DNA from: a virus | Reading direction: 5' to 3' (one strand) | DNA length: 64,000 bases | IMG/VR virus record: IMGVR_UViG_3300045257_000045 | Location: 4,092 to 68,091 of that record | Shown: piece after piece, positions 1-64,000 of the stretch | How the letters are laid out: each line of letters begins with the position of its first letter | Position numbering within the stretch: the first letter of the stretch is position 1 | Position numbers and translations under genes: made by a program | Notes under the pieces: generated by a model | Seen by the model: the letters and a program-made list of their open reading frames with translations, nothing else | Told to the model about the DNA's origin: nothing | The model's database searches: none

Positions 1-207
1 CGTCGCCCGCACAAAGTCTCCGTAGACAAGCCAACCGGCTTCGCTAAACGCAAGTTAAAACGCTGGGTTCGGCGCATCGAGAAAAACAACGCTCAGATGC
101 GTCTGTTCGACAACCAGCAAACCCAAGATCACGGCTATACCGCCTACACCCAGGCGTAGCCAAACCATTTCACCCCACACCAAAACCAAACAAAAAGGAC
201 AAACAAC

Positions 208-588
208 ATGCAATTCGAACTCAACAACGACAGCATCACCATCGAAGGTAGCGGAAACGCCGCCACCATCGCCCTTCTCGTGGCAGCACTGGAAGGACTC
301 GGCACCCCGGTCACCCCGGCTTCGCCCGCGTCGGCACCCGCGCCCGCTTCGGAGCCGAAGGACAGTATCTACAGTGACACCTTCAACGAAATCCTCGACG
401 CCTACGACGGTCGCCCCGATGCGACGCACAAGATCGTAGCGTTCCGTCAGCCGGTAGTCGGCGACAAGTACCTCGATCCGACCGGCTTCACGGTGAAGCG
501 CAAGACCACACCGCGTGAGTTCGGCCCGCGTCTCATCGTGGAAGTCGTGGAGCAGGATAACAGCTCCGACGACAACGACGGCTTCTAG
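208..588 (+). CDS. Hypothetical early protein
   Basis: 126-aa ORF, AAGGA RBS in an A/C-rich leader. Confidence 0.75.
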   Translation: MQFELNNDSITIEGSGNAATIALLVAALEGLGTPVTPASPASAPAPASEPKDSIYSDTFNEILDAYDGRPDATHKIVAFRQPVVGDKYLDPTGFTVKRKTTPREFGPRLIVEVVEQDNSSDDNDGF

Positions 589-632
589 GCTCTAACAGAG
601 CTACCTCATCAACCTCCCTGTATCACCCTAAC

Positions 633-669
633 GCCGCCTTGGAGCATACAGACTCCCAAGGCGGCTTTC
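633..669 (+). terminator. Hairpin / intrinsic terminator-like element
   Basis: GCCGCCTTGGAG...CTCCCAAGGCGGC stem followed by TTTCT, between two ORFs. Confidence 0.5.
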
Positions 670-691
670 TAATTCCAAGAAGAGAAATATC

Positions 692-1117
692 ATGGAAACG
701 AACATCGCAATCAACGTTACTTCGGCTATTGTTGGTACCTACGATAGCCCGACACCTTTTGAGTTCAGCCTCGGCGGGCACAAGGCAGTCATCACGCTCA
801 CCAACATCCCGCGCGATATGACGGCGGAGCTGGAAGCCGCCAAGCGTCGCCAGGAGCAGATGCGCGAGTCGCGCGACTCCTATCTGAAGCAAAGCAACGA
901 GTTTGAGAACAAAATCCACGCCTTAGAGCGGCAGGTTGCCAGTACCGAGGAGTCTGCACCGCGCTCCGCCGTCTCGGACGACACGATGAAGGAGCTTCTG
1001 CTGTACATCAAGTCGGCGGACATGGCTAACGCGAATTCCCGCATCGTCGTGGCGCGGCTTGTGACTGGATGGAATTCACAGCGCGCTCAGTCTTTCGTCG
1101 CAACCAACGGTCTGTAA
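692..1117 (+). CDS. Hypothetical coiled-coil protein
   Basis: 141-aa ORF with central heptad-rich segment. Confidence 0.75.
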   Translation: METNIAINVTSAIVGTYDSPTPFEFSLGGHKAVITLTNIPRDMTAELEAAKRRQEQMRESRDSYLKQSNEFENKIHALERQVASTEESAPRSAVSDDTMKELLLYIKSADMANANSRIVVARLVTGWNSQRAQSFVATNGL

Positions 1118-1133
1118 CCAAGGAGAGAACAAC

Positions 1134-2414
1134 GTGCCTGAAGAACCTGTTCCCAACATCTTCGAAGACCTAGTACCGCTGCAAATCACGGCGGACGAGG
1201 GCGAGGCGGACGACAACCTAGCCCAGTGCTCAGAGTGCAACTGCGACTTCGCGGAAGACGAACTCGCCAACGGTCGCTGCGAAACCTGCAACGAGAACTA
1301 CAGCACATGTGGACGCTGCGACGACGCCGTACATAACAGTAACACAGTCACCGTTAGGACCAACAACAGCCGACGCGGCGGCGAGGAAACGTGGTGTGAC
1401 GATTGCTCCTCTCACTCCTGGGACTGCAATGATTGCAACAACGTTTTCAGCGACAACGTAGACCATCGAACCGACCCAGATGACAACCGCGTCTGCGAAC
1501 GATGCTACGACGAACACTACGGGTACTGCGACTCCTGCGAACGCACAATCCCCGCCGTAGTCTTCGGCGCGGATGGGATGTGCCAGGAGTGCTACGACAA
1601 CCACGAACGCGACGAAGACAACGAGGGCGACAACCACGAACGCGACGAAGACAACGAGGGCGACAGCCAGGGCGGACGAATCCGCGACTACGGCTACAAA
1701 CCCGCACCAATCTTCCACGGCAAGGGGCGGCAGTACGGCGTAGAATTGGAAGTCAACTGCAACCTGAACACCGCCGAAGATACGATTCACTTGCTGGGTG
1801 GCGGCGACCATATCTACCTCAAGGAAGACTCAAGCATCGACTCTGGCGGCTATGAGATCGTCTCACACCCGCACGACGTCGCGGAGCATCGCAAGCTCTG
1901 GAAACCGTTCTTCGCCAACGTGCCAAAAGGCATGACCGGCTACAAGACCGGCGAGTGCGGGATGCACATCCATATCTCGCGCAAGGGTCTGACTGACATG
2001 CACATCCAAAAGATGGTTGTGTTTCTCACCTCAGAGGGCAACAAGGACTTCATCACCGCTGTCGCTCAGCGGGAGTCCTGCACGTACAACAACCGCGCGC
2101 CTAAGAAGCTCAGCGACACCTACCACGGCAAGCACGACGCTCTGAACACAGCTAGCGGCGTCACCATCGAAGTGCGCATCTTCCGCAGCACAGTGCGGGA
2201 GGATCGCTTCTTCAAGAACCTGGAATTCGTAGACGCTATGGTTCAGTGGACTAGCTTCCTGAGCTATCGCAATCTCGGCTATGCAGGCTTCGTCGCGTGG
2301 GTGAGGGATCGTCGCAAGGAGTTTCCAAACCTCTTCGCCTACCTCGTAGAGCGTGGCTACACCACGTTACCGCTCAAGGACATCGTCAAGGAGACATTCG
2401 CCAAATGTGCTTAA
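1134..2414 (+). CDS. Putative amidoligase (COOH-NH2 ligase, glutamine-synthetase-like fold) with N-terminal CxxC zinc-ribbon repeats
   Basis: Motifs YGVELEV, KEDSSI, GYEIVSHP, CGMHIHIS, TIEVRIFRST; many CxxC pairs in N-terminus; AAGGAG RBS. Confidence 0.85.
   Translation: MPEEPVPNIFEDLVPLQITADEGEADDNLAQCSECNCDFAEDELANGRCETCNENYSTCGRCDDAVHNSNTVTVRTNNSRRGGEETWCDDCSSHSWDCNDCNNVFSDNVDHRTDPDDNRVCERCYDEHYGYCDSCERTIPAVVFGADGMCQECYDNHERDEDNEGDNHERDEDNEGDSQGGRIRDYGYKPAPIFHGKGRQYGVELEVNCNLNTAEDTIHLLGGGDHIYLKEDSSIDSGGYEIVSHPHDVAEHRKLWKPFFANVPKGMTGYKTGECGMHIHISRKGLTDMHIQKMVVFLTSEGNKDFITAVAQRESCTYNNRAPKKLSDTYHGKHDALNTASGVTIEVRIFRSTVREDRFFKNLEFVDAMVQWTSFLSYRNLGYAGFVAWVRDRRKEFPNLFAYLVERGYTTLPLKDIVKETFAKCA
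1595..1665 (+). repeat. Perfect 33-bp in-frame tandem duplication (DNHERDEDNEG x2)
   Basis: CGACAACCACGAACGCGACGAAGACAACGAGGG at 1595 and 1628, plus a 5-bp partial copy. Confidence 0.95.
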
Positions 2415-3220
2415 TCATCGCTTCGTTCCAAGGCACCCTGCCATCCAAGGAGCTGCTTGAACGCGCCTGGGAGGACAACAACCACGGCTGGGGGATCATG
2501 TGGGCGGAGAACGGCACCGTCCGCAACGTCAAAGGATTCCGCCTTGACAGCTTGATGCGCAACGTCAACAACCGCGAAGGGTCGCCGTTTGTGGTGCATC
2601 TTCGCTGGGCGACGCATGGGCTTGTCAACACACAGAACTGCCATCCGTTCAAGGTCACGAAGGGATTGCAGCTTATGCACAACGGCGTCATGCTCCAACC
2701 CGAGACCGACAAGGACATGAGCGACTCGTGGCACTTCGCGCAGGAGTTACGGGACCTGTGCGTCAAGTATCCCGGCTTAGACACTAGCGACAACGAAGAC
2801 TCGCTGGTGGCCTTCACCGAGAAGGTCTGCGGTACAAGCAAGATCGCCTTCATGTACAGCGACGGGACCATCGCCATCGCCAACGAGAAGATGGGCAGCG
2901 AATACGAGGGACTGTGGCTCAGCAACGAGTACAGCATCCCCAGAAACGACGAAGACCTCTACGCCCAATTCTTCGGCAAACACCAAGAGCGCAGTAAGAC
3001 ACAGTGCATCCGCCCCGAGGGGTTCTTCGCTGACGGCGAAATCGTGGAGATCGAGAACTATGACTGTGACTACTGCCAGCAACCGGACGACAAGCTGTTC
3101 GGCTACGAAGGGATGCTGGTCTGCGCTAGCTGCTTAGACTGGGCAGTGCGTGAGGATCTGATCTGTAAGCAGATGGTCACCGCTGACCAGTTTGACGACG
3201 TACCGTTCTGGGTGAGCTAA
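2405..3220 (+). CDS. Class II (Ntn) glutamine amidotransferase
   Basis: Start re-called at ATG 2405 giving MCLII (Cys2 nucleophile); HLRWATHG, NCHPF, HNG, SDS motifs; AAGGAG RBS; overlaps amidoligase stop. Confidence 0.88.
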   Translation: MCLIIASFQGTLPSKELLERAWEDNNHGWGIMWAENGTVRNVKGFRLDSLMRNVNNREGSPFVVHLRWATHGLVNTQNCHPFKVTKGLQLMHNGVMLQPETDKDMSDSWHFAQELRDLCVKYPGLDTSDNEDSLVAFTEKVCGTSKIAFMYSDGTIAIANEKMGSEYEGLWLSNEYSIPRNDEDLYAQFFGKHQERSKTQCIRPEGFFADGEIVEIENYDCDYCQQPDDKLFGYEGMLVCASCLDWAVREDLICKQMVTADQFDDVPFWVS

Positions 3221-6200
3221 ATGGAGTACGGAGCGGAGTTTCTATACAACACCGACATCAAGCCCACGGTCAAGGTGTCGCGCGGCAAAGACCGCGAACC
3301 CGTCTACCTGCAAGCAGTCGGCGCGTATGAAGCTGAGTTCATGCGGCGTTTGACAGACTGCATCAACGACCACATGAATCTAGCGGAGGGTCTCTAATGT
3401 GCGCCTTCTGCGAACCAACAACGTTAACAGGCGTCGCCTTGTTGCTGGCGACGTGGAGACTGTGGGCGCATCGCCTGAGCAACGTTTGGAGGAGACGACA
3501 ATGTCGGAGACTAAGCCCTACTACACACGTTCGCTAGACGATTTTCCAGACGACGTTATCGCCCGCGCTAGACAAGGTGAGCGCGGCTGGTACGCCGTTC
3601 TCAACAGCCCCAACAACATCCACGGGCGCAGTATGCCTGACTTCTCGTCTTTCGGGGACACCCGTGAAGAAGCAATCGCACGGTGCGCTAAGGTTATGCG
3701 CGACGACGATAAGGGAATCGGCAAATACGCCCCCCATTCATGCTTCCGAGGGTACGCCCTACACTGGATACTCTGCGCTCACTGGGCGCACCGGATGGGC
3801 GAAGAAGTGGACGCTTTAGGTAGCTGGATACCGGATAGGTAACGTCATGGACGACCCTAAAGCGAGGCTCATAGCGCTGCTTGAACACAGCCGCGACAGC
3901 GCCCAGGAAATGCTCAGCGGCACCGAGAACTACGCCGACAAGCAACTGCATCGCCACATCGAAGCTATGGACTTGCAGATCGGCGTCGTCAACGGCGCGC
4001 GTAGTGACTACGGCGTCAAAAAGAAGCGTGTAAAATAGGAGCACAACAATGCCGCGCTACCGATTCAACGACTGGAGCCCCTTGGATACAAAGCAGTTGG
4101 ACACATTCGCGTCCAAGCTGGATACGCTAGCGAAGCAGACCTTCGGCATCGACCAGGATGGAGATTGCCCTGTATCTGTTCGCGTCTTGGACCGTTCCCG
4201 GTATGAGCCGATGCACTGGTGGGTAGTGCCTTACGAGCACACCGCCAAGACCGCCGAGGAGATGGAGCGGATCGAACAGGCACTGCTGTCGAACCTGGAC
4301 ACAGCGCTGGATGCTTTGCAACGCTTCAGAGCCATGCACCAACGAAAGAGGACATAAATGCCCGCACCCGAAGACGTAGTGGAATACGTAAGAGAAATGG
4401 CGGAGGAATACACGACGCTGCGAATCCGCGACAGCGCAGTCAGGGAGAAAATCAAACAGATGGAAGCTAACCGAGGCAACCGGGTGTACATCAACGCTCT
4501 ACGCTGGGCCATCGGCGTAGGGAACGAGGACTTGTAATGCCCGACCCCGTAATCACCTGGACGCGCCCGATGTTGGAGCGCTTTAAGACAGCGTACGACG
4601 CTGCTACCGGCGACACGTTCGTGTTCGACGGCAACGAGTTCGTCGTCGCCTACGCAAGATACCTCATCGAATACCTGGAGGCAAAGCTGTGAATCGTAGA
4701 CTAAAATTGGTCGCTGACGCAAAGCTGGGCGACATAAACGGGTGGCAGCAACGCCACAACGACGCTATACTAGGGCCGAAGCAAGGCTTTGAGCACGCCA
4801 TCGTCCACATGCTGGACGCGTGGCTGGAATACGCCGAGACGCACCAGATTCGCTACGAATCCAAGATTGGCGGCGACGGCGTTCTGGGTGACCCGTGGGC
4901 GGAGATCGGGCGCGGCATCCTGCAACTTCTCAACGGCGACTGTGGGCGCATCGACTGCGGCACCATCGACGCCTTAGTGCGTAACACACTTCGTAAGAAC
5001 GGCGTGGAGGAAGAGTAATGGGACCGTGGTGCGAGGCTTGCCACTGGAAGGGTTGGCTGCTCTGCGAGAACGACGTTCATGGCTGGCGCATCGAGCGCTG
5101 CGACGCTTGCTTCCTCTACGCAACGGACGAGGAAGCCGTCAAGGCAGTGGCAGAGCAGGCAGAATCGTGGCTGCTCCATCAGGAGAACGACGAGTAATGC
5201 AGACACTAGAGCAGAAACTGTCTGAGCTGGTCGGTGAGCTGGCCTTCCTCAACAGCGACATCGTCGGGATGCGCCTAAACGGGCAACAGAAGCCGCAAAC
5301 GCACGGCTTCGGCTTTGAAGAGAACGCCGCACACGCTGTCTATCAGTATTCCAAGGTAGAAGACATCGCTCTAGCGGCCTTGAGCGCAGTGCGCAACATG
5401 AAATCCCTGCTGTAAAGGACACAATGCAACTAGAACTACAAGCCTACGAAGTGGACGCCGGTCGCTGGGTCTCTCACCTGACATACAGCGGAGGAACGCA
5501 TACCGTAACGGTAGCGCTGCGCGACGCGAAAGAGCGCCGTGAGATGTACCCAGGAGCGCGCTACCGCGTGATTATGGTGATTGACGAATGAGCGACATCT
5601 TCCCAACAAACCACCAAGAACTATTCATCTTCGCTATCAATAAGGCCCGCAGTGTCAACGGCGAATGGGGAGGATGGCAGGATGCGTACCGACTTCGCTC
5701 CTGGGCGCGCAGGTACGCCGCTACTCACCAGCTAACCGCACCCACGGACTACGACGCTTATGGGATTTACTACGCCGACGACTTGCTGGGTGCTGACGAT
5801 AGAGCGGAGCTAGACGCAGAGGGGCTGCTGTGAGCGATACTGGAATCGTGGCAAACGACGTAGACACTACCATCACACCGGACAGCCTCAACCCTCCGAC
5901 ATGGCAGGGCAGGAAGCTGTCCTGGAGCGGCGAAGGACGCATCCCCGAGCCTGGGGAGATCGTCTACGCCGAGACTGGCTCTGAAGAGACAGAGGAAGGC
6001 ACCGTCTTCCACGAGGCGCTGGGCGTCGTCACCGGCTACTGGCAGGCGTATGGCAGGCTTGGCGTTAAGGTGAAGCTGCACGGTACGGACAAAGTCGTCT
6101 ACAACTTAGGGTCGGAGATCGACCTGAACCCGCCGTCTGAGGATGGCGTTGCGAATTAAACAGTCTTGCCCAGCACCAAGCGAGGCAACCGTCTTGTGGG

Positions 6201-6629
6201 AACTGGAGTTGAAGGGTCTACCCAGTTTGGGACGTTAAACTTTCTGTAATCTTCCGGTGTCTGTTCCAAGAGCAACAGCTTTGCAGGGTCCGTGAATCCC
6301 TGCGCCAATTCGAAGGAGAAACGATGAAAAACTTCAAAGTACTACAGATCGGTATGTCAGCGGAGCGGCAACTTAGGAACGCTGCCTTCGCAGCCAATCT
6401 TGAGCGCGACGATCCTAACCCATTCCCCGCGCCTAGCGGATTTGGCACCGGACGGTGCGAGTGCTGCGCCAAACCGATCTCGCGCAACAAGTCGGTGTGT
6501 ATGCTCTGCCTGAAAGTCGCGGCAGGGAAACTAACTGCCGATACGATGCGGGCCGCTAAGGGCAAGATGGTGGGCAAAGAAGTCTACAACCTGCACCTCG
6601 CTGACCTCGAAGGACAGAACCATGCTTAG
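3221..6629 (+). other. Cluster of small coupled early hypothetical genes (e.g. 3221-3397, 3501-3842, 3847-4038, 4049-4357, 4358-4537, 4537-4692, 4689-5018, 5018-5197, 5197-5415, 5424-5591, 5588-5833, 5830-6159, 6324-6629)
   Basis: Head-to-tail ORFs with TAATG/ATGA/GTGA overlaps and GGAG-type RBSs; several are below the 60-aa cutoff of the ORF track. Confidence 0.75.
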
Positions 6630-6747
6630 ATTTATACTGCGCCTGCTCTTCAAACCCTCGCCGCGCATCGTCGGCAAGAACGAAGCGGTGCGGCAGATGT
6701 TGTCTCTGTCCCAAAACCACTAGACACTATAACCAGGAGGACCAGAA

Positions 6748-7185
6748 ATGACGAATCCATTCTTCGTAGTAAAGAACTTCGCAACGTTTGACGACGAACG
6801 GGTGCGCGACCTGTTGGTCGGAGCCTTCGAAGGTGGCTCCAACTACTGGTACATGATCGAGAGCTACGACTACGGCGGCGGCTACGGTCCTGCCGACTTC
6901 GTACCGGGCGGCAGAGCATTCATCGAAGGGTGGGCTGGATTACTCGCCTACATGCTTCCCTTCGTGGAAGGGTGCTCGTTGCTGATCTCCTCCCCCGCCA
7001 CTGATGACGACTCGGAGCGCAAGATGGACAAGCTAGACCGTGCGGCGTTGCAGAAGGGGCTAGCACTGATGGCGAAGAACTACGGGTTCACGCACTACGC
7101 CGACTTCGTCAACGAGAACGACGACGCCAACACCGCCGACGTGTTCCTGCAACTATCCCTGTTTGGGGAGGTGATCTTCGGATGA
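6748..7185 (+). CDS. Conserved phage hypothetical protein
   Basis: AFEGGSNYW and DANTADVFLQLSLFGEVIFG resemble a recurrent uncharacterised phage family; AGGAGG RBS. Confidence 0.7.
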   Translation: MTNPFFVVKNFATFDDERVRDLLVGAFEGGSNYWYMIESYDYGGGYGPADFVPGGRAFIEGWAGLLAYMLPFVEGCSLLISSPATDDDSERKMDKLDRAALQKGLALMAKNYGFTHYADFVNENDDANTADVFLQLSLFGEVIFG

Positions 7186-7961
7186 CGCTTCGAATCGACG
7201 GCCAATTGGTTACCTCGCTGACCAACGACGAGCTAGGAGCTACGCTGCAAGACCTCTCTGACGAGATCAAGCGACGCAAGCTCGTGTTCTACGGGACACT
7301 GGAATACACCAAAGCCGGGGCTGACGCCGTCATGGAAGTCGGCAGCATGATCCGCAACATTCGGGATTACTGAGGAGACGGCAGCATGATAAAGAGACAC
7401 GTTGTTTATTGCAGGTTTTGCTGGGCAAACCAAGGGGCTTCTCGAAAGGCCACGCACATAGCCGCCCAGTCCCACAACGAGGGAATTACTATCACCTGGG
7501 TGCCCATCTGCGCCTCTGAAATCAAAGGGTGGAACGATGGCGGGGACTGGAAAGCGCCGATCTACCAGCTAGGCCAGTTAGTGCCGCACAAGGAGACACT
7601 GTATGGTTAAAAGACGAGTCAGCATAACCGTGGAAATCCATCTCGTGGAGTACGAAGACGACAAAATCCACTACGTTATAAGCCACCACGGACAAGCCTT
7701 CAACAACAGTTTTACACCGCTTATCAAACTCGGTGCCAGCGTTGCTATCGGCAGCGACATCATCGACAAAGCGTGGAAAGAATGAGCCGTAGTCACTACG
7801 AGCTTATCATACTCCACCGAGATCTGGTTTTGGAGTTGATGATCTTCTGGAACGAAGTCTACCAGATGTCCGAGTGGGTAGGACCCATCGAAGCGGTGCG
7901 GAAGCTACGCAAAGCAACGCTGGACGAGCTTGCGGCGCGGGATCAGAAGTTGGGAATATGA
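7182..7961 (+). other. Four small coupled hypothetical genes (7182-7373, 7386-7610, 7603-7785, about 7782-7961)
   Basis: Overlapping start/stop codons, RBSs. Confidence 0.65.
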
Positions 7962-7989
7962 GCGACAGCACCACTGCCGGGTGGATCAG

Positions 7990-8199
7990 ATGAAGTGCTT
8001 CTTGTGCGGTGGCGAGACAGCCAGCAAGGTTACCAACCTAACGGCGCGGGTACAAGGTAAAGCTGTGCCTGTCACGGTGGAAGCGACAGTGTGTATCCGC
8101 TGCGACTTCGCTGTGCTTAGCGACGCGCAGAGCGATGCCTATACCGCAGAGGGTGACCTGGTTTACAAGGAGATGTATACCTTTCGGAAAGGAGGATAA
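7990..8199 (+). CDS. Stand-alone MqsA/YgiT-type zinc-finger protein
   Basis: MKCFLCGG...VTVEATVCIRCDFAVLSDAQSDAY matches the MqsA N-terminal pattern (MKCPVC...CVHCEES...ESDAF); no HTH follows. Confidence 0.7.
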   Translation: MKCFLCGGETASKVTNLTARVQGKAVPVTVEATVCIRCDFAVLSDAQSDAYTAEGDLVYKEMYTFRKGG

Positions 8200-8377
8200 C
8201 ACGATGATACTTTGGATTAACGGCGCACTGACGCTCGTGGGAGGATCTGCCCTTCTGGACCTGTTCAAGACACTGCTGATGTACTTCCCGCACTAGCGTG
8301 TTTTTGAAACTTCAAAAAATTGTACTGGAATTAAGAAGCCAACAAATCAAAAACAAATAGGAGAAAACAAAACACAC

Positions 8378-9310
8378 ATGGCAAACGAAGCCCAACAGGG
8401 TGCATTCAAATCCGGTGTCATTCTGAAGCTGCTACCGGAGCAGATCATCGTAAAGAGCGGGGATAACGGACGCTACGTAGACCCGGATCGTCGTCCGCTC
8501 ATTCTCAAGATCATGGAAGACGGACGAGTCAACGTCCCGCTTGTAGGCCGGAAGATCGAACAGAACCAAGTCCAGCTAGTCGCCGGTTACGGTAGGCACG
8601 CTGCCGGTACGTTCATCAACCTCCACCTCACAGACGGCGTACTGACGAAGATGATTGAGGAGTCGGGGCGAACAGGCATTACCGTGCCCGTAGCGCCTAT
8701 CAAGCTGCCAATCATCCTCGAAACCATGAGCGCTGAGGAAGCGTTCCTCCGCAACATCTCGGAGAACGACGACCGCACTGCTACCACGTTCGTGGACAAA
8801 GCGTTCAACATCCGCAAAGCCATCCAGGTCTTCGGCAAGACCGAGGACGAAGCGCGCTACCTCTACCCTGACGCCACCGGTAAGCCCAAGAGCGCCGCCT
8901 GGGTCAGCCAGATGCTCAAGATTACGACACTGGGTAAAGACATCCTGGCCGACATCGTTGTGGGTGAGCGCTCCGCTAACGTTGCCTTCGCTCTGGCTGA
9001 CATGCCGGAAGAAGCACGGGGCAACGTTCTCGCCCTAGCTAAGCAGACGGCGGCAGAGACCGGCACGGCTGTGACTGCAACGTCCGTCGTCGCCGCTGCC
9101 CGCACAACCGGTGCTAAGACCGCCACCGTGGGTCGCAAGCTCAAGGAAGCCAAGACGCTGTTCGAAGAGCACAAGCTCGACGGCGCTCCGTACCACTGCC
9201 GGGAGTTCTGCAAGACATTCCTGGCCTGGGTCGCGGACGAGGTCGATGACGCAGTGATGAGCCGCGCGTTCTACAGCAGGTTCAAAGAGTCCCCGAAGGA
9301 CTCGAAGTAA
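8378..9310 (+). CDS. ParB/Srx-like N-terminal domain protein
   Basis: VNVPLVGR...QLVAGYGRHAA and NISENDDR motifs followed by HTH-like SAAWVSQMLKI. Confidence 0.75.
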   Translation: MANEAQQGAFKSGVILKLLPEQIIVKSGDNGRYVDPDRRPLILKIMEDGRVNVPLVGRKIEQNQVQLVAGYGRHAAGTFINLHLTDGVLTKMIEESGRTGITVPVAPIKLPIILETMSAEEAFLRNISENDDRTATTFVDKAFNIRKAIQVFGKTEDEARYLYPDATGKPKSAAWVSQMLKITTLGKDILADIVVGERSANVAFALADMPEEARGNVLALAKQTAAETGTAVTATSVVAAARTTGAKTATVGRKLKEAKTLFEEHKLDGAPYHCREFCKTFLAWVADEVDDAVMSRAFYSRFKESPKDSK

Positions 9311-9335
9311 TTGTCTGTTTACACTTCGCATCAGC

Positions 9336-9365
9336 TTGACACACACATCTAGTGTGCGGTATAGT
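9336..9365 (+). promoter_or_regulatory. Sigma70-type promoter, conserved phage motif copy 1
   Basis: TTGACA-CACACATCTAGTGTGCGG(18)-TATAGT. Confidence 0.85.
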
Positions 9366-9371
9366 TGGTGT

Positions 9372-9690
9372 ATGAGCGTTTACACAGCCACCGTATCAAC
9401 AGTGGGTAGGACTCCTAAACAATCGAAGGTCAGCCTCGCAGGCCGCACCTTCAGATACTAAGGCGAGTCTTCCCCGGCTTTACAATCGCGTCGGTCCGGG
9501 AGCGAAGACCTGCACAGGCGCAACAAAGCGAGAACGTTGGGACTAAGCGTATATAAATGGGGCCGCAAACAGGTTTATGGCAATAGGAACCTTACCATGT
9601 ATATCCACGTCTCCGCGCAGTCATCAGAAGCACCCAGCCTCAGACTTTCGGGTCGGTTCTAGGCGCTGGGGTAGTAATATGAACCGGTCC
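9372..9690 (+). ncRNA. Candidate structured leader/ncRNA (or replication origin)
   Basis: About 330 nt without a long ORF directly after a consensus promoter; several hairpins identifiable by eye. Confidence 0.4.
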
Positions 9691-9703
9691 ACAAAGGACA
9701 ACG

Positions 9704-10015
9704 ATGAACCACAACTCAACTAACGGAGTGGAGGGGGCCGCTGTGCCCCCTTCCCCCGCCTCAGATAATAGGCTGTGTGCGTCGTGCGACACGCCCTTAA
9801 CACCCGCACGACTCAAGGCGCAGCCGTGCGCCAGCCAGTGCGTTCCCTGCTTGGAAGCAGCGGGCGACGTGCTGAAAACACAACGCTACGATGAGCAGGT
9901 GGGCGAGGAGATCATCCCCACCTACTTCCGCAAAGCGTCGTCCTATCTGCAAGCCACAATCATTCGCGCCAAAGGGGCGACCGGCTTCAGATCCTTGACC
10001 GAGGAGAACAACTAA
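9704..10015 (+). CDS. TraR/DksA C4-type zinc-finger protein
   Basis: CASCDTPLTPARLKAQPCASQCVPC fits CxxC-x6-RL-A-P-x4-CxxC. Confidence 0.8.
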   Translation: MNHNSTNGVEGAAVPPSPASDNRLCASCDTPLTPARLKAQPCASQCVPCLEAAGDVLKTQRYDEQVGEEIIPTYFRKASSYLQATIIRAKGATGFRSLTEENN

Positions 10016-10017
10016 CA

Positions 10018-11187
10018 ATGATCGACACAGGCTTGGAAGAGCTGACAGCAGACGACTGGCAGAGGCTGGAGCATTACAACGGAGAGGTGGTGCTGGAGTA
10101 CTCCGCCAAAATCCACGCCTATACAGTCGTAGGGGAAGACGGCGTGCGCGTCTTGGTGCCTGGGGTGACCACCGTCATCGGCACACTGGACAAGTCTGGG
10201 CCGCTGACAGCCTGGGCGGCGAACAGCACCGTCGCTTGGTTCGTGCAGAACTTTCCCGTACTTGAAGCACGGGAGGGTTTAGCTGCTCTCTACCAGCGCT
10301 TCAGAGACAAGGCTCCGTGGGACGACGACGTAGATGGCCTACCGGCTACCGTCTCGTGCTCCACGAAGGAGCTGGCTAATCTGCTCAACGAAGCCAGAGG
10401 CAACTACCGCGCTTTGAAACAGACCGCCTGCGACGTTGGGAACCTAGCCCACATGTGGCTGGAGGGGTACGTTAAGGCGCTGATCGACGGTGAAGACTAC
10501 TCTGCGCCTATGCCAGACAACCCGTTCTCGGTGAACGGAATCCAGGCGGCGTTGAAGTGGTTCGCTCGACACAAGTTCAGGCCGGTGTTCAGCGAGAAGA
10601 AGATGTACAGCCGGGAGCATGGGTTCTCCGGTACGTGCGACTGGGAAGCCTACGTCACACCGTGTGAAGACACGTCCTGCTGCCCGCACGGCAGCGGCGA
10701 AGAGATGTTTGAGCTGGGTGACTTCAAGACCTCCCGTAGCCTCTACGACGAATACAGGATGCAGGCAGCGGCGTACGTCGTCGCCAGCGAGGAAGAGTTC
10801 CCGGAGCGCCCGGTAGACGGCGTGAGGCTGCTGCACCTGGACAAAGGGACAGCGGAGTTCGAATCGTGGCGCATCCCGCGCAGCGAGGTTGACTCCGACT
10901 TCGACGGCTTCCTGGGGCTGCTGCAAACGTACCACTGGCAGAAGCAGTTGGAGTACGACCGGCGCTACGTCAAGGACGTCGCCAGGGCAGAGAAGAAGGC
11001 GGCTAAGGCAGCGGCGGACGCGTTGAAGCCAAAGCGCAAACGACGCGCGGCGGTTCGTGAGGTCGCTGCTGAAGAGATCGGCATAGAAATCGAAGGTGAG
11101 ACACCGCTGGCTGCGCCAGCGAAGAGAGCGTCGCGCAAGAAGGCCGGGACTGATCCGGGAATACAGATCGAAGGGGAGGCAGCATGA
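10018..11187 (+). CDS. PD-(D/E)XK exonuclease (Cas4/lambda-exo-like superfamily)
   Basis: PGVTTVIG, GNLAHMWLE, FSGTCD, DFKTS, QAAAY motifs. Confidence 0.85.
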   Translation: MIDTGLEELTADDWQRLEHYNGEVVLEYSAKIHAYTVVGEDGVRVLVPGVTTVIGTLDKSGPLTAWAANSTVAWFVQNFPVLEAREGLAALYQRFRDKAPWDDDVDGLPATVSCSTKELANLLNEARGNYRALKQTACDVGNLAHMWLEGYVKALIDGEDYSAPMPDNPFSVNGIQAALKWFARHKFRPVFSEKKMYSREHGFSGTCDWEAYVTPCEDTSCCPHGSGEEMFELGDFKTSRSLYDEYRMQAAAYVVASEEEFPERPVDGVRLLHLDKGTAEFESWRIPRSEVDSDFDGFLGLLQTYHWQKQLEYDRRYVKDVARAEKKAAKAAADALKPKRKRRAAVREVAAEEIGIEIEGETPLAAPAKRASRKKAGTDPGIQIEGEAA

Positions 11188-11952
11188 GCGAAACGTATTT
11201 GATGGTGTCGGGCGCTGTGTTCGCGCTGGCCGCTATGGCGTGGAACCACGACGACTGGGGAAACTTCTTCGTCAAGGCTGCGCTATGGGGTATGACGGCG
11301 TGGAGCGTCTTCCAGGTCGGACAGATTCACGGAGTGTGGCGGTAAGTATGGAAATCAATTTGAACGCCGACCCGGCCTTCCGCGAGATGGTGAAGGCCGA
11401 AGTTCTAGCCGCCCTCCTGACCGGCGCAAGAGAAGACCTCAGCAAAGGTCTCAAACAGGCCATTGCGGAAGGTGTTCGGAGGGCAGAGATAAAGGTGCTG
11501 GGGTTTATCAGTACCGCAATTACAGAGGCCGTCTCCGGGTTCGCCACAAGGGCGTTCATCCAAGACAATGCACGCCAAGCGGTGAGGGAGCTGGTGCGAG
11601 AAACTCTGATAAACGAGGTCAAGGCCGCTGCTGCCGACGAGGTCAAGAAGTTCGACATCGGCGCTCTAGTCAAGGCCAAGTTTGCAAACCTGAAGGTGAG
11701 CATAATCGCATGACCCACAAAGAGATGGAAGACGCAGTTCAGGCCAGTCTGCTGCGGCGCATCAAAGAACGGATCATCCGCGCGGAGGAAAGCGTCGCGC
11801 GACTGAAGTCCTGGACGGATTTACAGATCGACACGAAGGCAGTCATTGACGAGGTTGACCACCTCTCCAACTTGGCAGACGCCATCGCCAACATCGCAGA
11901 GGCTTTGGCCAGTGTCGCCAGCGCAAGGAAAGACCCTCGCACAACTACTTGA
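11184..11952 (+). other. Three small genes (11184-11345 membrane peptide; 11348-11713; 11710-11952)
   Basis: Coupled ORFs; first is hydrophobic. Confidence 0.6.
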
Positions 11953-11978
11953 CACACACCTACCTTGTGTGCGATACT
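11949..11978 (+). promoter_or_regulatory. Conserved promoter copy 2 (drives tRNA and SSB)
   Basis: TTGACA-CACACCTACCTTGTGTGC(18)-GATACT. Confidence 0.88.
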
Positions 11979-11998
11979 TAAAGGGTACACAGCTTTTT

Positions 11999-12073
11999 GC
12001 CCCGGTCGTCTAGCGGCTAGGACAGCGGATTCCAGACCCGCTAACGTCGGTTCGAGTCCGACCTGGGGTGCCA
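11999..12073 (+). tRNA. tRNA-Trp (CCA)
   Basis: Cloverleaf: GCCCCGG/CTGGGGT acceptor, GTC/GAC D stem, GCGG/CCGC anticodon stem with TTCCAGA loop, GTCGG-TTCGAGT-CCGAC T arm, G73, encoded CCA. Confidence 0.85.
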
Positions 12074-12115
12074 CACCAAATTAGGTCCATACAAAAAGGA
12101 AATCAAAAACACTTT

Positions 12116-12961
12116 ATGTCGCAGGAAATCACACCGTATATTCAGATCACGCCGCCTGTCATCTACAGCGCCTACAACGCTGACGGCTATGACGAAACCG
12201 GCCTGAGCGATGTCGCCAAGCTCAAACCGGCCAATCTGATCCTCGTCCAGCCGACCACCAGGGAGCCGAAAGACGCTCGTCCTGGTCAGTTCCTGGACTC
12301 GTTGACCGACGAAGTCCACGATTCAATCGTCCTGGTTCCTCTCAGGACCAGCAAAGGCAGGGTTCTGTTCCCGCCTGGAGAGATTGATCTCGACGCCGAG
12401 CCGATCTGCCGTAGCGATGACGGCATCGTCCCCAGTCCGTACGCCAAGCAGCAGCAGAGTAGGACGTGCGCAACCTGCCCGATGTCGCGGTGGGTGGGTG
12501 GCAAGAAGCCCCCGTGCTCCGACAAACGGCGTATGCTCGTAGCCACTAAGGATACCGGCCTGCCCCGCTTCTTCACGGCTGGCGGCAAGTCCATCCCCGG
12601 TCAGCAGAAGATGCTCGACCGCATCAACGAGTACGTCCGAGTCAACGCCGCCAACATGAAGGCAGGCAAGCTGGACAAAGACGGCAACCCGCTCAAACCT
12701 CTGGCTCTGTTCGACTTCTTCTTCACCCTCAGCTCCGAGAAGGTGGTCGGCAAGTTCAGCTACTTCGTGGCGCGCTTCGACAATGTGAAGCGTGTTGCAA
12801 ACCCAGGCGACTTCGGTAGTCTCTTTGAGGAGTTCGTCATCAAACGTAGGCTCCAGGCTGAAGAGGACGCAGAGGCAGCTAAGGTAGTTGCTTCCGAAGC
12901 CTCGGCAGATGAGGCTGTGTCCAGCATCGTTGACGCGGAATTCGTTCCCGAAGACGTCTAG
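12116..12961 (+). CDS. Putative single-stranded DNA-binding/annealing protein with Cys cluster
   Basis: ICRSDDG...CATCPMSRW...PPCS pattern, acidic C-terminal tail (DAEFVPEDV), position in the replication module; start re-called at ATG 12116. Confidence 0.55.
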   Translation: MSQEITPYIQITPPVIYSAYNADGYDETGLSDVAKLKPANLILVQPTTREPKDARPGQFLDSLTDEVHDSIVLVPLRTSKGRVLFPPGEIDLDAEPICRSDDGIVPSPYAKQQQSRTCATCPMSRWVGGKKPPCSDKRRMLVATKDTGLPRFFTAGGKSIPGQQKMLDRINEYVRVNAANMKAGKLDKDGNPLKPLALFDFFFTLSSEKVVGKFSYFVARFDNVKRVANPGDFGSLFEEFVIKRRLQAEEDAEAAKVVASEASADEAVSSIVDAEFVPEDV

Positions 12962-12969
12962 TTCACACA

Positions 12970-13057
12970 TCGTGGGTCGTTCAAAAGACAGGACGGCGTG
13001 TTGCAACACGCTACGCCAAAGCGGTGAGGGAAACTAGCCGAACACGTGGCCCCACGA
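12970..13057 (+). ncRNA. tRNA-like RNA (aberrant; Cys-like anticodon arm, expanded T arm)
   Basis: TCGTGGG/CCCACGA stem, GTTC/GGAC D stem, GCGTG-TTGCAA-CACGC arm, GCCA/TGGC stem enclosing 28 nt; no CCA. Confidence 0.55.
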
Positions 13058-13064
13058 AATCACG

Positions 13065-13310
13065 CTGTGTGCTGAAGTCCCAAGAAGCCCTTGTCTAAGA
13101 GCTTGTGGTGGTTGGCGCTGGACTCGCCCACGGGAGCACACGGAAACCACAACAAAGTCCTCCCTGCCATCGGCAGGGTAAGGCTAGGTGAGGCGTAGAC
13201 CAGAAGCCAGTACACGCTTTGGCTGTGGTCGGACGGAGGACCGACTGCGGATTGCCTCGGGTTAGTGGCCCACAATGTTTGAACCACCAAAGAGGGTGAG
13301 AAGCCCTCTG
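13065..13310 (+). ncRNA. Structured RNA domains of unknown class
   Basis: CTGTGTGCT/AGCACACGG closes 13065-13143; GTCCTCC/GGAGGAC closes 13157-13241; internal hairpins; AGAGGG/CCCTCT hairpin near 13291-13309. Confidence 0.5.
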
Positions 13311-13315
13311 CACAC

Positions 13316-13397
13316 GCTCCCGAAGCCGAAGGGACGAGGCTACCCGATACAAAGGGGAGTTAGTCGGTGGATAAATCGAGTCCGACCGGGAGCACCA
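13316..13397 (+). ncRNA. tRNA-like RNA with 7-nt T-loop insertion and CCA end
   Basis: GCTCCCG/CGGGAGC acceptor + A + CCA; GCC/GGC D stem; T arm GTCGG-T[GGATAAA]TCGAGT-CCGAC; weak anticodon stem. Confidence 0.65.
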
Positions 13398-13414
13398 TTT
13401 CAACAAGGAGAACC

Positions 13415-13606
13415 ATGCAGACCAAACAGAATTTCTACTACTGCGCTACGTGCGGATCGCAAGCGCAGAAGCCCGCCTGTGAACGCTCACGCGGCGACAA
13501 GACGCCTGATAAGGCCACACTGGGGACATGGTCCTGCACTAAGTGCGGCAAGCATGTGAAAGTCAAACGCAGCAGCGAGGACGTTTCCAAGAAGGTGGCT
13601 GCTTAA
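13415..13606 (+). CDS. Small basic zinc-ribbon protein
   Basis: CATC...CTKC, AAGGAG RBS, start re-called at 13415. Confidence 0.7.
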   Translation: MQTKQNFYYCATCGSQAQKPACERSRGDKTPDKATLGTWSCTKCGKHVKVKRSSEDVSKKVAA

Positions 13607-14151
13607 TGGACTTCGAACCTTTTCAGAAGATCGCGCGGCTGAGCCGAGACATCGTAGTGACTGAGAAGATCGACGGCACGAACGCACAGGTGTTCGTCAG
13701 CGACGATCTCAGCGAAGTTAAGGCCGGTAGCCGCAACCGTTGGCTCACGATTGAAGCCGACAACTTCGGATTCGCCCGCCGGGTAGCGGAGAACCGAGCA
13801 GAGCTGCTGAAGCTGGGTCCAGGGCGTCACTTCGGTGAATGGTGGGGCAGCGGCATCCAACGAGGCTACGGCCTAGTCGGCGGCGACAAGCGATTCTCCC
13901 TGTTCAACACAGCCAAGTGGGGCGACGACGCTGTCAGACCGGCGTGCTGCTCCGTGGTGCCGGTGCTCTACGAGGGGGTGTTAGACCAGAGCGCTATCAA
14001 CGGGTGCCTGTTTCGGTTGCAGAGTTCGGGTAGTGTAGCCGTCCCCGGCTTCATGAAACCGGAGGGCGTCGTCATCTTCCACACAGCTTCCAGCCACCTG
14101 TACAAGAAGACCATCGAAGGCGACGAGAAGCCAAAGGGACGGGCAGCTTGA
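13606..14151 (+). CDS. RNA ligase (compact Rnl2/Rnl5-like nucleotidyltransferase domain)
   Basis: TEKIDGTNA (motif I), GSRNR, FGEWWG, FSLFN, VPVLY, EGVVI, YKK; TAATG coupling. Confidence 0.85.
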   Translation: MDFEPFQKIARLSRDIVVTEKIDGTNAQVFVSDDLSEVKAGSRNRWLTIEADNFGFARRVAENRAELLKLGPGRHFGEWWGSGIQRGYGLVGGDKRFSLFNTAKWGDDAVRPACCSVVPVLYEGVLDQSAINGCLFRLQSSGSVAVPGFMKPEGVVIFHTASSHLYKKTIEGDEKPKGRAA

Positions 14152-14783
14152 AAGATCTAATCCCTGTAGTAGCGTCGCAAGGCGCAATCCAGATCCGCGC
14201 CAGCGAAGTGAAGACGAAGCTGCTGGCAATCAAGGACAACACCGAGACCGGCTACCTCGACCAGTGCGACCTCCTCAGAGAGGCGCAGGAAGGTAAGTAC
14301 GCCGAAGTCTGGGGCTACGCCACGTTCACCGAGTGGATCGAGCAGGCCAGCGGGCTGGGTATGTCGGCGCGGCAGGCGTACTATTCCATCAAGATCAGCA
14401 AGACGGCCAACGCGCTAGGGCTTAGTAGAGCGCAGCTCAAGGCTGTGCAGATCTCCAACATGAAGGTCATCTTCGGCCTGGACGTCAAGCAGCACGAGGC
14501 TGCGATGCGTGAACTCATGGAAGAAGCGCCGGGACTTAGCCTGAAGGAAGTCACCAGCAAAGTCCAGGCTCTCAAAGGAGAACCTGAGTCGCAGTTCTTC
14601 TCGCTGAAGCTGGAGCAGGCTGTGTACGAGAACGTCATGGCGGCGTTCGAACTGGTCCGCAAGAACCACGGCTCCGTAGACGCTAACGGAGACCCGGTGG
14701 ACATCACGGACAGCAAGTGCTTAGAGCTGATCTGCGCCGAGTACATGAACGACGCTAACAACTACGAGGAGGACGAAGCATGA
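14148..14783 (+). CDS. Helical DNA-binding-like protein (DUF3102-like)
   Basis: GYATFTEWIEQ...MSARQAYYSIKI pattern. Confidence 0.5.
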   Translation: MKDLIPVVASQGAIQIRASEVKTKLLAIKDNTETGYLDQCDLLREAQEGKYAEVWGYATFTEWIEQASGLGMSARQAYYSIKISKTANALGLSRAQLKAVQISNMKVIFGLDVKQHEAAMRELMEEAPGLSLKEVTSKVQALKGEPESQFFSLKLEQAVYENVMAAFELVRKNHGSVDANGDPVDITDSKCLELICAEYMNDANNYEEDEA

Positions 14784-15526
14784 AAAAGTGGATTGCACTG
14801 TTCGGTTTAGCCGGTATGGTTATTCCTATGCTGTTTTGGGGAGGAGTTGCTTGGTTGGTGGGGTACATGGTGTGGCCTTGGTTGGCCTCTATCCTCCGCG
14901 CCAACGGAGTTCACGGGGTATGATCTGCCTGGGGCAAGATAACAGGAACATCCAGGTGGCGTTGGACAACGTATCAGCAAAGCTAATCCTCGCCATTCTG
15001 CGGCAGACAACCACCAAGCAACTGATTGGCGCGTCGGAAGACCTGCAACGTGACGGCTTCGCCTTGCTGAGCGGGATCGACGCCGAGGCGGCGCGCATGG
15101 ACGCTGTGTCTCTCCTAGCAAGACACCTGGACCGCATGGTTCACCCGTCGATCCTGCCGCCACAGCCACAGCCAGCAGCGTCGGAGCCAACCACAGAGAC
15201 GGAGTCGTCACCGGAGCCACCTAAGACGTGGCTGAACTAATATGCTACCAACATTCGAAGTAGGAAAGACGTACACACTCACCATCGAGAACACGCCTGA
15301 AGGGGATCTGGAAGAGTGTCCGACAGGGTTCACGGGGGTGTGTACGGAAGCTGTCGATGACTATGTCGTTTTAGAGTGCGAGATAGCCGGGGGCGTGGAA
15401 GTGGTGGACTTCACCTACTGCTGGAAGCACGACCAGTGGCACGACGACAACCTGTGGGGAAACCTAGTGGGGGCCGTGGAATCCGAAAAGGGTTGTCCTG
15501 GCGCAGACAACCAAAAATGGAAATAG
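14780..15526 (+). other. Small genes (14780-14923 membrane peptide; 14920-15240; 15242-15526)
   Basis: Coupled ORFs. Confidence 0.6.
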
Positions 15527-15608
15527 TACCAGTCGTTAAGGTAATAAACTCTTCTTTTGCTCCCGGCTACTCGGAGGCTGCATTGAATTATGACTTTCTG
15601 GAGGTGAA

Positions 15609-15881
15609 ATGAAGCGCGGCCTAGACTACCCCGACTACAAGCGTTTGGTGCGGTGCGTCTTCAAGCGTGACGAGTGGAAGTGCAGGCACTGCAAGAGCCG
15701 CAACGACCTCCACGCCCACCACGTTGTTTATCGCAGCCACGGTGGCCCAGACACTACCGGCAACCTCTTGACGTTGTGTGTCGCTTGCCATCGCAAGGTT
15801 CACGAGGGGGAACGCAAGCGCCGCTTGAGTATGAGCGGCGACGCTGACGGAGAGATGCAGTTCGTTTGGCTTTACTACTAA
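15609..15881 (+). CDS. HNH endonuclease
   Basis: RDEWKCRHC...LHAHHVVYRSHGG...NLLTLCVACHRKVH. Confidence 0.9.
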   Translation: MKRGLDYPDYKRLVRCVFKRDEWKCRHCKSRNDLHAHHVVYRSHGGPDTTGNLLTLCVACHRKVHEGERKRRLSMSGDADGEMQFVWLYY

Positions 15882-15891
15882 GGAGACACTA

Positions 15892-16574
15892 ATGAGCGTT
15901 GAATACTATTCCTGCGAGGAGTGCGGATATAACTTCCCGGATTGCGGGCGCTACGGACACTGCAAGTGTGAACGAATCTTCTGCGGCGGGTGCTTCGATG
16001 AGACCACGAAGAAGTACGGGCTTGTGGATATCAAAAACTACGGCTGGGTGTCTGACGGCTGCGACATCTGCACTTTTGTGACACCTACCGACTGCATGGT
16101 GTTGTACTACGCGCTGAAGTTGCTGAAGAAAGAACGTGCTGAGCTGGTTCAGGAGATGAGGGAGGCAAAAGGAAGCCTATGAAAGACTCTCTTGGGAACG
16201 AAATCACGGCTGGCTGCTACCTCGCCTGGGCGACGCGGGAAGGATCTTGCCACTCCGCCCTGCGCATAGGCAGGGTGTTGGGGGTGGGGATGAAAGAAGA
16301 GTATGGCACGAAGACACCACACATCTCGGTGCTGATGCTGACAACTGATCGCGGACTCACATCAAAGACCAGGAAGACTACTCTTTCCATTCCTGGTAGA
16401 AGCATTGTGATTAGCCCATCCTCGCTACCGGATCGGCACTACGGCTTGCTGTGCGCTGCGGCCATAGAAGGATGGGCCACGTCCTGCCCTGTAGACCCTG
16501 ACTACGTATGCGGCGCTGACTACTGCGACGACCCGGCGTGTAACACGCATGGACCGAGGAAAGATGACGCTTAG
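15892..16574 (+). other. Two Cys-rich hypothetical genes (15892-16182; 16179-16574)
   Basis: AAGGAG RBS, ATGA overlap, CxxC motifs. Confidence 0.65.
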
Positions 16575-18249
16575 ACCATTCCAGAAAGAGACGACGCAGA
16601 AGATCAAGGCGCGGCTGGCCGCTGGCATCACCAAGCAGCTCGTGCAATACGCTACCGGGCTAGGCAAGACGCCTCTGTTCTCTTCCCTGCCTGATGAACT
16701 CGGCTTCACAAAGCGCGTCCTGGTCGTCGTCCACCGGGAGGAGCTGAACACCCAGGCGCACGACAAGCTGAAGACCTGGAACCCAACCCGCACAGTAGGT
16801 ATTGAGATGGGCAGTAGGCGCTCCCACGGTGAGCAGCTCATAGTCGCAGGGAATGCCACGATTGGGCGTAAGGGGAGCCCAAGGCTGCTTCAGTTCAATC
16901 CGCTGGACTTCGACTGCCTTGTCATAGATGAATGCCACCACAGCACCTCCCAGAGCTACAAAACGATCATCGAGCACTTCACCCAGAACAAGGGTCTCCT
17001 GGTCCTGGGAGTTACGGCCACGCCGAATCGAGCGGACGGCACCGGCCTGGGAGAGATCTTCCAGGAGATTGTGGATGTCAAGGACATCCTGTACGGCATC
17101 AACAACGGATGGCTGGCTGATCTGCGCGGCATTCGCATCAAGACCGGCGTAAACATAGGGGAAGTCTCTAACAAGGCCGGTGACTTCGACCAGCACGAGC
17201 TTGGCGATACGGTCAATACCCCGGCACGCAACGATCTGATCGCACGGTCCTGGCTGGAGCACGCGAAAGACAGGCAGACGGTGATGTTCACCGTTGACAT
17301 CGCCCACGCTAAAGGGCTGGCCCAAGCGTTCAAGGGTCACGGGATCTCTGCCGAAGCAATCTGGGGAGACGACCCTGATCGGGCCTTCAAGCTGAAGTGC
17401 CACCGGGAAGGCAGCATCAAGGCTCTGATGAACTGCGCCCTGCTCACCGAAGGCTACGACGACTGGAGAGTGTCCTGCATCGGGGACGCTGCGCCGACCC
17501 AGAGCGAGTCCCGCTACACGCAGAAGATCGGGCGGGGAACACGTATCCCAGACGGCATTGGAAACCTACTCGAAGCCCGCGCCGCTGGCAAGCTGATCGA
17601 GAAGAACGACTGCATCATCCTGGACTTCGTAGACGCTACGTCCAGGCACAGTCTGGTTACTCTGCCCACTCTCTTTGGGATGTCGGCGGCAGCGGACCTC
17701 AAAGGCAAAGCCATCAGCGTTGTGACGGCTGAGATTGCCAAGGCTAAGCTGACGAACCCGTACCTCGACCTGACGAAGATCGAAGACGCCAGCCAACTCC
17801 AGGCGTACGCGGTGCAGGTAGATTTGTTCAAGGTCACCTTCCCGCCAGAGATCCTGGACATCTCTCCGTACCAGTGGCATAAGACCTCTGACAGGATGTA
17901 CTTCCTGGCTCTACCGGGAGGCAAGGGAGTAGGAGTCTGCACGGACATCCTAGGTAAGTGGCACATCCTCGGCAACGTTGGGGACTACAGAGTCAAGGAC
18001 GAACGGGAAACGTTCGAAGACGCCATCAGAGAGGCAGACTACAAGATTGAACTGCTTGGAGGGCGCGGCATCAAAGGCTTGATTAGCCGCAAGTCCAGGT
18101 GGCACGACGACCCTCCAACTAAGCCTCAGCTTATGGCCTGCAAGTGGAACAACATCTCTGTTCCCCCAGGCGCTACGAAAGGAGAAGTGGCTCTGAAGCT
18201 GACGGCGATGCGCGTGGAGAAGGACAGGCTGAAAGGACTAACAGTATGA
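16564..18249 (+). CDS. Superfamily 2 DExH helicase (ResIII/RadD-Irc3-like)
   Basis: LRPFQ, ATGLGKT, IDECHH, GVTATPNR, LTEGYD, QKIGRGTR. Confidence 0.93.
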   Translation: MTLRPFQKETTQKIKARLAAGITKQLVQYATGLGKTPLFSSLPDELGFTKRVLVVVHREELNTQAHDKLKTWNPTRTVGIEMGSRRSHGEQLIVAGNATIGRKGSPRLLQFNPLDFDCLVIDECHHSTSQSYKTIIEHFTQNKGLLVLGVTATPNRADGTGLGEIFQEIVDVKDILYGINNGWLADLRGIRIKTGVNIGEVSNKAGDFDQHELGDTVNTPARNDLIARSWLEHAKDRQTVMFTVDIAHAKGLAQAFKGHGISAEAIWGDDPDRAFKLKCHREGSIKALMNCALLTEGYDDWRVSCIGDAAPTQSESRYTQKIGRGTRIPDGIGNLLEARAAGKLIEKNDCIILDFVDATSRHSLVTLPTLFGMSAAADLKGKAISVVTAEIAKAKLTNPYLDLTKIEDASQLQAYAVQVDLFKVTFPPEILDISPYQWHKTSDRMYFLALPGGKGVGVCTDILGKWHILGNVGDYRVKDERETFEDAIREADYKIELLGGRGIKGLISRKSRWHDDPPTKPQLMACKWNNISVPPGATKGEVALKLTAMRVEKDRLKGLTV

Positions 18250-19142
18250 AGAAGATTCTATCAATTCAAGGCGGCGGCATTCGAGGGATCATCCCCTGCC
18301 TCGCTCTAATGGCGCTGGAAGAACAGCTTGGAGGCTTGACGAAGGACCACATCGACATGGTGGCAGGCACTAGCACAGGCGCTCTCCTGGCCGCGTGTGT
18401 GGTGACAGGAGTACCGGCAGCGGAAGCGCTCAAGGTCTACACCAGTCAAGGAAAATACATCTTTAGCCCTACATTCACTGCGCACAGATATCTGAACTTG
18501 GTTGAGGAAGGTCACCAGTTCGACAACGTGATCCTACACCAAATCGTCAGGGATACGCTAGGTTCTAGCGCCGACATGACGATCAACGACTCCCCCATCG
18601 ACGTGCTCATCACTGCCGTTGACATGGGAGGAGAGCGCAAGTACTTCGTCAAGGACAGCGCCAACAGCGTAAAGAAAACCGGTCACTACACAGTCCTGGA
18701 CGCTGCGGTAGCTTCGGCCTGCGCCACTACCTACCACGGGGCGTACCTTATCTCGGGCGACGGCTTCTACTTCGATGGTGGCACTGGAGGGCTGGCAGAC
18801 CCCATCTGGCACGCTGCCAAGCTGGCGTTCAAACTCGGGCCGTACAACCCTGCGGAGACACGCATCATCAACCTTGGCACGGGACGCTTCACACCGGCTA
18901 AGATGCCCGACCCTCCGGTGACCTTGCTAGAGGGGGTCTCATGGGTGACAAGCAGCTTGGTCACCGCCAGCAAGACCGAGGCGCAGGAAGACGTGGACAT
19001 GTTCTGGCCTGGGATTACGACGGGCCTGTTCCCCGAGCTGGCCGCTGACATTGACGAGGCGGATGTCTCAGCCATCCCGCTGTTACTGGAGATCGGCAAG
19101 AGACAAGCAGACAAACTGTACTGGAAGGCACTACTTTTATGA
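18246..19142 (+). CDS. Patatin-like phospholipase
   Basis: ILSIQGGGIRG, GTSTG (nucleophile Ser), FDGG (catalytic Asp), INLGTG; start re-called at ATG 18246. Confidence 0.92.
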   Translation: MKKILSIQGGGIRGIIPCLALMALEEQLGGLTKDHIDMVAGTSTGALLAACVVTGVPAAEALKVYTSQGKYIFSPTFTAHRYLNLVEEGHQFDNVILHQIVRDTLGSSADMTINDSPIDVLITAVDMGGERKYFVKDSANSVKKTGHYTVLDAAVASACATTYHGAYLISGDGFYFDGGTGGLADPIWHAAKLAFKLGPYNPAETRIINLGTGRFTPAKMPDPPVTLLEGVSWVTSSLVTASKTEAQEDVDMFWPGITTGLFPELAADIDEADVSAIPLLLEIGKRQADKLYWKALLL

Positions 19143-19741
19143 AACTGACGACACTTCTTTTCGCAACACTTCTTTTCGGCACGCTCGAAGCGGCGACTAC
19201 GTCCTTCGGAACAGGCTTAGGAGGGATCGAGTTCAACGACTACGGCGGAGCCAATGTCGCAACCATACCGGACCCTGCGTGGCACGCTCCGATCGGTCCT
19301 TCGGTGTGGGAGTCGATCCAACCTGATTCCACCTCCCCGGCCATCCCCAACGGCACGACCGTGGACTTCTTCTTCATGTTCACCCTTGGAACACCTGTCA
19401 GCGGCAACCTGTCGTTGCTGGTGGACGACAATGCAAAGATTGTGGTGAACGGAGTTGTCTTGTACGACAACACCAGCAGCCCCCTAGGCGAACACTGCGC
19501 CGCCTCTCTGCCCAACTGTATGGAGGTAATGAGCCTGGACATCGGCTCCTACTTAGTGTCTGGGGTCAACAAGGTTCAGGTGTCTGTGCGGCAGGCTGGG
19601 AACGGCCCGTTCGGTCTCGACGTGTTTGGCACGGCGCAGTCCACAACCTCTAACGCAACCCCTGAGCCGTCCAGCATGGTGCTGATGATCGGTGGTGGCC
19701 TCGTGTTTATCACAAAGCTGTCTCGGAGGAAAAGTGGATAA
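19139..19741 (+). CDS. PEP-CTERM sorting-domain surface protein
   Basis: N-terminal signal peptide MKLTTLLFATLLFGTLEA; C-terminal TPEPSS + hydrophobic helix + basic SRRK tail. Confidence 0.88.
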   Translation: MKLTTLLFATLLFGTLEAATTSFGTGLGGIEFNDYGGANVATIPDPAWHAPIGPSVWESIQPDSTSPAIPNGTTVDFFFMFTLGTPVSGNLSLLVDDNAKIVVNGVVLYDNTSSPLGEHCAASLPNCMEVMSLDIGSYLVSGVNKVQVSVRQAGNGPFGLDVFGTAQSTTSNATPEPSSMVLMIGGGLVFITKLSRRKSG

Positions 19742-19837
19742 CATTATCGGGTGGTTGCTGTCTAACCCTGAGATAGTCGTGACGGGGTTGGTTGTTTTGA
19801 TACTTGTATTGCTGGTGCTCGACAGGGGCTTGAAGCG

Positions 19838-20155
19838 ATGAGCCGTGCAATGAAGAGCGTGGACTTCTCCTCGAAGGAGGGCAAGTCCCTGTTCTCCGTA
19901 GCAGATCGCTCCGTCATAACCAAAGCTCTTACTGATCCGTACGGGCTGAATCGGTGGGATGGAACCAGAAAAGGATTCCTAGTAGAGCTTGCCTACCACA
20001 AAGACTGGGCGATTGGAGCCCAAATATGCTGGGGCGTCTGCATCAAGAGACATTGGAAGAAGGGAACTTCGTGCCTGATCTCTGAAGCCATGCAACTCAT
20101 CGAGCAGAAGGTAGCCAACCGGGACTGGGACGCGCGAAAGGACTCTAAAGAATGA
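19838..20155 (+). CDS. Hypothetical protein
   Basis: 105-aa ORF coupled to the primase-helicase. Confidence 0.6.
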   Translation: MSRAMKSVDFSSKEGKSLFSVADRSVITKALTDPYGLNRWDGTRKGFLVELAYHKDWAIGAQICWGVCIKRHWKKGTSCLISEAMQLIEQKVANRDWDARKDSKE

Positions 20156-22041
20156 GCGACGAAATAGGCGATGAAGAAACTACGAAGACCGAGCAACTCA
20201 TCGCCTCACAGGGCTGGGCCAGCAAGCCCAGCGGCAACGGTGAGAACGTTGCTGTAGAGGTGTGCCCGTTCTGCCGCAACACCAACTGGAAGTTCTTCAT
20301 TCACATCGGCGGCGACAAGGACGGCCTGTTCCGCTGCGTGGCCTGCGAAGAGAACGGAAACTACTGGCAGTTGAAAGAGAGACTCGGCATCAGCATGACC
20401 AACGTCTCGTCAATGAGGGCGGCTGCGTCTCCTGGCGCGCCGCAGGCTCTCCCCAACTTAGAGACTATGCACCGTCGCCTGATGACCGACGAGGCTATGG
20501 GCGACGTCCTGGACTACCTAGTGGCAGAGCGTGGCTTCTCCATTGCCACCATCACGAAGCTGAAGCTGGGGGCAGAGGAATACAACGGCAAGAAGTGGTA
20601 CGTAATCCCTTACCTCGACGCGGCTGGCAAGCCTACGTACTACAAAGCCAGAAGCATACCCACCGTTCCCCCAACGAAGAAGGAGTTCCGCGCACCTGCT
20701 GGGCGCGAGGCTCCTCTGTACAACGAGTCCTGCTTGAAGACGGGGATGAGCGAGTTGGTCATGGTGGAAGGCGAGGCTGATTGCATCGCCCTAATCAACC
20801 AGGGCTGCGCCAACGTCGTCGGAATCCCAGGAGCCGGGATGAAGAAGGCCGAGTGGATTGTGAAGCTAGACCGCTTGGCTCCTGCTACCATCTTCCTCTG
20901 CTACGACACCGACAAGGTGGGGCAGGACGCCGCTAAGGAGATGGCTGCGCGCGTCGGTATCGACAAATGCCGAAACCTCGTACTGCCTGCATTTGAGATC
21001 GACGGGCCGGATGGGACGAAGAAGGCTGGTAAGGACTTGAACGAGTTCTTCGCCAGCGGGCACACCCTTGAGGAGTTCGAAGTCCTCAAGGTAGAGGCTC
21101 AGCAGTTCCCTGTGGCAGGCGTGCAGACTTCTAGTGAGGTGCTGGACGAGCTAATGGCGTCCCTCACAGAAAGCGGCGCTGAGCCTACCTACCTGACTCC
21201 GTGGCCGTCCCTCACCAAAAGGCTAGGAGGGTGCGAACCGGGAGACATGATTGGAATTATGGCTCAAGGAAAAACCGGGAAGACAACGCTCGCCCTCAAC
21301 TGGTGCCAGTGGTTTGCTGAAAGGCACGCGCCTTCTCTTCTGTTCTGCCTAGAGATGCTGCCAACTCGGATGGTAAGAAAGTGGGCCTCTTTGGTTACGC
21401 AGACCGACGACACACCGGGCGCGTCGCAGCTAACCCCGGAAACAGTGGGGCTGGCTAAAGCAATCGCTATAAATATGCAGAACGACATCCTCTTCGGTTA
21501 CGGGCAGTCCCGAAAGCCAGAAGACGTTTGCAACACGATTGAACAAGCCGTTAGGCGCTACGGCGTGAAGTTGGTTGTAGTTGACAACTTGCAGCTACTG
21601 TTGCACGGAGTCAAGGACGTTGCGCAGGAAACCAGCAAGGTGTCTAAACAAATCAAAGCTTTGGCAATGAAGCTAGGAGTTGTCATTCTTCTGATCGTGC
21701 AGCCTAAGAGAGTTCAGGAAGGAACCATTATCGGGGCCTACGACGCAATTGGGTCGTCAGCGGTCGAGAAGGACGTAGACGCCATGGTCCTCATGCATAG
21801 GAACGAATGCGGGCGTATACAAAAAGCCACCGACTTCCACGGTATGTTGGAGACCGATGAGGGCTTGGAGCCGCAGATTTTAATGAGAGTTCCTTTATCA
21901 CGCTACTCGGCAGGCGGGGCCTGCACTCTGTGGATGGAGGGGGGGACAAGCACCGTCAGAGAACTGAATTCAGACGAGTCATCTAGCGCTGGCGCGGTCG
22001 TGAGAAGCGGTGTAATTTCAATAGAGGCGGAGGCTATCTGA
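20152..22041 (+). CDS. Primase-helicase (T7 gp4/Twinkle architecture)
   Basis: CPFC...CVAC zinc ribbon, TOPRIM VEGEAD and YDTDKVG, KDLNE, DnaB-like QGKTGKTT, FCLEM, VVDNLQ. Confidence 0.93.
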   Translation: MSDEIGDEETTKTEQLIASQGWASKPSGNGENVAVEVCPFCRNTNWKFFIHIGGDKDGLFRCVACEENGNYWQLKERLGISMTNVSSMRAAASPGAPQALPNLETMHRRLMTDEAMGDVLDYLVAERGFSIATITKLKLGAEEYNGKKWYVIPYLDAAGKPTYYKARSIPTVPPTKKEFRAPAGREAPLYNESCLKTGMSELVMVEGEADCIALINQGCANVVGIPGAGMKKAEWIVKLDRLAPATIFLCYDTDKVGQDAAKEMAARVGIDKCRNLVLPAFEIDGPDGTKKAGKDLNEFFASGHTLEEFEVLKVEAQQFPVAGVQTSSEVLDELMASLTESGAEPTYLTPWPSLTKRLGGCEPGDMIGIMAQGKTGKTTLALNWCQWFAERHAPSLLFCLEMLPTRMVRKWASLVTQTDDTPGASQLTPETVGLAKAIAINMQNDILFGYGQSRKPEDVCNTIEQAVRRYGVKLVVVDNLQLLLHGVKDVAQETSKVSKQIKALAMKLGVVILLIVQPKRVQEGTIIGAYDAIGSSAVEKDVDAMVLMHRNECGRIQKATDFHGMLETDEGLEPQILMRVPLSRYSAGGACTLWMEGGTSTVRELNSDESSSAGAVVRSGVISIEAEAI

Positions 22042-22550
22042 TGGGGAGGCACAACAGTAAAGAGTACTACGATAAATACAATCGCAGCGAGAAGGGCAAA
22101 GCCGCACAAAGGCGGTGCCAAGAAAAACGTAGGCTGTGTGTTAGGTCTGCCCCAAGCGTTAAGCAGTTCTTTCAACGAAAAGCTACTACCATGCGCTTCA
22201 CGGCAAAATGCCAAAACGTACCTTGCACTCTGTCCTGGGAGGATTTGCGAGAGCAGTTCGAAAGCCAAAAAGGCTTATGTTTCTATACAAGCGTTCCTAT
22301 GGAGTTAAGGTGCAGGCGTCGTTCTGAGGCACACCTTAGTTTATCTATAGACAAGATAGTTCCTAGAGAAGGCTACGTAAAAAACAATATCGTACTTTGC
22401 ACTGTGGCTGTTAATCTTAGGAAGAACGATTCGACTATGGAAGATCTTCTCCAGATGGGCGAGTGGTACGGCAGGGTAATCACTGCCAGACCCGACCTAG
22501 CGTCACCGGTCAACAGGGGCGCAATTCAAACGGAGGTTGTTTCTATATGA
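22041..22550 (+). CDS. Free-standing HNH-like homing endonuclease
   Basis: QKGLCFYT...SIDKIVPREGYVKNNIVLCTVAVNLRKN; visibly AT-richer than neighbouring genes. Confidence 0.75.
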   Translation: MGRHNSKEYYDKYNRSEKGKAAQRRCQEKRRLCVRSAPSVKQFFQRKATTMRFTAKCQNVPCTLSWEDLREQFESQKGLCFYTSVPMELRCRRRSEAHLSLSIDKIVPREGYVKNNIVLCTVAVNLRKNDSTMEDLLQMGEWYGRVITARPDLASPVNRGAIQTEVVSI

Positions 22551-23276
22551 GTTTCCTTACCAAGTTCACGGACCAGCAGCTTGCGGAAGAGATCGAACGT
22601 AGAAAGAAAATCGCCACCATCCCTCCTCAGCCACTCTCTAACCCGGATTGGGCTCCTCTCCAAAGCACGATCCTGTACGGGCATAATGAGTCTGTTAGGA
22701 ATGGGTACGTGGACGATGACTTAGAGCACTACGTGTTCGAAGCGGCTATGACGGCGGTGTTCGGGCAGCGCTATTGGGAGTGGCGCAGGGCACATACGCT
22801 ATGAACTCAGCCGCCTTCGATGACCTAGTAAGAAGAGTCGCCCACGTCTGGGATACTCTATACCCTGCACAGTCGTGCGATGGGCCTGCCAGGGCGCTGG
22901 AGATAATCAGCGCCGAGGTGCAGGATCTCCGTGGCCGCGCGGCACGCCTGGACGAGGCTCTCACAATGTGGCAATTCAACTTCGACCCTTCTGACCTCGA
23001 CCCGGCCAACTACTTGACACCCACTGCTAGTGTGTGCGATACTGAAGGTATAAGGACGACATGAGCAACCAAAACAACAACGCGGGCGAGGCGTACGAAG
23101 GCTCGTCAACCAGGGACATGGTGGGGTCGCTGTGTTTGATGTTGATGTGCCCTGGTTCATACAGCCCCACAGACGACCCCACCATCGTTGCCTGCGACAC
23201 TTGCCGCACCGGTCTGCCTCGCTGGCTGACTAAGAACGGGGCTATGGCTTGGGCGGTGTGGCTGGAAGAGGCATGA
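22547..23276 (+). other. Small hypothetical genes (22547-22804; 22801-23064; 23061-23276)
   Basis: ATGA-coupled ORFs. Confidence 0.6.
23014..23043 (+). promoter_or_regulatory. Conserved promoter copy 3
   Basis: TTGACA-CCCACTGCTAGTGTGTGC(18)-GATACT. Confidence 0.85.
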
Positions 23277-23635
23277 AGACTTCATCCTGCAAAGCTAAGG
23301 GCCGCGCCCTACAGAAGCTCGTGGCTAACGAACTTCTAGGAATAGGGGACAAGTATGGGCTGGTTGCGGACGACATCAAGAGCGTTGGTATGGGTCAGTC
23401 GGGTGTCGATATCCTGCTCTCCCCCGCAGCGAAGAAAGTTTTCGGCAGCTTGTCTGTAGAGTGCAAGAACGTCGAGGCTCTCAACGTAGTCACTACGTTT
23501 CACGAACACGCAGCCAAGTACCCAGGTAAGTTTGCTCTACTCGCACACAAAAAGAACCGAACGGAGACCTTAGCAACAATGCGATTCTCAGACTTCTTAA
23601 CGATCTACGCAGCTTACGTCGAGGACAACCGATGA
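23273..23635 (+). CDS. Holliday junction resolvase-like PD-(D/E)XK nuclease
   Basis: KAKGRALQ, MGQSGVDI, VECKN. Confidence 0.78.
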   Translation: MKTSSCKAKGRALQKLVANELLGIGDKYGLVADDIKSVGMGQSGVDILLSPAAKKVFGSLSVECKNVEALNVVTTFHEHAAKYPGKFALLAHKKNRTETLATMRFSDFLTIYAAYVEDNR

Positions 23636-24162
23636 TGGCCACCCCTCGCAAGTACAGTCCTCAGGAAGTGGACAGCGTGGTTGACAGGCTCATGGACGGC
23701 GTGTCCTGCGCTGATGTGGCCTACAACACAGGCATCCCGGTGGCGACGATCAGAACATGGCAGGCGAAGTACGAGTCTCCTGCTGGAGCAGACAAGCTCA
23801 GGAAACACCGCGAAGCGTTCGTCGCTGTCATCGACAGCTTCAACCAGATTCGCACCGTACTTGGCCAGATCCAGGCGATGGACTACGCTAACGCGCTGGA
23901 GGGCAGCGGGGCGCAGTATGGCAACACAGACCGCTCACTGCAAGTGATCGACTTCATGGTTGACGTCACCAAGGCAGTGGAGGGAACGCTCACACCGGAG
24001 CAGTTGGCCTTCTTCAACGAGAACCTCAAGGACAACGACCTGGAAGAAGCTCTCAAGGTGCAGACTGTGCAATTCATGAGGCTCCAAGAGAAGCTGGGCA
24101 AGGTTTTCATCGCCCGTGAGTTGTTCCCGGTCAGCAAGTACTTCGTTAGCGCAAAGCAATGA
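23632..24162 (+). CDS. HTH DNA-binding protein
   Basis: GVSCADVAYNTGIPVATIRTWQAKY helix-turn-helix. Confidence 0.75.
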   Translation: MMATPRKYSPQEVDSVVDRLMDGVSCADVAYNTGIPVATIRTWQAKYESPAGADKLRKHREAFVAVIDSFNQIRTVLGQIQAMDYANALEGSGAQYGNTDRSLQVIDFMVDVTKAVEGTLTPEQLAFFNENLKDNDLEEALKVQTVQFMRLQEKLGKVFIARELFPVSKYFVSAKQ

Positions 24163-24312
24163 AGTGGCTCAGGGACAACTACTACGAGGTTTGGAACTAC
24201 CAGACCTGCTACGCGCCTATCTTCGTCACACGGTATGACGGGTGGATGCGCATTCGCTTCTTCGGCCTGCTGCTCGTCAAGATCAAACTACCTTAACCAA
24301 ACAAAGGAAATA

Positions 24313-25435
24313 ATGCTCAAATCAATCTTAAACCGCTTCGGCTACAAACTCGTCAAGTCGTCAGACGAACCCAGAGAACTCATCCAGGCATTCGCCTTGG
24401 AGATCGAGGAAGAGCACCGTGCAGCGGAGTACTTCGGAGACGTAGACGATCCGCTTTACGGAGAGACCCGCTTTGAACTGTTCGACTCCCTGACAGGCTT
24501 CGCCCAGCAGCTAACAGAAATGGTATACGCGGAAAAGTACGAAGGTCAAGCGGAAGACGTACGTAACCAGTGCGCCGCTGTCGGTGCCATCGCCATGTAC
24601 ATCTCTAAGAAGTTCGGAGATCTTCTGCCCAGGCCGGTGAAAGCATGACCCACATCCAAGCCATCAACGCGGTGCAGAGCGGAGACTGCGTGGAGTCTAC
24701 GCCGACAGAGTGGTTGGTAGTTCGTGCGGCTCTTAGAGCCTACGCCGACGCGATGAACCGGGTGCGAAAGTTCGTCTTCGCCAAAACAGCGCTGCAAGAG
24801 ATTGAGCGCCTTGACGAGACGTTCGGCTACGTCCCTGGTAAGCCTTATGCTCCTGGCAAGGTGGACGAGCGCAAGGCTCAGCCGCCGTCGCGGTTCTTTC
24901 GACCTGGAGACTTGGTTGTGTTCGTCCCTGGCTCCAAGGTGAAGAACGGCGGGCCGTTCACCGTCCGTGGCGTCCAGCTTAGGCTCACCGAGCAGGCGCA
25001 GGACGTGACGCTGGAAGAGATCCCCGGCACCTACGACAGCGAGTCCTTGAAGAGGTACGTATGAAAATCGAAATGGGAAAGAAGTACCAGACGCGGGATG
25101 GAAAACAGTGGCGCACCTACTGTGTGGACGGTGGCGGCGTGTTACCTGTACACGGAGCTTTCTTAGACTCCTCTGGATGGAGAGAGTCTCCTCGCAGCGC
25201 GGAGGGTAAGGTCTACTTATACGGCTTAGGCTACCCTGGCGACTACCCTGGCGACCTTATCGAAGTCCCAGAGACGTTCGACCACGGAGTCATGTTCTTG
25301 AACGTCTACGACACCGGATTCGTCGCCTGCCACAAGTCGCTGGAAACGGCAAAGGAGTGGGCCTGCGACGCCATCTTAGTAGCACGCTTGGAGATCCACG
25401 TCAAAGGCAAAGTAGGAGAGGGGCTGGAACAATGA
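24313..25435 (+). other. Three hypothetical genes (about 24313-24648; 24645-25064; 25061-25435)
   Basis: ATGA-coupled ORFs. Confidence 0.65.
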
Positions 25436-26454
25436 TCGAAGTTGCTAATCCGTCAACGCCTAAAGAGATCAAGAGCGCAGTAGACGCTGCGGTGGCTGGG
25501 CTCACGAAGACTCACGGAGCGGGCATCGTCTTCCGAATGGGCGACAAGGTAGGAAAGCCGGTCCCTAACATTCCCACCGGCATCTACGACCTGGACTACG
25601 AAGTACTGGGAGTGGGTGGTGTGCCTAAGGGGCGCATCATCGAGATCTACGGCCCCGAGTCCGCTGGCAAGACAACCCTGGCGCTCCAGATCGTGGCCCA
25701 GGCACAGCGTGCTGGCGGTATGGCTGCGTTCGTGGACGTCGAACATGCTCTGGACCCCACCTGGGCGGAGACGCTAGGCTGCGACGTAAAGAACCTTCTA
25801 GTGTCACAGCCAGACTCCGGTGAGCAGGCGCTGGAAGTGGTGGGGGCTCTGGTTGAATCCGGCGCGTTCGCTGTTATCGTGGTGGACTCCGTGGCCGCTC
25901 TAGTGCCTCAGGCAGAGCTGGACGGGGACTTCGGTGACAGCCACATGGGCCTGCAAGCACGTCTGATGTCTCAAGCCTGCCGCAAGCTCACCGGCATGGT
26001 GTCCAGGAGCGGCGTAGTCCTAATCTTCATCAACCAGTTGCGCGAGAAGATTGGTGTGATGTTCGGTAGCCCAGAGACTACGACTGGCGGCAAGGCTCTG
26101 AAGTTCTACGCCTCGGTTCGCCTCGACGTTCGCCGTATCGGCTCGATCAAGGAAGGAGACGTCTCTATTGGCAACAAGACGAAGATCAAAGCTGCTAAGA
26201 ACAAGGTCGCTTCGCCGTTCCGTACGACGGAGGTTGATCTGCTGTTCGGAAAAGGATTCGACTGTGAAGGTAGCTTGGTTGACGCCGCCATCACAGCAGG
26301 AGTTATCCAAAAGAGTGGATCTTGGTTCTCCTACGGCACCGACCGCATCGGGCAAGGACGTAGCAACGCCATAGCAACGCTGCGCTCCAGTGGACTTCTA
26401 CCGCAGATCCTGAAGGAAGTGCGGGCTCTGGCTAACCACGAGAGTGCTACATGA
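25432..26454 (+). CDS. recA: RecA recombinase
   Basis: [67 protein letters not shown]. Confidence 0.97.
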
Positions 26455-26864
26455 CGGAGTACGTAGCCGGGTTCATGTTCGACACAGGAACCTACACCGT
26501 GGCTTTGATTCAGAAGCAGCGACCGGCATGGCAGAAGGGGCGCTGGAACGCCATCGGCGGGCATATCGAAGCTGGTGAGAGCCCACGCGAGGCTGTGGCT
26601 AGGGAATTTGAAGAGGAGACGGGCGTAAAGAACAGCGATTGGAAACGGTTCGCCGTCTTGGAGGGCGGAGACTTCAAGGTACACTTCTTTGTAGTCTTAG
26701 ACGACGCTGTGTGCCGCGTGAACACTTTGACGGACGAGCAGGTCAACTACTACCCCCTTGACTTACTGCCGTATCCCCTAGTGCCTAATCTAAGGTGGCT
26801 GATTGAGTTGGCGTTAACGAACCTTAGAGGGGCTTCTGAGTTGCACATAAAAGAGGTGGCGTGA
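26451..26864 (+). CDS. NUDIX hydrolase
   Basis: [24 protein letters not shown] Nudix box. Confidence 0.93.
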
Positions 26865-27374
26865 TGCCGCCTTGGACTCCAGACCCTAACTCCTTCGTCC
26901 TCGTGGTATCTAACCGTCTGTATAGCAAGCTGTGGGACGAGATGGCTCAGTACCAAAACAGAACCATAGGCGACTTCGAACTGTGCAAGCACATCGCAGA
27001 GCTTGGTCTGCCGGTGGATGACATGAAGTACCGTATGACAACGATTGAAGTTGACCCGGCGTTGAAGGAGCACGAATGGAAAAGAAGACCCCTGCGAACG
27101 CCGACTGAGGCTGTTAACCGTGGCTGCTGACTCACTTCTGTTTCTACTGAAGGACTTGTCTAGGGTGGACGTGTCGATGAACCCAGGTGTACCCAGCGAC
27201 GCCAAGGTTGTCGCGATGGAGCGCGGCGACTTCCTCCCTAAACACTCGTACAACACAATGTACATCGTTATCAGCAGTCACACCTTCGACCCTGTGCCTG
27301 AGGGCGAACTTATCCCCGACCTAAAACTAATCTACACCACAACGCAAAGGACAAAGAGTGACCGCACCTTTTAA
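26861..27374 (+). other. Two small hypothetical genes (26861-27130; 27120-27374)
   Basis: Coupled ORFs. Confidence 0.65.
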
Positions 27375-29034
27375 GACACAGTTTTCAGAGAACATTTTCT
27401 TCCAGAAGTACGCCCTAGACGCTAAAGACACCTGGGGTGCGTTGGCACATCGCTGCGTGAACGACGTGTGCGGCACGTTCCAGGGCAAGGCTGAGCCTCT
27501 GATGTCGCTGAGCGAACGCTCCCAGCTCGTGCAGTACATCACGGATATGAAGTTTATTCCAGGAGGGCGCTACCTCCGCAACGCCGGTAGGTCGCTGCAC
27601 GCTTGGAACAACTGCTTCCTGCTACGGGCAGAGGAAGATACGCGCGAGGAATGGGGAGACGTTCTGAAGCGGTCGTCAGACTGCCTAATGTCCGGTGGCG
27701 GCATCGGCGTAGAGTACAGCCGTCTCCGCGAAGCTGGAGCCAAGCTGCTGCGTACCGGTGGCACCAGCAGCGGCCCTATCCCGCTGATGTACTCCGTCAA
27801 CAACCACGGGCGCAATGTCATGCAGGGCGGGGATCGTCGCGCCGCCATCTGGGCTGCGTTGAACTGGCGTCACCTGGACATCGGTGCGTTCATCCGCAGC
27901 AAGGACTGGCACAACATGAGCGTGGGTAGGGCCAAGAAGCACAACGGCACGCCGTACACTTTGTGGGACGCCAAGCAGGACGACTTCAACTTCCCTGCCC
28001 CGCTGGACATGACCAACATCAGCGTTAACTACGACGACGACTGGAAGTTCGATGCCGGTAACCGGGTGTACCTCGACAACGTGCGGCAGGCGCTGAGCAC
28101 CGGGGAGCCTGGGTTCGGATTCAACTTCGGCGCGCAGGAGGATGAGGACCTGCGCAACGCTTGCTGCGAGGTAAGCAGTGCAGACGACAGCGACGTGTGC
28201 AACCTGGGGAGCCTTAACCTAGGCGCTACTGAGGATCTAGCCGAGTTGGCGGCAGTGACGTACCTCGCTACCAAGTTCCTGGTGTGCGGGACCACCAGAG
28301 CCACGCTGCCCTACGCGAAGGTGTACGAGGTGCGGGAGAAGAACCGCAGGCTGGGACTTGGTTTGATGGGGGTCCACGAGTGGTTGCTTCGTCGCGGCCA
28401 GCCGTACGAGGTTACCTCTGAGCTTCACAACTGGCTGGGGATCTACCGCAACATGTCCTCCTCTGCGGCGAGCGTGTTCTGCGACGCGCTTGGCATCTCC
28501 AGGCCGGTGGCAGTGCGGGCAATCGCTCCTACCGGCACCATCGGGATCATGGCTTCGACCACCACGGGGATTGAGCCGCTCTACGCCGTCGCCTACAAGC
28601 GCCGTTACCTCACCGAGGGAAGAGTTTGGAAGTACGAGTACGTGGTTGACGCTACGGCTGACCATCTCGTCAAGACGTACGGCATCGACCCGTCTAAGAT
28701 CGACACTGCGGCGTCTCTGGCGGCTGAGCCGGAACGACGCATTAAGCTGCAAGCCGACATCCAGGACTACGTGGACATGGCAATCAGCTCGACCATCAAC
28801 CTACCGGCCTGGGGCACTGACCTCAACAACGAAGACAAGGTGCTGCCCTTCGCCAAGATGCTGGCGCAGTACGCGCCCAGGCTTCGCGGGTTCACCTGCT
28901 ATCCAGACGGGGCGCGTGGTGGACAGCCGTTGGAAGTTGTCGCCTATGAGGACGCCTTGAAGCACAAGGGAGTCGTCTTCCAGGAGAACGACATCTGCGA
29001 CATCACCGGGCACGGTGGGACGTGCGGGTTGTAA
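27358..29034 (+). CDS. nrdJ: Ribonucleotide reductase, class II (adenosylcobalamin-dependent)
   Basis: PGGRYL, NNCF, GGGIG, GEPG, NACCE (NxCxE), CNLGSLNL, RRLGLG, IAPTGT, C-terminal Cys pair; no beta subunit nearby. Confidence 0.88.
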   Translation: MTAPFKTQFSENIFFQKYALDAKDTWGALAHRCVNDVCGTFQGKAEPLMSLSERSQLVQYITDMKFIPGGRYLRNAGRSLHAWNNCFLLRAEEDTREEWGDVLKRSSDCLMSGGGIGVEYSRLREAGAKLLRTGGTSSGPIPLMYSVNNHGRNVMQGGDRRAAIWAALNWRHLDIGAFIRSKDWHNMSVGRAKKHNGTPYTLWDAKQDDFNFPAPLDMTNISVNYDDDWKFDAGNRVYLDNVRQALSTGEPGFGFNFGAQEDEDLRNACCEVSSADDSDVCNLGSLNLGATEDLAELAAVTYLATKFLVCGTTRATLPYAKVYEVREKNRRLGLGLMGVHEWLLRRGQPYEVTSELHNWLGIYRNMSSSAASVFCDALGISRPVAVRAIAPTGTIGIMASTTTGIEPLYAVAYKRRYLTEGRVWKYEYVVDATADHLVKTYGIDPSKIDTAASLAAEPERRIKLQADIQDYVDMAISSTINLPAWGTDLNNEDKVLPFAKMLAQYAPRLRGFTCYPDGARGGQPLEVVAYEDALKHKGVVFQENDICDITGHGGTCGL

Positions 29035-29038
29035 TCAC

Positions 29039-29068
29039 TTGACACGCAATTACATTGTGTGCGATACT
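29039..29068 (+). promoter_or_regulatory. Conserved promoter copy 4
   Basis: TTGACA-CGCAATTACATTGTGTGC(18)-GATACT. Confidence 0.88.
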
Positions 29069-29092
29069 TAGGGGATACAAGGAGTCGGGAAC

Positions 29093-30125
29093 ATGACGAA
29101 GACACAGGGCAGCGACCTTAGAAGCGCGGTTAACTCAATGCTAACCGCCAGAGTCAGCCTCCTACACGCAGAGCAGAGGTACAAAGAAGCCACCGGCAAG
29201 TACGAAGCCTTGGTGTGGAAGTTTGAACAGGACGACGACCGGAAGGCTGTACAGATTGCGAAGGCGGTGACGTAATGCTGGATGACAAACAGGCGGGCTC
29301 ATGGGGAACAGAAGGCAGGTGTTTTTGGTGCAACACTGACCCAGCAGAGTCGGCGCTGATTGGGGAAGGGCCACACGCAACGTGGTGTCCCCATTACAGG
29401 TCAACGCCGATGCCACCAATGGTGAAGCAGTGAACCGGCGACCAACCAAAGGCGAAACTCTGAGGGTGCGTAACGGCGGCTTGGTGACGGTGGGGAGCTG
29501 CGGGATGAAGTACGTCCGCTGCTCCTACATCGGGCAGGCGACGAGCTTCCTGGTCTCGCTTAAAGACCTCTGCATCGTGGAAGACTCAGAACCTCTCAAA
29601 GCGGTAGTGAAAAAGCAAAGCCAGCGTCCAGCGATGGACGCACTCGACCAAGAGTTTCTTGGTGATTTGGAAGGTAAGGAGAACAACTAACATGGCGATG
29701 GAAAAAGACAAGTGGCTCGACATTTCCGTAGAGTATGCGCGCGAATACATCTACAGCGACTTCACACTGCGGATCGATAGCCCCACGCTGCTTAACGTAT
29801 CCGAAAGTTCGCTAGGAGGGCACGCACACCGAGTGCAGACCGCTGACGGAGTCGCTTACTACGTTGCTCCCGGCTGGAAGGCCATCTCGTGGACGGTTAA
29901 AGACGGCCAACCCCTGTTCAAGTTTTAAGCAAAGGACATAGCATGAACGACCAAGGCACACAACCTGACAACATCGACGTGGCCGCGTCATTGAACCCGG
30001 CCAGCGACGTGTTCCGCTTCAACATCATCATCGGCACCTTGGAGCCTCTGGAGCGCGCCGCGCAGATCCGAGTGCTCAAGTCGGTGGCTCATTTTCTTGA
30101 CATCGCTGAGGACATGGAGAGCTAA
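29093..30125 (+). other. Small hypothetical genes (29093-29275; about 29382-29690; 29692-29928; 29943-30125)
   Basis: ORFs with RBSs downstream of promoter 4. Confidence 0.6.
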
Positions 30126-30412
30126 TGCCGTTTTATTCATACGTCTGCGACAGCACGGTCAATCTACCGTTAGAACACCCTGGACCTGCCTACGTGTTCA
30201 CGGTGTTCTACAAGAGCTTCGCTGAGGCGCTTCCGTTCATCGAGCACACTAAGTGTGACCTGTGTGGCTGGAACGCTACAAGGGTGCAAGAGGCTACGCT
30301 CCCGGCCCACCTCTACGGAGATCCGGCAGGGTACGACAAGCCCTCCCCCACCAAGCGATTCAACACCAAGACCGTCTCGCAGAAAACAGGCAACAACAAC
30401 TCAGTAGGGTGA
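30125..30412 (+). CDS. FmdB-like zinc-ribbon protein (degenerate)
   Basis: MPFYSYVC...KCDLCG. Confidence 0.55.
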   Translation: MPFYSYVCDSTVNLPLEHPGPAYVFTVFYKSFAEALPFIEHTKCDLCGWNATRVQEATLPAHLYGDPAGYDKPSPTKRFNTKTVSQKTGNNNSVG

Positions 30413-30416
30413 CCTA

Positions 30417-30653
30417 ATGCCTAAAACACTCCACCCTAAAGTACGCACCGAGCTTCTGGAGAAGGGGCTCGTGATGCTGGAAACGTTCTCGTACTGCCGA
30501 GAGCAGTACCACCGCGCCGACATAGGGCTGTCTGTAGAACAGAACTTGGTCCGAGAGATGCTCAACGACATCGCCCTGGCTACAGCCTTGGAAGAGCTGG
30601 ACGAGCAGCTTAAACAAAAGCAGATAGAAGCTGCTAAGGAGGACACAGCATGA
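30417..30653 (+). CDS. Hypothetical protein
   Basis: 78-aa ORF coupled to the next gene. Confidence 0.6.
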   Translation: MPKTLHPKVRTELLEKGLVMLETFSYCREQYHRADIGLSVEQNLVREMLNDIALATALEELDEQLKQKQIEAAKEDTA

Positions 30654-31009
30654 AGAAAGCATACTACGCACGGCCCATCAGCATCGATGGTTCACCGCAA
30701 CACGAACGAGACTTGGCTCTCATCTGGGATCTGGGCTTCGAGCCTTACCCGGTCGGTGACACGAAGGCGAAAGCCCTGGAGCAATACAAGGTTGTTGGTA
30801 TGGACGCTTTTAGACCTTACGTAGAGGCGTGCTCTGCCTTGGTCTTCAGAGCATTCCCTGACGGCTCTGTCGGTACAGGCGTCGCCAAGGAAATCGAGTG
30901 GGCGCATCTTACTGGTATTCCGGTAGTCGAGATCCCGCGCCAGATCGAGCGCCGCACGTTAACCGTTAAGCAGACGAAGGACATGTTGGCCGAGCTGGGG
31001 CAGAGGTAG
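30650..31009 (+). CDS. Nucleoside 2-deoxyribosyltransferase-like protein
   Basis: AYYARPI...GTGVAKEIEWAHLTGIPV resembles the NDT/DRHyd signature. Confidence 0.6.
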   Translation: MKKAYYARPISIDGSPQHERDLALIWDLGFEPYPVGDTKAKALEQYKVVGMDAFRPYVEACSALVFRAFPDGSVGTGVAKEIEWAHLTGIPVVEIPRQIERRTLTVKQTKDMLAELGQR

Positions 31010-31013
31010 ACAG

Positions 31014-31619
31014 ATGACACGAGGCACAAAGTCTTTACTGTTCGGAGCGCACGCCTTCTGGCTGCATCCGTTCTTCGTCTACGCCGCCTGGGTCAAGCTC
31101 TACGGTTGGACCTTAGACCCGCGCATCCTCGTCGCCTGCATCGTGCATGACTGGGGCTACGCTGGGTGTGAGGCGATGGACGACGCCAACGGGAAGCAGC
31201 ATCCTCGCTTAGGCGCTAAGATCATGCACTTCTTGTTCGACTGGCACGACGAGGTGCAGATTCACCACGACCCGTGGGTGTCTTACGCGAGGTGGGGGAG
31301 AAGCACCAAATGGCACGACTTCTGCCTCTATCACTCCCGCAGCATGGCGCGGTTGGAAGGTAAGATGCCGTCCAAACTGTGCGCTGCTGACAAACTCGCT
31401 CCGTGCTTGATGCCCGCGTGGCTGTACATCCCGATGGCGAAGTTGTCCGGTGAGATTTGGGAATACATGGAGGAAGGACAGAAGGTAGATATGGGGGAGC
31501 ACGTAGACTGGCTGACATACCTGTTCATGACATCGGACGTGCCGGGTCATTGGTTCAGAGGGCTCCAGCGCTACATGGCGTCGTGGGTTAAGAGCTACAT
31601 GGAAAAGGAGACCGCGTGA
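31014..31619 (+). CDS. HD-domain phosphohydrolase
   Basis: H...IVHDWG...QHP...YHSR...ADKL. Confidence 0.75.
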   Translation: MTRGTKSLLFGAHAFWLHPFFVYAAWVKLYGWTLDPRILVACIVHDWGYAGCEAMDDANGKQHPRLGAKIMHFLFDWHDEVQIHHDPWVSYARWGRSTKWHDFCLYHSRSMARLEGKMPSKLCAADKLAPCLMPAWLYIPMAKLSGEIWEYMEEGQKVDMGEHVDWLTYLFMTSDVPGHWFRGLQRYMASWVKSYMEKETA

Positions 31620-32776
31620 GTAAGTCAAACTACGTTCAACAGGTGGTGCTGGAGAAGCTACGCTTCGGGATGCAATCAGTGCTGCCATTAGCCGACATGA
31701 GAGCCGAGGCAGACTTCGACATACTGGCACGGGCGATGATCTTCTCTGCTAGTGGCTACATCGCATCTCTGCGCGACAAGTCTACCTCCTATCCGGCAGA
31801 CTGGTGGCAGGCGTTCAAGGCTAGATGGTTCCCGCAGTGGCTGAAGGAGCGCTACCCGGTTATGACCTTGTCTATTAGCCACTACAAGGTCTGCCCTCAC
31901 CTGGACACGGCCAGCCAGTACGACCATCTGAGCTTCTTCATCCAAGAGCCGGGACAGTCGTTGGGGAATATACTGTGAGGTTCCTAAAACGTTGGGTGCA
32001 GGTATGCGGAGTGTACGCCGCTATTGGGGGAGTTGCCTACGCTGTGGCGGAAACCTTGATTTGGCTCAGTAAGCACTTCGGCCAAGACTATGTTGCGGCC
32101 ACCTTTTTGTTCTTGATTGCTACTATCTTCACAGCGTTCATGTGGGACATAGACGGCAGGAGGTCTAAGTGAAGTTCCTGAAGTATTGGGTAGTGGCTAT
32201 GTTCGTGGTGACTGCCTTTATGGGGGTATCTTATGGGTTATTCGCCTTTTTGTGTTGGTTGTCTCTGTACGTAAGCCTTGACCATATCTACGGCGCTTTG
32301 GTGTTTCTTGCTGTGACCGCGTTTCTTGCGTGGGTAGTGTCAGCCGAAGGTGGTGGCTGGTGAAGCGCGTCTACGCCACGAACAACAACTGTCTCCAGGC
32401 GGCTATCGCGTCCGTCCTGGAGATCCCGCTGAAGGAAGCTCCCAACGTGGCGTGCCTTCCTTCGGGCTCTGTCAACAAGAACTACATGGAGGACATCGTC
32501 AGATGGGCGAAGAGACGCGGCCTGGGCGTCGTCCACTTCTGGTGGACCGACAAAGTCAGACTGGTCATACCGTCCTTATTCGACGTGTGGGTGGTGGCGA
32601 TAGGCCACAACAAGAACTGTGAACACGACGAGTCCCACGCTGTGGTTTGCAGGGCGCTCACCGAGGACGGGGAAGTGTCTTTGACGTTTGAGCACGACCC
32701 TGCCAGAACCAAGCTCTTCGTAGACCCCATCGAGCACTGCTTCTTCTTCGTACCGCTGAGGCCGGTAAAACTATGA
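31616..32776 (+). other. Hypothetical genes (31616-31978; two 2-TM membrane proteins 31975-32172 and 32169-32363; about 32360-32776)
   Basis: GTGA-coupled ORFs; hydrophobic profiles. Confidence 0.65.
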
Positions 32777-33492
32777 GCAATATCCTTATCTCCGTAGTCC
32801 ACCCAACAGCACGCGTCAAACCCTCCGCAGGCTTTCCAAGAGGCTGGGTAGACGCTATGCTCAATTTCTACGAGCGGTGCGCGGAGCCGAGCCGCGTTGA
32901 GTACATCCTGGTTGTTCATGAGTCTAGGTGGGACGAGTTCTGGGGCACCGGAACAAACGCTGTAGACATCTCTTGGGGGTCTACCAACGTAATCAAGAAC
33001 CCCTACAGAGACTGCGTCGTTGACCAGCTCAACGTTGGGTGCGCTGCCGCCGACAAGTCCTCCAAGGTTCTGATAGCGACTATGGACGACCTCCGAGCCC
33101 CTAAGGACTGGGACAGGCTGATAGTGGAGTCGTTCCCAGACCTGGACACCCCGCACGTCGTTCAGTATTCGTCATGCTCACCCCGCGACGGGGACTTGAT
33201 CGTGGCTGGGGCTATAACCAGGGCGCGGTACGAGTCTGTAGGCTACTGCTTGCACCCCGATTACACCAGCATGTACGCAGACGACGACTTCACCACAGTG
33301 GCTAGGCGTGACGGAGTGATGCTGGAAGCCAAGAACATCCAGTTCGAACACCTCCACCCAGGCTTCGGCAAGGGGCAGTGGGACGAGATCTACGAAAACC
33401 AGAACAGCGAAGCAAACCTCAAGCACGGCATAGAAACGTTCAAACGACGCATCAAAGAAGGATTTCCACCCTATGACATGGTCAAACGCTAA
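32773..33492 (+). CDS. Glycosyltransferase family 2-like protein
   Basis: ISVVHPT, ATMDDL, HPDYTSMYADDDF, FEHLHP. Confidence 0.75.
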   Translation: MSNILISVVHPTARVKPSAGFPRGWVDAMLNFYERCAEPSRVEYILVVHESRWDEFWGTGTNAVDISWGSTNVIKNPYRDCVVDQLNVGCAAADKSSKVLIATMDDLRAPKDWDRLIVESFPDLDTPHVVQYSSCSPRDGDLIVAGAITRARYESVGYCLHPDYTSMYADDDFTTVARRDGVMLEAKNIQFEHLHPGFGKGQWDEIYENQNSEANLKHGIETFKRRIKEGFPPYDMVKR

Positions 33493-33754
33493 GCACATCA
33501 CTTTAAAATCACTCCAGGACATGCTGGCAGGACTGCCACCGGTTCCCGACGACGTGGTGGTGCGTGCGCACCCCGCTGACGTAGCGAGGGGCTTGCTGGT
33601 CTTCCTACAGCCTAAACCGAATCATGGTCTGCTCACCTCAATGGGCGGTCTGCCGGTGTATGAGGACAAATCTACGCCTGAAGGCACTGCGGTCCTGTGG
33701 AACAAGACGAAGGACACCGTCGAACTCATCGACATCAGCGGGGTGAAGGCATGA
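33473..33754 (+). CDS. Small protein resembling an HK97-fold capsid A-domain fragment
   Basis: ITLKSLQDMLAGL...VRAHP...GLLTSMGGLPVYEDKSTPEGTAVL. Confidence 0.55.
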   Translation: MTWSNAKHITLKSLQDMLAGLPPVPDDVVVRAHPADVARGLLVFLQPKPNHGLLTSMGGLPVYEDKSTPEGTAVLWNKTKDTVELIDISGVKA

Positions 33755-34329
33755 ACCTAGACTTCAACAAGCTGCGGAAGGCGCTCGTGGAGCGACCTAA
33801 CACGGGCCACGACGTTACGGTCTTCGTTCACCCAGACGACCTTAAAGCAATGGCTCTGTTTTACGGGCAGTCGATACCTTTCGGCGCGTGGCCTGCTGTT
33901 TCGCACTTTGTCGGCTACTCCCTCAAGAGGGCTGGTCTGCTTGCGAAGCGCGGCGAGGCCAAGATATTCGACGCCACCGTCCTCACGTTGCAGATCGTGG
34001 ACCTCAAAGCCGATGTGTGCAGCAAACCTGGGTACGGCTGTTGCGACGGCAATATGGTTGAAGGCCACGCAGACACCTGCAAACACGCGGACGGAGTAGC
34101 GCCGCCGCCCAACGAAGCCCGCAAGCAGGAGTTGCAGCACGAGGTCTGGCATCTCAAGAACGTCATCACGGAGCAGGACAAGGCTCTGGCTCACTGGCGG
34201 AAGGAGGCCGACAAGGACGCTGCCAAGATGGCTGAGCTTCGTCTTGAGAACTACCGCCTAGGGACTGAGCTGGTGTGGGCTAAGGAAACAGGCAAGCAAC
34301 TGGTGGAGATACTGAGGGGTAAACTCTGA
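33751..34329 (+). CDS. Capsid-A-domain-like N-terminus + Cys/His motif + coiled coil
   Basis: LDFNKLRKAL...VFVHPDD...HFVGYSL...GEAKIFD; start re-called at ATG 33751. Confidence 0.5.
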   Translation: MNLDFNKLRKALVERPNTGHDVTVFVHPDDLKAMALFYGQSIPFGAWPAVSHFVGYSLKRAGLLAKRGEAKIFDATVLTLQIVDLKADVCSKPGYGCCDGNMVEGHADTCKHADGVAPPPNEARKQELQHEVWHLKNVITEQDKALAHWRKEADKDAAKMAELRLENYRLGTELVWAKETGKQLVEILRGKL

Positions 34330-34598
34330 TGTGGGAATGTTGCGACGAAGCTAGGAGGTTGGGGTGGAATGGCATGGTGAGGATGATTGTGCTAGGGTGG
34401 AAGACACCTAGAGAATCCTCGGTCGTCATCGAGATCTGCCCGTACTGCGACAAGGTTCTCCGAGGTGGAGATTCCGGAGCGGCGTAGTGCCGCCAGGGAT
34501 AAACCCCAGATTACACTTCCATGTCAGAATGTGTACCTTTAGTACTAGCAATAGCCATTTCGGGCTATGCGTAATCTGTTTGGAGTGATACACTTACC

Positions 34599-34823
34599 TT
34601 GTCTATGCACCTTCATAATATAATAGAGGTCTTGGAGAAGGCCATACAACATTTGCGGGACGCCGTCGAGTCTTTGAAGAAGGCCGACGTTCTATTGGCG
34701 GGGGTAGACATAGCCGTCCTGGAAGGAATAGTAGCCCCGCCTACCAAGGGCTCAAAGACCTCTGCGTCATTGAAGAGGTCTTGGGAACGACGCAAGCAGA
34801 GCGAGGAGCCCGAAACCTCATAG
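34599..34823 (+). CDS. Hypothetical protein at the convergence of the two arms
   Basis: 74-aa ORF ending against the last - strand gene. Confidence 0.4.
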   Translation: MSMHLHNIIEVLEKAIQHLRDAVESLKKADVLLAGVDIAVLEGIVAPPTKGSKTSASLKRSWERRKQSEEPETS

Positions 34824-35516
34824 AATCCTCAGAGCAACCCTCCCACCAAGATCCACCCACATCCTCAGCTTCTGCCACAGCGTCTTGGGCTTGACGAACT
34901 CGTCGGCCTCTGCGTGTACGTCCTTGGCAATCCCATCTACACTCTGCCCGATCCCCACAAACGCCTTGGACATCTCCGGTGCGGCTTTGCCGACAGCCTC
35001 GGAGGTCACAGCAATTCCGACAGCCGTCACGTTCGCAGTCTGTACGAATGCGTTCAGATCAGGATAGAGGTCGTCCAGCGAATCCTTGGCATCCCCCACA
35101 AGCGCCGTTGAGGCGTCTCCCAGCTTTGTGTAGCTTGCCAGGACCGGGTCCAGCTTGCTCCCCAGGCCGGTGACGGTGCCGTTCATGGCCGTGAGCTGCT
35201 TGTCGGCTTTGTCCGCAACGTTGGTGACGACGGCCTGGACGGAGGTGAGCTGCTTGTCGGCCTTGACCAGCGCAGAGGACACCTGAGCCATGAGGGCGTC
35301 CCGCAGAGGTAGCTTACCGTACAACGCCTTGCTCTGCGGATCTCCGTTGACGGTCTTCGTGACGGCGTCGAGGACTGGGTCCACACGATCGGTCAGAGCC
35401 TGGGCGACGACTGCACGGCTGCGGTAGCCTAGCCAGGAGATCGTGGTGAGGGTGCCGAAGAAGGCGAAGACGGACAGCAGGGCGAGGACTACGAAGATGT
35501 CTTTAACTGTCCTCAT
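34818..35516 (-). CDS. Membrane-anchored coiled-coil protein (possible spanin-like)
   Basis: N-terminal TM helix, long amphipathic helix with KADKQLT repeat, end of the lysis region. Confidence 0.6.
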   Translation of the reverse strand: MRTVKDIFVVLALLSVFAFFGTLTTISWLGYRSRAVVAQALTDRVDPVLDAVTKTVNGDPQSKALYGKLPLRDALMAQVSSALVKADKQLTSVQAVVTNVADKADKQLTAMNGTVTGLGSKLDPVLASYTKLGDASTALVGDAKDSLDDLYPDLNAFVQTANVTAVGIAVTSEAVGKAAPEMSKAFVGIGQSVDGIAKDVHAEADEFVKPKTLWQKLRMWVDLGGRVALRIL

Positions 35517-35847
35517 ACGTTACACCAGCTCCGTGAGCGGCAGACATGCGCGTGTTGTAAACCGCCTCCGCGCCTACCATCTCATCAACCACGTACGCGT
35601 CAACAGCAAAGCCTCGCATAGAATCCAGGCTCCTGCTCGACTTGAACTCGATCACGCTTCCGTTGCTTAGAAGGAGCTTGTTGTCAGACCGGCGCAGTGT
35701 GACGTTGTCGTCCCAAGGTTGCAGCAGCTTCATGGTGTCATCCATAAGGTTCACGCACTGATTGTGGGTCAAGCCGACCACCCAGTTCCGCGAACCAGCG
35801 TGGGACAACGCGTGTAGTGCTATGAAGTGTAGTTTTCCAGGTGTCAT
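35503..35847 (-). CDS. Mini-protein resembling the terminase large-subunit ATPase core
   Basis: WVVGLTHNQ...LSNGSVIEFKS...DSMRGFAVDAYVVDE; only 114 aa; AAAGGA RBS. Confidence 0.7.
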   Translation of the reverse strand: MTPGKLHFIALHALSHAGSRNWVVGLTHNQCVNLMDDTMKLLQPWDDNVTLRRSDNKLLLSNGSVIEFKSSRSLDSMRGFAVDAYVVDEMVGAEAVYNTRMSAAHGAGVTYEDS

Positions 35848-35869
35848 GTTAGTTTCCTTTTGAAATGAT

Positions 35870-35911
35870 GAAAAGCCCAGGCCGCAGACTTGTTAGGGTC
35901 TACGCCTGGGC
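35870..35911 (-). terminator. Intrinsic terminator
   Basis: On - strand GCCCAGGCGTAGAC...GTCTGCGGCCTGGGC followed by TTTT. Confidence 0.75.
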
Positions 35912-35917
35912 GTTGTC

Positions 35918-36022
35918 TTACTTAGCAGCGACGATGTGAACATCCCAGGGATCGGGAGGAACGGTAGGGCCGTGTGCGACGGCAAGAGCCGCCAGTGTGA
36001 GTGCGAGTAAAATCATCTTCAT
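35918..36022 (-). CDS. 34-aa secreted peptide precursor (MKMILLALTLAALAVA-HGPTVPPDPWDVHIVAAK)
   Basis: AAGGA RBS, Sec-type signal with AVA cleavage motif, terminator immediately after. Confidence 0.7.
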   Translation of the reverse strand: MKMILLALTLAALAVAHGPTVPPDPWDVHIVAAK

Positions 36023-36038
36023 TGTTTGGGTGTCCTTG

Positions 36039-36257
36039 TCACGGCTTAGGCTCTTCTGGCTTGGGCTCTGCCATCGGGGGCTGCTTGCGGGAGCCCATTG
36101 ACCGGGCAAGAACACCGGTTCCGAAGATGACCAAGTCGTGTGCGATCTGCGGGCGCTGCGTGTTGTCCACGAGAATAACGCCGGTCGCTATGAGCATCAG
36201 GCTGACCATGTGGTAGCCAGCCTCGCGCTCCAGGAACATTGCGAAACGAGTCAGCAT
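36039..36257 (-). CDS. Putative holin
   Basis: 72 aa, two hydrophobic segments, charged C-terminus, near the endolysin. Confidence 0.5.
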   Translation of the reverse strand: MLTRFAMFLEREAGYHMVSLMLIATGVILVDNTQRPQIAHDLVIFGTGVLARSMGSRKQPPMAEPKPEEPKP

Positions 36258-36265
36258 ATTTATCC

Positions 36266-36772
36266 TTACTTGCTTGTCCTAAACACAACGCCAATCTGGG
36301 GAACTACATTCCACGAGGAGTTGATCCACAGCAGACGGGGCGCAAACAGGATGGCCACGTTGGGGCGAACTTCGTACGCCAGCGTCGCCGCCAAACTTCC
36401 TGCAAAAGACATGCTCAATCCGCTGGGCACAGCTTGGTTCATCCCGATACCCGCGTCGCCGCCAGCCAGGAACGTCAACTTGCCGCTGGTGAACACGACG
36501 CGGTGAAGACCCTGTCTGATAGAGGCTGTGAACGCGTAGTAGTCCCGCTTTGTCGTTGGGTCTGTGCGAAGGACGGGCGTGATGTCTGCGGTCGTGCTGG
36601 TGTACATCCTTATGGAAGACAGAGCCGGGTAAATAGCCGTGATCCACAGTGTTGTGCGCGGCGTTCCGATCTGGTTGAACGCTACTCCCCCGCCTGCAAA
36701 GGTGGGGAGTGTCGCCGTTTGCGCCGACGCCGTTAGGCACAACGCTAAAATGAGTGCTAGTCGGTGTATCAC
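36266..36772 (-). CDS. Exported outer-membrane beta-barrel-like protein
   Basis: GTG start with GGAG RBS; signal peptide IHRLALILALCLTASA; alternating amphipathic strands ending QIGVVF. Confidence 0.55.
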   Translation of the reverse strand: MIHRLALILALCLTASAQTATLPTFAGGGVAFNQIGTPRTTLWITAIYPALSSIRMYTSTTADITPVLRTDPTTKRDYYAFTASIRQGLHRVVFTSGKLTFLAGGDAGIGMNQAVPSGLSMSFAGSLAATLAYEVRPNVAILFAPRLLWINSSWNVVPQIGVVFRTSK

Positions 36773-36936
36773 AGGGCTCCTTCGCGCAGGTTCTTCTCGT
36801 CCAGCTCGTCCAAAAACTTCTTGGCTTCGGCCATCTCCGCGTCGGCGTCCTGCGCTGCTGTGGGCCAACCCTCCGCTTCGAACTTCTCCAACTCTTCCGC
36901 GATCTTTTCTTCCTTGGTCTTCTCTACATCGCTCAT
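36769..36936 (-). CDS. Small acidic protein (55 aa)
   Basis: MSDVEKTKEEKIAEELEKFEAEGW..., GGGAG RBS, GTGA coupling. Confidence 0.6.
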   Translation of the reverse strand: MSDVEKTKEEKIAEELEKFEAEGWPTAAQDADAEMAEAKKFLDELDEKNLREGAL

Positions 36937-36949
36937 TGTGTTCTCCCTG

Positions 36950-37465
36950 TCACGCCGACCTGAACAGTTCCGCTGTCCTCGTGTTTCGCTCTTCGGATAT
37001 TCCGATGCGGTGGCAGACCTCGGCGCACCGCTTCCAGTTCCTAGCGTCTAGCGCCGCCTTGAGGTGCTGGAACTTGGCGAACCCCGCCAGCCCAAGGTTG
37101 TAGGCCATGTCGAACACAGCCTCCTGGACAAACTCCGGGTAGCTTAGGTACGGAACAACCAGCCGCAGTTCCTTCAAGAACTTGGCCGTGTCGTCGTACA
37201 GCACCGCGTCTATGTCTGCCTCAGCCAACCTAGTCTTGCAGAGGTGCTCGTAATGCGCGGCAGGGTGTCCCACCTCAGACGCTGATACCAAGTGAAAGTC
37301 GAAGGCGAGGTCACAGGCCGGTTCGAAAGGCAGAAGCATAGCGTGCTTGAGGCTAGGCAGCATGTGGCCTACGCCGACAGTGACGTTACCTCTGGTGTCT
37401 AGGTAGAGGTGGTTCACCCTGCCCTCTGCCTCTTCGGTTAGCTTTTTCAGTGCCTCTAGGTTCAT
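36950..37465 (-). CDS. Endolysin, GH24/T4-type lysozyme
   Basis: EG-x-LYLDTRG-x-TVGVGH (E-8x-D-5x-T triad); DMAYNLG. Confidence 0.9.
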   Translation of the reverse strand: MNLEALKKLTEEAEGRVNHLYLDTRGNVTVGVGHMLPSLKHAMLLPFEPACDLAFDFHLVSASEVGHPAAHYEHLCKTRLAEADIDAVLYDDTAKFLKELRLVVPYLSYPEFVQEAVFDMAYNLGLAGFAKFQHLKAALDARNWKRCAEVCHRIGISEERNTRTAELFRSA

Positions 37466-37692
37466 CGTTCTCCTCGGTACTCTGTGTCAACTGCCTTCTC
37501 CAACTCGCGCCATGCTGTCTTGACCGTCTGCCACGCAGCCACTTCAGGCACCGATATCGTGTCGGGGTTGTTAACCCGTTCGTTGCGCAGCTTAGCCCAG
37601 GAGCCGTACGCCACCGCAAAGCGATTGCCCACTTCCCAGGCGGGGGCGGCGGCGTTGAGCGCTAGGCACACAAACAACAGCAGACCCCTCAC
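37462..37692 (-). CDS. Small exported protein
   Basis: GTG start; signal-like RGLLLFVCLALNA. Confidence 0.5.
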   Translation of the reverse strand: MRGLLLFVCLALNAAAPAWEVGNRFAVAYGSWAKLRNERVNNPDTISVPEVAAWQTVKTAWRELEKAVDTEYRGER

Positions 37693-37849
37693 GTTCCTAG
37701 ACCTTCCGCCGTGTCCTGCATGTGCCGTGCTAGTTCCCTCTCCAGCTTCGCCACTTCCTGCGGTGTGCCGACCTCTCCCGCTGAGCCGTTGAGAAGCGTG
37801 TAGGCGTAGCACACAATCCGTTCCAGACGGATGATTCTTTGTTTGTCGG

Positions 37850-38536
37850 TTAGAGCACCCACGAAGGTTCCTCCTCTTCGTCGCTTATGAATGTCCCGGT
37901 GACCTTCTCAACGACGGCTTGGAACACTGTCTCGGCGTCGCTCCGCAACCCGTCCAAGTCGCCATCGGCCACTCTAATCTCGAAGTCGAACTTTGAATTG
38001 ATAAGAGCGACTTCGCCAGCGTGGTTGGGGTCTCTCCCGTCGTTGACTGTGTAGCCTTCGCGGGTTACCTTCACCGTGTAGCCTTGCGACGACTTGATCC
38101 ACCAAAACTCGTTCAAGAAGCGCACGTCGGTCACTAGCGCAATCTGCGGCTTATCAGCTTCGACCCTATACCTCAGAGCGTTGACATAATAGAATTCGTC
38201 CTCGGCGCGTATGTACTCCGAGGCAAAGACTTGCAGGTGCTTCCCGAACCACGTCTTGTTTTCTGCGATCCACGCCAGTTTCTCCGCACTCGTGGCGCAG
38301 TCTATTGGGATGAGTGGCACAGGCATTAGACCGTACGCCACGGTCTGCGCGGCAACCTCGCTCGACCAGTACGGGTGGCACGGCTGGAGCAGCAAATCGT
38401 ACCACTGCTCCTTCAGCATGTCCGCGAAGGCGTAGCGCCTAACGTCGTAACGCCCTCCGTAGGTCTTTATCAAGTGGGCTACAGCTTCGTCTTTGCCTTG
38501 TCTGGCGCGGTGACCGAATCCGATAATCAATGACAT
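37850..38536 (-). CDS. Deoxynucleoside monophosphate kinase
   Basis: IIGFGHRARQGKD, AFADMLK, VTDVRFLNE. Confidence 0.87.
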   Translation of the reverse strand: MSLIIGFGHRARQGKDEAVAHLIKTYGGRYDVRRYAFADMLKEQWYDLLLQPCHPYWSSEVAAQTVAYGLMPVPLIPIDCATSAEKLAWIAENKTWFGKHLQVFASEYIRAEDEFYYVNALRYRVEADKPQIALVTDVRFLNEFWWIKSSQGYTVKVTREGYTVNDGRDPNHAGEVALINSKFDFEIRVADGDLDGLRSDAETVFQAVVEKVTGTFISDEEEEPSWVL

Positions 38537-38563
38537 GCAATTCCTTTTAGTGTTAAGCAGTTT

Positions 38564-39898
38564 TTAGTTGGTGTTTGGAACCGTGTACGTGGCTTGGCCT
38601 ACCATGCCTTCTTCGTTGTGCCACACGAACGCGTCCGCACTCTGCTGGTTCCCTGTGTACATGTTCTCTGCGTGCCACGCGTCGGGAGGGCAGAGAGCAG
38701 ACGACACGCGAACCTTTACACCGTGCAACTCTGTGACACGCTCCTGGTGCAGGTGCCCGGTGCGGACCTCTCGGAACTTAGTGCGTCCCCACATTTCAGG
38801 CTTTTGCGATGCCATCACCAGGGGGTAGTCCACCTTCTTACCTTTGTGCCCGTGAACCAGCATCAGCATGACCTTGCCCCATTCGTAGAACTTCATTGGG
38901 TTAGGGGAGTTGTTTACTGTGACGTCCAAGCAGTTTTCGAAAGCGCACTCAAGGGAGTCTCCGAGGTGCCACACTGACAGAGTGTCGTGGTTGCCGGGGA
39001 CCATAAGTACATCAACCGGGGCCACTTCTCGCAAGCGCTCTATGGCTCGTGAAATCATCCGACGAGTCTTGACGAACGTCTTCTGGTACCTGCCATCTAC
39101 ATCTTGGGGTGTTCCTCCCGTGGTCAGGCCCGCCTTGCTGTCTGTGTGTAGAAGATCGTTGCCCACCGTGAACAGCACTCGGTCGAAGTCATACGAACTG
39201 GTGCGGCGCAGTAGCGCCGTCAAGGCGTTGTCGAAATCCTGTTGAGCTATGCTTGAGTCGTAGTTCCTACCACCGGTCTCGTCTCCCCAACAGAGTTTCC
39301 CCATGTGCAGATCTGGAATGCTAATCTCCAACAAGTACCCGCCGCGCTCCTGCCTGCGGTTGATTGGCTTGTAGACTCTGGCATCCTTCTTTGCTTCGTC
39401 TTTGAGAGCTTTGATCTCCGACAGAATGGCTACCACCGCAACCTTGCGGCGCAGCCACGCGGTAATGGCGAAGTTCTCTACGGTAACCGGTACCGTAGAC
39501 GGGCGCACCCACTTCGCGTCCTGGAAGGTACGAGTTGAGCGGGGGACACATGACATGTCCCACTTCTTACAGGTCCACTTCTCCACTTCCCACACACTCA
39601 GGTCGATCTCGCAGTGCTCCACTAGAGCCTCAAGAGTGTGTATAGGAGTCTTGGGCATCGTGATGCGCCACGCATCGCCCTCGTGCTCGTGAGTCTCTGG
39701 CGCAGCATCCGACTCTCCCGCGTAGGGCGCGTTAGAGTCTACACCGCCACGCAGCACATCCTGTATCCGTCTTGCCACCTTCTCACTAACGCCACTTACC
39801 TTGCTGATAATGGTCCTGCCGCAAGTCTTGGCGTCGTACCCAGCCGCCTGACACGCGCTTACTACGTGGTTTATTTCCTGTTCTGAAGTTGAGGGCAT
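38564..39898 (-). CDS. Calcineurin-like metallophosphoesterase with N-terminal HTH-like region
   Basis: DLHMG, GNDLLH, PGNHD, HGH, GHLH. Confidence 0.88.
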   Translation of the reverse strand: MPSTSEQEINHVVSACQAAGYDAKTCGRTIISKVSGVSEKVARRIQDVLRGGVDSNAPYAGESDAAPETHEHEGDAWRITMPKTPIHTLEALVEHCEIDLSVWEVEKWTCKKWDMSCVPRSTRTFQDAKWVRPSTVPVTVENFAITAWLRRKVAVVAILSEIKALKDEAKKDARVYKPINRRQERGGYLLEISIPDLHMGKLCWGDETGGRNYDSSIAQQDFDNALTALLRRTSSYDFDRVLFTVGNDLLHTDSKAGLTTGGTPQDVDGRYQKTFVKTRRMISRAIERLREVAPVDVLMVPGNHDTLSVWHLGDSLECAFENCLDVTVNNSPNPMKFYEWGKVMLMLVHGHKGKKVDYPLVMASQKPEMWGRTKFREVRTGHLHQERVTELHGVKVRVSSALCPPDAWHAENMYTGNQQSADAFVWHNEEGMVGQATYTVPNTN

Positions 39899-39991
39899 AT
39901 TTCTCCGAGTGTTTGTAGTTAGAGCGTAAGCTGCACAGTGTGCGGGAGCTTCTTACGCCCAAGTGGCGGATAGAGGATTGCTTATCTACTA

Positions 39992-40021
39992 ATGATAGCA
40001 CACACTTCCCGCGCGTGTCAA
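39992..40021 (-). promoter_or_regulatory. Conserved promoter copy 5
   Basis: On - strand TTGACA-CGCGCGGGAAGTGTGTGC(18)-TATCAT. Confidence 0.85.
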
Positions 40022-40022
40022 G

Positions 40023-40442
40023 CTATTTGATCTTAGCTTTCTTCGCTAGGGTGTCGGTGACTGCCGTGGTGGTCACAATATCCACGTGGTTTTTCTCCAC
40101 GTCGGCTCTGAGCTTGTGGTTCTCATCCCGCATCCTGGACACAGTTGCTTCGGTGCTGGCTTGGCTGCTGCGCGTGCGCTCGTCCACCATGTCTTGGGTG
40201 TGCAGGTTAACCAACTGCTGCGCCGTCAGAGCATTGGCTAGATTCTGCAACCCCGTAGCCAGCGCTTCCGTAGCCGCTACCTGCCGTATCTGCTGCTTCT
40301 CCACTGCTTCCAGTCTAGTAGTCCAGGAGCCGTACTGTACAGCGGCTGACCACACCAGAAGACCAACCGCTCCCCACTGAACAGTTAACGGTACGGTGGG
40401 CAGATTCCACCTTTTGGAAGTAGGTACCGCCTCGTCGCTCAC
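40023..40442 (-). CDS. Single-TM coiled-coil protein
   Basis: Hydrophobic segment followed by heptads. Confidence 0.65.
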   Translation of the reverse strand: MSDEAVPTSKRWNLPTVPLTVQWGAVGLLVWSAAVQYGSWTTRLEAVEKQQIRQVAATEALATGLQNLANALTAQQLVNLHTQDMVDERTRSSQASTEATVSRMRDENHKLRADVEKNHVDIVTTTAVTDTLAKKAKIK

Positions 40443-40762
40443 TTAGCAACTCCGGTAGGTGGTGTGGCCGATTGCTTTGTCACGGTGCCCTTGTTCAGAT
40501 CGATGGCGCACACCTTAGGATCTGGGTCAATACCAGCCGCAACGCAGGTTTCTTTGAATAGGCTTTGCTGGTCTGATCTGACCTTTTCCAACTGCTGCGT
40601 GATGCCTTCCTCTCGCCGCACGAGGTTCTCTAGCTTGGCGAGGCGAAGTTCCTGTTCCGCTGCCTTCAGTTTGGCAGCAAGGTCCGTGGGTGCGTCGCTA
40701 GTCGCAAAGGCCGATGAGACTGTCAGAACCAAAATCATTGTAACGTTGTGAAGTAGTTTCAT
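40439..40762 (-). CDS. Signal-peptide coiled-coil protein (fibre chaperone- or spanin-like)
   Basis: MKLLHNVTMILVLTVSSAFA signal; heptads; directly after the fibre gene. Confidence 0.6.
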   Translation of the reverse strand: MKLLHNVTMILVLTVSSAFATSDAPTDLAAKLKAAEQELRLAKLENLVRREEGITQQLEKVRSDQQSLFKETCVAAGIDPDPKVCAIDLNKGTVTKQSATPPTGVAK

Positions 40763-40777
40763 AAGTAAAACCCTTTC

Positions 40778-43090
40778 TTACTGCCTACAGGTGTAGTCGA
40801 TGCGAAGAAGACCTGTCCCCTGCATGGTCCAAGTCATGTTGTTGGTGCCGATGCTGTTCAACCCGCTAGCCGTTGAGTTGAAGCCTGGGGTAGTCTGCGA
40901 GATGGTGCAGAACGGTACGGTAGAATACGCCGAGCCAAACGTTGTGGTTCCGCTGCCGGTTTGCAGCGACCCGAAACTACACGTCATGGCTCCTCTAACG
41001 TCGTTGCTTCCGCTGACCAACACACAGGCTCCATTGGTGGTGCTGAACCCCATTGCCCCGGAGGTGGTGCTTTTGATGTGGCCGTTTTGGAATACCAGCC
41101 AGACGTTCTGAGATGCGTTGTTGGTGACGCCGAAGGGGGTTGTGGAACCGCCCTGCCACGCACCGTCGAAGATGTTGCTGTGCCGGATTGTGATACCGGC
41201 CCCGGCATTCACGTTGTCGTTCAGAATCAGGACCGATGTCAGCGGGCTACCCCAGTTGTTTCCGGTGATGCTCACGCTGGTCAGACCCGACACGTTACCG
41301 GGCAGAAAATTGATGTTTCCGTTTCCGCTTGAGGCACCGGTTACGGTGAGGAGCCCAGCCAACCCGCTGGCGTCTATGCCGCCGCCCCACACTCGGATGC
41401 CGCCGTTGAACTGCGACACTCCGGTTACCGTTTGGTTTCCTGCGGTCGTTAGACACGTGGCGCAACCGATGGTGCCGCTAGTTGTGAACGTTCCTCCTGT
41501 GACGGGAAACGCAGTCGCTACCGATGTTACCGTGCCACCTCCGGTCGAGCACCCTGTGCAACTGGCGACCGTCAGGTTACCAGAGGCGTCTAACCTAGTG
41601 ACTCCGCTCTGCACGAGACTGCCTGCAATAGACAGTCCACCCTCGACCTGCATGAGAGCGCCGGTTCCGTTGTCCGAGGTGCGCCCTACAAGTGTCTTGC
41701 CGGTCTGAAGAATAACGAAAGAGTGCGAGAGAGCGTTATTCACTACGTCGAACGATGTGGTTGACCCGGCCTGCCACGCACCGTCGTATACACCGTTGTG
41801 AAATATACTGATACCCGACCCAGCGGAGGCTCCTACCTCGTTAAGGATGAGGGATTGTGTTTGCGCGCTTCCGTTGCTTCTTCCGTTGATTTGCACGCTC
41901 GACAGGCCCGCCACGTTACCGGGGGATAGAACGATTTTCCCGCTAGCGGTGCTGGACCCGTTAATGTTGTAGTTACCTTTCAAATTGCTGGCGTCAACCT
42001 GGGGGTTGGTTCCGGCGTACGTAACCGAACCCGTAGTCAGATTGCCTACAGTGTTATTGAGCGAGAAGACACCGCCGCTTGGAATATTTACGGTGTTGAA
42101 GGTCGAGTTGGCGGAGCTGAACCCAACGGATGCATTTATAGTCCCTGCAACATCTAACGCGGTGGAAGGACTGGGGGTGCCAATACCAACCTTGCCATCC
42201 GTCTGAATCCTGACCCTCTCCGCATTGCTGGTGAAGAATGTCATCGGGAGGAACGTCCCAGTCCCAGTAGAGCTAGACGCTATGGCTACATAGTTTCCAG
42301 ATACTGCGGCCATAGAGCCTACCGAAGCGTTGGTGGCTGCGGTTGTGGAGACAAAGGAGTTTGCCGATATGATGGCTCCTGCCAGCGTATTGACATCGCT
42401 AGACCCCAGAGAGCCCACCAAGAGTCTGCCCAGATTGTCGAAGCGACCCACCTCGTTGGGGTTGCGGAAGAACACTATAGCAGGAACCGCACCGGTTCCG
42501 GTTTGGCCTGCCGAGATGAATGCGTGGCCGCTCCCGTCCACAGTCATGCTTAGTACGGATGCGTTCGCTGAGGTGCAGAAGTTGGGAAAGGTGGTGCAGG
42601 TGTTCGAAGCCATCACCAGGGAGCCGCCGAGGATCATGGACCCTACCCCAGCGCTGACGTCGGACGCTGTTAGCCCGATCAGGAATCTATTCGAGGTGTC
42701 GAACCGAGCCAACTCCTGGGGGTTGCGCCAGAATCTAAGAGGAAGCAGCGCTCCGGTGCCGGTCTTCCCCACCGATATGTCTGCTCCTCCGGTGGAGGGC
42801 GTGGCACCCATCGACATCACCGACGAATTGGCGGAAGCATTTGCCGACACGAAGGTGTTGGCTACCATGTCTCCCGGCGAAAGGTGTAGGTCGGTACTCG
42901 GCATCCCCAGCAGCAAGGCTCCAGAATTACCGGAGATCATGATGGGCGCGGGGGTGAATGAAAGGGTCGAGGGGACGTGAATAGATAAGCAGTGCCTAGA
43001 CACTGTCCCCTGCTGGTCACAAAGCTGAATGGCGTTGCTCTGCGCTGATAGAGAGCCCGCGAATAACAAAGATATAATAAGTAGTTTCAT
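40778..43090 (-). CDS. Tail fibre/adhesin-like beta-repeat protein with N-terminal signal peptide
   Basis: ERVRIQTDGKVGIGTPSPSTALDVAG repeat type; C-terminal TFGSAYSTVPFC module; Gly/Ser/Thr/Asn rich. Confidence 0.7.
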   Translation of the reverse strand: MKLLIISLLFAGSLSAQSNAIQLCDQQGTVSRHCLSIHVPSTLSFTPAPIMISGNSGALLLGMPSTDLHLSPGDMVANTFVSANASANSSVMSMGATPSTGGADISVGKTGTGALLPLRFWRNPQELARFDTSNRFLIGLTASDVSAGVGSMILGGSLVMASNTCTTFPNFCTSANASVLSMTVDGSGHAFISAGQTGTGAVPAIVFFRNPNEVGRFDNLGRLLVGSLGSSDVNTLAGAIISANSFVSTTAATNASVGSMAAVSGNYVAIASSSTGTGTFLPMTFFTSNAERVRIQTDGKVGIGTPSPSTALDVAGTINASVGFSSANSTFNTVNIPSGGVFSLNNTVGNLTTGSVTYAGTNPQVDASNLKGNYNINGSSTASGKIVLSPGNVAGLSSVQINGRSNGSAQTQSLILNEVGASAGSGISIFHNGVYDGAWQAGSTTSFDVVNNALSHSFVILQTGKTLVGRTSDNGTGALMQVEGGLSIAGSLVQSGVTRLDASGNLTVASCTGCSTGGGTVTSVATAFPVTGGTFTTSGTIGCATCLTTAGNQTVTGVSQFNGGIRVWGGGIDASGLAGLLTVTGASSGNGNINFLPGNVSGLTSVSITGNNWGSPLTSVLILNDNVNAGAGITIRHSNIFDGAWQGGSTTPFGVTNNASQNVWLVFQNGHIKSTTSGAMGFSTTNGACVLVSGSNDVRGAMTCSFGSLQTGSGTTTFGSAYSTVPFCTISQTTPGFNSTASGLNSIGTNNMTWTMQGTGLLRIDYTCRQ

Positions 43091-44988
43091 TCGGCTTTAA
43101 CTCCAAGTAGCGACCCGGTCAGATACCACTTACCGTCCATTGAGCAGAACATCATCACACACATAGTATTGGGGTCGGATAGATTAGTGGGGTCAATCAC
43201 CGGAGCACCTACTACACCCGATCCGAACGTTGGGATATGCCCACCAACAGAGTCTTGTGCTATCTTGCATATCCACACCGCCCCGTCTCGTGCGGCGGGT
43301 GGGGTGATAGAAGCGTCAGCGGTTAGAACTTGGCTGGTTGGAAACCCTGCCGCCCCGTAGGTTCCACCGGCTGTTAGTGTAGTGGTGTAGATGGCTGGCG
43401 TACCGCGAACGTTATCCCGAGAGATAGGGTACGCCCTAAACTTCATCGGTATGTCGGTCGCCGGTCTAGCCCAGTCTCCGTTGTGCCAAGTAGTAATACC
43501 GTCACGCAGAGTGCAGAACGCTCCACCTTCCGCGTGAAACGTTGTCCCTGAAGAGTCCACAGCGTACTGCACCGTGATCTCGTAACCCACGCAGGTCGGG
43601 TCGCTTGACGGGGTCGTGATAGTACCGTTCCAGCAGTAGGTGATTTGCCCCTGTGGGTTGACGATACCGTCAGATATGGGGCAGACAAACGCCAGAGAAC
43701 CCGTTGTCGGGGCTGGGATCGACACCACCCTCAGCCCAGGAATCCGGCCAGCGGGCAGAGCCCCGAAGTTGACCCTCGAAAACGCCGCCCCACCCCACGC
43801 ATGGGTTTGAAGAACGGACTTGGTGGGGTCGTTCCAGTCGGCTGTGCTGGTCGAGTTACGGCTCTGCAAGTACATCCTGAACTCGCCGTATGTGAAGATT
43901 GATCCCAGCGGGTTGTAGTCGAACTCCAGGCCGTCCGTAGTGCGTACAGAACCTGCCTGGACAACGTCCCCCATCGGATCGTTTGGGCCATTCAAGATGA
44001 CCTCTGTGCCGCCCTGGTTCGCAGGAGCAGCGATGCCCGTGGCGTCCGTACACTTGAACGTGAAGCGCATGAACGCCGCGTTTATGTCGGTCGGGTCTGT
44101 CCAACTCCAGCCTGGGATATTCACGTACTGTGTGCCGTCAGACCTAAACGCATTGTAAGGGGCTGCGCTTCCGTCTCCAGCGGGTATGACGGCTGTAGTC
44201 ACCGCTGTCGCGGAAGGCAGAGCAAGCCCTTGCACCGTAAACCCAGCACTAGTAAAGCCGCCAGCCGGTAGAGACGACGCCGGTATAGGCGGGAACTGGT
44301 AAGGGTGCGCCCCGGTCATCACGTAGGACTTCCAGGTCTGGTTCTGCCCAGGTGTCAGCCTTCGAACAGGTATGACCTGCCCAGGGGCATCTATTCGGTA
44401 CCACGCGTCCCCTTGGAACGTTGCTCCGTTGTCGAAACTCAGCCAATGGGTCACAAGCTGAGGAACTTGGTTACCGTTCAGGGTAACAACCATGTCAGCC
44501 TGTGACGTCACTAAGCGAGTGGCCAAGTTCGCCGGGTCGATGCTGCGCGCTCCTGTGTTCTCGGAGATGGCTACCGCCGTTACAAAGGAGCCTTGCACAT
44601 TGACGCCGCTGATGTGGAAGGGACCTGGAGTCTCTACCCCGTCCTCGTTGATGCACGTGAAGTCTAACTGCCAGCCGTTCGTAGCACTGGCCGTCTGGAC
44701 AAACGTTCCAACGCTGTAGTCCACAGAAGTTCCTGTGGCAGGTACCGATACGAGCACGCTTGCTTGATCTCTGCCCCTACCTACATCGACCCGGATGGCT
44801 TGGAAGTGGGCGTACGGGGCACCGCTTCCAGGGAGCTGGATGGTGCCCGCGAAGCCGAACGCTGAATTGAGGCTGTCTAGTTTATACGCTGGGGCAGCGG
44901 TGGCGCTGGTGATATTAGGCGCAAGAGGATTAGCAGTGCTGGTGTTGGCGGCAGTGCTCGTGAACGATTTAGCTAGACCCTTACCCAT
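43087..44988 (-). CDS. Minor tail protein
   Basis: 633-aa beta-rich ORF in the tail tip cluster. Confidence 0.65.
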   Translation of the reverse strand: MGKGLAKSFTSTAANTSTANPLAPNITSATAAPAYKLDSLNSAFGFAGTIQLPGSGAPYAHFQAIRVDVGRGRDQASVLVSVPATGTSVDYSVGTFVQTASATNGWQLDFTCINEDGVETPGPFHISGVNVQGSFVTAVAISENTGARSIDPANLATRLVTSQADMVVTLNGNQVPQLVTHWLSFDNGATFQGDAWYRIDAPGQVIPVRRLTPGQNQTWKSYVMTGAHPYQFPPIPASSLPAGGFTSAGFTVQGLALPSATAVTTAVIPAGDGSAAPYNAFRSDGTQYVNIPGWSWTDPTDINAAFMRFTFKCTDATGIAAPANQGGTEVILNGPNDPMGDVVQAGSVRTTDGLEFDYNPLGSIFTYGEFRMYLQSRNSTSTADWNDPTKSVLQTHAWGGAAFSRVNFGALPAGRIPGLRVVSIPAPTTGSLAFVCPISDGIVNPQGQITYCWNGTITTPSSDPTCVGYEITVQYAVDSSGTTFHAEGGAFCTLRDGITTWHNGDWARPATDIPMKFRAYPISRDNVRGTPAIYTTTLTAGGTYGAAGFPTSQVLTADASITPPAARDGAVWICKIAQDSVGGHIPTFGSGVVGAPVIDPTNLSDPNTMCVMMFCSMDGKWYLTGSLLGVKAE

Positions 44989-45001
44989 GTGTGTTTATCC
45001 T

Positions 45002-48000
45002 TTACGCTGTGCCGCTGAACTCTTGCCCGGTCCATTGCTTCGAGAACACCCACGAGGATGCTCCGCTGTACGTGTCCCCTGAACCCGCGTTAACCGTGGC
45101 GTCATGCACCCCTCCTGAATCCGCTGAACCCAGCGTGACCAGGACGCAACTGATGGTCTGCCCCACGAACGAACCGGTGGGAGGCAGAGTCACTGTGATG
45201 GCCCCCGCAATCGTGTCCATCTCCACAATCAAATCCGTACCGTCTGCTGGAGCCACCAGGGTGGAATCCGTGGTCACGCGAATGATCGTCGGCAGAGTAG
45301 GAATCGGGATCAACGGTGCCGGGAAGGCCACATGCACCGCAGCGGAGTACCGGGACAAGGGTCCGTACGGAGTCGCGTTGGTCTTCGAATAGCTTCTCTC
45401 CGTCACGGTCCCTTGCTCTACAGACCAGCGACTCGTCTGCACAGTCTGCGCTGTTGTAGACGCTAGGCTGAGGGTTCCACTGGTCAAAGCGGATACGGAG
45501 ACCCTTTGCCAGTTACCGGAAAGAACTACGGTCCTCGTTGTGCTACCTAGCGAGACCGTCACGCTATGCCCGACCACTCCCTTGACGTCCAGGCTGAAGC
45601 AAGCCCCGGCACTCGTTGTAGGGCACGCTGTCGTTAGCGAACCGGCTCCTGAGAATACCAGCTTGGCTACCTGCGACAGGTTACCGGACATGTTGGTGGA
45701 CATTGGCCTCGTTACGGCGACGCCCGTGGCGGTGTACTGGCTGTTGGTCTGGTCCTCCGAAAAGGTCAGAAGGTTACCGGGTGCTACCTGCCGAATGAAG
45801 AAGATCTGCCCACGCAAGGATCGAGGCACAGAGAACAGCCTGGAGGTGGTGCGCGTCACTAGGTTGCGTCCGTCGTCAGCTCCCCAAGAGTCGTCTGTGT
45901 AACGGACCTCGAATCCGACCCCTCCTGTTGGGAGAGACTGACCGGTGTCCATGTAGATCAGGCTGTTGTCCCAGCTCAGAATGTTTGGCTGGGTCACGTC
46001 TCCTGCGTAGTTCAAGCCAACCGCCGACACGTCGATGAATGCGGGGCTGGAAGCATCTGTGTTTACCTGGAACGCGCCCACCGGCTTCTGTATGGCGTCG
46101 AGAAGGATCTGGATGTGATCCGGTCTACCGAAGGTGATTGTGTGGATGAAACTCTCCGGTGTCCGATTGTCCAGCGTCGTCACGACTTCATTGATCTCCT
46201 CTGCCTGTACATCGGCCATGTTGGACAGATTCATGAACTTCAGAATGCTGCCGCCGCGAGGTTCGTTCGCCAGGAACTCTGAGCGTTGTACGTACGTCCC
46301 CTTGTAATGCGTGTAGGAGTTCTCGGCCACCAGGGCAGACGCGGCCAACTCGCACTCGGCGGCGGAGCGTGGGCGCGGGGTAAGGTCGCTACGCACCACT
46401 GAGCGAACTCCGTTGTCTCCCCAGGCCGAGGCTTCAGTGGCTACGCTGGCGAGGTTGGAGACCCTACCAAGCGCGGCTCCTGCGCTGCGGTAGGACAGTC
46501 TGACCAACTGGCCGACAGGCGGGATGTTGGAGGTTCTTGTAACCGAGTCCTTGAAGAACACCAACTGGCCTTGACCGGAGTTGTATTGAGGTGCGCCGGT
46601 ATAGGTGCTGGTGGTGGTCGAACCGCCGTTGGGCTGAATGATAGTGGCGACGGGGGCTTGCCCGTCGATAGCGTCTATCTCGTTTGGCCCAACGAGTTGA
46701 AGTTGCCAAGCTGTCGTGATAGCCAGCTCGTCCACGTAGCACGCAGCCAGCGTCGTCGCAGAGTCCAGGTAGACCTTGATGGCCAAGTCTGACGGAACTG
46801 CGTTCAGAGGGGCGATAAGCACACCGCTGAAGCTGGTGAACTCGTCCTGAGAAATGGCCGACACTGGAATGGTTAGCCCAGTCTCCGCCACACCTGTGCC
46901 GCTGATCGTGATTTTCAGGTTACCGGCGAAGAGGGTGCCGTCCTTGCGGAGTAGAGCCCTTACGTTGTAGCTGGTGCCCACCTTCATGGACCCAGCCGGA
47001 ACGAACTGGGCGACGTAGGGAATGTCCGTGCCAAAGTTGATGAGCTGTAGGGCGCTTCCCTCCGCTACGTGGGTCGTGGTCTCTGAGACGCCCGAGGCGC
47101 TCTCGCCTGTCCAGCCGCTGGCATACACACCATCCGCCCACAGATCGAAGTCTGAATTCAGCATGGGGACTGTTTCGGACGTCGCCAGGGATGCCGACAA
47201 CGGCGTGCTTACCGTGATACCGGTGACCGTGGCGTGCAGGGAATCAGAGATCAACGGAACGTATGTGGCATAGGTGTCATTCGTGCCGGTCAGCGCGCAG
47301 GTATTGGACCACACCGTTGAGGCTGTGACCAGCCCTGTGATGGGGTCGATCTCGGTAATAGTAGTCTGCCATGTGACCGTGTCCGCTCCGCTGGACGCCA
47401 GGGCAACGCTATGGATTGCTCCCGTAGCGTCTATGTAGCTATACGGCTGAGACGTACGGTTCATCTTGCTGAACGACGCTATGGTACGAATGACGTAGCG
47501 CTTGGTGGTGCTGACGGTCATTGTTTGTGAGCCGTCGCCAGTACCGTTGGCAATCGGGTGCAGGGTACCGCCGTTGGAGACAATGCCGTACAGGCAACCA
47601 GCGAACAACGAGTTAGGAGCTTGAACCCAGAGGCTTCCGATTACACCGCCGCCGCCCAGGAAGTCCCACTCCCCGTGGGTGAAGCGAAGGTGCCCTTCCA
47701 TTGGGATGGAGCTGATGGACTGGATGCTGACGTCGTACGACTGGTCCCCGCTGCCGCCTAGAGAGTTTAGGTAGCCGTTGTTCAGTTGCAGGAACTGGTT
47801 GACATGATCGAAGACTACCCACTTGCTGGTGTCGATGGTGGACCCGCTGAACATCTCGTCAATCAGCAACGAGCTGTCTGCGCCGAACACGCTGTCGATG
47901 AGCTGGAAGGAAGACTCCAGGCCGGTCCCCAGGAAGTACTCTTGGACATAGCGCTGCGGTTCGATATCCCCAACCACTGTCACGTCGTTGATTAGCGGCG

Positions 48001-48655
48001 TAGTGTCTACCGTGATATCCAGGGCGGCGGGCGTGAAGTTGCGGTTGTTACCGTCCAGTATGGTACTGCGGAATGTCCCGTGATCCTGCGGCTTGAAGAA
48101 GAGCTTCATGTCGTTGCCGTAGAACACGTAGCTGGCTGCGTCGCACAGATCCTTCTGCACGTCGAAGAAGCTCTTGGTGGGGTCGATGTAGTACTGCGCC
48201 ACGAGAGGGCCGTCCATCACGCCGGTCACGTCGAACGCAGTACCGGACAGTCTGGTGATGAGCGTCTTGAGGATCGTTCCCATCGGGACGTTGAAGAACG
48301 GGCGCACTAGGCCAAGCGGATTGAGGCTTAGTCGGTAGTCGTCGGCGCTGGCGTGGTAGATGTACCCCCACACCGGCACTCCGTTCTTGGAACCGATGAT
48401 CTTCAGATCCGGTTCATTGGTGATGAACCCCGTGAACCATTTGGGGTAGGTCGCAGAGTCTACAGTAATGTAGGCACCTCGGTGCAGCTTCACGAACGCT
48501 GTGTCGTAGGGGACCAGGGCGAAGTCCAACAGGACGGTGTCTCCCTTGCGGTCTGTCTTGGTAACAGCAGAACCGTCCAGCCACAAGTACTTGGTCAGGT
48601 CCATGCCTGTGGCCCCTACTTGCGTGGTCGTGAATGTGACTGTCGGTGCGGGCAT
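45002..48655 (-). CDS. Large tail tip/hub protein with CBM-like inserts
   Basis: 1217 aa just downstream of the tape measure; LNSDFDLW...YVDEL and NLLTFSE...SGNWQRVSV carbohydrate-binding-like modules. Confidence 0.7.
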   Translation of the reverse strand: MPAPTVTFTTTQVGATGMDLTKYLWLDGSAVTKTDRKGDTVLLDFALVPYDTAFVKLHRGAYITVDSATYPKWFTGFITNEPDLKIIGSKNGVPVWGYIYHASADDYRLSLNPLGLVRPFFNVPMGTILKTLITRLSGTAFDVTGVMDGPLVAQYYIDPTKSFFDVQKDLCDAASYVFYGNDMKLFFKPQDHGTFRSTILDGNNRNFTPAALDITVDTTPLINDVTVVGDIEPQRYVQEYFLGTGLESSFQLIDSVFGADSSLLIDEMFSGSTIDTSKWVVFDHVNQFLQLNNGYLNSLGGSGDQSYDVSIQSISSIPMEGHLRFTHGEWDFLGGGGVIGSLWVQAPNSLFAGCLYGIVSNGGTLHPIANGTGDGSQTMTVSTTKRYVIRTIASFSKMNRTSQPYSYIDATGAIHSVALASSGADTVTWQTTITEIDPITGLVTASTVWSNTCALTGTNDTYATYVPLISDSLHATVTGITVSTPLSASLATSETVPMLNSDFDLWADGVYASGWTGESASGVSETTTHVAEGSALQLINFGTDIPYVAQFVPAGSMKVGTSYNVRALLRKDGTLFAGNLKITISGTGVAETGLTIPVSAISQDEFTSFSGVLIAPLNAVPSDLAIKVYLDSATTLAACYVDELAITTAWQLQLVGPNEIDAIDGQAPVATIIQPNGGSTTTSTYTGAPQYNSGQGQLVFFKDSVTRTSNIPPVGQLVRLSYRSAGAALGRVSNLASVATEASAWGDNGVRSVVRSDLTPRPRSAAECELAASALVAENSYTHYKGTYVQRSEFLANEPRGGSILKFMNLSNMADVQAEEINEVVTTLDNRTPESFIHTITFGRPDHIQILLDAIQKPVGAFQVNTDASSPAFIDVSAVGLNYAGDVTQPNILSWDNSLIYMDTGQSLPTGGVGFEVRYTDDSWGADDGRNLVTRTTSRLFSVPRSLRGQIFFIRQVAPGNLLTFSEDQTNSQYTATGVAVTRPMSTNMSGNLSQVAKLVFSGAGSLTTACPTTSAGACFSLDVKGVVGHSVTVSLGSTTRTVVLSGNWQRVSVSALTSGTLSLASTTAQTVQTSRWSVEQGTVTERSYSKTNATPYGPLSRYSAAVHVAFPAPLIPIPTLPTIIRVTTDSTLVAPADGTDLIVEMDTIAGAITVTLPPTGSFVGQTISCVLVTLGSADSGGVHDATVNAGSGDTYSGASSWVFSKQWTGQEFSGTA

Positions 48656-48660
48656 AGTGT

Positions 48661-49032
48661 CTACTCCAGTGCTCTCAAGACTTTGTGAATTGCGGCGGCG
48701 CGTTCCCGCCCAATGACATCAAGCAGCTTCTCGCGCTTGACATCGTTCCCCGTAGTTAATGTCATCAGCGCCAGGAGAAGATCGAACAGAAGCGGAGAGT
48801 ACTCGACGTTGCGGAAGCTAAGACAACTCAACGTCAAGGTAAAGCCGAGCGCATCCCGCACGCTGGAGGTGAGGAACTTGCTGCGGTTGAGATCACAGTT
48901 CTGGAGTGTGAGCCCCTTCAACTTGTCGAACTCACACTCGTAGAAGAGAGCATTGTCCTGGAGACCGGTTAGATCCCGGCAGTCCTTTCTAATACTCTCT
49001 TTGGTAAAGTTGCGTAGTCGTTCAAACATCAC
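48661..49032 (-). CDS. Short pentapeptide-repeat-like protein
   Basis: LFYECEFDKLKGLTLQNCDLNRSKF periodicity. Confidence 0.5.
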   Translation of the reverse strand: MMFERLRNFTKESIRKDCRDLTGLQDNALFYECEFDKLKGLTLQNCDLNRSKFLTSSVRDALGFTLTLSCLSFRNVEYSPLLFDLLLALMTLTTGNDVKREKLLDVIGRERAAAIHKVLRALE

Positions 49033-52000
49033 GAGCTTGCCATCCTTGCCCGTCTCACCGCTTCTTGCGATACCCGGTCGCCTCCCCCTCCTCCAATGTC
49101 GCTGGAGGATGGAGGTAAGACATTGGTTGTGCCGTTAGGGTTAATGGTTCCGGTGGCCGTTAGCGTGTAACCGGACAACTGCAACTGAACGTTGATCGTC
49201 GTAGGTAGTGCGTTGAACAACCCAGGCGTCGCGGAGAACAAACCCCCGTTAGAGGAGATTCCGGCCACGATCTTTTGCAGGTCTGTGTACTTCAAGATCT
49301 GCAAGTCGAGAGCGGCGATCTGTAGTGCGTTGTCCTGCGCGTGCAAGTCCGAGATGTTCTGGGCGATGGTGAACACCGTGCTCTCCAAAGTGACCTTCTG
49401 GGTAGTAAGGTCAATCTGGGCATCGAGAGCCACGAGTTGCGCGTTATACGTTGACGTGATCTGGGCCAGTTGTTGCCCAGTCTGGATGGAGCCAGCGCGA
49501 CGCTCGATGGAGTCCTTGTTGGTAACATCGAAGACTTGCTGGTTGTACTGCTGCGTCAACGTCAACTTCTGTTGAAGGAGTCCGTTGAGCTGAATGGCAT
49601 CTTGCACCGCTTGGTCGTGACCTTGGTTCAAGGTCTCGTTCGATGTCTTCTGGATCTGCTGCAACTGAAGCGAGAGGTATTCCTGAGCCGCCGCTGCATC
49701 CCCGCCCGCAGCCAAATAGTCGGCCACCTGCTGGTTGATCTGCACCCACTCCTGGTTGATGGTAGTCAACGTGTCGGAGTGAAGTCGCAGGCTGTCGAGA
49801 GAGGACTGGAAGGTAGCCAGAGTCTGACGCTGCTGGAACTCCAGAGACGCCACTTGAGCCTGCAAGTCCGGTAGGATCTTGTTCAGCTCATCCTGCCCTC
49901 CTTTCAGACCAGACAGTCTGGAGATCGCAGATGCTTCCTCTTGTTTGACCGCAGCCAGCGTAGCGGCTAGGTCAGCCTGATGGTTGGCGTACGCCGCCAT
50001 CGTCTTCTTGTTCTGGGTCTCGATGTCAACAGCGATGTGCTTTGCAGCCGCTGTGAGGATCTCCCCAATCGTGCTCATGATCGTACCGGCTGCGCTGGCG
50101 ATTACACCGCCGATTCCGGGGATCATGGCCCCGAACTGGCTGGTCAAAGCGCCGACACCTCCGATAGTTCCACCGGCTTGTTGCCCAGCCTCGTAGGTCT
50201 TGGCGGCGTTGGCTACGCTCTTGAAGACGTTAGCGCCTATGGTTGCGTAGGCACCGATCTCATTGTCGTGCCCCGTTACACCCCCACCCTTGCCTCCGTT
50301 TGCTGCGTCCGCTTTCGACGCCGCATCCAGAGCATTCTTGACGTTCATGCCCGCCAGGAAGTTGATGAGTTTGTTACCGGCCTGCCCCCACGTTTCCGCC
50401 GACTTGTTGTATTGGGTCGTTAGATTCGCAAGCGCAGTTTCAGAAGCTGTGACTGCGGCAACGAACGCATCCCGCGCCCTCTCTACTGCCGGGTCGCTGA
50501 AGTTGTCGTTCTCGTGCGCATTGTTGAACGCGCCTAAATTGTACCTCGCGTTGTCTACGTTATACCGGGCGTCGTCAACAGCCTGGGCCTGGGTAGAACG
50601 GTCGATCATGTTTCGCAGCGCTGGCTGCGGAACCGTACGCGCGATCTCCTCGGCACGCCCTTGAGCGTCCTTGGTGCGATCTACGAACAGCGCCTGGAGT
50701 TCGTGCTGGAGTCGTTTGGTTTCATCCGACTCTACGTTCTTGGCGGCTGCTACTTCGAGCGACGCCTGCTTCTCCTCGATGAGAAGTTCCAGGTTACGCC
50801 GACGAAGATTGTACAGAGCTTCCTGGTCCGCTCTGAGGGTGCCGGGATTGGTTGCCGACACGGCCTGGGCTTCGTACTGGTCCGCTCTGACCAGGGCGTC
50901 TTGCTTGCGCTTGTCGTCAGCTTCCTTCTCCAGAAGAGCTATCCGCTCCTGGGTGCGAAGTTTGCTTTGGTCGGTGAACTGCTGTTCGGCCAAACTCTTC
51001 TTGGCTACGATGTTCGCGTACTCGGTAGTGTGCGCACCGAAGTGGGACAGCTCCTCGTTGTCAACGTCAATCTTGATCTGCCGCTGCTTGAGGATTAGGG
51101 CGGTCTCTTTGTCGAAAGCGTCTACCTTGTCGAGATAGCCTTCCTGGGCGAGTAGTTTTACGTACGCCAGTTCCGTCTTGGCAGATTCCTCCCGGAGGGA
51201 GATCAAATGCTTGGAGGCGTTTTCAGCCTGCGTCGCGTCTTCGGCGTTAGCGGCCTTCTGGGCAGCGGAGATCTGGTTGCGGATCTGCTGGTTCAGCGCA
51301 GAGAACTTCTCTCCGGTGTTGGTCTGGTCCTTATCAAACGCCCCTATAGCGTCGTCATGCCTCTGCTTGTTCTTTGCGTCGAACGGTTCTTTGACCAGCT
51401 TCTCTCGGTACTTGACGGCCTCTGCCGCCAAGGCATCCTGAACCTTAGCAAGCTCAGCTATTTCAGCTTCCCCGTTAACACGTACCTGCTCAGCGGCTTC
51501 CTTGTGGGAGAGCGTCTTGGATGCCGTAGACTCGGCTACAGCGTTGTCTAGCTCCCTGTACTTCTCCTTGACGGACTCGACGTACGCAAAGACATTTGCT
51601 TTGTCGTCGTCGTATGCCTTCTTCTCTTCCCCGAAAGATTGACGGGCGAGTTTTGCAGGCTCCGTCCTGGGCTCTGTTTTGCTGGTAATTTTGCGGTGGA
51701 GGCTACGGCTCTCGCTGGGGCCGGTGGTGTCCCCGTTGTCGTTAGTGCCTAGAAGGTCGTCTACCGCCTTCTTGTTCTGGGACATTATGTCCAGAAACGA
51801 CTTGTTAGCCTCTTCTAGTTTCTTGGGGTCTCTCCCCGCCATCATGTGCTCGAAGCCGTTCGCCGCGAGTTGCGCCGCGAAGGCAATGCCTTGCAGAGAC
51901 ACACCCAGCGCCGTGAGCACTCCCATCGACGCCGGTATCTTACCGAGCTGGAGAACCATGTTCGCCAAGCCAGAGCCTAGGTCGAGCATGACTTCAGCGA

Positions 52001-53897
52001 ACGTTCTTAGAGATGAGGTTAACTTTCCCTCGTTCTGCGATATCCAGGTGTTCAGTTCCCGGAGCCAGCCGCTCAACTTCTCCGACAGCTCTGATGCTCC
52101 CGCAGCTTCCAAACGTTCAATATACAAACTGAGCTGACCACTGGCGCTCTGCCAGTCGTCCTTCATCGAAGCCAGCGCCAACTGATGCGCCTTCATTGCC
52201 GGGAGGTTGCCGATACGCTCTAAAAGGTCCTGATTCTTCAGACCCTCCGCTACGAGCTTCTTGGCTGCTTCCGCCGACAGGTCGAGAACCTGGAGTAGTG
52301 CTGCACCATGCGGTAAAGAACCCTCAAGGAACTTAGGTATCTCCGACACAGCGCGCTGAATGGTGTTCGCATTGCGCCCAGACGCCTTGAAGGCGACTCC
52401 CAGGTCGGTGGCGAGGTCGATCAACTCCTTAGTGTCTTTGACACCAGCCGCAGCCCCGTTGTCAGCCAAGCTCTTGAAGATGTTGGTGAGCTGGTCTGGC
52501 TTCGTGTGGGTGGCGATGGCAGCGTCTTGGAACGCCTTGACGATCTCCGGGGCGGCAACGGAAGCCTGCCTGAAGTTCTCGGCCAAGTCGGCGGAGTACT
52601 GGACATTGGCTTGGAGAACCCCCCGTAGTTCGTCGGCCTTAGCCTCTAACTCGCGAGTGTATTTAACGCCGTCTTCCAGAGCCTTGAACGGGGAGCTGAG
52701 AAGATCAGTCACACCCTGCACAAGGCTACCGATAACGCGCCACAGGACAACGAACTCTGTGATTTGTAAAAGCTGCTTGCCGAAGTTTTCGAAGCCCTTC
52801 TCGTGAATGGCTTGCATCTTCTTGGCGGCGGCTTCGGCGGCGGCTACCGCCTTTTCCTCTGCTGCTTCTTGAGCGGCTGTGTACTCGCTAAGCGCTCTTT
52901 GGTGGCCGATTTGAATCTCTTCGTCAAGAGCCTTCGCGGCGGAGGCGCGCTTCTCGGCGGCGGCGATGAGACGGTCGGTCTGCTGGTAGGTCGCTTCTAC
53001 TTCTTCGTCCAGCACCCTTTGGTGCTCTAACTGGATTTCTTCGTCCAGTTCCTGGGCGGCTTCGGCGCGCTTGATGGAAGCGGCTATGAGGCGGTCTGTC
53101 TGGGCGTAGGTCTGCTCCAGCTCCTCGTCCAGCATCCCTTGGTGGCGAACCTGAATCTCCTCGTCAAGAACCTTAGCGGCGTCGGCGCGTTTCTCTGCGT
53201 TGGCAATTAACCTATCGGTGTAGGCGTACTCAGCTTCTTGCTGTTTCTCTAAATTGGCGTTGAATGTCTCGTAGTACTTATTGAGAATGGCCTCTCTCTC
53301 CACGGAGAGTTCTTCGTCCATTGCTTTCGAGGCATCTGCCCGCTTCTCGGCCAACTCAATGAGTTTGTCGGTGTAGGCGTACTCAGCTTCTAGTTGCTCC
53401 GCTAGCTTCGCCTGCTGGTCGTCCAGAGCCGTGGTGCGGTCGTCCTGAAACCGTGCCTCTTTCTTATCCCTACCCGCTGTCTGCGGCAAGGACCCCGACC
53501 CTTCAGCCAGAGCCTGCCGTGCGGCGGCGATCTGGTTGATGCCGTCGATCTCCTGTTCTACACGGGCCTGCTGCTTGGCAGCGTTCTCCGCCTGGATAAG
53601 ATCTACCTTAGAGGCTACTGCGGCGAGAGCTTCCGCTCCTTGGTTGGCGGCTGCTGTGGTTTCGCCCGAGAACTCGTTGAACGCGCCCGTCAGCCCCTGT
53701 ACGGCCTGCATGACATTGCTGATCTCTTTTTGGAGACCGGCGAACATGCCCACCCCGACTGAGCCGGGGGCTTTCCCTTCCATGTCCGCAACCCAGTCAA
53801 GGTACGCGGTCTTGATGTCTGCCAAGGACTCAGCAAACTTTTCCTTGCTGACGGTAATCGCCAACACCTCGTTAAATTGTGCTTCCTGGTCGGGCAT
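49029..53897 (-). CDS. Tape measure protein
   Basis: 1622-aa Ala/Glu/Gln-rich helical ORF downstream of the tail chaperones; internal repeats. Confidence 0.9.
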   Translation of the reverse strand: MPDQEAQFNEVLAITVSKEKFAESLADIKTAYLDWVADMEGKAPGSVGVGMFAGLQKEISNVMQAVQGLTGAFNEFSGETTAAANQGAEALAAVASKVDLIQAENAAKQQARVEQEIDGINQIAAARQALAEGSGSLPQTAGRDKKEARFQDDRTTALDDQQAKLAEQLEAEYAYTDKLIELAEKRADASKAMDEELSVEREAILNKYYETFNANLEKQQEAEYAYTDRLIANAEKRADAAKVLDEEIQVRHQGMLDEELEQTYAQTDRLIAASIKRAEAAQELDEEIQLEHQRVLDEEVEATYQQTDRLIAAAEKRASAAKALDEEIQIGHQRALSEYTAAQEAAEEKAVAAAEAAAKKMQAIHEKGFENFGKQLLQITEFVVLWRVIGSLVQGVTDLLSSPFKALEDGVKYTRELEAKADELRGVLQANVQYSADLAENFRQASVAAPEIVKAFQDAAIATHTKPDQLTNIFKSLADNGAAAGVKDTKELIDLATDLGVAFKASGRNANTIQRAVSEIPKFLEGSLPHGAALLQVLDLSAEAAKKLVAEGLKNQDLLERIGNLPAMKAHQLALASMKDDWQSASGQLSLYIERLEAAGASELSEKLSGWLRELNTWISQNEGKLTSSLRTFAEVMLDLGSGLANMVLQLGKIPASMGVLTALGVSLQGIAFAAQLAANGFEHMMAGRDPKKLEEANKSFLDIMSQNKKAVDDLLGTNDNGDTTGPSESRSLHRKITSKTEPRTEPAKLARQSFGEEKKAYDDDKANVFAYVESVKEKYRELDNAVAESTASKTLSHKEAAEQVRVNGEAEIAELAKVQDALAAEAVKYREKLVKEPFDAKNKQRHDDAIGAFDKDQTNTGEKFSALNQQIRNQISAAQKAANAEDATQAENASKHLISLREESAKTELAYVKLLAQEGYLDKVDAFDKETALILKQRQIKIDVDNEELSHFGAHTTEYANIVAKKSLAEQQFTDQSKLRTQERIALLEKEADDKRKQDALVRADQYEAQAVSATNPGTLRADQEALYNLRRRNLELLIEEKQASLEVAAAKNVESDETKRLQHELQALFVDRTKDAQGRAEEIARTVPQPALRNMIDRSTQAQAVDDARYNVDNARYNLGAFNNAHENDNFSDPAVERARDAFVAAVTASETALANLTTQYNKSAETWGQAGNKLINFLAGMNVKNALDAASKADAANGGKGGGVTGHDNEIGAYATIGANVFKSVANAAKTYEAGQQAGGTIGGVGALTSQFGAMIPGIGGVIASAAGTIMSTIGEILTAAAKHIAVDIETQNKKTMAAYANHQADLAATLAAVKQEEASAISRLSGLKGGQDELNKILPDLQAQVASLEFQQRQTLATFQSSLDSLRLHSDTLTTINQEWVQINQQVADYLAAGGDAAAAQEYLSLQLQQIQKTSNETLNQGHDQAVQDAIQLNGLLQQKLTLTQQYNQQVFDVTNKDSIERRAGSIQTGQQLAQITSTYNAQLVALDAQIDLTTQKVTLESTVFTIAQNISDLHAQDNALQIAALDLQILKYTDLQKIVAGISSNGGLFSATPGLFNALPTTINVQLQLSGYTLTATGTINPNGTTNVLPPSSSDIGGGGGDRVSQEAVRRARMASS
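52860..53400 (-). repeat. Degenerate 33-40-aa tandem repeats in the tape measure
   Basis: Four units of the type EYAYTDRLIANAEKRADAAKVLDEEIQ. Confidence 0.8.
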
Positions 53898-53919
53898 GGT
53901 TTGCGAATCTCCTGGTGGG

Positions 53920-54477
53920 TTAGTGGTCTATTACAGTGGCTAGATCCGCGAACTCGCTGGCGGCGGTTCTGCCGCGCAGTCTTCCTGCTGGGATCTCGTC
54001 GGTGCCTGCCCGTGTGCCGGGGATGTGTTCGGCTATGCTTTCCACGATGGTCTGTAACGCTGACTGCGTGGCTTCGTGTAAGGCGGATTGCAGGGCGTTG
54101 AGATCGTCGGCGGCGTTGTCGCTTTCGAACGCTTCGCGGATCATCCTGCCTGTCTCTGCGTGAATCTCCGGTATCACCTTGCCAACGGAGTGGCGGGCAG
54201 GGATGCCTGGGTGGTCAACGTGCCTAGTTCTCGTAACAACGCCGCCAGGACCGGGGAAGCGAAGTTCTTTTGCGACGACTGGGTCTATGGAGTAGGAGTG
54301 CCCAGACGCTTGCGGGGCTTCACCAGCGGCTCCTGTTCCGTACTCCTGCCAGTACCACCAACTCACTTCGTCAGGGACGTGGATGCGGGAGCCCAGAGGC
54401 TGAGCCCCCGACCACTTATCTATGCGCGCTTGGATCTGCTCCGCAAACTGTCCTTCGAACTTGGCGTCGAACGTCAT
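53920..54477 (-). CDS. Neck/tail-completion-like protein (HK97 gp10-like)
   Basis: WQEYGTG...HVDHPGIPARH motif. Confidence 0.6.
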   Translation of the reverse strand: MTFDAKFEGQFAEQIQARIDKWSGAQPLGSRIHVPDEVSWWYWQEYGTGAAGEAPQASGHSYSIDPVVAKELRFPGPGGVVTRTRHVDHPGIPARHSVGKVIPEIHAETGRMIREAFESDNAADDLNALQSALHEATQSALQTIVESIAEHIPGTRAGTDEIPAGRLRGRTAASEFADLATVIDH

Positions 54478-54488
54478 AGAGCACTCCT

Positions 54489-54827
54489 TTAGAAGTCGGC
54501 GTAGTATTGACCCATCTCGGAGTCGGTTAGCTGGCTTAGGCGTTTGCCGTTGAACACCACAGGGTCGATAGCGTCTAGGGCGGCTTCTGCGTCCTTCTCC
54601 TCCTCACGCTTCTTGGAGTCGAAGTCTGCTTTCTCTTTAGCGCGGTCGGAGTTGATGCTCGACGCGTGGTTGAGAATGAGAAGTTGGGGAAGGGTAAGCG
54701 AGAGTGCCTGCTTGAGGTCCCAGTGGTAGGCTTCGCACAGCGACGCTACGAAGATGAATGGATTTCCTTTGTCTTCTATTTTCGTTGCATAGCCGCTCTC
54801 AGCAGAGGGGCTATCTGTTCGAAAAAA
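54489..54827 (-). CDS. -1 frameshift extension of the tail assembly chaperone (gpGT-like)
   Basis: Open -1 frame from the slippery site (RTDSPSAESGY...CEAYHWDLKQALSLTLPQL...YYADF*) with no usable start of its own. Confidence 0.8.
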   Translation of the reverse strand, partial: FFRTDSPSAESGYATKIEDKGNPFIFVASLCEAYHWDLKQALSLTLPQLLILNHASSINSDRAKEKADFDSKKREEEKDAEAALDAIDPVVFNGKRLSQLTDSEMGQYYADF

Positions 54828-55237
54828 CTTTTCACTGCGGTGATGATCTGGTTCTGCTCAATCTGCGCCAGGACAACCGTTGCCAGGACGAACGGCGTCT
54901 TGCCCAGTTTCTTGACCTCAGCGACGGTGATCGTGGGGTCTGACTGTGCGCATACTATGCGGGCCATCTCAGGCAGAGACTTGGCGCAGTAGGTGATGAG
55001 CGTGGCGGGGGTCAGACTGTCTAGCAGACCGGTGTTCTTCACGCCTGGGAGACTGCCCAGCAGTGCCTCTATCAAGGGTTGGACCTGGGCGATGAACAGC
55101 ATGTAATCGTCGTACTCAAGGTCCAGTACAGGGAATTCTCGATCCCCCAGTTTTATCGTGCGTAGTGCGAGAGACGGATCGTTGGTGGCGGCGCGGACGA
55201 TCTCCACCTGCGTCATGGTAGGTTCGTTTGTGTTCAT
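54776..55237 (-). CDS. Tail assembly chaperone (gpG-like)
   Basis: Between tail tube and tape measure; slippery T TTT TTC near its 3' end. Confidence 0.8.
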   Translation of the reverse strand: MNTNEPTMTQVEIVRAATNDPSLALRTIKLGDREFPVLDLEYDDYMLFIAQVQPLIEALLGSLPGVKNTGLLDSLTPATLITYCAKSLPEMARIVCAQSDPTITVAEVKKLGKTPFVLATVVLAQIEQNQIITAVKSFFEQIAPLLRAAMQRK

Positions 55238-55251
55238 AGGCTTCGTAGCAA

Positions 55252-55293
55252 CAAAAAACAGCCCCGCAGTGCCGAGTGGCAGAGCGGGGCTGT
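55252..55293 (-). terminator. Intrinsic terminator
   Basis: ACAGCCCCGC...GCGGGGCTGT stem followed by TTTTT on - strand. Confidence 0.85.
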
Positions 55294-55321
55294 GATTTTG
55301 AGTGGGATTCTCCTACCTTTA

Positions 55322-55351
55322 AGTATCGCACACACCGGACACGGTTGTCAA
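55322..55351 (-). promoter_or_regulatory. Conserved promoter copy 6
   Basis: On - strand TTGACA-ACCGTGTCCGGTGTGTGC(18)-GATACT. Confidence 0.85.
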
Positions 55352-55355
55352 GTGA

Positions 55356-55958
55356 TTACGCGAAAATTCCGTGGGTGAATGCCGTGTCATTTCCCTGCCA
55401 CGTGAACAGCGGGAAGTCGCACATTGCTTTGACCGACGTTTCGTCGCCCGAGCTGTTGTAGGACAGCGAGACGAACGCAGCCGGGTTGTAGAGCTGGACT
55501 TCCTTACCGTCCAGGATGTTCTGGGCGACGAGCAGCACAGCCTTGGTGACGATGGACTCCGAACCGAGACCGTACATCACGATGCTGCCAGCGGTGATGA
55601 TCGAGGCGGTGAGGCCGGTCAGCGACTCCACAACCACGTCATCGAACTGCGCCAAGTCGGCTTCGACGCTGGCGGTCTTCTTGTCGATGTAAATGCCGCG
55701 AAGCACCTGCTCGATACCGGTACGAACTTCCTTGGTGCTCTTGGTGTACGTGATCTTGGCAAGGCCGTTCACGACGCCGAGATCGGTCCATCCGCTGGGC
55801 AGGGTGCCGTTGCTTTTAACAAGCACCGGGGTAGCCGTGACGTCAGGGGACTTGATGTAAAAGCGAGGGGCAGTGATGAACTTGACCGACTGAAGACCGG
55901 TTCTGCCGGTCGCGACCATCGGGGTCTGCCTTGTATTCAGGTTAGAAACAATAGACAT
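55356..55958 (-). CDS. Major tail tube protein
   Basis: GWTDLG motif, 200 aa beta-rich, strongly biased codons, synteny. Confidence 0.8.
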   Translation of the reverse strand: MSIVSNLNTRQTPMVATGRTGLQSVKFITAPRFYIKSPDVTATPVLVKSNGTLPSGWTDLGVVNGLAKITYTKSTKEVRTGIEQVLRGIYIDKKTASVEADLAQFDDVVVESLTGLTASIITAGSIVMYGLGSESIVTKAVLLVAQNILDGKEVQLYNPAAFVSLSYNSSGDETSVKAMCDFPLFTWQGNDTAFTHGIFA

Positions 55959-55987
55959 TGAAAATCTCCTTGTGAAAAAACTTGGTG

Positions 55988-56404
55988 TTACTGGGTATAG
56001 AACTTGGTGGACAGAGTGCAGCTAAAGTGACAATACGCCGAGGCCGAAATCCTCTTAAAGCTGATTCTGTGTCGATCCCACATCAGGTTGGTGTGCAGCG
56101 CGCGAGGCGCTGACGGATCTGTGTAGTCGAGTAGCGGGGTAAAGTATCGCGCCTTCAGCAGTCCGAATAGAACAGCCACGGTGTCAGCGGCGTCATTCTC
56201 GTCATCGTAAACTACGTCCAAGAACGCCTGCTGAGTAGTCAGGCTGATGCCCGACGTGAGGTTGCCGAAGGACACGTTAATGGAGTTCATCTTCAGCGGT
56301 TCTGTAGCGCGGTTGTTAGGGTCTACGCGAACGGGGTTCAAGATACTTGGATCGGGAAGATTGTCAGCCAGAAAGTGAAGTAGCGAGTCTCGTGAATTTA
56401 TCAT
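55988..56404 (-). CDS. Tail terminator-like protein
   Basis: Size and position just upstream of the tail tube. Confidence 0.6.
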   Translation of the reverse strand: MINSRDSLLHFLADNLPDPSILNPVRVDPNNRATEPLKMNSINVSFGNLTSGISLTTQQAFLDVVYDDENDAADTVAVLFGLLKARYFTPLLDYTDPSAPRALHTNLMWDRHRISFKRISASAYCHFSCTLSTKFYTQ

Positions 56405-56408
56405 AGGG

Positions 56409-56828
56409 CTACCTCTTCTTGCTGCATAGGATCAGGTTGAAGCCGATATCCTCACCCTTCAAAAACATTGTCGAGAATCCGCAAATGAAGAACACCTCGT
56501 CCTTACCCAGCGCATCCCTAAACAGGATCGACAGGTTGGGGTCGGTAACGTCCGACAATGTCATGGCAGTTGCAGACACGGTCAGCAAGTACTCGGCATC
56601 AGGGGACAGTGACGTCCCTGCGATCACCAGCGGGTAGTTCTTGGCGGCTACCGTCACCGAAGGTTGCGGGTCCATGAGAACCTCGTTGTTCGTCGTACCC
56701 ACTCCTCTGCCGGTCAGTGGGTCGCCTCCGCCCTGCATAGAGCGCCTGATGTAGACGTCCCTGTCGGTGATGGTGAACCGGCGCAGCACGCTGTCTAGTT
56801 TGGCTTTGATCCCTGCTACGCTTGGCAT
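56409..56828 (-). CDS. Head closure/stopper-like protein
   Basis: Size, GDPLTG motif, synteny. Confidence 0.55.
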   Translation of the reverse strand: MPSVAGIKAKLDSVLRRFTITDRDVYIRRSMQGGGDPLTGRGVGTTNNEVLMDPQPSVTVAAKNYPLVIAGTSLSPDAEYLLTVSATAMTLSDVTDPNLSILFRDALGKDEVFFICGFSTMFLKGEDIGFNLILCSKKR

Positions 56829-57419
56829 TTACGACCTTCCTAACCGGCTGCTTGAGCGCATTAAGAACGGCCTGCACATCTCCAGAGCGGAGGGGGCGAA
56901 CTGACTACCGTCCTGCAAGTAGCTCTGCCGAAGGTGAATGTTGCCGACGTAGGTGGCGTCTGCCGAGATGCCCTGCATTCTATTGGCTATCGCGGTGTCG
57001 TCAAAGTTTAGTGTGTACACAGTCTGCTCACACTGCGCCATCAGGATCGGCTCCGGTACGAACAGATGCCCGTCCGTAACGTCAACGTCCAGGTTCCTGG
57101 GAAACTGTAGGCGTTGCGTGTAGAGGTATTTAGCGGGTGTTAGCCTGTCCATCATCGTGATGACAGTGCGAGTGCGACGGCTGTAGTCAAGCCCAAACTG
57201 CTCTCGGAGAACCGCTGGTGCGGTGAACCTCGCTGTTTCTATAACTCGGCACGCAATGATAAGAAGAGATGTTTTCTGGTCCGTGGACAGAGCACTCCAC
57301 TGCGTAGCTTTCACTGTGCTGTAATGCTGGTTCCAATACCCGTCGCAGTACGCCACGTCAGCGTATGAGTTGGCGTATGGGTCGGTCAACGTGGTGTTCA
57401 GCGTAAGGGATACGGACAT
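56829..57419 (-). CDS. Head-to-tail adaptor
   Basis: ANSYADVA...QRLQFPR...VPEPILMAQCEQ pattern. Confidence 0.75.
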   Translation of the reverse strand: MSVSLTLNTTLTDPYANSYADVAYCDGYWNQHYSTVKATQWSALSTDQKTSLLIIACRVIETARFTAPAVLREQFGLDYSRRTRTVITMMDRLTPAKYLYTQRLQFPRNLDVDVTDGHLFVPEPILMAQCEQTVYTLNFDDTAIANRMQGISADATYVGNIHLRQSYLQDGSQFAPSALEMCRPFLMRSSSRLGRS

Positions 57420-57422
57420 GGT

Positions 57423-57781
57423 CTACTCGCCTTTCTTGGGTTTGGATTTCGATTCTTTCGGCGCTTCAACCACAACTGGAGGGAGTGGGGTGGATAGCGG
57501 GGGCGCTACCAACGGTCCCTCCAGGTGGGACTGAAGCGCTCTGCGATGACGCCAGAGCATTGCCATGACTAGACCTTAGCGGCGAGAGCGGCGGCGCTCA
57601 AGGCGTCGAGAGCCGCGTTGAAGGACGCAGCGTCGGTGGACTTCTGCGCCTCGGCGGGAGCCAGGGGAGCGGTGGCGGAATCAATGGCCGCTTTGATAGC
57701 GTCCACGTTGGCGCTGTCGGCGGCGAAGGTCGCCTCGGCGGCGGCGGTTGCGGTAATAGCGAGGTCAAGAGCGGATTGCAT
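57423..57781 (-). other. Two small genes after the capsid gene (57569-57781 Ala-rich; 57423-57566 Pro/Lys-rich)
   Basis: AGGAG RBS, tight spacing. Confidence 0.6.
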
Positions 57782-57802
57782 ATTTGTGTTCTCCTAATGC
57801 GT

Positions 57803-57833
57803 AAAGTAGGAGGAGCGATTTCTCGCCCCTCCA
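57803..57833 (-). terminator. Terminator-like hairpin after the major capsid gene
   Basis: GGAGGGGCGA-GAAA-TCGCTCCTCC then TACTTT on - strand. Confidence 0.65.
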
Positions 57834-57849
57834 GGGTTGGTCCAACTGG

Positions 57850-58752
57850 TTAGTTGGATTTGATGTTCACGACGTGGATGCTCTTGGCATCTTCCGCCGC
57901 CTGCGCGTTGGTCTTGTCGTCCCAACCGAAGAGGTGCGCGGCGAAGTGGACGTCCGCCGAGATCACATCCTCTTTGCTCAGCGTGTCGCGGTCAAATTCG
58001 ACCTGCACGTTGCGCTGGTAGAACAGGGCCAGAGAACCGGGTCCGACGATGTAGGTCTGGTACTTCAGCACCGAGGACACGGTCGCCTTCTGGACGAGAT
58101 CCGAGATCAGGATGGGCAGACCCATCAAGGTGCCGATCATGCCGGTCTTCATCACGTCGCCGTTGAACTGGTACTGGTTCTGAATCGCGCCGAGACTGAC
58201 GAGGTCACCGTACACTTTGGAGTGCATGATGATTTTGCCGCCAGACAGCATGTCCATGAAGTTGTCACCGATAGTGGTAACCAGCGCCTTGATGATGGCG
58301 TTCTGGGTCACGAAGCCGGTGGTTTCCAGGCCGGTCTGGTCGAACGTGTTCGGCGTCTTCGCCGCTTCGAGCACCAGCGCACCGTCGAGGTAACGCGCAG
58401 CCTTCTGGCTGAGCTGCTTCACGATCTCCTCGCCGGGATCGGCCTTGGAGACCAACGACGCCGTATCGTACACGGCGTACGCACCACCACCGCGCTGCAC
58501 GGTAGCAAACTCGGCGTACGTGGTCACACCGCTCGTGGTGAGCGCGGTGCCTTCGGTCATCGCCACGAAGTCAGCGACCCGCTTGAAGGCGGGCATTTTG
58601 AACTCCGTACCCGGCGAACCCAGGGGCACGGTGGTGTCGATCTCGACCAAGTTGGTGTTGCCAAGAACCATTTTGTCGGGGAACTTAGCGGTGATCTGGT
58701 CCGCCAGAACTTCCGGCGAGATGATGTCTTGAATGCGGGTAACTGCTGCCAT
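57850..58752 (-). CDS. Major capsid protein (HK97 fold, N4-gp56-like family)
   Basis: ISPEVLAD, PGTEFKMPAF, IIMHS, IGTLMGLPILISD, VEFDRD; AAAGGAG RBS; start re-called at 58752. Confidence 0.9.
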   Translation of the reverse strand: MAAVTRIQDIISPEVLADQITAKFPDKMVLGNTNLVEIDTTVPLGSPGTEFKMPAFKRVADFVAMTEGTALTTSGVTTYAEFATVQRGGGAYAVYDTASLVSKADPGEEIVKQLSQKAARYLDGALVLEAAKTPNTFDQTGLETTGFVTQNAIIKALVTTIGDNFMDMLSGGKIIMHSKVYGDLVSLGAIQNQYQFNGDVMKTGMIGTLMGLPILISDLVQKATVSSVLKYQTYIVGPGSLALFYQRNVQVEFDRDTLSKEDVISADVHFAAHLFGWDDKTNAQAAEDAKSIHVVNIKSN

Positions 58753-58864
58753 ATAGATGGCTCCTTTAAGGTGTGAAATGAAAACTGTGCTGCACACACG
58801 CGACTCGTGTGTCTAGTACTTACTCCGTGGCCCGTGTGTGCAGGCCAAGTCTTCCACGAAGTCT

Positions 58865-59674
58865 TTAACCGATGAGACCGGCTTCGACGGCATGTGCACG
58901 TCTGCGCCTGTACTCTGCCGGGTCTTCCCGACCCAGCTTTTGGGCCAGCGCCCCATTTGACTTAGGACCGAACAAGTCCTCAAGAGGAGTCATCCCGGCC
59001 TTGCTGGAACCGGTGCCGGTGACACTCCCAACACCGCCCTTGAAGTCGCTACGAACCATGTACTTGTGCTTCGAGGCGTAGTCGGCGTAATACTCATCCA
59101 GCGACATGGGCTCCATCTGAGCGTTCAGTCGAGGCTGGTCGCCGTCGCCAACCACAATGTACTTGCCACGAGACTCGTCATAGCGGATAGATCCGCTCGT
59201 CAAGGCTGCAACGTCGTCGGGGTTGTAGAACCCGTGCTGGCCTGCGGCACTCTTGATCTCGGCGTCGCGCTTGATGCGGGTGATCTCCGCGCGGGCTTCG
59301 GTTGTTTCCTGGGCCTTGCGATTAGCCGCAGCCACGAGCTGTTCTTTCTCAGTCTTGAAGCTCTCGCTGACGGCCTTCATCTCAGCGATCTGCGCCTGAA
59401 GTGCTTCCACGTCTGCCGTGGCCGCATCCTTCTTAGCGCCTACAGGGGCCTTGGCGGCGGCGGCTTTCGCAGCGGCCAACTCGGTCTTTAAGGCGTCGGT
59501 TTCCGCTTTGAGGGCGGCGTGTTCCGCGCGCAGCTCTTTGGCTGCTTCGCTCTTACCGGCGATAATCAGTTCGGTGACTTTGGCCTGTTGGCGTTCATCG
59601 AACGTTACCTTCTGTGCTTCCTTCTCGGCGTCAATCAGATCCTGTGCGGCTTTCAATTCGGCGGGTGTTGCCAT
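58865..59674 (-). CDS. Capsid scaffolding protein
   Basis: VTFDERQ start, coiled coil, KYMVRSDFKGG, ends DPAEYRR; immediately upstream of the capsid gene. Confidence 0.82.
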   Translation of the reverse strand: MATPAELKAAQDLIDAEKEAQKVTFDERQQAKVTELIIAGKSEAAKELRAEHAALKAETDALKTELAAAKAAAAKAPVGAKKDAATADVEALQAQIAEMKAVSESFKTEKEQLVAAANRKAQETTEARAEITRIKRDAEIKSAAGQHGFYNPDDVAALTSGSIRYDESRGKYIVVGDGDQPRLNAQMEPMSLDEYYADYASKHKYMVRSDFKGGVGSVTGTGSSKAGMTPLEDLFGPKSNGALAQKLGREDPAEYRRRRAHAVEAGLIG

Positions 59675-59813
59675 GATGGTGTTCCTGTTCTTACCCTGTA
59701 GTCTTCTCTGTGCGTTGGGTTAGGTGCGCAGATGTACCCCTAAACAAGTTGTCCCTGGTCGGCGGGGTTAGTGCGGCCAGGGACGGTGTTTCGAATGTAG
59801 TGTTTTGCCAGCC

Positions 59814-59999
59814 TTAGAAGTTGGCGGGCATTTTGAGCTTGCTGATCTTCTTGCTCTTCAGCGCAATCGAGGACTCGACGCCCATCGTGCTGAGTCCGCT
59901 CTTGGGCGGGCTCCAACGGGCCTGACCGAGGTTAGCGGGGACGGACTCTTTCTTGGTGCCGTGAGGCCCAGGTCCGCGAAGTTGGTTAGATACTGCCAT
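59814..59999 (-). CDS. Small basic protein
   Basis: AAGGAG RBS, MAVSNQLRG... Confidence 0.55.
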   Translation of the reverse strand: MAVSNQLRGPGPHGTKKESVPANLGQARWSPPKSGLSTMGVESSIALKSKKISKLKMPANF

Positions 60000-60030
60000 G
60001 ATGATAAATCTCCTTGATGAAAGTTGGTTG

Positions 60031-61647
60031 CTACTCTTGCAACTTGGTGGTAGCTGATACGTTGACCGAGTGACCGGAGTCTTTCTGATAGACGGTGGCG
60101 TCGCCTTGCTTAGGCTTCTGCTGCGCACCGGGCGATGTCGGAGGCGCTCCAAGCAGCGCTATCTTCTGATCTGCCATCCACGAAGGGAAGTTCATGGAGT
60201 CGATTTCCTTGTCAACCTTGATCTGGTCGTCAAGAGGAAGTTTGCCGTCGTACTCGTGAACCATCCGTTTGAGTTGGGACTTAACAAACGTCTCTGACGG
60301 AATCTGGAAGTCCTTGACGAGAATCTGTAACTGGGTAAGGGCGCTGGTCAAACTGGTAAGTTCGTAGCGATCCTTGTACTTGATCTTGCCGTCCCACGTC
60401 TTACCGAGAATCTTCATGGTGAGTTCCATGAGAGAGGTCTCGACGCGCTCCAGCATGTCGGCGCGACTGGAGATGAACGGAACGGTACGGCTGAAGGACT
60501 GCGACTGGGAGAAGCCGCTTGACTTCTCACCGTTAGACATCTCGCTACCCATCTCCTGCGAAGCGCGCAAGAAGATCTGGTTGATGATACGAGCCCGTTC
60601 GTCTTGCAGAACCTTAGCCGGGTCTACCGGTGGAGTGATGTACGACGGGGTCTTAGCGCCTTTCGGGTATGACATCACATTCGATGTCCCGATGTCCCCC
60701 TCGCTCTGCTCTGCCAGAGGTATACCAGACTCGACTTCCACTCCCAAGATGTTGAAGCACTGGCGATACAGGAACTCGTCCAGCATACTGGTCAGGTTCA
60801 AGATCTTCCGATTGTTGTACGCGAAGTCCTTCAAGAACGAAGACCCGAGGTGGGGGTTCGTCTTGTTCGGTTTGTGCCTCGCCACCCTAATCGGGATTTC
60901 TCCGAGAGTGTTAATCACCACCGGTTCTTTGGGCAGAACTACCGGCTTCTTCGGATCTGTAATGTCTATCTCGCTGACCGCTGTGTAGGTGGTGTAGAAC
61001 TCCGTGTAGCGCTCCAACCGGCACGGACTGCCGTTGCGGAACTCGGTGCATTCCTCGCGTCGCTTGGCGTACACAAGTGTCCCGAACCCGTCACACACCC
61101 AGTCTGTGATTTGCTCTGGGGTGATAATCACCCAGTAGGGGCGGAGGTTGTTGTCCTGCTCGTACTGCTTAGAGATGACACCGACCTCTGCGGGCAGCTT
61201 GGGGGCGTCCACCAGGACGTACACTAGGCCGAAGATCTGGGCGTCGTCTTCCACCTGTCGCATAAAGTCGTCAATGGTCTCTTTGCGGAGACTGACGTCT
61301 TTGACGAAGTCGCGGTAGAAGTCTTCGTTGCTAACACCGGACCTGTCAATGGACTCAGAGAAGATGAAGTTTGTGAAGAAGTCAACGACCGGTTCACAAT
61401 AATTCATGTTGTCAAGCCGTTTGAGCCTGTCCTCGTAGTCGGTCTGGTTCTCGCGCTGGTGTTTGAACAGATTGGACGCTATGGCAAAAGCCTCTCCCCC
61501 TTCGTAGGCCGACAGGTAGAAGGCCCAACGAGGGGCGTACTCTTTCCACAGTTCGTTGGTGGAGCGCAGCCGTTTGACTTCATCGCTTTCTTCCAAGCCA
61601 GCAGCCCCGCCAAAGGCGTCGAGTGGTAGCATTACTGAGTTCGACAT
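60031..61647 (-). CDS. Portal protein
   Basis: AYEGG, YEDRLKR...NYCEPVVD, FGLVYVLVD, NTLGEIPI, EKSSG; 538 aa. Confidence 0.9.
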   Translation of the reverse strand: MSNSVMLPLDAFGGAAGLEESDEVKRLRSTNELWKEYAPRWAFYLSAYEGGEAFAIASNLFKHQRENQTDYEDRLKRLDNMNYCEPVVDFFTNFIFSESIDRSGVSNEDFYRDFVKDVSLRKETIDDFMRQVEDDAQIFGLVYVLVDAPKLPAEVGVISKQYEQDNNLRPYWVIITPEQITDWVCDGFGTLVYAKRREECTEFRNGSPCRLERYTEFYTTYTAVSEIDITDPKKPVVLPKEPVVINTLGEIPIRVARHKPNKTNPHLGSSFLKDFAYNNRKILNLTSMLDEFLYRQCFNILGVEVESGIPLAEQSEGDIGTSNVMSYPKGAKTPSYITPPVDPAKVLQDERARIINQIFLRASQEMGSEMSNGEKSSGFSQSQSFSRTVPFISSRADMLERVETSLMELTMKILGKTWDGKIKYKDRYELTSLTSALTQLQILVKDFQIPSETFVKSQLKRMVHEYDGKLPLDDQIKVDKEIDSMNFPSWMADQKIALLGAPPTSPGAQQKPKQGDATVYQKDSGHSVNVSATTKLQE

Positions 61648-61656
61648 GGTGTTGTC

Positions 61657-62598
61657 CTATTGAGGTATCTGGTTGGCTTTGAAATACGCCAGGGTTTCGT
61701 TCAAGGTTCTAACGCTGCTGGCGTCCACGAGTCGCGCATACTCTGCGCTACGGTTATGAGCAATTTGAAGAAGGTCGTACATCGGCAGCGCCGCTCCCAA
61801 CCGCAGATGGCACTTGGTTACAAAGCTGTCGAAGAGTTTATACAGCCACTCTTCGCCGCCAGCTACGTGCGCTGATACAAGTAGGTTGATGTAGTAGTCG
61901 TCGTAGTAGTGTCTAGGGTAACCACGCGCACCGGCATAATGGTAATGGGACAAGTTAGGATCTAACCACACTTCCTTGCCCAGACGCCACAGCTTCAGGT
62001 CACACGCTAATTCCTCACCGGCGTAACCTACAAACAAGGATTCGGGGCCGTAGCCGCCGCAGGCTTCCCAGACACTCCTACGCACTACGAATGCTCCATG
62101 ACCACCCGCAGCGATGCGGTAGGGTTTGTGCCTTCCTTCGTACGGCTGTAGAGCTGACTGAGCCCAGAAGTTGAAGGGCAGAGTCAGCTCGTACTGGTAA
62201 TGCGTACCTTGGCCGCTGTGAAACATCGTCGTGGAGTGAAGCAACCCTATGTCTTCGCTCTCGAAGTCAAGAACTGCCCTGTCGAAGTATTGGCGACCTA
62301 CCAAGCAATGATTGTCAAAAAAGAATAGTAATTCTCCGTCAGCCGCCGCAGAACCTCTTTGGCGGGCTACAGGGGGAGACAGAGGTTCGTCAAAATGAAG
62401 ATGCTTGAGAAGTCTACCGGTTGCTTCCAGTTGCTGAAGAGTGTTCCTAGTGTCTACGTCGAACTCCCCACCGTTCGTGACGATCACGTAGTTGTATGTC
62501 TTTTTGCTGCGGAGCAGATCCTCCTCGCAACTGTGAATGGTCGCCCACAGGCCGAGCGCGCTACCTCGATGAGGAATGATGATTGTAAAGTCTGTCAT
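61657..62598 (-). CDS. Glycosyltransferase family 2
   Basis: FTIIIPH, ARQRGSAAADGELLFFFDNH, VRRSVWEACGGY, EELACDLKLWRLG. Confidence 0.88.
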   Translation of the reverse strand: MTDFTIIIPHRGSALGLWATIHSCEEDLLRSKKTYNYVIVTNGGEFDVDTRNTLQQLEATGRLLKHLHFDEPLSPPVARQRGSAAADGELLFFFDNHCLVGRQYFDRAVLDFESEDIGLLHSTTMFHSGQGTHYQYELTLPFNFWAQSALQPYEGRHKPYRIAAGGHGAFVVRRSVWEACGGYGPESLFVGYAGEELACDLKLWRLGKEVWLDPNLSHYHYAGARGYPRHYYDDYYINLLVSAHVAGGEEWLYKLFDSFVTKCHLRLGAALPMYDLLQIAHNRSAEYARLVDASSVRTLNETLAYFKANQIPQ

Positions 62599-62620
62599 AA
62601 AGGTAGCGCGTTACTTTGCC

Positions 62621-64000
62621 TTAGGGAACTAGCACTCTCGGTGTACGAGAAGCCATATCGTATCTAACCACTCCCATTTCCGAGAGCAGCTCAGAGTCGG
62701 ACAGTCCGCGAGAGAATACGGCTATCTGCCCAATGGTCCCGTGGAATGCTTGGGAGCCGCCGGAAAGAGATCCCACTTTCAAGGCGTTTGCCCCTAGTGC
62801 AGTCCCGTCTGTGAACGTTGTTAACGCAGTCAACGGTAAAGTAGAACCTAGACCTGAATTGCCGTACACTGTAACAGCGGACCCTACACGACGAACTACC
62901 AGCGTTACGAACGCACCGTCCGTGGAGAGTGAGAATGCAGAAGATGTGGTGCCGCCTACCTTCACCTTCCAGGAGTTGCCAACGCTTGAATCGCGCAATA
63001 TTTGGAAATCAGTCTTGTCGAGAACCATCTCATTAAATATTACGGGTTGTGTGCCTTCGTGCTTAAACGTCAGGAACACGGTTAAGTCTGTAAGCGCCAC
63101 GTTGTAGGGGGTTGTAATGGTAACTGGTGTGGGGTTAGTCATCGAGTCAGCTTGAGGCCACCCGGTTCTTAATCCATCCCCATCATTGACCACCAACTGC
63201 GTTGCGATACCAGTCACTTGGTAGCCGTTCGGCTTCCCAGCCTTAGGCCCGGCATAGTCGGTAATGGTTGTTGACCAAACCGGCATATCCATTAACCATA
63301 GAGCGTCAAGACCGTTTGCGATGTGCGTTGTCTTTGTTCCAAACCAGGATGTATGAGGCGTCGGGTTTGCTTGCGATCTGGGCACGAATCTAACCCACTT
63401 GTAGAACGGAGCATACTCGTCCGTACCGGAGTTTAGAAAGTTGCCAGTCACAGCCACTTTACAAGTCACACTACCGTCCGCTGGGTACAAGCAACTGCTC
63501 TCCAGAAGCTGCGGCATGGTCGGCCCGAACGTTGGGTTGTTCACCGGGTCTGGAGGAATATAACCGGCCAGCGTAGCGTCTAGCATGGCGGTAGGGTAAG
63601 GCCCAATGTCCCATGCCAGGATTCCGGCGCTGCCGTCGTTGTAACCCTCGCTGCCGGTGATCGGTGCCGGGGTCGGAGCAAAGCCAAGAAATACCCAGCG
63701 ATTGATGCCCCCGCCTATCCAACTGATGGTGCCCCTGCGACCGTACGGGTATTCGTTGAAGTCTTTGTAAGACCCGAACCCGGCGTCGGTAATCGTCGTC
63801 CAGTTGGAGTCCAGGAGCATATCACTACCGTGCCCCGTACCGTTGTATATCTGGTTGATCGTCTGTCCGTTTTGCGTAACCGCGATGTTGTTCACCGGGG
63901 TTCTAATGACAGAGAAGTTCTCGATGCCGTTGGTGTACGCGAAGTGGTATATCCACGCATCCGTACCCACATTGTGAGTTACCGGGAACTGGTACCCTGG
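62621..64000 (-). CDS. Large virion-associated protein with C-terminal LamG/concanavalin-A-like domain (5' end outside the window)
   Basis: LKVGS...FHGTIGQIAVFSRGLSDSEL; frame open to the window edge. Confidence 0.75.
   Translation of the reverse strand, partial: PGYQFPVTHNVGTDAWIYHFAYTNGIENFSVIRTPVNNIAVTQNGQTINQIYNGTGHGSDMLLDSNWTTITDAGFGSYKDFNEYPYGRRGTISWIGGGINRWVFLGFAPTPAPITGSEGYNDGSAGILAWDIGPYPTAMLDATLAGYIPPDPVNNPTFGPTMPQLLESSCLYPADGSVTCKVAVTGNFLNSGTDEYAPFYKWVRFVPRSQANPTPHTSWFGTKTTHIANGLDALWLMDMPVWSTTITDYAGPKAGKPNGYQVTGIATQLVVNDGDGLRTGWPQADSMTNPTPVTITTPYNVALTDLTVFLTFKHEGTQPVIFNEMVLDKTDFQILRDSSVGNSWKVKVGGTTSSAFSLSTDGAFVTLVVRRVGSAVTVYGNSGLGSTLPLTALTTFTDGTALGANALKVGSLSGGSQAFHGTIGQIAVFSRGLSDSELLSEMGVVRYDMASRTPRVLVP

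Follow-up and report, generated by a model that had tools for sequence, protein, structure and literature searches.

The window, by which we mean the whole stretch of 64,000 nucleotides of soil-phage DNA analysed here, is part of a 68-kb record that CheckV puts at 71% completeness. Within it lies a gap of 453 nt between the TAG stop (12959-12961) of a conserved gene that we call up297 and the ATG (13415) of a small zinc-ribbon gene, which is followed by the gene for an RNA ligase. A preliminary description of this DNA had divided the gap into four consecutive structured RNAs, each closed by a stem, and had suggested that these RNAs and the ligase work together. The features on which our analysis rests are given below, where R1 denotes our own phage-tRNA covariance model, searched on both strands of the 64 kb.

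11949..11978, plus strand: phage promoter (TTGACA, 18-nt spacer, GATACT); the extended motif occurs 6 times in the window against 0.09 expected
11999..12073, plus strand: canonical tRNA-Trp(CCA), called by ARAGORN; RF00005 50.5 bits, R1 49.2 bits
12116..12961, plus strand: up297, a conserved gene of 281 aa aligned with nine homologues, Pam3_Gp34-like by atlas likeness to Pam3_Gp34 clusters
12962..13414, plus strand: ORF-free gap, the variable slot from up297 to the zinc-ribbon gene
12970..13062, plus strand: domain 1, a marginal tRNA-like remnant; R1 13.8 bits, fold z -2.86
12996..13011, no strand assigned: perfect 16-nt palindrome (inverted repeat I10), which forms the anticodon-like hairpin of domain 1
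13065..13143, plus strand: domain 2, with a real 8-bp closing stem; fold z -0.40
13157..13241, plus strand: domain 3, with a 7-bp closing stem and internal hairpins; fold z -2.20
13253..13323, minus strand: marginal tRNA-like remnant overlapping the 5' end of domain 4; R1 12.0 bits
13316..13397, plus strand: domain 4, a tRNA-derived gene; R1 24.0 bits
13369..13375, plus strand: 7-nt insertion GGATAAA in the T loop of domain 4, seen in alignments and as a cmsearch insert
13415..13606, plus strand: zinc-ribbon protein of 63 aa (CxxC...CxxC), with an AAGGAG ribosome-binding site at 13405-13410
13606..14151, plus strand: RNA ligase of 181 aa, nucleotidyltransferase domain only; PF09414 47.7 bits against a cut-off of 27
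14148..14783, plus strand: dn211, a conserved gene of 211 aa, the downstream bound of the variable region

Alignment-based scans found only three relatives of this locus, two in metagenomes (L083 and L084) and one in IMG/VR (L085); the alignment-based scan of species genomes gave none, and IMG/VR scans with the upstream protein and with the exonuclease gave none either. The promoter at 11949, where a 33-nt stretch is 82% identical to positions 419-451 of L083, probably drives the operon that contains the gap. The up297 protein keeps four invariant cysteines across its nine aligned homologues and matches no Pfam, PHROG or NCBIfam family. Its structural model (mean pLDDT 67.9) has no Foldseek match at E <= 0.001, and the weak rows include RPA and gp32, which are OB-fold binders of single-stranded DNA, so that from this weak likeness the protein is possibly a ssDNA-binding protein. 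The zinc-ribbon protein shows a weak likeness to the SprT zinc ribbon (20.2 bits, under the cut-off) and has homologues in L083, L084 and L085 (weak) and in none of 81 other loci. The ligase, which scores 47.5 bits for PF09414 in a record-wide search, is the sole match to this family in the 68-kb record and aligns to positions 30-218 of the 341 of phrog_548, annotated 'RNA ligase'. By eye it carries the motifs EKIDGTN (residues 20-26), EGVVIF and LYKKT, the first of which we take to be the lysine nucleotidyltransferase motif KxDG, and it has no PDB sequence match at E <= 0.01. The succession of a zinc ribbon and an RNA ligase on the same strand, as first described, is thereby confirmed. Beyond the ligase, dn211 is 42-50% identical in L083, L084 and L085.

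The gap itself, which the preliminary description had put at about 430 nt without a credible open reading frame, is indeed ORF-free. On the plus strand, the frames of at least 30 aa that overlap it are a TTG frame of 49 aa overlapping the end of the upstream gene, another TTG frame of 35 aa, an ATG frame of 94 aa that enters the zinc-ribbon gene out of frame, and a frame of 79 aa, namely that of the zinc-ribbon gene extended to a GTG start; on the minus strand, the longest two frames across the gap have 103 and 76 aa. We rejected a hidden protein gene, since the three longest frames (94, 103 and 76 aa) match no Pfam family and tblastx shows no likeness between the gap and the slot ORFs of the relatives. 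An internal promoter was rejected as well, none of the six promoter-motif matches of the window falling there, and neither a promoter nor a plus-strand terminator is predicted inside. Iterons or an operator were also considered and rejected: ACACGC is seen 40 times where 49.7 are expected and TGTGTGC 17 times where 13 are, and the gap holds no repeat family beyond short pairs. The sequence was traced to two DNA sequencing runs, one of which probably stems from the source sample, and to no RNA run; the two DNA runs show no variant and no second copy of the gap.

What RNA genes, then, does the gap contain? No Rfam family matches at E <= 10, tmRNA families included, and RF00005 is absent at this level from searches with 801 nt and with 101 nt of the gap region. 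ARAGORN calls neither a tRNA nor a tmRNA, and it still makes no call when its threshold is lowered to 80%. No element of the gap reaches the RF00005 gathering threshold of 29 bits, and the comparison with Rfam and ARAGORN that had been proposed for the four RNAs thus returned nothing from either. Our own model places three of its six best hits in the window inside these 453 nt.

The strongest of the three is domain 4, which has an E-value of 4.7e-5 over the window, where it ranks second, and of 3.3e-7 within the gap. To judge from its sequence, it is plainly tRNA-derived, with a real phage tRNA as its ancestor. Its acceptor stem is perfect over 7 bp (GCUCCCG/CGGGAGC) and is followed by ACCA, that is, a discriminator A and a CCA end, and its 5-bp T stem is intact. 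The T loop is 14 nt long instead of 7 nt, and the 7-nt insertion is seen on alignment both with the phage's own tRNA-Trp and with a tRNA of the phage Tomas (below). Further defects are an A at position 8, a D stem of 3 bp, and an anticodon stem in which A-A and G-G flank the only 3 standard pairs; the anticodon loop has 7 nt with U33, and the anticodon would read ACA. ARAGORN misses domain 4 at a threshold that yields 82 calls in the window, all of which but tRNA-Trp are presumably spurious. When the insertion is removed in silico, it returns a tRNA-Cys(ACA), and only at a 90% threshold.

The closest tRNA that we found is tRNA-Leu(taa) of the Streptomyces phage Tomas (gene 118, NC_070781.1 79077-79151), which has the same length as domain 4, 75 nt, once the 7-nt insertion is set aside. 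The two are identical in the 5' acceptor strand (7 of 7) and, with the insertion excluded, in the last 25 nt (25 of 25), which span the T arm, the 3' acceptor strand and the discriminator; a tRNA from an Actinomycetota MAG (L094) shows the same identities of 7/7 and 25/25. Overall, 48 of 75 aligned columns are identical between domain 4 and the Tomas tRNA, and domain 4 differs from it in the 7 extra nt of the T loop, the A at position 8, another anticodon arm and ACA in place of UAA. In the top half of domain 4 all 32 nt that we compared (both acceptor strands, the discriminator, both strands of the T stem and those seven T-loop bases that are not part of the insertion) are unchanged and the CCA end is kept, and every lesion except the T-loop insertion lies in the core and the anticodon arm. 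Such an intact top half argues against uniform decay, which would strike the top half too. However, by our own arithmetic, four point lesions would spare the top half by chance with a probability of about 0.11, so its preservation is only a hint.

Domain 4 resembles the aberrant or pseudo-tRNA genes of phage tRNA clusters in being tRNA-derived, near real tRNA genes and rejected by gene finders. Similar aberrant units occur in the relatives, at 3472-3566 of L083 and at 8516-8586 and 10881-10946 of L085, but their T loops have 7 nt, unlike the expanded loop of domain 4. Scans of viral contigs and IMG/VR found no conserved family for this loop; a single IMG/VR match to the insert-bearing T loop (L086) is by eye not tRNA-like and has no R1 hit, and we rejected it. 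The pattern of the 3' end of domain 4 has no match in IMG/VR, and the genome scan for it gave 25 stretches, of which the one in L094 lies in an ARAGORN-called tRNA, that in L093 resembles a tRNA 3' fragment, and 23 are coding-like by eye.

The two other tRNA-model hits in the gap are much fainter. In domain 1, a 7-bp stem resembles an acceptor stem and two arms resemble a D arm and an anticodon arm, the latter with GCA in a 6-nt loop; 39 nt stand in place of a T arm, and the 3' tail reads AAUCA. Its E-value is 0.074 over the window (rank 5) and 5e-4 within the gap, R1 hits in coding regions reach 14.8 and 13.9 bits, above its own score, and ARAGORN leaves it uncalled down to a 65% threshold. 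The 16-nt palindrome in its anticodon-like hairpin has no other exact copy in the window. The minus-strand element has E-values of 0.28 over the window and 0.002 within the gap, a fold z of -1.95 and 9 extra nt in its T loop. The first and last domains had been called recognisably tRNA-derived but aberrant, which is firm for domain 4 and holds only marginally for domain 1.

Are the four closing stems themselves significant? All four are present, at 12970/13057, 13065/13143, 13157/13241 and 13316/13393. As many as four closing stems per 455 nt, each of 7 bp or more and without overlap, occur in 23 of 2542 stretches of this DNA, so that the count in the gap ranks in the top 1%. At least two closing stems per 258 nt, on the other hand, occur in 328 of 2550 stretches (12.9%), and the middle two stems are not unusual. 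The fold z-scores of domains 1 to 4 are -2.86, -0.40, -2.20 and -2.57, to be read against 80 stem-closed segments from elsewhere in the window, which have a mean z of -1.08 (sd 1.07) and of which 15% reach -2.2 and 12% reach -2.5. Domain 3 lies within the range of this stem-selected background. Neither middle domain has a plus-strand R1 match or an Rfam match; the hits that overlap domain 2 score 3.6 bits (minus strand) and 1.7 bits, and those that overlap domain 3 at most 4.8 bits. The division into four stem-closed domains therefore stands as far as the stems go, while the two middle multi-branched RNAs are at chance level. Only domain 4 of the four exceeds chance, and the gap is not an array of four structured RNAs: it holds one clear defective tRNA-derived gene and two faint remnants.

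The gap sequence finds no blastn match among 50,697 phage records, none by blastn (word size 7) or nhmmer among 81 loci and none by blastn in L083-L085, which makes 84 loci compared in total. In the two nearer relatives, L083 and L084, the slot holds small ORFs, one of them common to both. In the more distant L085, a complete contig of 94 kb, it holds tRNA-Met, tRNA-Leu and tRNA-Ile, a permuted tmRNA (RF04321, 83.4 bits) and aberrant tRNA look-alikes, with a tRNA-Tyr after the zinc-ribbon gene. L083 carries its own aberrant look-alike (3472-3566, 29.2 bits) directly upstream of its up297 gene. The place of the ligase varies too: an unrelated ORF of 143 aa separates the zinc-ribbon gene from dn211 in L083, nothing separates them in L084, and no ligase was found in the part of their ORFs that we checked. 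L085 has, upstream of the slot, two ligases of subfamilies other than that of the window ligase. From these comparisons the slot is an RNA-gene slot that turns over in this lineage, and to this extent the earlier interpretation is supported; its specifics, a dedicated set of four RNAs with a ligase, are not supported.

The reading that we favour, with modest confidence and from sequence comparison, is that the gap is a decayed tRNA-gene islet in a variable slot of a replication-gene operon, co-transcribed with its neighbours. Domain 4 would be the descendant of a tRNA that has kept its acceptor stem, T stem and CCA end and has lost ordinary decoding, because seven extra bases break the T loop, which forms the elbow, and no more than three good pairs hold the anticodon stem together. 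Domain 1 and the minus-strand element would be fainter remnants of a like kind, and domains 2 and 3 would be spacer, with hairpins at the level that GC-rich sequence gives by chance. Read-through from the promoter at 11949 would probably place tRNA-Trp, the upstream gene, the gap, the zinc-ribbon gene and the ligase gene on transcripts together. The ligase would then be a single-gene cassette in the same variable region. Its nearness to the remnants would be no sign of a dedicated RNA-plus-ligase device and would reflect the fact that phages generally keep tRNA genes with RNA-repair genes.

How does this compare with the earlier idea that the gap RNAs act as decoys against a host nuclease that cuts tRNAs, or that the ligase repairs, splices or circularises them? 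In phage T4, Pnk and Rnl1 repair tRNA cut by the PrrC anticodon nuclease (summarised in PMC7824862). Here, too, the gene for a phage RNA ligase has tRNA genes nearby, and it follows domain 4 on the same strand at a distance of 209 nt. Proteins closely homologous to this ligase are encoded within tRNA arrays in three other loci (L037, L038 and L080), and L085 has an RNA-repair cassette of Pnkp, an Rnl1-type ligase, a metallophosphoesterase and a PF09414 ligase beside its tRNA/tmRNA island. Since L085 keeps RNA-repair enzymes beside the island, a functional tie between ligases and the RNA slot may exist, and phage RNA ligases are described as repairing cleaved tRNAs (PMC7824862). However, the window ligase consists of the nucleotidyltransferase domain alone, with no extra domain, and among families at E <= 0.01 it is listed for PF09414 only and not for PF09511, the T4 Rnl1 family. 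The lack of an adjacent Pnk, already noted in the preliminary description, extends to the whole 68-kb record, 71% complete, in which Pfam models find no AAA_33 kinase. The HD and metallophosphoesterase genes that had been thought to lie elsewhere did not turn up in it with PF01966 and PF00149 at E <= 0.001, so that no phosphatase partner of the ligase was found in the record either, and the T4-type module of Rnl1 with Pnk, both present in L085, was not found here. Moreover, 71 of 80 ligase loci have no tRNA-model hit, the zinc-ribbon/ligase pair occurs in none of the 81 loci compared (of which 80 are ligase loci), the two nearer relatives yielded no ligase, and of the four supposed RNAs two do not exceed what chance gives. 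Nothing ties the gap functionally to the neighbouring RNA ligase, and we regard the decoy or substrate idea as very unlikely. Of a Ro60/Y-RNA module, in which a TROVE-domain protein accompanies a Y RNA that mimics a tRNA, there is likewise no sign, with no PF05731 match in the record and no Rfam family in the gap.

A rather unlikely reading, to which we nonetheless give more weight, is that domain 4, possibly together with domain 1, has been retained as a putative cutting signal that is shaped like a tRNA but does not decode. The intact helix of acceptor and T stem would be recognised by host RNase P and by the enzymes that process tRNA 3' ends, and their cuts in the operon RNA would separate the upstream gene from the zinc-ribbon and ligase genes, leaving the decoding half free to degenerate. 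This would account for a perfect acceptor stem, a 5-bp T stem and ACCA beside a degenerate core. Moreover, domain 1 starts 9 nt past the upstream stop and the ribosome-binding site comes 8 nt after the end of domain 4, and such tRNA-like units exactly at both borders of the gap suit processing signals by their placement; they lie on the operon strand, with no internal promoter or terminator predicted, and both tRNA-Trp and the L083 look-alike likewise lie directly upstream of an up297 gene. Plant mitochondria offer a parallel in their t-elements, tRNA-like units with mapped RNA ends at which, as Forner et al. 2007 (PMC1920247) report, RNase Z and/or RNase P are directed to cleave. The t-elements and the gap units are both tRNA-shaped and lie between genes on a polycistronic transcript, although the former are organellar with mapped ends and the latter belong to a phage in which processing is only inferred. 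Against cutting signals, the element is not conserved in L083 and L084, which do without it, and the elbow, with which RNase P also makes contact, is damaged by the T-loop insertion. Were this reading right, domain 4 and perhaps domain 1 would be deliberately kept, elbow-less tRNA look-alikes, excised by host enzymes and never entering translation, a suggestion that we consider doubtful and that rests on the helix of acceptor and T stem and the CCA end being kept base for base while T loop and anticodon arm are disabled. Their role would be punctuation, setting the 5' end of the zinc-ribbon/ligase message, or that of a sponge for a tRNA-directed host enzyme. Could domain 4 instead still function in decoding, as a tRNA whose T loop is unusually large and which gene finders reject? 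Its acceptor stem, discriminator A, encoded CCA and 7-nt anticodon loop with U33 agree with this, as does a top half identical to that of annotated tRNAs. However, the A-A and G-G mismatches in the anticodon stem, the A at position 8 and the 3-bp D stem speak against it, the insertion falls between positions that form the conserved T-loop fold, the viral contig scan for an insert-bearing T loop gave no tRNA-like gene, and to our knowledge an unmodified A at position 34, as in the anticodon ACA, is not normal in bacteria; we find a decoder scarcely credible. Hardly more to be expected is one larger unrecognised structured RNA, for example a diverged tmRNA-like one, filling the whole gap or its middle (13058-13315). 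The permuted (two-piece) tmRNA in the same slot of L085 invites this thought, the whole gap folds better on the plus strand than on the minus strand (z -2.22 against -1.08), and the 9-mer CGGGAGCAC stands at the ends of both domain 2 and domain 4. However, a single 9-mer repeat in 551 nt is about the chance level by our own arithmetic, the gap has no sequence likeness to the L085 slot and matches nothing of RF04321, and none of the marks of a tmRNA, standard or permuted, is found in the gap: there is no Rfam or ARAGORN match, the acceptor-stem pair is U3-A70 and not the G3-U70 of tmRNA, and no frame ends in a tmRNA-like tag.

If the decayed islet is the right reading, the gap is a small example of the erosion and replacement of a phage tRNA islet, and it carries the caution that tRNA-sized, stem-closed "domains" are common by chance in GC-rich DNA. 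If, on the other hand, domain 4 is processed, it would be a bacterial-virus counterpart of the tRNA-like punctuation of organelles, and a natural experiment in which a helix of acceptor and T stem without a proper elbow is enough for recognition. For the link between RNA repair and RNA genes more generally, the phage of L085, with a permuted tmRNA next to a complete RNA-repair cassette, is the better object.

The 453-nt gap between the conserved 281-aa upstream gene, up297, and the zinc-ribbon gene may well be a decayed tRNA islet, which would hold a tRNA gene inactivated recently (domain 4 of the four structured RNAs proposed in the preliminary description), two faint remnants and spacer. The source record is a 68-kb IMG/VR virus, 71% complete by CheckV, most of which is covered by the window, and the gap sits within a + strand replication-gene block that includes an exonuclease, helicases, a primase-helicase, a UvsX-like recombinase and a ribonucleotide reductase. 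The features concerned are these:

11949-11978, + strand: promoter, TTGACA-18 nt-GATACT, just before tRNA-Trp
11999-12073: tRNA-Trp
12116-12961: up297, with its TAG stop at 12959-12961, + strand
12970-13057, 13065-13143, 13157-13241 and 13316-13397: domains 1 to 4
13253-13323, - strand: minus-strand tRNA-like element
13415, + strand: ATG start of the zinc-ribbon gene, preceded by an AAGGAG site
14148-14783: dn211, a conserved 211-aa gene
15609-15881, + strand: 90-aa HNH endonuclease gene (PF01844, E 2.2e-10)

Four + strand frames of at least 30 aa overlap the gap. Two begin with TTG, one of 49 aa that shares sequence with the end of the gene before it and one of 35 aa; a third begins with ATG, is 94 aa long and enters the next gene out of frame; the fourth is the zinc-ribbon gene itself, extended to a GTG. 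No Pfam family was matched by the 94-aa frame or by the two longest minus-strand gap frames. The neighbours named in the preliminary description are there, namely a zinc-ribbon gene (63-aa product, two CxxC pairs) and then an RNA ligase gene (181 aa, matching PF09414 with 47.7 bits where the cut-off is 27). The HNH gene lies among small genes between ligase and helicase.

The four closing stems on which the proposed RNAs were based are present. Of 2542 windows 455 nt long, 23 have four non-overlapping stems of this kind (at least 7 bp, tRNA-like span), which places the gap in the top 1% for closing stems, yet does not make it unique. Once the outer two units are counted as tRNA-like, the middle two stems are unremarkable: among 2550 windows 258 nt long, 328 have at least two such stems. 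Domains 1 to 4 taken singly have fold z-scores of -2.86, -0.40, -2.20 and -2.57, and the proper background for them is segments likewise selected for a closing stem. Among 80 such segments elsewhere in the window the mean z is -1.08 (sd 1.07), and since 15% of them reach -2.2 and 12% reach -2.5, thermodynamics alone supports none of the four domains. The stems stand, but folding does not make four structured RNAs of them, and the middle two are at chance level.

Standard detectors, which had been suggested as a check, call no tRNA in the gap. ARAGORN finds tRNA-Trp as its sole call in the window and, at 80% thresholds, nothing in the gap (82 calls in the window, all except tRNA-Trp presumably spurious). 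In Rfam, tRNA-Trp is the sole match at gathering level, 12800-13600 gives no match at E <= 10, and domain 4 is absent from the matches of the tRNA family RF00005 at E <= 10, even with a 101-nt search. Further scores come from R1, a covariance model built from eight phage tRNAs of the collected loci, CCA included, and searched without filters on the window's two strands; the CCA tail, a part absent from RF00005, contributes to the R1 scores. With R1, tRNA-Trp scores 49.2 bits, domain 4 ranks second (24.0 bits, E 4.7e-5), two coding-region matches follow at 14.8 and 13.9 bits, both above domain 1 in fifth place (13.8 bits, E 0.074), and the minus-strand element is sixth (12.0 bits). Three of the six top matches thus fall in the gap, which is 0.7% of the sequence. 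On the gap alone the E-values are 3.3e-7 (domain 4), 5e-4 (domain 1) and 2e-3 (minus-strand element), with no + strand match for domain 2 or 3; R1 matches overlapping these two reach at most 4.8 bits.

The tRNA ancestry of domain 4 is clear from its sequence. In the cmsearch alignment its acceptor stem pairs perfectly over 7 bp, its T stem has 5 bp, its end reads ACCA and its 7-nt anticodon loop contains U33 and ACA. Position 8 is A, the D stem has 3 bp, the anticodon stem consists of three G-C pairs with A-A and G-G on either side, and the T loop carries seven added bases (13369-13375). Apart from these seven bases its T arm is that of the phage's own tRNA-Trp, and its last 20 nt are those of a tRNA annotated as tRNA-Leu(taa) in Streptomyces phage Tomas. 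Without the insert it is 75 nt long, as are the Tomas tRNA and a tRNA of an Actinomycetota MAG, with which it shares 7/7 bases of the 5' acceptor strand and 25/25 of the last 25 nt, and 48/75 and 49/75 aligned columns overall. When the insert is deleted in silico, ARAGORN gives tRNA-Cys(ACA), solely at the 90% threshold. With parts identical to tRNAs and several lesions, domain 4 is a tRNA derivative rather than an oversight of gene finders. The two compared tRNAs (L113:546-620 in Tomas and L094:7747-7821, - strand, in the MAG) have anticodon UAA and lack a long variable arm; as both agree with domain 4 over the 5' acceptor strand and last 25 nt, the two do not differ from one another in these parts, whereas their anticodon stems do differ. 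As a side observation, RF04354 (Plastid-ycf2 5'UTR) gives sub-threshold scores on the reverse complements of domain 4 (13316-13395, - strand, 21.8 bits) and of a true tRNA-Ile (L085:8427-8499, - strand, 24.1 bits), and seems to behave as an antisense-tRNA look-alike.

The motif TTGACA-N12-GTGTGC-N-ATACT, a predicted phage-specific promoter motif, has six window matches with at most 3 mismatches against 0.09 expected (9336, 11949, 23014 and 29039 on the + strand; 39992 and 55322 on the - strand), none of them in the gap. A stretch resembling the copy at 11949 is present in the metagenome contig L083, and no + strand terminator is predicted in 11800-14300. From this arrangement we infer that the gap would be transcribed as part of an operon.

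Nothing related to the gap sequence turned up in the collections searched. The up297 protein has nine homologues at 42-63% identity, and scans with its alignment yielded metagenome contigs L083 and L084 and the distant IMG/VR contig L085, in all three of which the up297 homologue is followed by a variable slot and then by the zinc-ribbon and dn211 genes. The slots and related elements are as follows:

L083 slot: about 650 nt, frames of 60, 135 and 82 aa
L083 3472-3566, + strand: tRNA look-alike, 95 nt, R1 29.2 bits
L084 slot: about 530 nt, frames of 67 and 71 aa
L085 slot: 3.6 kb, with tRNA-Met, -Leu and -Ile
L085 8932-9207, + strand: permuted (two-piece) tmRNA, RF04321 at 83.4 bits (gathering 47), E 6e-15

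The 82-aa frame of L083 and the 71-aa frame of L084 are homologues. In the L083 look-alike the acceptor, D and T arms are good and ACCA is present, with 34 nt replacing the anticodon arm; ARAGORN does not call this unit, and it lies directly upstream of the up297 homologue, the position of tRNA-Trp in the window. The permuted tmRNA, also not called by ARAGORN, lies in the slot corresponding to the gap, and its tag frame, by eye, ends AKPLAMAAAAA-stop. L085 also has a tRNA-Tyr after the zinc-ribbon gene and more R1 matches that ARAGORN did not call. Its island holds three further odd tRNA-like units on the + strand (7133-7256, 8516-8586 and 10881-10946): a 124-nt RF00005 match of 39.4 bits with a long insertion, a unit with a mismatched acceptor stem, and a unit of 66 nt whose acceptor and T arms are present but whose middle is shortened. 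To judge from these contigs, small RNA genes and small ORFs are gained and lost at the slot in this lineage. As to the up297 family itself, it has four invariant cysteines (C98, C118, C121 and C134, alignment numbering) and a charged C-terminal tail; Atlas links up297 to Pam3_Gp34-like phage proteins, and weak fold rows, none at E <= 0.001, point to OB-fold ssDNA binders (gp32, RPA). A segment like its cysteine-rich part (33% over 76 aa, E 3e-5) occurs just downstream of the ligase in one ligase locus (L014:4808-5035).

How, then, should the gap be read? Decay fits well: domain 4 has a demonstrated ancestry and more than one lesion, the content of the slot changes between relatives, and the middle part does not rise above chance. 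We regard a decayed tRNA islet as the best-supported account and a fairly probable one. Function could also have been retained, with the tRNA-like units acting as RNase P/Z cutting signals, for which plant-mitochondrial t-elements are the published analogue (PMC1920247). In favour of retained function, the 32 compared top-half bases of domain 4 are unchanged, its CCA end is kept and the two tRNA-like units sit exactly at the gap borders; we nevertheless consider such signals unlikely.

That the RNAs are decoys or substrates of the adjacent ligase, as was first proposed, appears to us very improbable. Evidence against a dedicated link comes from the relatives of the ligase in IMG/VR, at least 302 in number, of which 80 loci were kept: none of the 80 has a zinc-ribbon or dn211 homologue, and nine have a tRNA-model match, within 500 nt upstream of the ligase in four (L037, L038, L064 and L080). 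The position of the ligase is taken by an unrelated 143-aa frame in L083 and by nothing in L084. Nor do the HD and metallophosphoesterase genes appear that the preliminary description places elsewhere as possible healers of ends: AAA_33, Metallophos, HD and TROVE have no match in the window's own record, and PF09414 has one. Nothing marks the gap RNAs as ligase substrates. The window ligase covers phrog_548 profile positions 30-218 of 341, the nucleotidyltransferase domain alone. Some link is favoured by L085 (complete, 94 kb), which has a full RNA-repair cassette at L085:20-5698 (+ strand), immediately upstream of its up297 homologue and of the tRNA/tmRNA island. This cassette comprises Pnkp, a polynucleotide kinase-phosphatase (AAA_33 + HAD_PNKP), a metallophosphoesterase and two ligases, one Rnl1-type (PF09511) and the other a PF09414 protein with a PHA02142 OB domain, both of subfamilies other than that of the window ligase. 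In this group, genes for RNA repair and islets of RNA genes do go together, as a jumbo-phage review (PMC7824862) likewise describes.

Follow-up and report, generated by a model that had tools for sequence, protein, structure and literature searches.

Organization of the arm junction

The window analyzed here (the whole stretch of DNA, 64,000 nucleotides) makes up most of a 68-kb soil phage contig that is 71% complete and has as its relative the Tunturiibacter (Acidobacteria) phage Tunturi_4. Two arms of genes converge within it, the plus arm ending at 34823 and the minus arm at 34818, which bears out the placement of the genes of interest at the junction of two arms. All ORFs named in the preliminary description are present and intact, with phage-typical codon usage. 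The features are as follows.

33473-33754, plus strand: p93, an orphan small protein, paralog of the p192 N terminus, with a FliH-type motif
33751-34329, plus strand: p192, with a p93-like N-terminal domain, a Cys-rich linker, and a long C-terminal helix
34329-34487, plus strand: p52, a small Cys-rich ORF (CC...CPYC) that overlaps the stop of p192 with its own start (TGATG)
34818-35516, minus strand: p232, a membrane-anchored helical protein, the last gene of the minus arm
35503-35847, minus strand: p114 (114 aa), which copies the TerL ATPase core without its P-loop
35854-35858, minus strand: ribosome-binding site AAGGA of p114, 7 nt 5' of the ATG, read from the sequence
35875-35911, minus strand: terminator-like hairpin with an ~14-bp stem, an 8-nt loop, and a U-rich run behind it
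26861-27130, plus strand: p89, outside the feature, with no likeness to p93, p192, or the major capsid protein (MCP)

These genes had been described as far from the head module. This holds for the capsid gene (57850-58797), which lies ~22 kb from the junction genes; the distance to TerL cannot be judged, since the phage's own TerL and TerS are both absent from the 68-kb contig, which thus offers no cognate partner for p114. The link of p114 to p93 and p192 is one of proximity only, and they lie on opposite strands. The product of p52 is assigned to no family.

A TerL ATPase core that lacks the P-loop

The preliminary description was correct on p114: this 114-aa protein copies the ATPase core of the large terminase (TerL). 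Its homology to TerL begins directly behind the Walker A lysine and extends ~20 residues beyond Walker B. BLASTP aligns it with residues 98-195 of the Tunturi_4 TerL at an E value of 5e-9 (34/103 identical), the TerL of the related contig G001 is 39% identical to it, and genome searches gave E values of 8.8e-7 and 1.6e-9 to bona fide TerLs. PHROG matches were to phrog_6910 (E 7.9e-6), found for p114 only among the eight mini-TerLs (“minis”) tested, and to TerL families (E 0.003-0.02). Among the weak tblastn matches listed, 45 of 60 fall on annotated terminases. The Pfam model Terminase_6N (PF03237) gave 13.6 bits (E 0.054), below its curated cut-off of 22 bits.

The AlphaFold (AF2) model of p114 (pLDDT 85.5, pTM 0.81), built on an alignment that included TerLs, which ties its fold match to the sequence match, passes the structural check proposed for this protein: the top Foldseek match is the P74-26 TerL ATPase (PDB ID 4znl, E 1e-5, TMq 0.72), and the next best are D6E, HK97, T4 gp17, and Sf6. 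The ESM Atlas's own model of p114 has TM values of 0.80-0.86 to TerL clusters.

Two elements of the ATPase active site are recognizable. Walker B is kept as VVDE at residues 86-89, and the arginine finger is R78, in the motif MRGF. The R78 column of the alignment is that of R139 in P74-26 TerL, a trans-acting arginine finger according to the available text of 10.1101/080440; the invariant RGF column (alignment A1) pairs with NLRG of PDB 4zni, which in 4znj, the R139A mutant, reads NLAG. A Walker A P-loop (GxxxxGK[ST]) is absent both from p114, which starts MTPGKL, and from the 15 in-frame codons upstream. The C-motif, lid, and nuclease are also absent, and the alignment stops before the STP/C-motif strand.

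Gene features and distribution of p114

The p114 gene is positioned after the lysis genes. The terminator-like hairpin sits between a 34-aa signal-peptide ORF and p114; the 88-nt stretch that contains it folds at -29.9 kcal/mol (z -4.0), and none of 200 shuffles folds as well. No promoter-like site was found between the hairpin and p114. At its 3' end, p114 overlaps by 14 nt the start of p232, whose match to DUF948 (Pfam E 0.0005) is below the cut-off. The codon log-odds of p114 (0.64/0.49) fall inside the range spanned by 17 long genes, whose mean is 0.65/0.67.

A search of 5.8 billion clusters returned only p114 itself and no ortholog. Seven JGI metagenome loci yielded no p114 mini, all seven being ordinary TerLs. 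Tunturi_4 has no counterpart, and the only one in five related contigs is the mini of G002.

A clade of P-loop-less mini-terminases

Eight other P-loop-less minis were found (P0005/G002, the G006 mini, P0006, P0007, P0010, P0034, P0037, and P0047), 101-148 aa in length and with nearly the same boundaries as p114 (alignments A1 and A3). In a search of 1.84 billion proteins with a profile of two minis, every full TerL ranked below the short proteins P0006 (129 aa) and P0007 (148 aa), and 7 of the 18 short matches read were P-loop-less and ended at the same strand. In a tree of 121 columns the eight form one clade with support of 100/96, and p114 branches outside it on a long branch; a single origin of p114 and the clade was not rejected by the AU test (p 0.189).

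Like p114, the clade members start just after Walker A and end at the strand before the C-motif, and they have in common with it an L-R/C-G-F motif and a four-residue gap relative to TerLs. They differ from p114 in having lost the Walker B DE, which p114 keeps, and in a conserved C-terminal T-C-L-T-x-T-x-G-W motif that is absent from p114. The two members of known context lie directly upstream of TerS-TerL, with the gene order mini-TerS-TerL-GT in both G002 and G006 and with one of the two minis overlapping the TerS start, whereas p114 is not beside any terminase gene. The TerLs of G002 and G006 share 70% identity, the minis of the two only 35%. Among cultured phages, the G006 mini matched only four Rhizobium-phage TerLs (E 0.7-0.8), and a mini-only profile searched against the PDB gave spurious hemagglutinin matches, with P74-26 TerL at E 0.14. 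A complex prediction for residues 1-250 of the G002 TerL with the G002 mini scored 0.00, which carries no weight either way.

The short length, which the preliminary description wanted surveyed for conservation, recurs with the same boundaries in the mini clade; p114 itself is without an ortholog. On the strength of the structural match and of this recurrence, it is reasonable to regard p114 as a retained, domain-sized look-alike. Mini-terminases are a recurring and so far unexplained kind of phage gene; the available texts on terminases, Avs sensing, and truncated ATPase domains contained no description of P-loop-less mini-terminases.

Possible roles of p114

The p114 gene is intact and encodes an inert look-alike of the TerL ATPase, one domain in size. 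The protein alone would be unable to bind or hydrolyze ATP, so that any action would be by binding. The preferred partner would be the packaging machinery (TerL or TerS), because minis with the same boundaries adjoin TerS-TerL in two related phages; p114 might then act as a non-catalytic subunit mimic that modulates assembly of the motor. In rough terms, we consider such a terminase-directed role possible but some way short of probable.

We rate about equally the possibility that p114 is a functionless relic, part of a terminase gene that recombination left behind at the arm junction and that is open only because it inherited its reading frame. Its singleton status, its long terminal branch outside the mini clade, and its place behind the terminator-like hairpin at the very end of the arm would all fit, as would the Walker B DE, still there as in a less remodeled copy. 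Substitution-only simulation of neutral evolution left no stop in 175 of 1,000 copies when identity to the ancestor had fallen to 60%, and in 70 of 1,000 when it had fallen to 40% (7-17.5% still open), so that an intact ORF is weak evidence of selection. However, the 39% TerL identity of p114 is to a phage whose portal is 63% identical, which implies a long divergence with neither a stop nor a frameshift. A few codons 5' of the p114 ATG are covered, in the same frame, by TerL tblastn alignments and could be a decayed P-loop, in a stretch too short to test, but the 68-kb contig contains no second TerL remnant, neither TerL debris other than p114 nor a remnant of the nuclease. The clean boundaries of p114, which coincide with those of the independent mini clade, also argue against a relic, as do its own ribosome-binding site, its overlap with the start of the next gene, and its codon usage, which is like that of resident genes.

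A look-alike aimed at host terminase sensors of the Avs1-3 or Upx type, either as a non-activating decoy or as another anti-defense protein, appears rather unlikely. The available part of PMC13601566 reports that the TerL ATPase domain suffices to activate Avs2 and Upx and that one tested Upx homolog is from an acidobacterial family, both consistent with such a target. It also reports that Avs2 and Avs3 read TerL-bound ATP and active-site residues, whereas p114 has no P-loop. Small TerL-ATPase-like phage proteins are described, in text likewise available in part, as binding the Avs2 pocket, with a possible anti-defense role raised by the authors; nonetheless, the known look-alikes of this kind, Ksap1, Ksap2, and T4 vs.8, activate Avs2 rather than block it, as far as that text goes. 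The faster divergence of the minis relative to TerL would fit an arms race but also fits relaxed constraint. Some other role altogether is for us about as unlikely as a sensor-directed one.

A broader proposal, which we regard as a long shot, is that the P-loop-less mini-TerLs, p114 as well as the G002/G006-type clade, serve specifically to mimic the interface between TerL subunits, with the arginine-finger face kept and ATP binding lost, and that they cap or poison terminase rings, their own or a rival's, or occupy Avs2/Upx-type sensors. If this were true, “self-mimic” fragments would be a general phage strategy.

The p93 and p192 genes

The p93 ORF is shorter in the public gene call, which starts at 33521 and gives 77 aa, and its stop overlaps the p192 start (ATGA). 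Residues ~1-95 of p192 are p93-like and precede the linker, and the C-terminal helix occupies residues 122-191. The likeness of p93 to the p192 N terminus is not detected by BLASTP, but has a Smith-Waterman z score of 6.1 that none of 300 shuffles reaches.

A profile of the two proteins aligned by hhalign with residues 144-175 of E. coli FliH over only 32 columns, at a probability of 55%; the score of 31 compares with a shuffle mean of 11.6 (sd 2.3) and was reached by none of 150 shuffles. The Pfam FliH model (PF02108) matched p192 at E 0.002 and 18.5 bits, below its gathering cut-off of 24.1. As in the FliH/SctL C-terminal domain, p93 and p192 have a hydrophobic strand, then HPxD, then a helix, and p192 adds a long coiled coil, but compared with FliH the domain order is reversed in p192, with the globular part first, and no partner ATPase is evident.

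Neither protein has relatives in the 5.8-billion-cluster search, in Tunturi_4, or in the five related contigs, and the two-sequence profile found none in four records. Searches of phages by tblastn gave one match for p93 at E=2 and none for p192, and blastn of the junction region against phages gave no match. No loci related to the exonuclease gene were found, and a metagenome scan with A9 gave no match. Judged from their sequences, p93 and p192 appear to be lineage-specific tandem paralogs with a FliH/SctL-type motif rather than capsid copies.

The preliminary description had taken p93 (33473-33754) and the N terminus of p192 (33751-34329) for stand-alone copies of the HK97-fold A-domain, as mimics of the MCP. 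The best local path from hhalign for their profile does fall on HK97 gp5 residues 277-346, the region that description had in mind, but with E 0.48, a probability of 0.1%, and 19 of 150 shuffles as good, against none for the FliH motif, a far stronger match. Nor do they resemble the phage's own MCP, for which the profile gives E 0.62 and 110 of 150 shuffles do as well, and neither Pfam, PHROG, nor PDB gave a capsid match. For p93, the ESM Atlas gave weak capsid hints: feature matches to short SU10_MCP clusters (0.91, with only 127 shared features) and to the P2 capsid, and structure matches to Phage_capsid clusters (TM 0.56-0.60). These were mixed with FliH clusters, matched equally by a poor model (pLDDT 0.58). 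The single-sequence model of p192 (pLDDT <50 over residues 1-118) is too poor for a fold search. A match to the HK97 fold, whose absence had been set beforehand as refuting the capsid claim, was found neither for these two genes nor for p89 at 26861, the supposed “weaker fourth” copy, whose z scores against p93, p192, and MCP are below zero. The capsid A-domain reading is thus largely refuted, and we consider it very improbable.

Consequences for the proposed decoy system

The preliminary description had combined four mini-copies into a decoy system. Only one of these four components survives, the terminase piece; both capsid pieces and the fourth gene fall away, and neither a decoy system nor a coordinated kit has been shown at this locus. 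Our best account, to which we give slightly less than even weight, is that these are separate things rather than one system: p114 is a look-alike for which a terminase-directed role is preferred, p93 and p192 are paralogs, and the gene at 26861 is unrelated.

TerL-ATPase look-alikes among small phage proteins have been noticed only recently (Ksap2 and T4 vs.8), and their role bears on the way in which pattern-recognition receptors of bacteria read the core proteome of phages. To these can be added p114, a case clear at the sequence level and encoded by a soil phage of acidobacterial type. The coherent clade of P-loop-less mini-TerLs located before TerS-TerL provides natural mini/TerL pairs for tests of binding, packaging, and sensor activation, and a false lead is removed in that the locus has no capsid-mimic component.

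Comparison with TerL and its known look-alikes

Compared with the TerLs of Tunturi_4 (gp1, PP885687.1) and P74-26 (PDB IDs 4zni and 4znl), p114 is homologous over its residues 9-102 and is predicted to fold into the same core, with arginine finger and Walker B retained. It differs in comprising only ~110 of the ~250 ATPase-domain residues, without the P-loop strand, C-motif, lid, or nuclease, and in being a separate gene far from the head genes.

T4 vs.8 (NP_049732.1, 219 aa) is, like p114, the product of a small gene of its own and related to the TerL ATPase, and the two match overlapping parts of phrog_2 (TerL family), positions 277-376 for vs.8 and 299-381 for p114, but vs.8 has no detectable sequence relation to p114 or the minis. 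A match to a “hypothetical protein” of Citrobacter phage IME-CF2 belongs to phrog_7497 and is unrelated. Ksap2 (Bas60_220, KpAvs2-stimulating protein 2) both binds KpAvs2 and activates it, and it resembles TerL only in structure, according to the available part of its description. By that description p114 is set apart from Ksap2 in having clear sequence homology to TerL.

Gene order and the convergent junction

The window covers bases 4092-68091 of an IMG/VR virus contig of 68,091 bases, which is estimated by CheckV to be 71% complete. It contains two convergent arms: the rightward genes end at 34823, and the leftward genes run from the right end to 34818. The candidate terminase piece p114 and the two proposed capsid pieces p93 and p192 lie at this junction. 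The features discussed here are as follows.

33473-33754 (+): p93
33751-34329 (+): p192
34329-34487 (+): small cysteine-rich ORF (CC...CPYC), translationally coupled to p192
34818-35516 (-): p232, last gene of the leftward arm
35503-35847 (-): p114, an ORF of 114 aa
35875-35911 (-): hairpin directly upstream of p114, with a stem of ~14 bp and then a U-rich run
35918-36022 (-): ORF of 34 aa, signal-peptide-like at its N-terminus and Pro/Trp-rich in its tail, the strong hairpin following immediately after it
36266-36868 (-): protein of 200 aa that begins like a signal peptide and matches no family; its gene lies between those for the lysozyme and for the small membrane proteins
57850-58797 (-): major capsid protein
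61657-64000 (-): two genes that separate the portal from the expected TerL site, one for a family-2 glycosyltransferase and one an ORF of at least 459 aa

The leftward arm begins with the ORF of at least 459 aa, whose lectin-like domain is a sub-threshold match to Laminin_G_3, together with the glycosyltransferase. These are followed by the portal, scaffold, major capsid protein and adaptor genes, then by the tail genes, exonuclease, lysozyme and small membrane or secreted proteins, and finally by p114 and p232. The 200-aa protein is possibly a member of the lysis cassette. Tunturiibacter phage Tunturi_4 has the same order of glycosyltransferase, portal, scaffold, capsid and adaptor, with TerL preceding the glycosyltransferase, and a glycosyltransferase also lies between TerL and portal in the related viral contigs G001, G002 and G006. 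Apart from p114, the contig contains no Terminase_6N match and no relative of TerS or TerL, and we infer that the genuine terminase genes of this phage are located past the contig end.

p114 is a piece of a terminase ATPase

The preliminary description had read p114 as a terminase ATPase core, and this reading is borne out. In pairwise BLASTP, p114 aligns with residues 98-195 of the Tunturi_4 TerL (E 5e-9, 34/103 identical). In PHROG it matches one short family, phrog_6910 (E 7.9e-6), as well as three TerL families (E 0.003-0.02), and its Pfam Terminase_6N match falls below the cut-off. A tblastn search of 50,697 phage records gave 103 weak matches with the Tunturi_4 TerL as the best; a spread sample of 60 of these comprised 45 annotated terminases, 6 hypothetical proteins, 2 protease annotations and 7 unannotated records. 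The TerL of G001, a contig whose portal is 63% identical to that of this phage, is 39% identical to p114.

The AlphaFold model of p114, calculated from an alignment of 53 sequences, has a pLDDT of 85.5 and a pTM of 0.81. Its best Foldseek match in the PDB is the ATPase domain of P74-26 TerL (E 1e-5, TMq 0.72), followed by the D6E, HK97, T4 gp17 and Sf6 terminases. Because TerLs were present in the input alignment, this fold match does not count as evidence separate from the sequence. The separate ESM Atlas model of p114 (pTM 0.76) agrees, with TM values of 0.80-0.86 to TerL clusters.

In an alignment of p114 and similar short proteins with TerLs, p114 spans the region from the Walker A lysine position to the strand before the C-motif. 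The P-loop is absent both from p114 and from the 15 in-frame codons upstream, and Walker B is kept as VVDE. Residue R78 is also kept. The RGF column that contains it is invariant and is aligned to NLRG in P74-26 TerL (4zni) and to NLAG in its R139A mutant (4znj); R139 has been described as a trans-acting arginine finger (10.1101/080440).

p93 and p192 are probably not capsid pieces

The preliminary description had also proposed p93 and the N-terminus of p192 as capsid A-domains, with a weaker fourth candidate at 26861. The two proteins do resemble each other, p93 matching p192 residues 1 to ~95 (Smith-Waterman 49, z 6.1, 0/300 shuffles), a likeness that BLASTP missed. Neither has a capsid match in Pfam, PHROG or the PDB. 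Against HK97 gp5, their joint profile picks residues 277-346 with a probability of 0.1% (E 0.48), and in a rerun with shuffles the score of 15.4 was equalled by 19 of 150; with the capsid protein of this phage as the target, shuffles were equally good in 110 of 150 cases. These controls speak strongly against the capsid assignment, and the gene at 26861 resembles neither p93, p192 nor the capsid protein.

With the same profile, Escherichia coli FliH gave a score of 31.0 over residues 144-175, which none of 150 shuffles reached (mean 11.6, sd 2.3, maximum 18.1). This likeness agrees with a sub-threshold Pfam FliH match on p192 and with Atlas structure matches to FliH clusters. Capsid-labelled Atlas clusters were listed as well, from a source model with a pLDDT of 0.58 and with few features in common. 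The p192 model is confident for the C-terminal helix only (residues 122-191). Together with the cysteine-rich ORF, p93 and p192 make up a string of three overlapping genes that closes the rightward arm.

Short TerL-like proteins with the same boundaries

Contig G002, whose portal is 48% identical to that of this phage, encodes a full TerL of 440 aa with Walker A and B present and, two genes upstream of it and before TerS, an ORF of 115 aa (L013:1465-1812) that is 26-28% identical to p114. The two short proteins, which we call minis, have identical start and end points and share a 4-residue gap relative to TerLs. A profile built from both, searched against 1.84 billion representative proteins, found 219 at E <=0.001, and after the two queries the highest ranks, above all full TerLs, were taken by two short proteins (129 and 148 aa).

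Among 18 short matches inspected, 7 lack the P-loop, have lost the DE and share a C-terminal T-C-L-T-x-T-x-G-W...D motif; all 7 are in singleton or two-member clusters, mostly from short contigs. The remaining 11 resemble fragments of ordinary TerLs. Among these, P0125 (119 aa) is without Walker A and has VVDE intact, as in p114, and could be either another protein of the p114 kind or a piece cut off by a contig end.

Viral contigs were also scanned by pattern, and the 21 loci obtained comprise 20 TerL-type ORFs and one further mini (L018:8019-8441), carried by contig G006 (160.9 kb). This mini overlaps the start of TerS, with TerL and then a glycosyltransferase downstream, as in G002. Between G002 and G006, identity is 70% for the TerLs but just 35% for the minis, and the mini and TerL of each contig form natural pairs with which to probe mini-terminase function.

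Working gene or relic

A tree calculated from 121 alignment columns groups the eight other minis in one clade (support 100/96) and places p114, with its long branch, among the TerLs. Constraining p114 and these eight to a single clade costs 5.4 log-likelihood units and is not rejected (AU p 0.189). Searches of protein clusters and metagenomes found no p114 orthologue. In tblastn, TerL alignments continue in frame beyond the p114 ATG, up to 13-45 codons upstream (35848-35892, -), and cross a stop codon; this short stretch may be what is left of a decayed Walker A region.

p114 has several gene-like features: AAGGA lies 7 nt upstream of the ATG, the p114 stop and p232 start overlap by 14 nt, and the codon log-odds are typical for long genes of this phage. 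The upstream hairpin has a z of -4.0, and 0/200 shuffles fold equally well. The intact ORF alone is weak evidence, since a substitution-only neutral simulation left 17.5% of copies without a stop when identity to the ancestor had fallen to 60%, and 7% when it had fallen to 40%. We rank a working gene over a relic, although not by much.

Comparison with known TerL look-alikes

The preliminary description had combined these genes into a decoy system directed at defence sensors, which is not supported in the form proposed. According to one report, EcAvs2 and Upx are activated by the TerL ATPase domain alone, Avs2 reads the TerL-bound ATP, and the TerL ATPase look-alikes T4 vs.8, Ksap1 and Ksap2 activate Avs2, with an anti-defence role for these three put forward as just one possibility (PMC13601566). 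Sequence comparison detected no direct relation of T4 vs.8 to p114 or the other minis; T4 vs.8 and p114 do match one common segment of TerL family phrog_2. p114 is an addition to a loosely defined kind of small TerL ATPase look-alikes.

What the first reader, a model, noticed from the sequence alone, without database searches (positions are those of the whole stretch)
35503..35847. 114-aa mini-terminase ATPase fragment behind the lysis genes
Seen: WVVGLTHNQ...LLLSNGSVIEFKSSRSLDSMRGFAVDAYVVDE reproduces the TerL segment from just after Walker A (only GK remains, in MTPGK) to Walker B. There is no complete P-loop and no nuclease domain, yet the gene has its own AAAGGA RBS and overlaps the next gene. 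Inference: it cannot package DNA, so it is either a decoy/dominant-negative protein or a decayed relic.
Basis: partly seen in the sequence, partly recalled or inferred. Interest (0 to 1): 0.75.

Follow-up and report, generated by a model that had tools for sequence, protein, structure and literature searches.

The report
P-loop-less mini copy of terminase ATPase
A soil phage carries a small intact gene that copies only the middle of its DNA-packaging motor's ATPase; it cannot package DNA, but small genes of the same shape recur in many other phages, so it is probably a working accessory protein of unknown role.

Summary
Window 35503-35847 (-) is an intact 114-codon ORF with an AAAGGA ribosome-binding site, and it overlaps the next gene by 14 nt. 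It is homologous to the large-terminase (TerL) ATPase core, from the Walker A lysine to just past Walker B. It has no P-loop, lid or nuclease.

It is not a pseudogene with frameshifted remainders. A TerL HMM finds nothing else within 34000-37500, and tblastn finds nothing else on the 68-kb contig.

It is not a recent copy of the phage's own type of TerL. It is 34% identical to the closest relative's TerL, whose equivalent segment has more than 100 relatives at 54% identity or more.

No orthologue turned up in about 15 billion proteins. Its start, end and motifs nevertheless match an uncharacterised family of 110-125-aa phage proteins (PHROG 6910 and kin). In Arthrobacter phages these sit beside the terminase genes; in Microbacterium phage Stromboli the member sits mid-genome.

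Codon usage and the ribosome-binding site are native to this phage.

Best reading: a real, non-catalytic TerL mimic that keeps the trans-acting arginine finger and acts by binding. Its partner is untested: TerL itself, or a host terminase sensor. A decayed relic remains possible at about 0.2.

Published analogues of unknown function are T4 vs.8 and Ksap2. This scan has already noted similar mini-terminases in many other genomes.

The parts
35503..35847 (-). 114-aa ORF: P-loop-less core of a TerL-type ATPase fold (helix after Walker A, beta2, helix, beta-hairpin, IEFKS strand, arginine-finger loop, Walker B strand, short tail)
35855..35860 (-). AAAGGA Shine-Dalgarno-like site, 7 nt before the ATG. 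It is the same type seen before many genes of this phage.
   Evidence: In one search, 30 of 36 gene starts carry an SD-like 4-mer, against 16% of random 15-nt windows.
35833..35838 (-). G4-K5, the only remnant of the Walker A P-loop. The next residue is L instead of T/S, and the beta1 strand is absent.
35614..35616 (-). R78, in the S-x-R-G motif. It aligns with R139 of P74-26 TerL, the trans-acting arginine finger, and is invariant in the mini, in four small-family members and in two TerL segments.
   Evidence: the profile aligns DNLRG of 4zni; entry 4znj is the R139A mutant.. Passages of 10.1101/080440.
35581..35595 (-). Walker B strand Y85-V-V-D-E89, with the acidic pair retained
   Evidence: E89 is invariant in A1.
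35875..35911 (-). Strong hairpin followed by a U-rich tract (35863-35875). It looks like an intrinsic terminator and lies between the 34-aa secreted-peptide gene and the mini gene's ribosome-binding site.
   Evidence: -27 kcal/mol, z -4.3, 0 of 200 shuffles as stable. The simple terminator scan did not list it.
34818..35516 (-). Downstream gene, overlapping by 14 nt: 232-aa protein with an N-terminal TM helix and a DUF948-like region. Its homologues sit in the lysis cassettes of related phages (L010, L011).

Best explanation
This is a real, intact accessory gene, not the broken piece of a larger gene. It encodes a 114-residue protein that is a cut-down, non-catalytic version of the N-terminal ATPase fold of a phage large terminase. 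The protein starts at the Walker A lysine and ends a few residues after the strand that follows Walker B.

It has the same architecture as an uncharacterised family of 110-125-aa phage proteins (PHROG 6910, with 34977, 3167 and 2074 as kin), and its start and end points match theirs. Sequence-wise it lies between TerL and that family.

Shown: the homology, the missing P-loop, lid and nuclease, the retained arginine-finger residue and Walker B acids, the native translation signals, and the absence of flanking remnants.

Inferred: because it cannot bind or hydrolyse ATP or cut DNA, it works by binding, as a look-alike of a TerL ATPase subunit. The one catalytic element kept in all seven rows of alignment A5 (the mini, four small-family members and two TerL segments) is the trans-acting arginine. 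I therefore think the most likely partner is a TerL ATPase subunit. The mini would act as a regulatory or capping pseudo-subunit of the packaging motor, made late together with the lysis genes. The partner and the effect are untested.
For: (1) Real TerL homology confined to the ORF.

(2) No remnants elsewhere.

(3) Family match:
- phrog_6910 E 7.9e-6, residues 18-104 against profile 26-110 of 125.
- The same profile found the mini but not the TerLs of Tunturi_4 or L016 at E <= 1 (1 of 5 records).
- hhalign of the mini against three Arthrobacter-phage small proteins: probability 96%, E 4.4e-9, 54 columns.
- End-to-end alignment with Yavru gp21, Coral gp1, Bauer gp2 and Stromboli gp29 shares the N-terminal Met position, the length and the C-terminal G-x-x-V-x-Y strand.
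- Those proteins hit phrog_6910 at 1.5e-4, 3.2e-9, 9.1e-16 and 1.1e-21.
- That family is itself TerL-derived: hhalign against 34 TerLs gives probability 83%, E 9.6e-6, TerL columns 73-156.
- In a tree the mini joins the small proteins, SH-aLRT 85.

(4) The family is kept in cultured phages, including 15-kb genomes. Yavru gp21 has homologues in 24 of 24 listed Arthrobacter phage records. Coral gp1 and Bauer gp2 lie directly upstream of the TerS/TerL genes.

(5) Native gene signals:
- Codon log-likelihood 0.225 per codon in frame, against -0.75 and -0.68 out of frame, within the range 0.10-0.51 of 29 confident genes.
- An AAAGGA site like other genes of the phage.

(6) Not neutral decay of an own-type TerL:
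- Matches fall on 15 of 22 universally conserved TerL columns but only 2 of 11 clade-specific ones, Fisher p 0.010.
- Only 3.3% of 2000 substitution-only simulations reaching 35% identity or less stayed stop-free.

(7) R78 aligns with the P74-26 arginine finger. R78 and G79 are invariant across the small proteins and the TerL segments.
Against: The gene is a singleton. A search of 1.84 billion representatives found only itself and one 141-aa TerL-like protein (P0002) that looks cut off and may be a contig-edge fragment (E 6.4e-4). The word-based searches found nothing. So selection could not be measured.

Related phages with the same lysis genes (L010, L011) and Tunturi_4 lack it.

The mini is more identical to TerL segments (35-38%) than to the small-family members (18-31%) in alignment A5. 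The same architecture could therefore have arisen independently, or the grouping (support 85, not starred; long branches) could be attraction.

The hhalign match to the small family covers only residues 45-98.

In this phage the gene is not beside terminase genes, and the family's Stromboli member is not either, so a packaging role is not implied by position here.

A terminator-like hairpin stands just upstream, so expression is uncertain.

The fold lacks the central beta1 strand and everything after beta4. Whether it folds alone is unknown. AF2 confidence drops after residue 70, and residues 98-114 score below 50.
Confidence: 0.55

Rival explanations
1. Relic. A piece of a TerL gene from another phage lineage was left in the variable end of the lysis region by illegitimate recombination. 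It happens to be still open and may be translated, but it has no function.
For: - It is a singleton with no orthologue.
- It is absent from the equivalent loci of relatives.
- It lies at the junction of the two convergent arms, a typical place for mosaic junk.
- It retains catalytic residues (Walker B D-E) that are useless without a P-loop, as expected of a recent truncation.
- Without the small proteins in the tree it groups with foreign TerLs L002/L005 (96/92).
- In a GC-rich genome spurious ORFs over 100 aa are common.
- Partial decay from an unsampled TerL would need fewer substitutions than I simulated.
Against: - Both ends coincide with those of an independent family of small proteins.
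- A native-type ribosome-binding site sits at the right distance, and the codon signature is normal.
- There is no frameshift over 90 homologous residues despite a terminal branch of 2.1 against a median of 0.3.
- No TerL closer than 41% identity was found among the 121 TerL-type proteins compared, and the search of the 1.84 billion representatives found none. The control TerL segment finds 130 relatives.
- The AU test does not reject an own-clade origin either (p 0.27), so the donor is not established.
Confidence: 0.2
2. Immune interplay. The mini imitates the TerL ATPase surface that host terminase sensors (Avs1-3, Upx-type) recognise. It would act as an anti-defence decoy, or merely be a further trigger, like the stand-alone TerL-like proteins vs.8, Ksap1 and Ksap2.
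For: - Published passages state that Ksap2 has weak structural similarity to a TerL ATPase and binds and activates KpAvs2 (PMC11564622).
- T4 vs.8 is homologous to the TerL ATPase domain and is toxic with EcAvs2. The authors suggest such proteins may be anti-defence proteins (PMC13601566).
- The mini has the same fold class and sits among accessory genes.
Against: - There is no detectable sequence relation to vs.8: BLASTP E 0.85, hhalign probability 8%.
- vs.8 keeps Walker A and a bridging ATP in the modelled complex (passage), and the mini cannot bind ATP.
- No Avs-type sensor of the unknown host was examined.
- The Arthrobacter family's position inside the terminase operon points to packaging rather than defence.
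Confidence: 0.15
3. Weapon between phages. A dominant-negative pseudo-subunit poisons the packaging motor of co-infecting or resident rival phages while sparing the phage's own TerL.
For: Only the architecture: an arginine-finger face without an active site, and placement among late accessory genes.
Against: No evidence of specificity, no known precedent found in my searches, and TerL rings assemble on the portal, which the fragment has no known means to reach.
Confidence: 0.05

Closest known systems
PHROG 6910-type small phage proteins (with PHROGs 34977, 3167, 2074), e.g. Microbacterium phage Stromboli gp29, Arthrobacter phage Bauer gp2, Coral gp1, Yavru gp21; all annotated hypothetical
   Same: They are 110-125 aa and start at the position of the Walker A lysine of TerL with no P-loop. 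They share the same order of elements, and the conserved residues T-x-RR, G63, I66, F68, R72, S76, R78-G79 and D83 are all shared. The C-terminal G-x-x-V-x-Y strand also matches. Stromboli gp29 also keeps V-D-E at Walker B. The family is itself homologous to the same TerL segment.
   Different: Identity is only 18-31%, and the PHROG match is modest (E 7.9e-6). The three Arthrobacter members have lost the Walker B acids (D-R-V-Y-V-P type). Most of them sit at a genome end next to TerS/TerL or HNH genes, whereas this one follows the lysis genes of a phage whose nearest cultured relative infects an acidobacterium. Their function is unknown, so membership explains nothing yet.
Large terminase (TerL) ATPase domain, e.g. 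P74-26 TerL (PDB 4ZNI), T4 gp17, Sf6 gp2
   Same: It has the same fold segment: the helix after the P-loop, the W-V-x-(A/G) strand with the following Q, the NGSxIxFKS strand, the L/M-R-G arginine-finger loop and the hhhhDE Walker B.
   Different: It has no beta1 or P-loop, no motif III or lid, and no RNase H-like nuclease. It is 114 aa against 390-480. The Pfam score is below the gathering threshold. It cannot be a packaging enzyme.
T4 vs.8 and Ksap1/Ksap2 (stand-alone terminase-ATPase-like phage proteins that activate Avs2)
   Same: They are small non-terminase phage proteins with a TerL-ATPase-like fold, restricted to narrow phage groups and of unknown function (passages of PMC11564622 and PMC13601566).
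   Different: vs.8 is 219 aa and keeps Walker A and B. I found no sequence similarity between it and the mini. Avs2 activation is untested for the mini.
Non-catalytic arginine-finger donor subunits of ring ATPases (e.g. the clamp-loader delta-prime; recalled, not looked up)
   Same: This is a working analogy only: an ATPase-fold subunit that cannot hydrolyse ATP but keeps the residue that reaches into a neighbour's active site.
   Different: It belongs to a different ATPase class, has no homology, and no complex has been shown here.

Membership tests
Large terminase subunit (TerL; Pfam Terminase_6N PF03237 plus nuclease domain) | Walker A P-loop G/A-x4-G-K-T/S preceded by strand beta1 | tested here: not met
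   The ORF starts M-T-P-G-K-L, so only G-K remains. The upstream in-frame codons encode the ribosome-binding site and part of the hairpin, and the HMM finds no homology there.
Large terminase subunit (TerL; Pfam Terminase_6N PF03237 plus nuclease domain) | Walker B hhhhDE with the catalytic glutamate | tested here: met
   Y85-V-V-D-E89 aligns with the Walker B of all 8 TerLs in A1 and with ILDE of P74-26.
Large terminase subunit (TerL; Pfam Terminase_6N PF03237 plus nuclease domain) | Trans-acting arginine finger about 11 residues before the Walker B glutamate | tested here: met
   R78 aligns with R139 of P74-26. The role of R139 is taken from passages of 10.1101/080440.
Large terminase subunit (TerL; Pfam Terminase_6N PF03237 plus nuclease domain) | Motif III, lid subdomain and C-terminal RNase H-like nuclease | tested here: not met
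   The ORF ends at residue 114. No nuclease-like or further TerL-like stretch appears in any frame of 34000-37500 or on the contig.
Large terminase subunit (TerL; Pfam Terminase_6N PF03237 plus nuclease domain) | Score above Pfam's gathering threshold | tested here: not met
   13.6 bits against 22, E 0.054. The genome-wide first look also found nothing.
PHROG 6910-type small TerL-core proteins | Match to the family profile | tested here: met
   E 7.9e-6, 26.6 bits, residues 18-104 against profile positions 26-110 of 125. This is the best of 7 PHROG hits, and E is 1.6e-7 in the genome search. PHROGs has no curated cut-off, and the match is weaker than those of Stromboli gp29 (1.1e-21) and Bauer gp2 (9.1e-16).
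PHROG 6910-type small TerL-core proteins | Length 110-125 aa with N-terminus at the TerL Walker A lysine and C-terminus just after the strand following Walker B | tested here: met
   Alignments A3 and A5. A4 against the TerL profile places family residue 10 at TerL residue 73.
PHROG 6910-type small TerL-core proteins | Conserved T-x-R-R ... G-x-x-I-x-F ... R-x3-S-x-R-G ... D signature | tested here: met
   T50, R52, R53, G63, I66, F68, R72, S76, R78, G79 and D83 are invariant in A3 (4 sequences). With Stromboli gp29 and two TerL segments added, only G63, F68, R78 and G79 stay invariant.
PHROG 6910-type small TerL-core proteins | Position next to terminase or HNH genes at a genome end (seen in the Arthrobacter members) | tested here: not met
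   Here the gene follows the lysis cassette at the junction of the two arms. Stromboli gp29 is also mid-genome, so this may not be a defining feature.
Avs2-activating TerL-like proteins (T4 vs.8 type) | Sequence homology to vs.8, with Walker A and B retained | tested here: not met
   BLASTP E 0.85. hhalign of vs.8 against A5 gives probability 8%. Walker A is absent.
Avs2-activating TerL-like proteins (T4 vs.8 type) | Binding to or activation of an Avs2 sensor | not testable with these tools
   This needs co-expression or pull-down experiments.

The most novel reading that the evidence does not exclude
The mini and the PHROG 6910-type proteins are a widespread, unrecognised third component of phage packaging machinery. 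They would be non-catalytic pseudo-subunits that keep only the arginine-finger face of TerL and plug into the TerL ATPase ring or monomer, to switch its ATPase on or off (start or stop of packaging, or sabotage of a rival's motor). This would parallel the inactive subunits of other ring ATPases.
Probability: 0.12. Interest if true: 0.75.

Novelty: new member of a known kind. Interest (0 to 1): 0.4.

Why it matters
Stand-alone look-alikes of the terminase ATPase have only recently been noticed (Ksap2 in 2024, T4 vs.8 in 2026). Their role is called an open question in the passages I read.

This case adds three points:
- A P-loop-less form exists in a relative of acidobacterial phages.
- It links by sequence and architecture to a family present in dozens of cultured, genetically tractable actinobacteriophages, including 15-kb genomes.
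- In that family the arginine-finger residue, not the nucleotide-binding residues, is what stays conserved.

That turns a vague 'decoy' idea into a concrete test. Delete Coral gp1, Bauer gp2 or Stromboli gp29, or mutate the arginine, and look at packaging and at plating on hosts with terminase sensors.

By itself the window's gene is a singleton of unknown function, and this scan has already reported similar mini-terminases in many genomes. It is a modest, not a striking, find.

Tried and rejected
Upstream extension of the TerL homology. A tblastn alignment with Tunturi_4 TerL ran 45 codons upstream through a TAA. HMMER gives no support for it, and that stretch encodes the hairpin and the ribosome-binding site, so I rejected it.

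Split gene or intein. Some clade TerLs carry inteins, but the mini has no P-loop extein and no intein motifs. I rejected this by inspection only.

Citrobacter phage IME-CF2 102-aa protein (tblastn E 9). It belongs to another PHROG (7497), and BLASTP gives E 0.13, so the hit is chance.

P0002, the only hit in the 1.84-billion-protein search.

Structure.
- Single-sequence AF2 was poor (pLDDT 56), and its Foldseek search gave nothing significant.
- phmmer of the mini against the PDB gave only uridylate kinase at E 0.1.
- The profile of the three Arthrobacter proteins against the PDB gave nothing at E below 0.3.

Complex prediction of the L016 TerL ATPase domain (alignment of 34 rows, residues 1-258) with the mini gave no support (score 0.00, controls not run).

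Sequencing runs. Only one DNA run holds the stretch, and it may be the source sample. No RNA holder is listed.

Metagenome scans.
- The lectin-like ORF 62621-63970, tried in order to reach the missing genome end and the true TerL, found no relative.
- The mini found 7 loci. With the 6 loci that makes 13: 11 are closed TerL frames of 403-466 aa, 2 run off a contig end (370 and 208 aa), and none is a short closed ORF.

Origin of the fragment. The trees put the mini with L002/L005-type TerLs (98 in the quick tree; 96/92 in the careful tree). Long branches meet there, and the AU test does not reject an own-clade origin (p 0.27). The origin is left open.

DNA-binding patch of P74-26 (R101, R102, R104). 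My hand mapping puts only K57 opposite R104, so I make no claim.

A PHROG scan gave nothing better than E 0.045, and I did not pursue it.

Literature searches that found nothing on P-loop-less stand-alone terminase fragments: 'truncated terminase' + 'large subunit' + phage (0 papers); 'large terminase' + 'lacks the Walker A' + phage (0); Arthrobacter phage terms (nothing relevant in the listing); terminase pseudogene/remnant terms (listing only, nothing relevant). Supplements are closed. Supplementary Data S9 of PMC11564622 and Supplementary Figs 15-16 of PMC13601566 (Ksap2 and vs.8 homologue lists and alignments) could bear on whether PHROG 6910-type proteins are already listed there.
Full report
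WHAT IS THERE. On the minus strand, 35503-35847 is an ORF of 114 codons (MTPGKLHF...VTYEDS). AAAGGA lies 7 nt before its ATG. The stop lies 14 nt inside the next gene, 34818-35516, which encodes a 232-aa protein with an N-terminal membrane helix and a weak DUF948-like region. The frame cannot be extended: a TAA stands 15 codons upstream with no ATG/GTG/TTG between. Directly upstream of the ribosome-binding site is a 14-pair G+C-rich hairpin (35875-35911) followed by a U-rich tract. It folds at -27 kcal/mol, z -4.3, and none of 200 shuffles was as stable. The simple terminator scan did not list it.

THE PHAGE. The window is bases 4092-68091 of a linear 68,091-bp IMG/VR record that CheckV estimates to be 71% complete. 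The minus-strand late operon reads: lectin-like ORF, glycosyltransferase, portal, scaffold, major head protein, tail genes, phrog_704 exonuclease, dNMP kinase, endolysin, an OMP-like secreted protein, small membrane proteins, the mini gene, and the 232-aa membrane protein.

It is a relative of Tunturiibacter phage Tunturi_4. The portal is 48% identical, the glycosyltransferase 45%, and the gene order is the same. Tunturi_4 is an 88-kb siphovirus of an acidobacterium (passages of PMC11924767). The closest relative I found is viral contig L016 (portal 63%, major head protein 81%), in which TerL lies directly upstream of the glycosyltransferase.

On our contig no full TerL exists. tblastn with three TerLs hits only the mini ORF. 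The true TerL is presumably in the missing part. A metagenome scan meant to reach it found nothing.

THE HOMOLOGY IS REAL AND CONFINED TO THE ORF.
- Pfam Terminase_6N scores below threshold (E 0.054), and TerL PHROGs score E 0.003-0.02.
- tblastn against 50,697 phage records found 103 records. In the rows shown, most matches lie in genes annotated as terminase, and the best is Tunturi_4 TerL (33%, E 0.01).
- An HMM of four TerLs against all six frames of 34000-37500 hits only this frame, residues about 2-92, E 9.4e-16, and nothing in the flanks.
- The alignment shows the helix after the P-loop, the N-W-V-V-G strand with Q30, the NGSVIEFKS strand, the S-M-R-G loop and Y-V-V-D-E. The loci in that alignment, apart from L016, were found through the NGSVIEFK word, so the invariance of that word is by ascertainment. 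L016 and Tunturi_4, found otherwise, have SVIEFKS and SDIEFKS.
- A profile of the alignment hits the P74-26 TerL ATPase domain at E 3.4e-32. It places R78 opposite R139 and E89 opposite the Walker B glutamate, and PDB entry 4ZNJ is the R139A mutant. [quoted passage not shown]
- The ESM Atlas model of the protein (pTM 0.76) superposes on full-length TerL models at TM 0.80-0.86 by query.
- An AF2 model made with the alignment (pLDDT 75; residues 1-70 about 90; residues 98-114 below 50) has nine TerL ATPase structures as its nine best PDB matches. Their E-values are 0.013-0.065, none significant by the tool's mark, and the model leans on a TerL alignment.

WHAT IT IS NOT.
It is not a packaging enzyme. 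There is no P-loop (only G4-K5), no motif III or lid, and no nuclease.

It is not a pseudogene with frameshifted remainders.

It is not a recent copy of the phage's own type of TerL:
- It is 34% identical to L016 TerL and 33% to Tunturi_4 TerL, no closer than to unrelated TerLs (32-37%).
- As a control, the equivalent 112 residues of L016 TerL found 130 proteins at E <= 0.001 among 155 candidates. Nearly all of the 120 listed are 54-89% identical.
- The mini found none in the same database. It is 25-41% identical (median 34%) to the 101 of 121 TerL-type proteins with which it aligns over 70 residues or more.

It is probably not neutral decay of such a copy:
- Its matches to the clade consensus fall on 15 of 22 universally conserved TerL columns but only 2 of 11 clade-specific columns (Fisher p 0.010).
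- In 2000 substitution-only simulations, only 3.3% of sequences that had drifted to 35% identity or less were still free of stops. Indels would lower this further.

These arguments do not exclude partial decay of a fragment from an unsampled foreign TerL.

THE TURN: A RECURRENT ARCHITECTURE. The best PHROG match was not a terminase but phrog_6910, an unnamed family with a 125-position profile (E 7.9e-6). In a search of five records this profile found the mini but not the TerLs of Tunturi_4 or L016 at E <= 1.

Following weak tblastn hits under 'hypothetical protein' led to Arthrobacter phage Yavru gp21 (125 aa). It matches phrog_6910 (1.5e-4) and, weakly, a TerL PHROG, and it matches the mini by BLASTP (E 2e-7 pairwise, 44% over 39 residues).

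Its homologues occur in 24 of 24 listed Arthrobacter phage records: 5 near the right genome end of 15-kb phages, and 19 as gene 1 or 2 at the left end. I checked the surroundings in three phages:
- Coral: gp1, then gp2 (DNA-binding, weak TerS hits), then gp3 terminase.
- Bauer: gp2, then gp3 TerS, then gp4 TerL.
- Yavru: gp20 HNH, gp21, genome end, gp1 terminase.

Bauer gp2 found 99 records. Of the 45 rows shown:
- 21 are small Arthrobacter 'hypothetical' genes (17 at the left end, 4 at the right end).
- 2 are small Microbacterium genes.
- 21 fall inside Mycobacterium or Gordonia terminase genes.
- 1 falls inside a 492-aa Bifidobacterium phage protein.

Microbacterium phage Stromboli gp29 (111 aa) is a core member of phrog_6910 (E 1.1e-21). 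It lies mid-genome after a Cas4-type exonuclease, not near the terminase genes.

The mini aligns with these proteins from first to last residue, at 18-31% identity (25-32% with the three Arthrobacter proteins in A3). They share:
- the same N-terminal Met position, where TerL has its Walker A lysine;
- the same length;
- T50, R52, R53, G63, I66, F68, R72, S76, R78, G79 and D83;
- a C-terminal G-x-x-V-x-Y strand.

Stromboli gp29 keeps V-D-E at Walker B, as the mini does. The three Arthrobacter proteins do not.

Profile comparisons give:
- mini against the three Arthrobacter proteins: probability 96%, E 4.4e-9, but only 54 columns;
- those three against 34 TerLs: probability 83%, E 9.6e-6, TerL columns 73-156.

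In a tree the mini joins the small proteins (SH-aLRT 85, not starred; long branches, so unsure). Without them it joins the L002/L005-type TerLs (96/92), and the AU test does not reject an own-clade origin (p 0.27).

Foldseek against predicted viral structures lists, beside TerLs, many phage proteins of 81-162 aa, among them those of Yavru, Catdawg, Hedwig, Reindeer and Sansa (only 2 matches at E <= 0.001).

SIGNS OF A LIVE GENE. The codon log-likelihood is 0.225 per codon in frame against -0.75 and -0.68 out of frame. GC3 is 0.66. Both lie within the range of 29 confident genes of the window. An SD-like 4-mer precedes 30 of 36 gene starts, the mini included, against 16% of random windows. AAAGGA with an A-rich spacer recurs at several of them.

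Against this stand four points. The gene is a singleton. Relatives with the same set of lysis genes (L010, L011) lack it. A terminator-like hairpin precedes it. No RNA data exist (see Tried and rejected).

HOW IT MOST LIKELY WORKS. Shown: it is a TerL ATPase-core fold without the means to bind or hydrolyse ATP or to cut DNA. It keeps the arginine that in TerL reaches into the neighbouring subunit's active site. In alignment A5 that arginine is invariant, along with the glycine after it and two core residues, across the mini, four small-family members and two TerL segments. Walker A is lost in all the small proteins, and Walker B is lost in the three Arthrobacter ones.

Inferred: the protein works by binding something that recognises a TerL ATPase subunit. 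My first choice is TerL itself, with the mini as a regulatory or capping pseudo-subunit. This fits the position of the Arthrobacter members inside the terminase operon.

The second choice is a host sensor of terminase. Published passages report that stand-alone TerL-like proteins (Ksap2; T4 vs.8) bind or activate Avs2. Their authors call the function an open question and suggest anti-defence (PMC11564622, PMC13601566). vs.8 itself shows no detectable sequence similarity to the mini.

A relic remains possible; I put it at about 0.2.

NOVELTY AND SCORE. The kind is already known: stand-alone terminase-ATPase look-alikes are in print, and PHROG 6910-type proteins are in databases as 'unknown function'. 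This scan has noted mini-terminases before on other DNA; 90 notes in at least 85 genomes held my search words. What is added here:
- an example from a relative of acidobacterial phages that links TerL and the PHROG 6910 family;
- the observation that the arginine-finger residue is the conserved element;
- tractable cultured phages in which to test the function.

I score interest at 0.4.

Noticed in passing
window 34818-37465 (-); L010:5192-8287; L011:4497-6507: The lysis region holds an endolysin, a signal-peptide beta-barrel/OMP-like protein (36266-36868), a 72-aa membrane protein, a 34-aa secreted peptide and a TM + DUF948-like 232-aa protein. The same set (endolysin, OMP-like protein, small TM protein, DUF948-like TM protein) recurs in a different order in two related viral contigs. 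It may be an unusual envelope-disruption (spanin-like) set in relatives of acidobacterial phages.
   Followed up: partly
window 35863-35911 (-): A very stable hairpin (-27 kcal/mol, z -4.3) with a U-rich tail lies inside the late operon, after the 34-aa peptide gene and before the mini gene. It would attenuate or end transcription ahead of the last two genes.
   Followed up: partly
window 62621-64000 (-): An ORF of 449 aa or more, with a weak concanavalin/Laminin_G_3-like C-terminus, sits upstream of the glycosyltransferase, where L016 and Tunturi_4 have TerL. It has no PHROG hit, and a metagenome scan found no relative.
   Followed up: partly
proteins P0009, P0027, P0060, P0070, P0079, P0089: Several TerLs of the Tunturi_4/L016 clade are 472-785 aa and carry intein or homing-endonuclease Pfam domains (PF14528, PF05204). 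Inteins appear to be common in this clade's terminase.
   Followed up: no
They gave no PHROG match better than E 0.045, so that claim is not supported by this one test.
   Followed up: partly
L036:302-727 (Arthrobacter phage Bauer gp1): Directly upstream of Bauer's mini-TerL-like gp2 is a 141-aa protein that matches a small 'DNA polymerase/primase' PHROG (8643, E 3e-52) and the N-terminal parts of long primase families. It is another small protein resembling a piece of a large enzyme, at the terminase end of the genome.
   Followed up: no
G002 (record of L011, 60,717 bp, direct terminal repeats, 100% complete): This complete relative (endolysin 52% identical) gave no Terminase_6N match at E <= 1, so its terminase is of another family or too divergent for the first look.
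   Followed up: no
window 11999-12073 (+): A tRNA-Trp (CCA) gene lies in the early arm.
   Followed up: no
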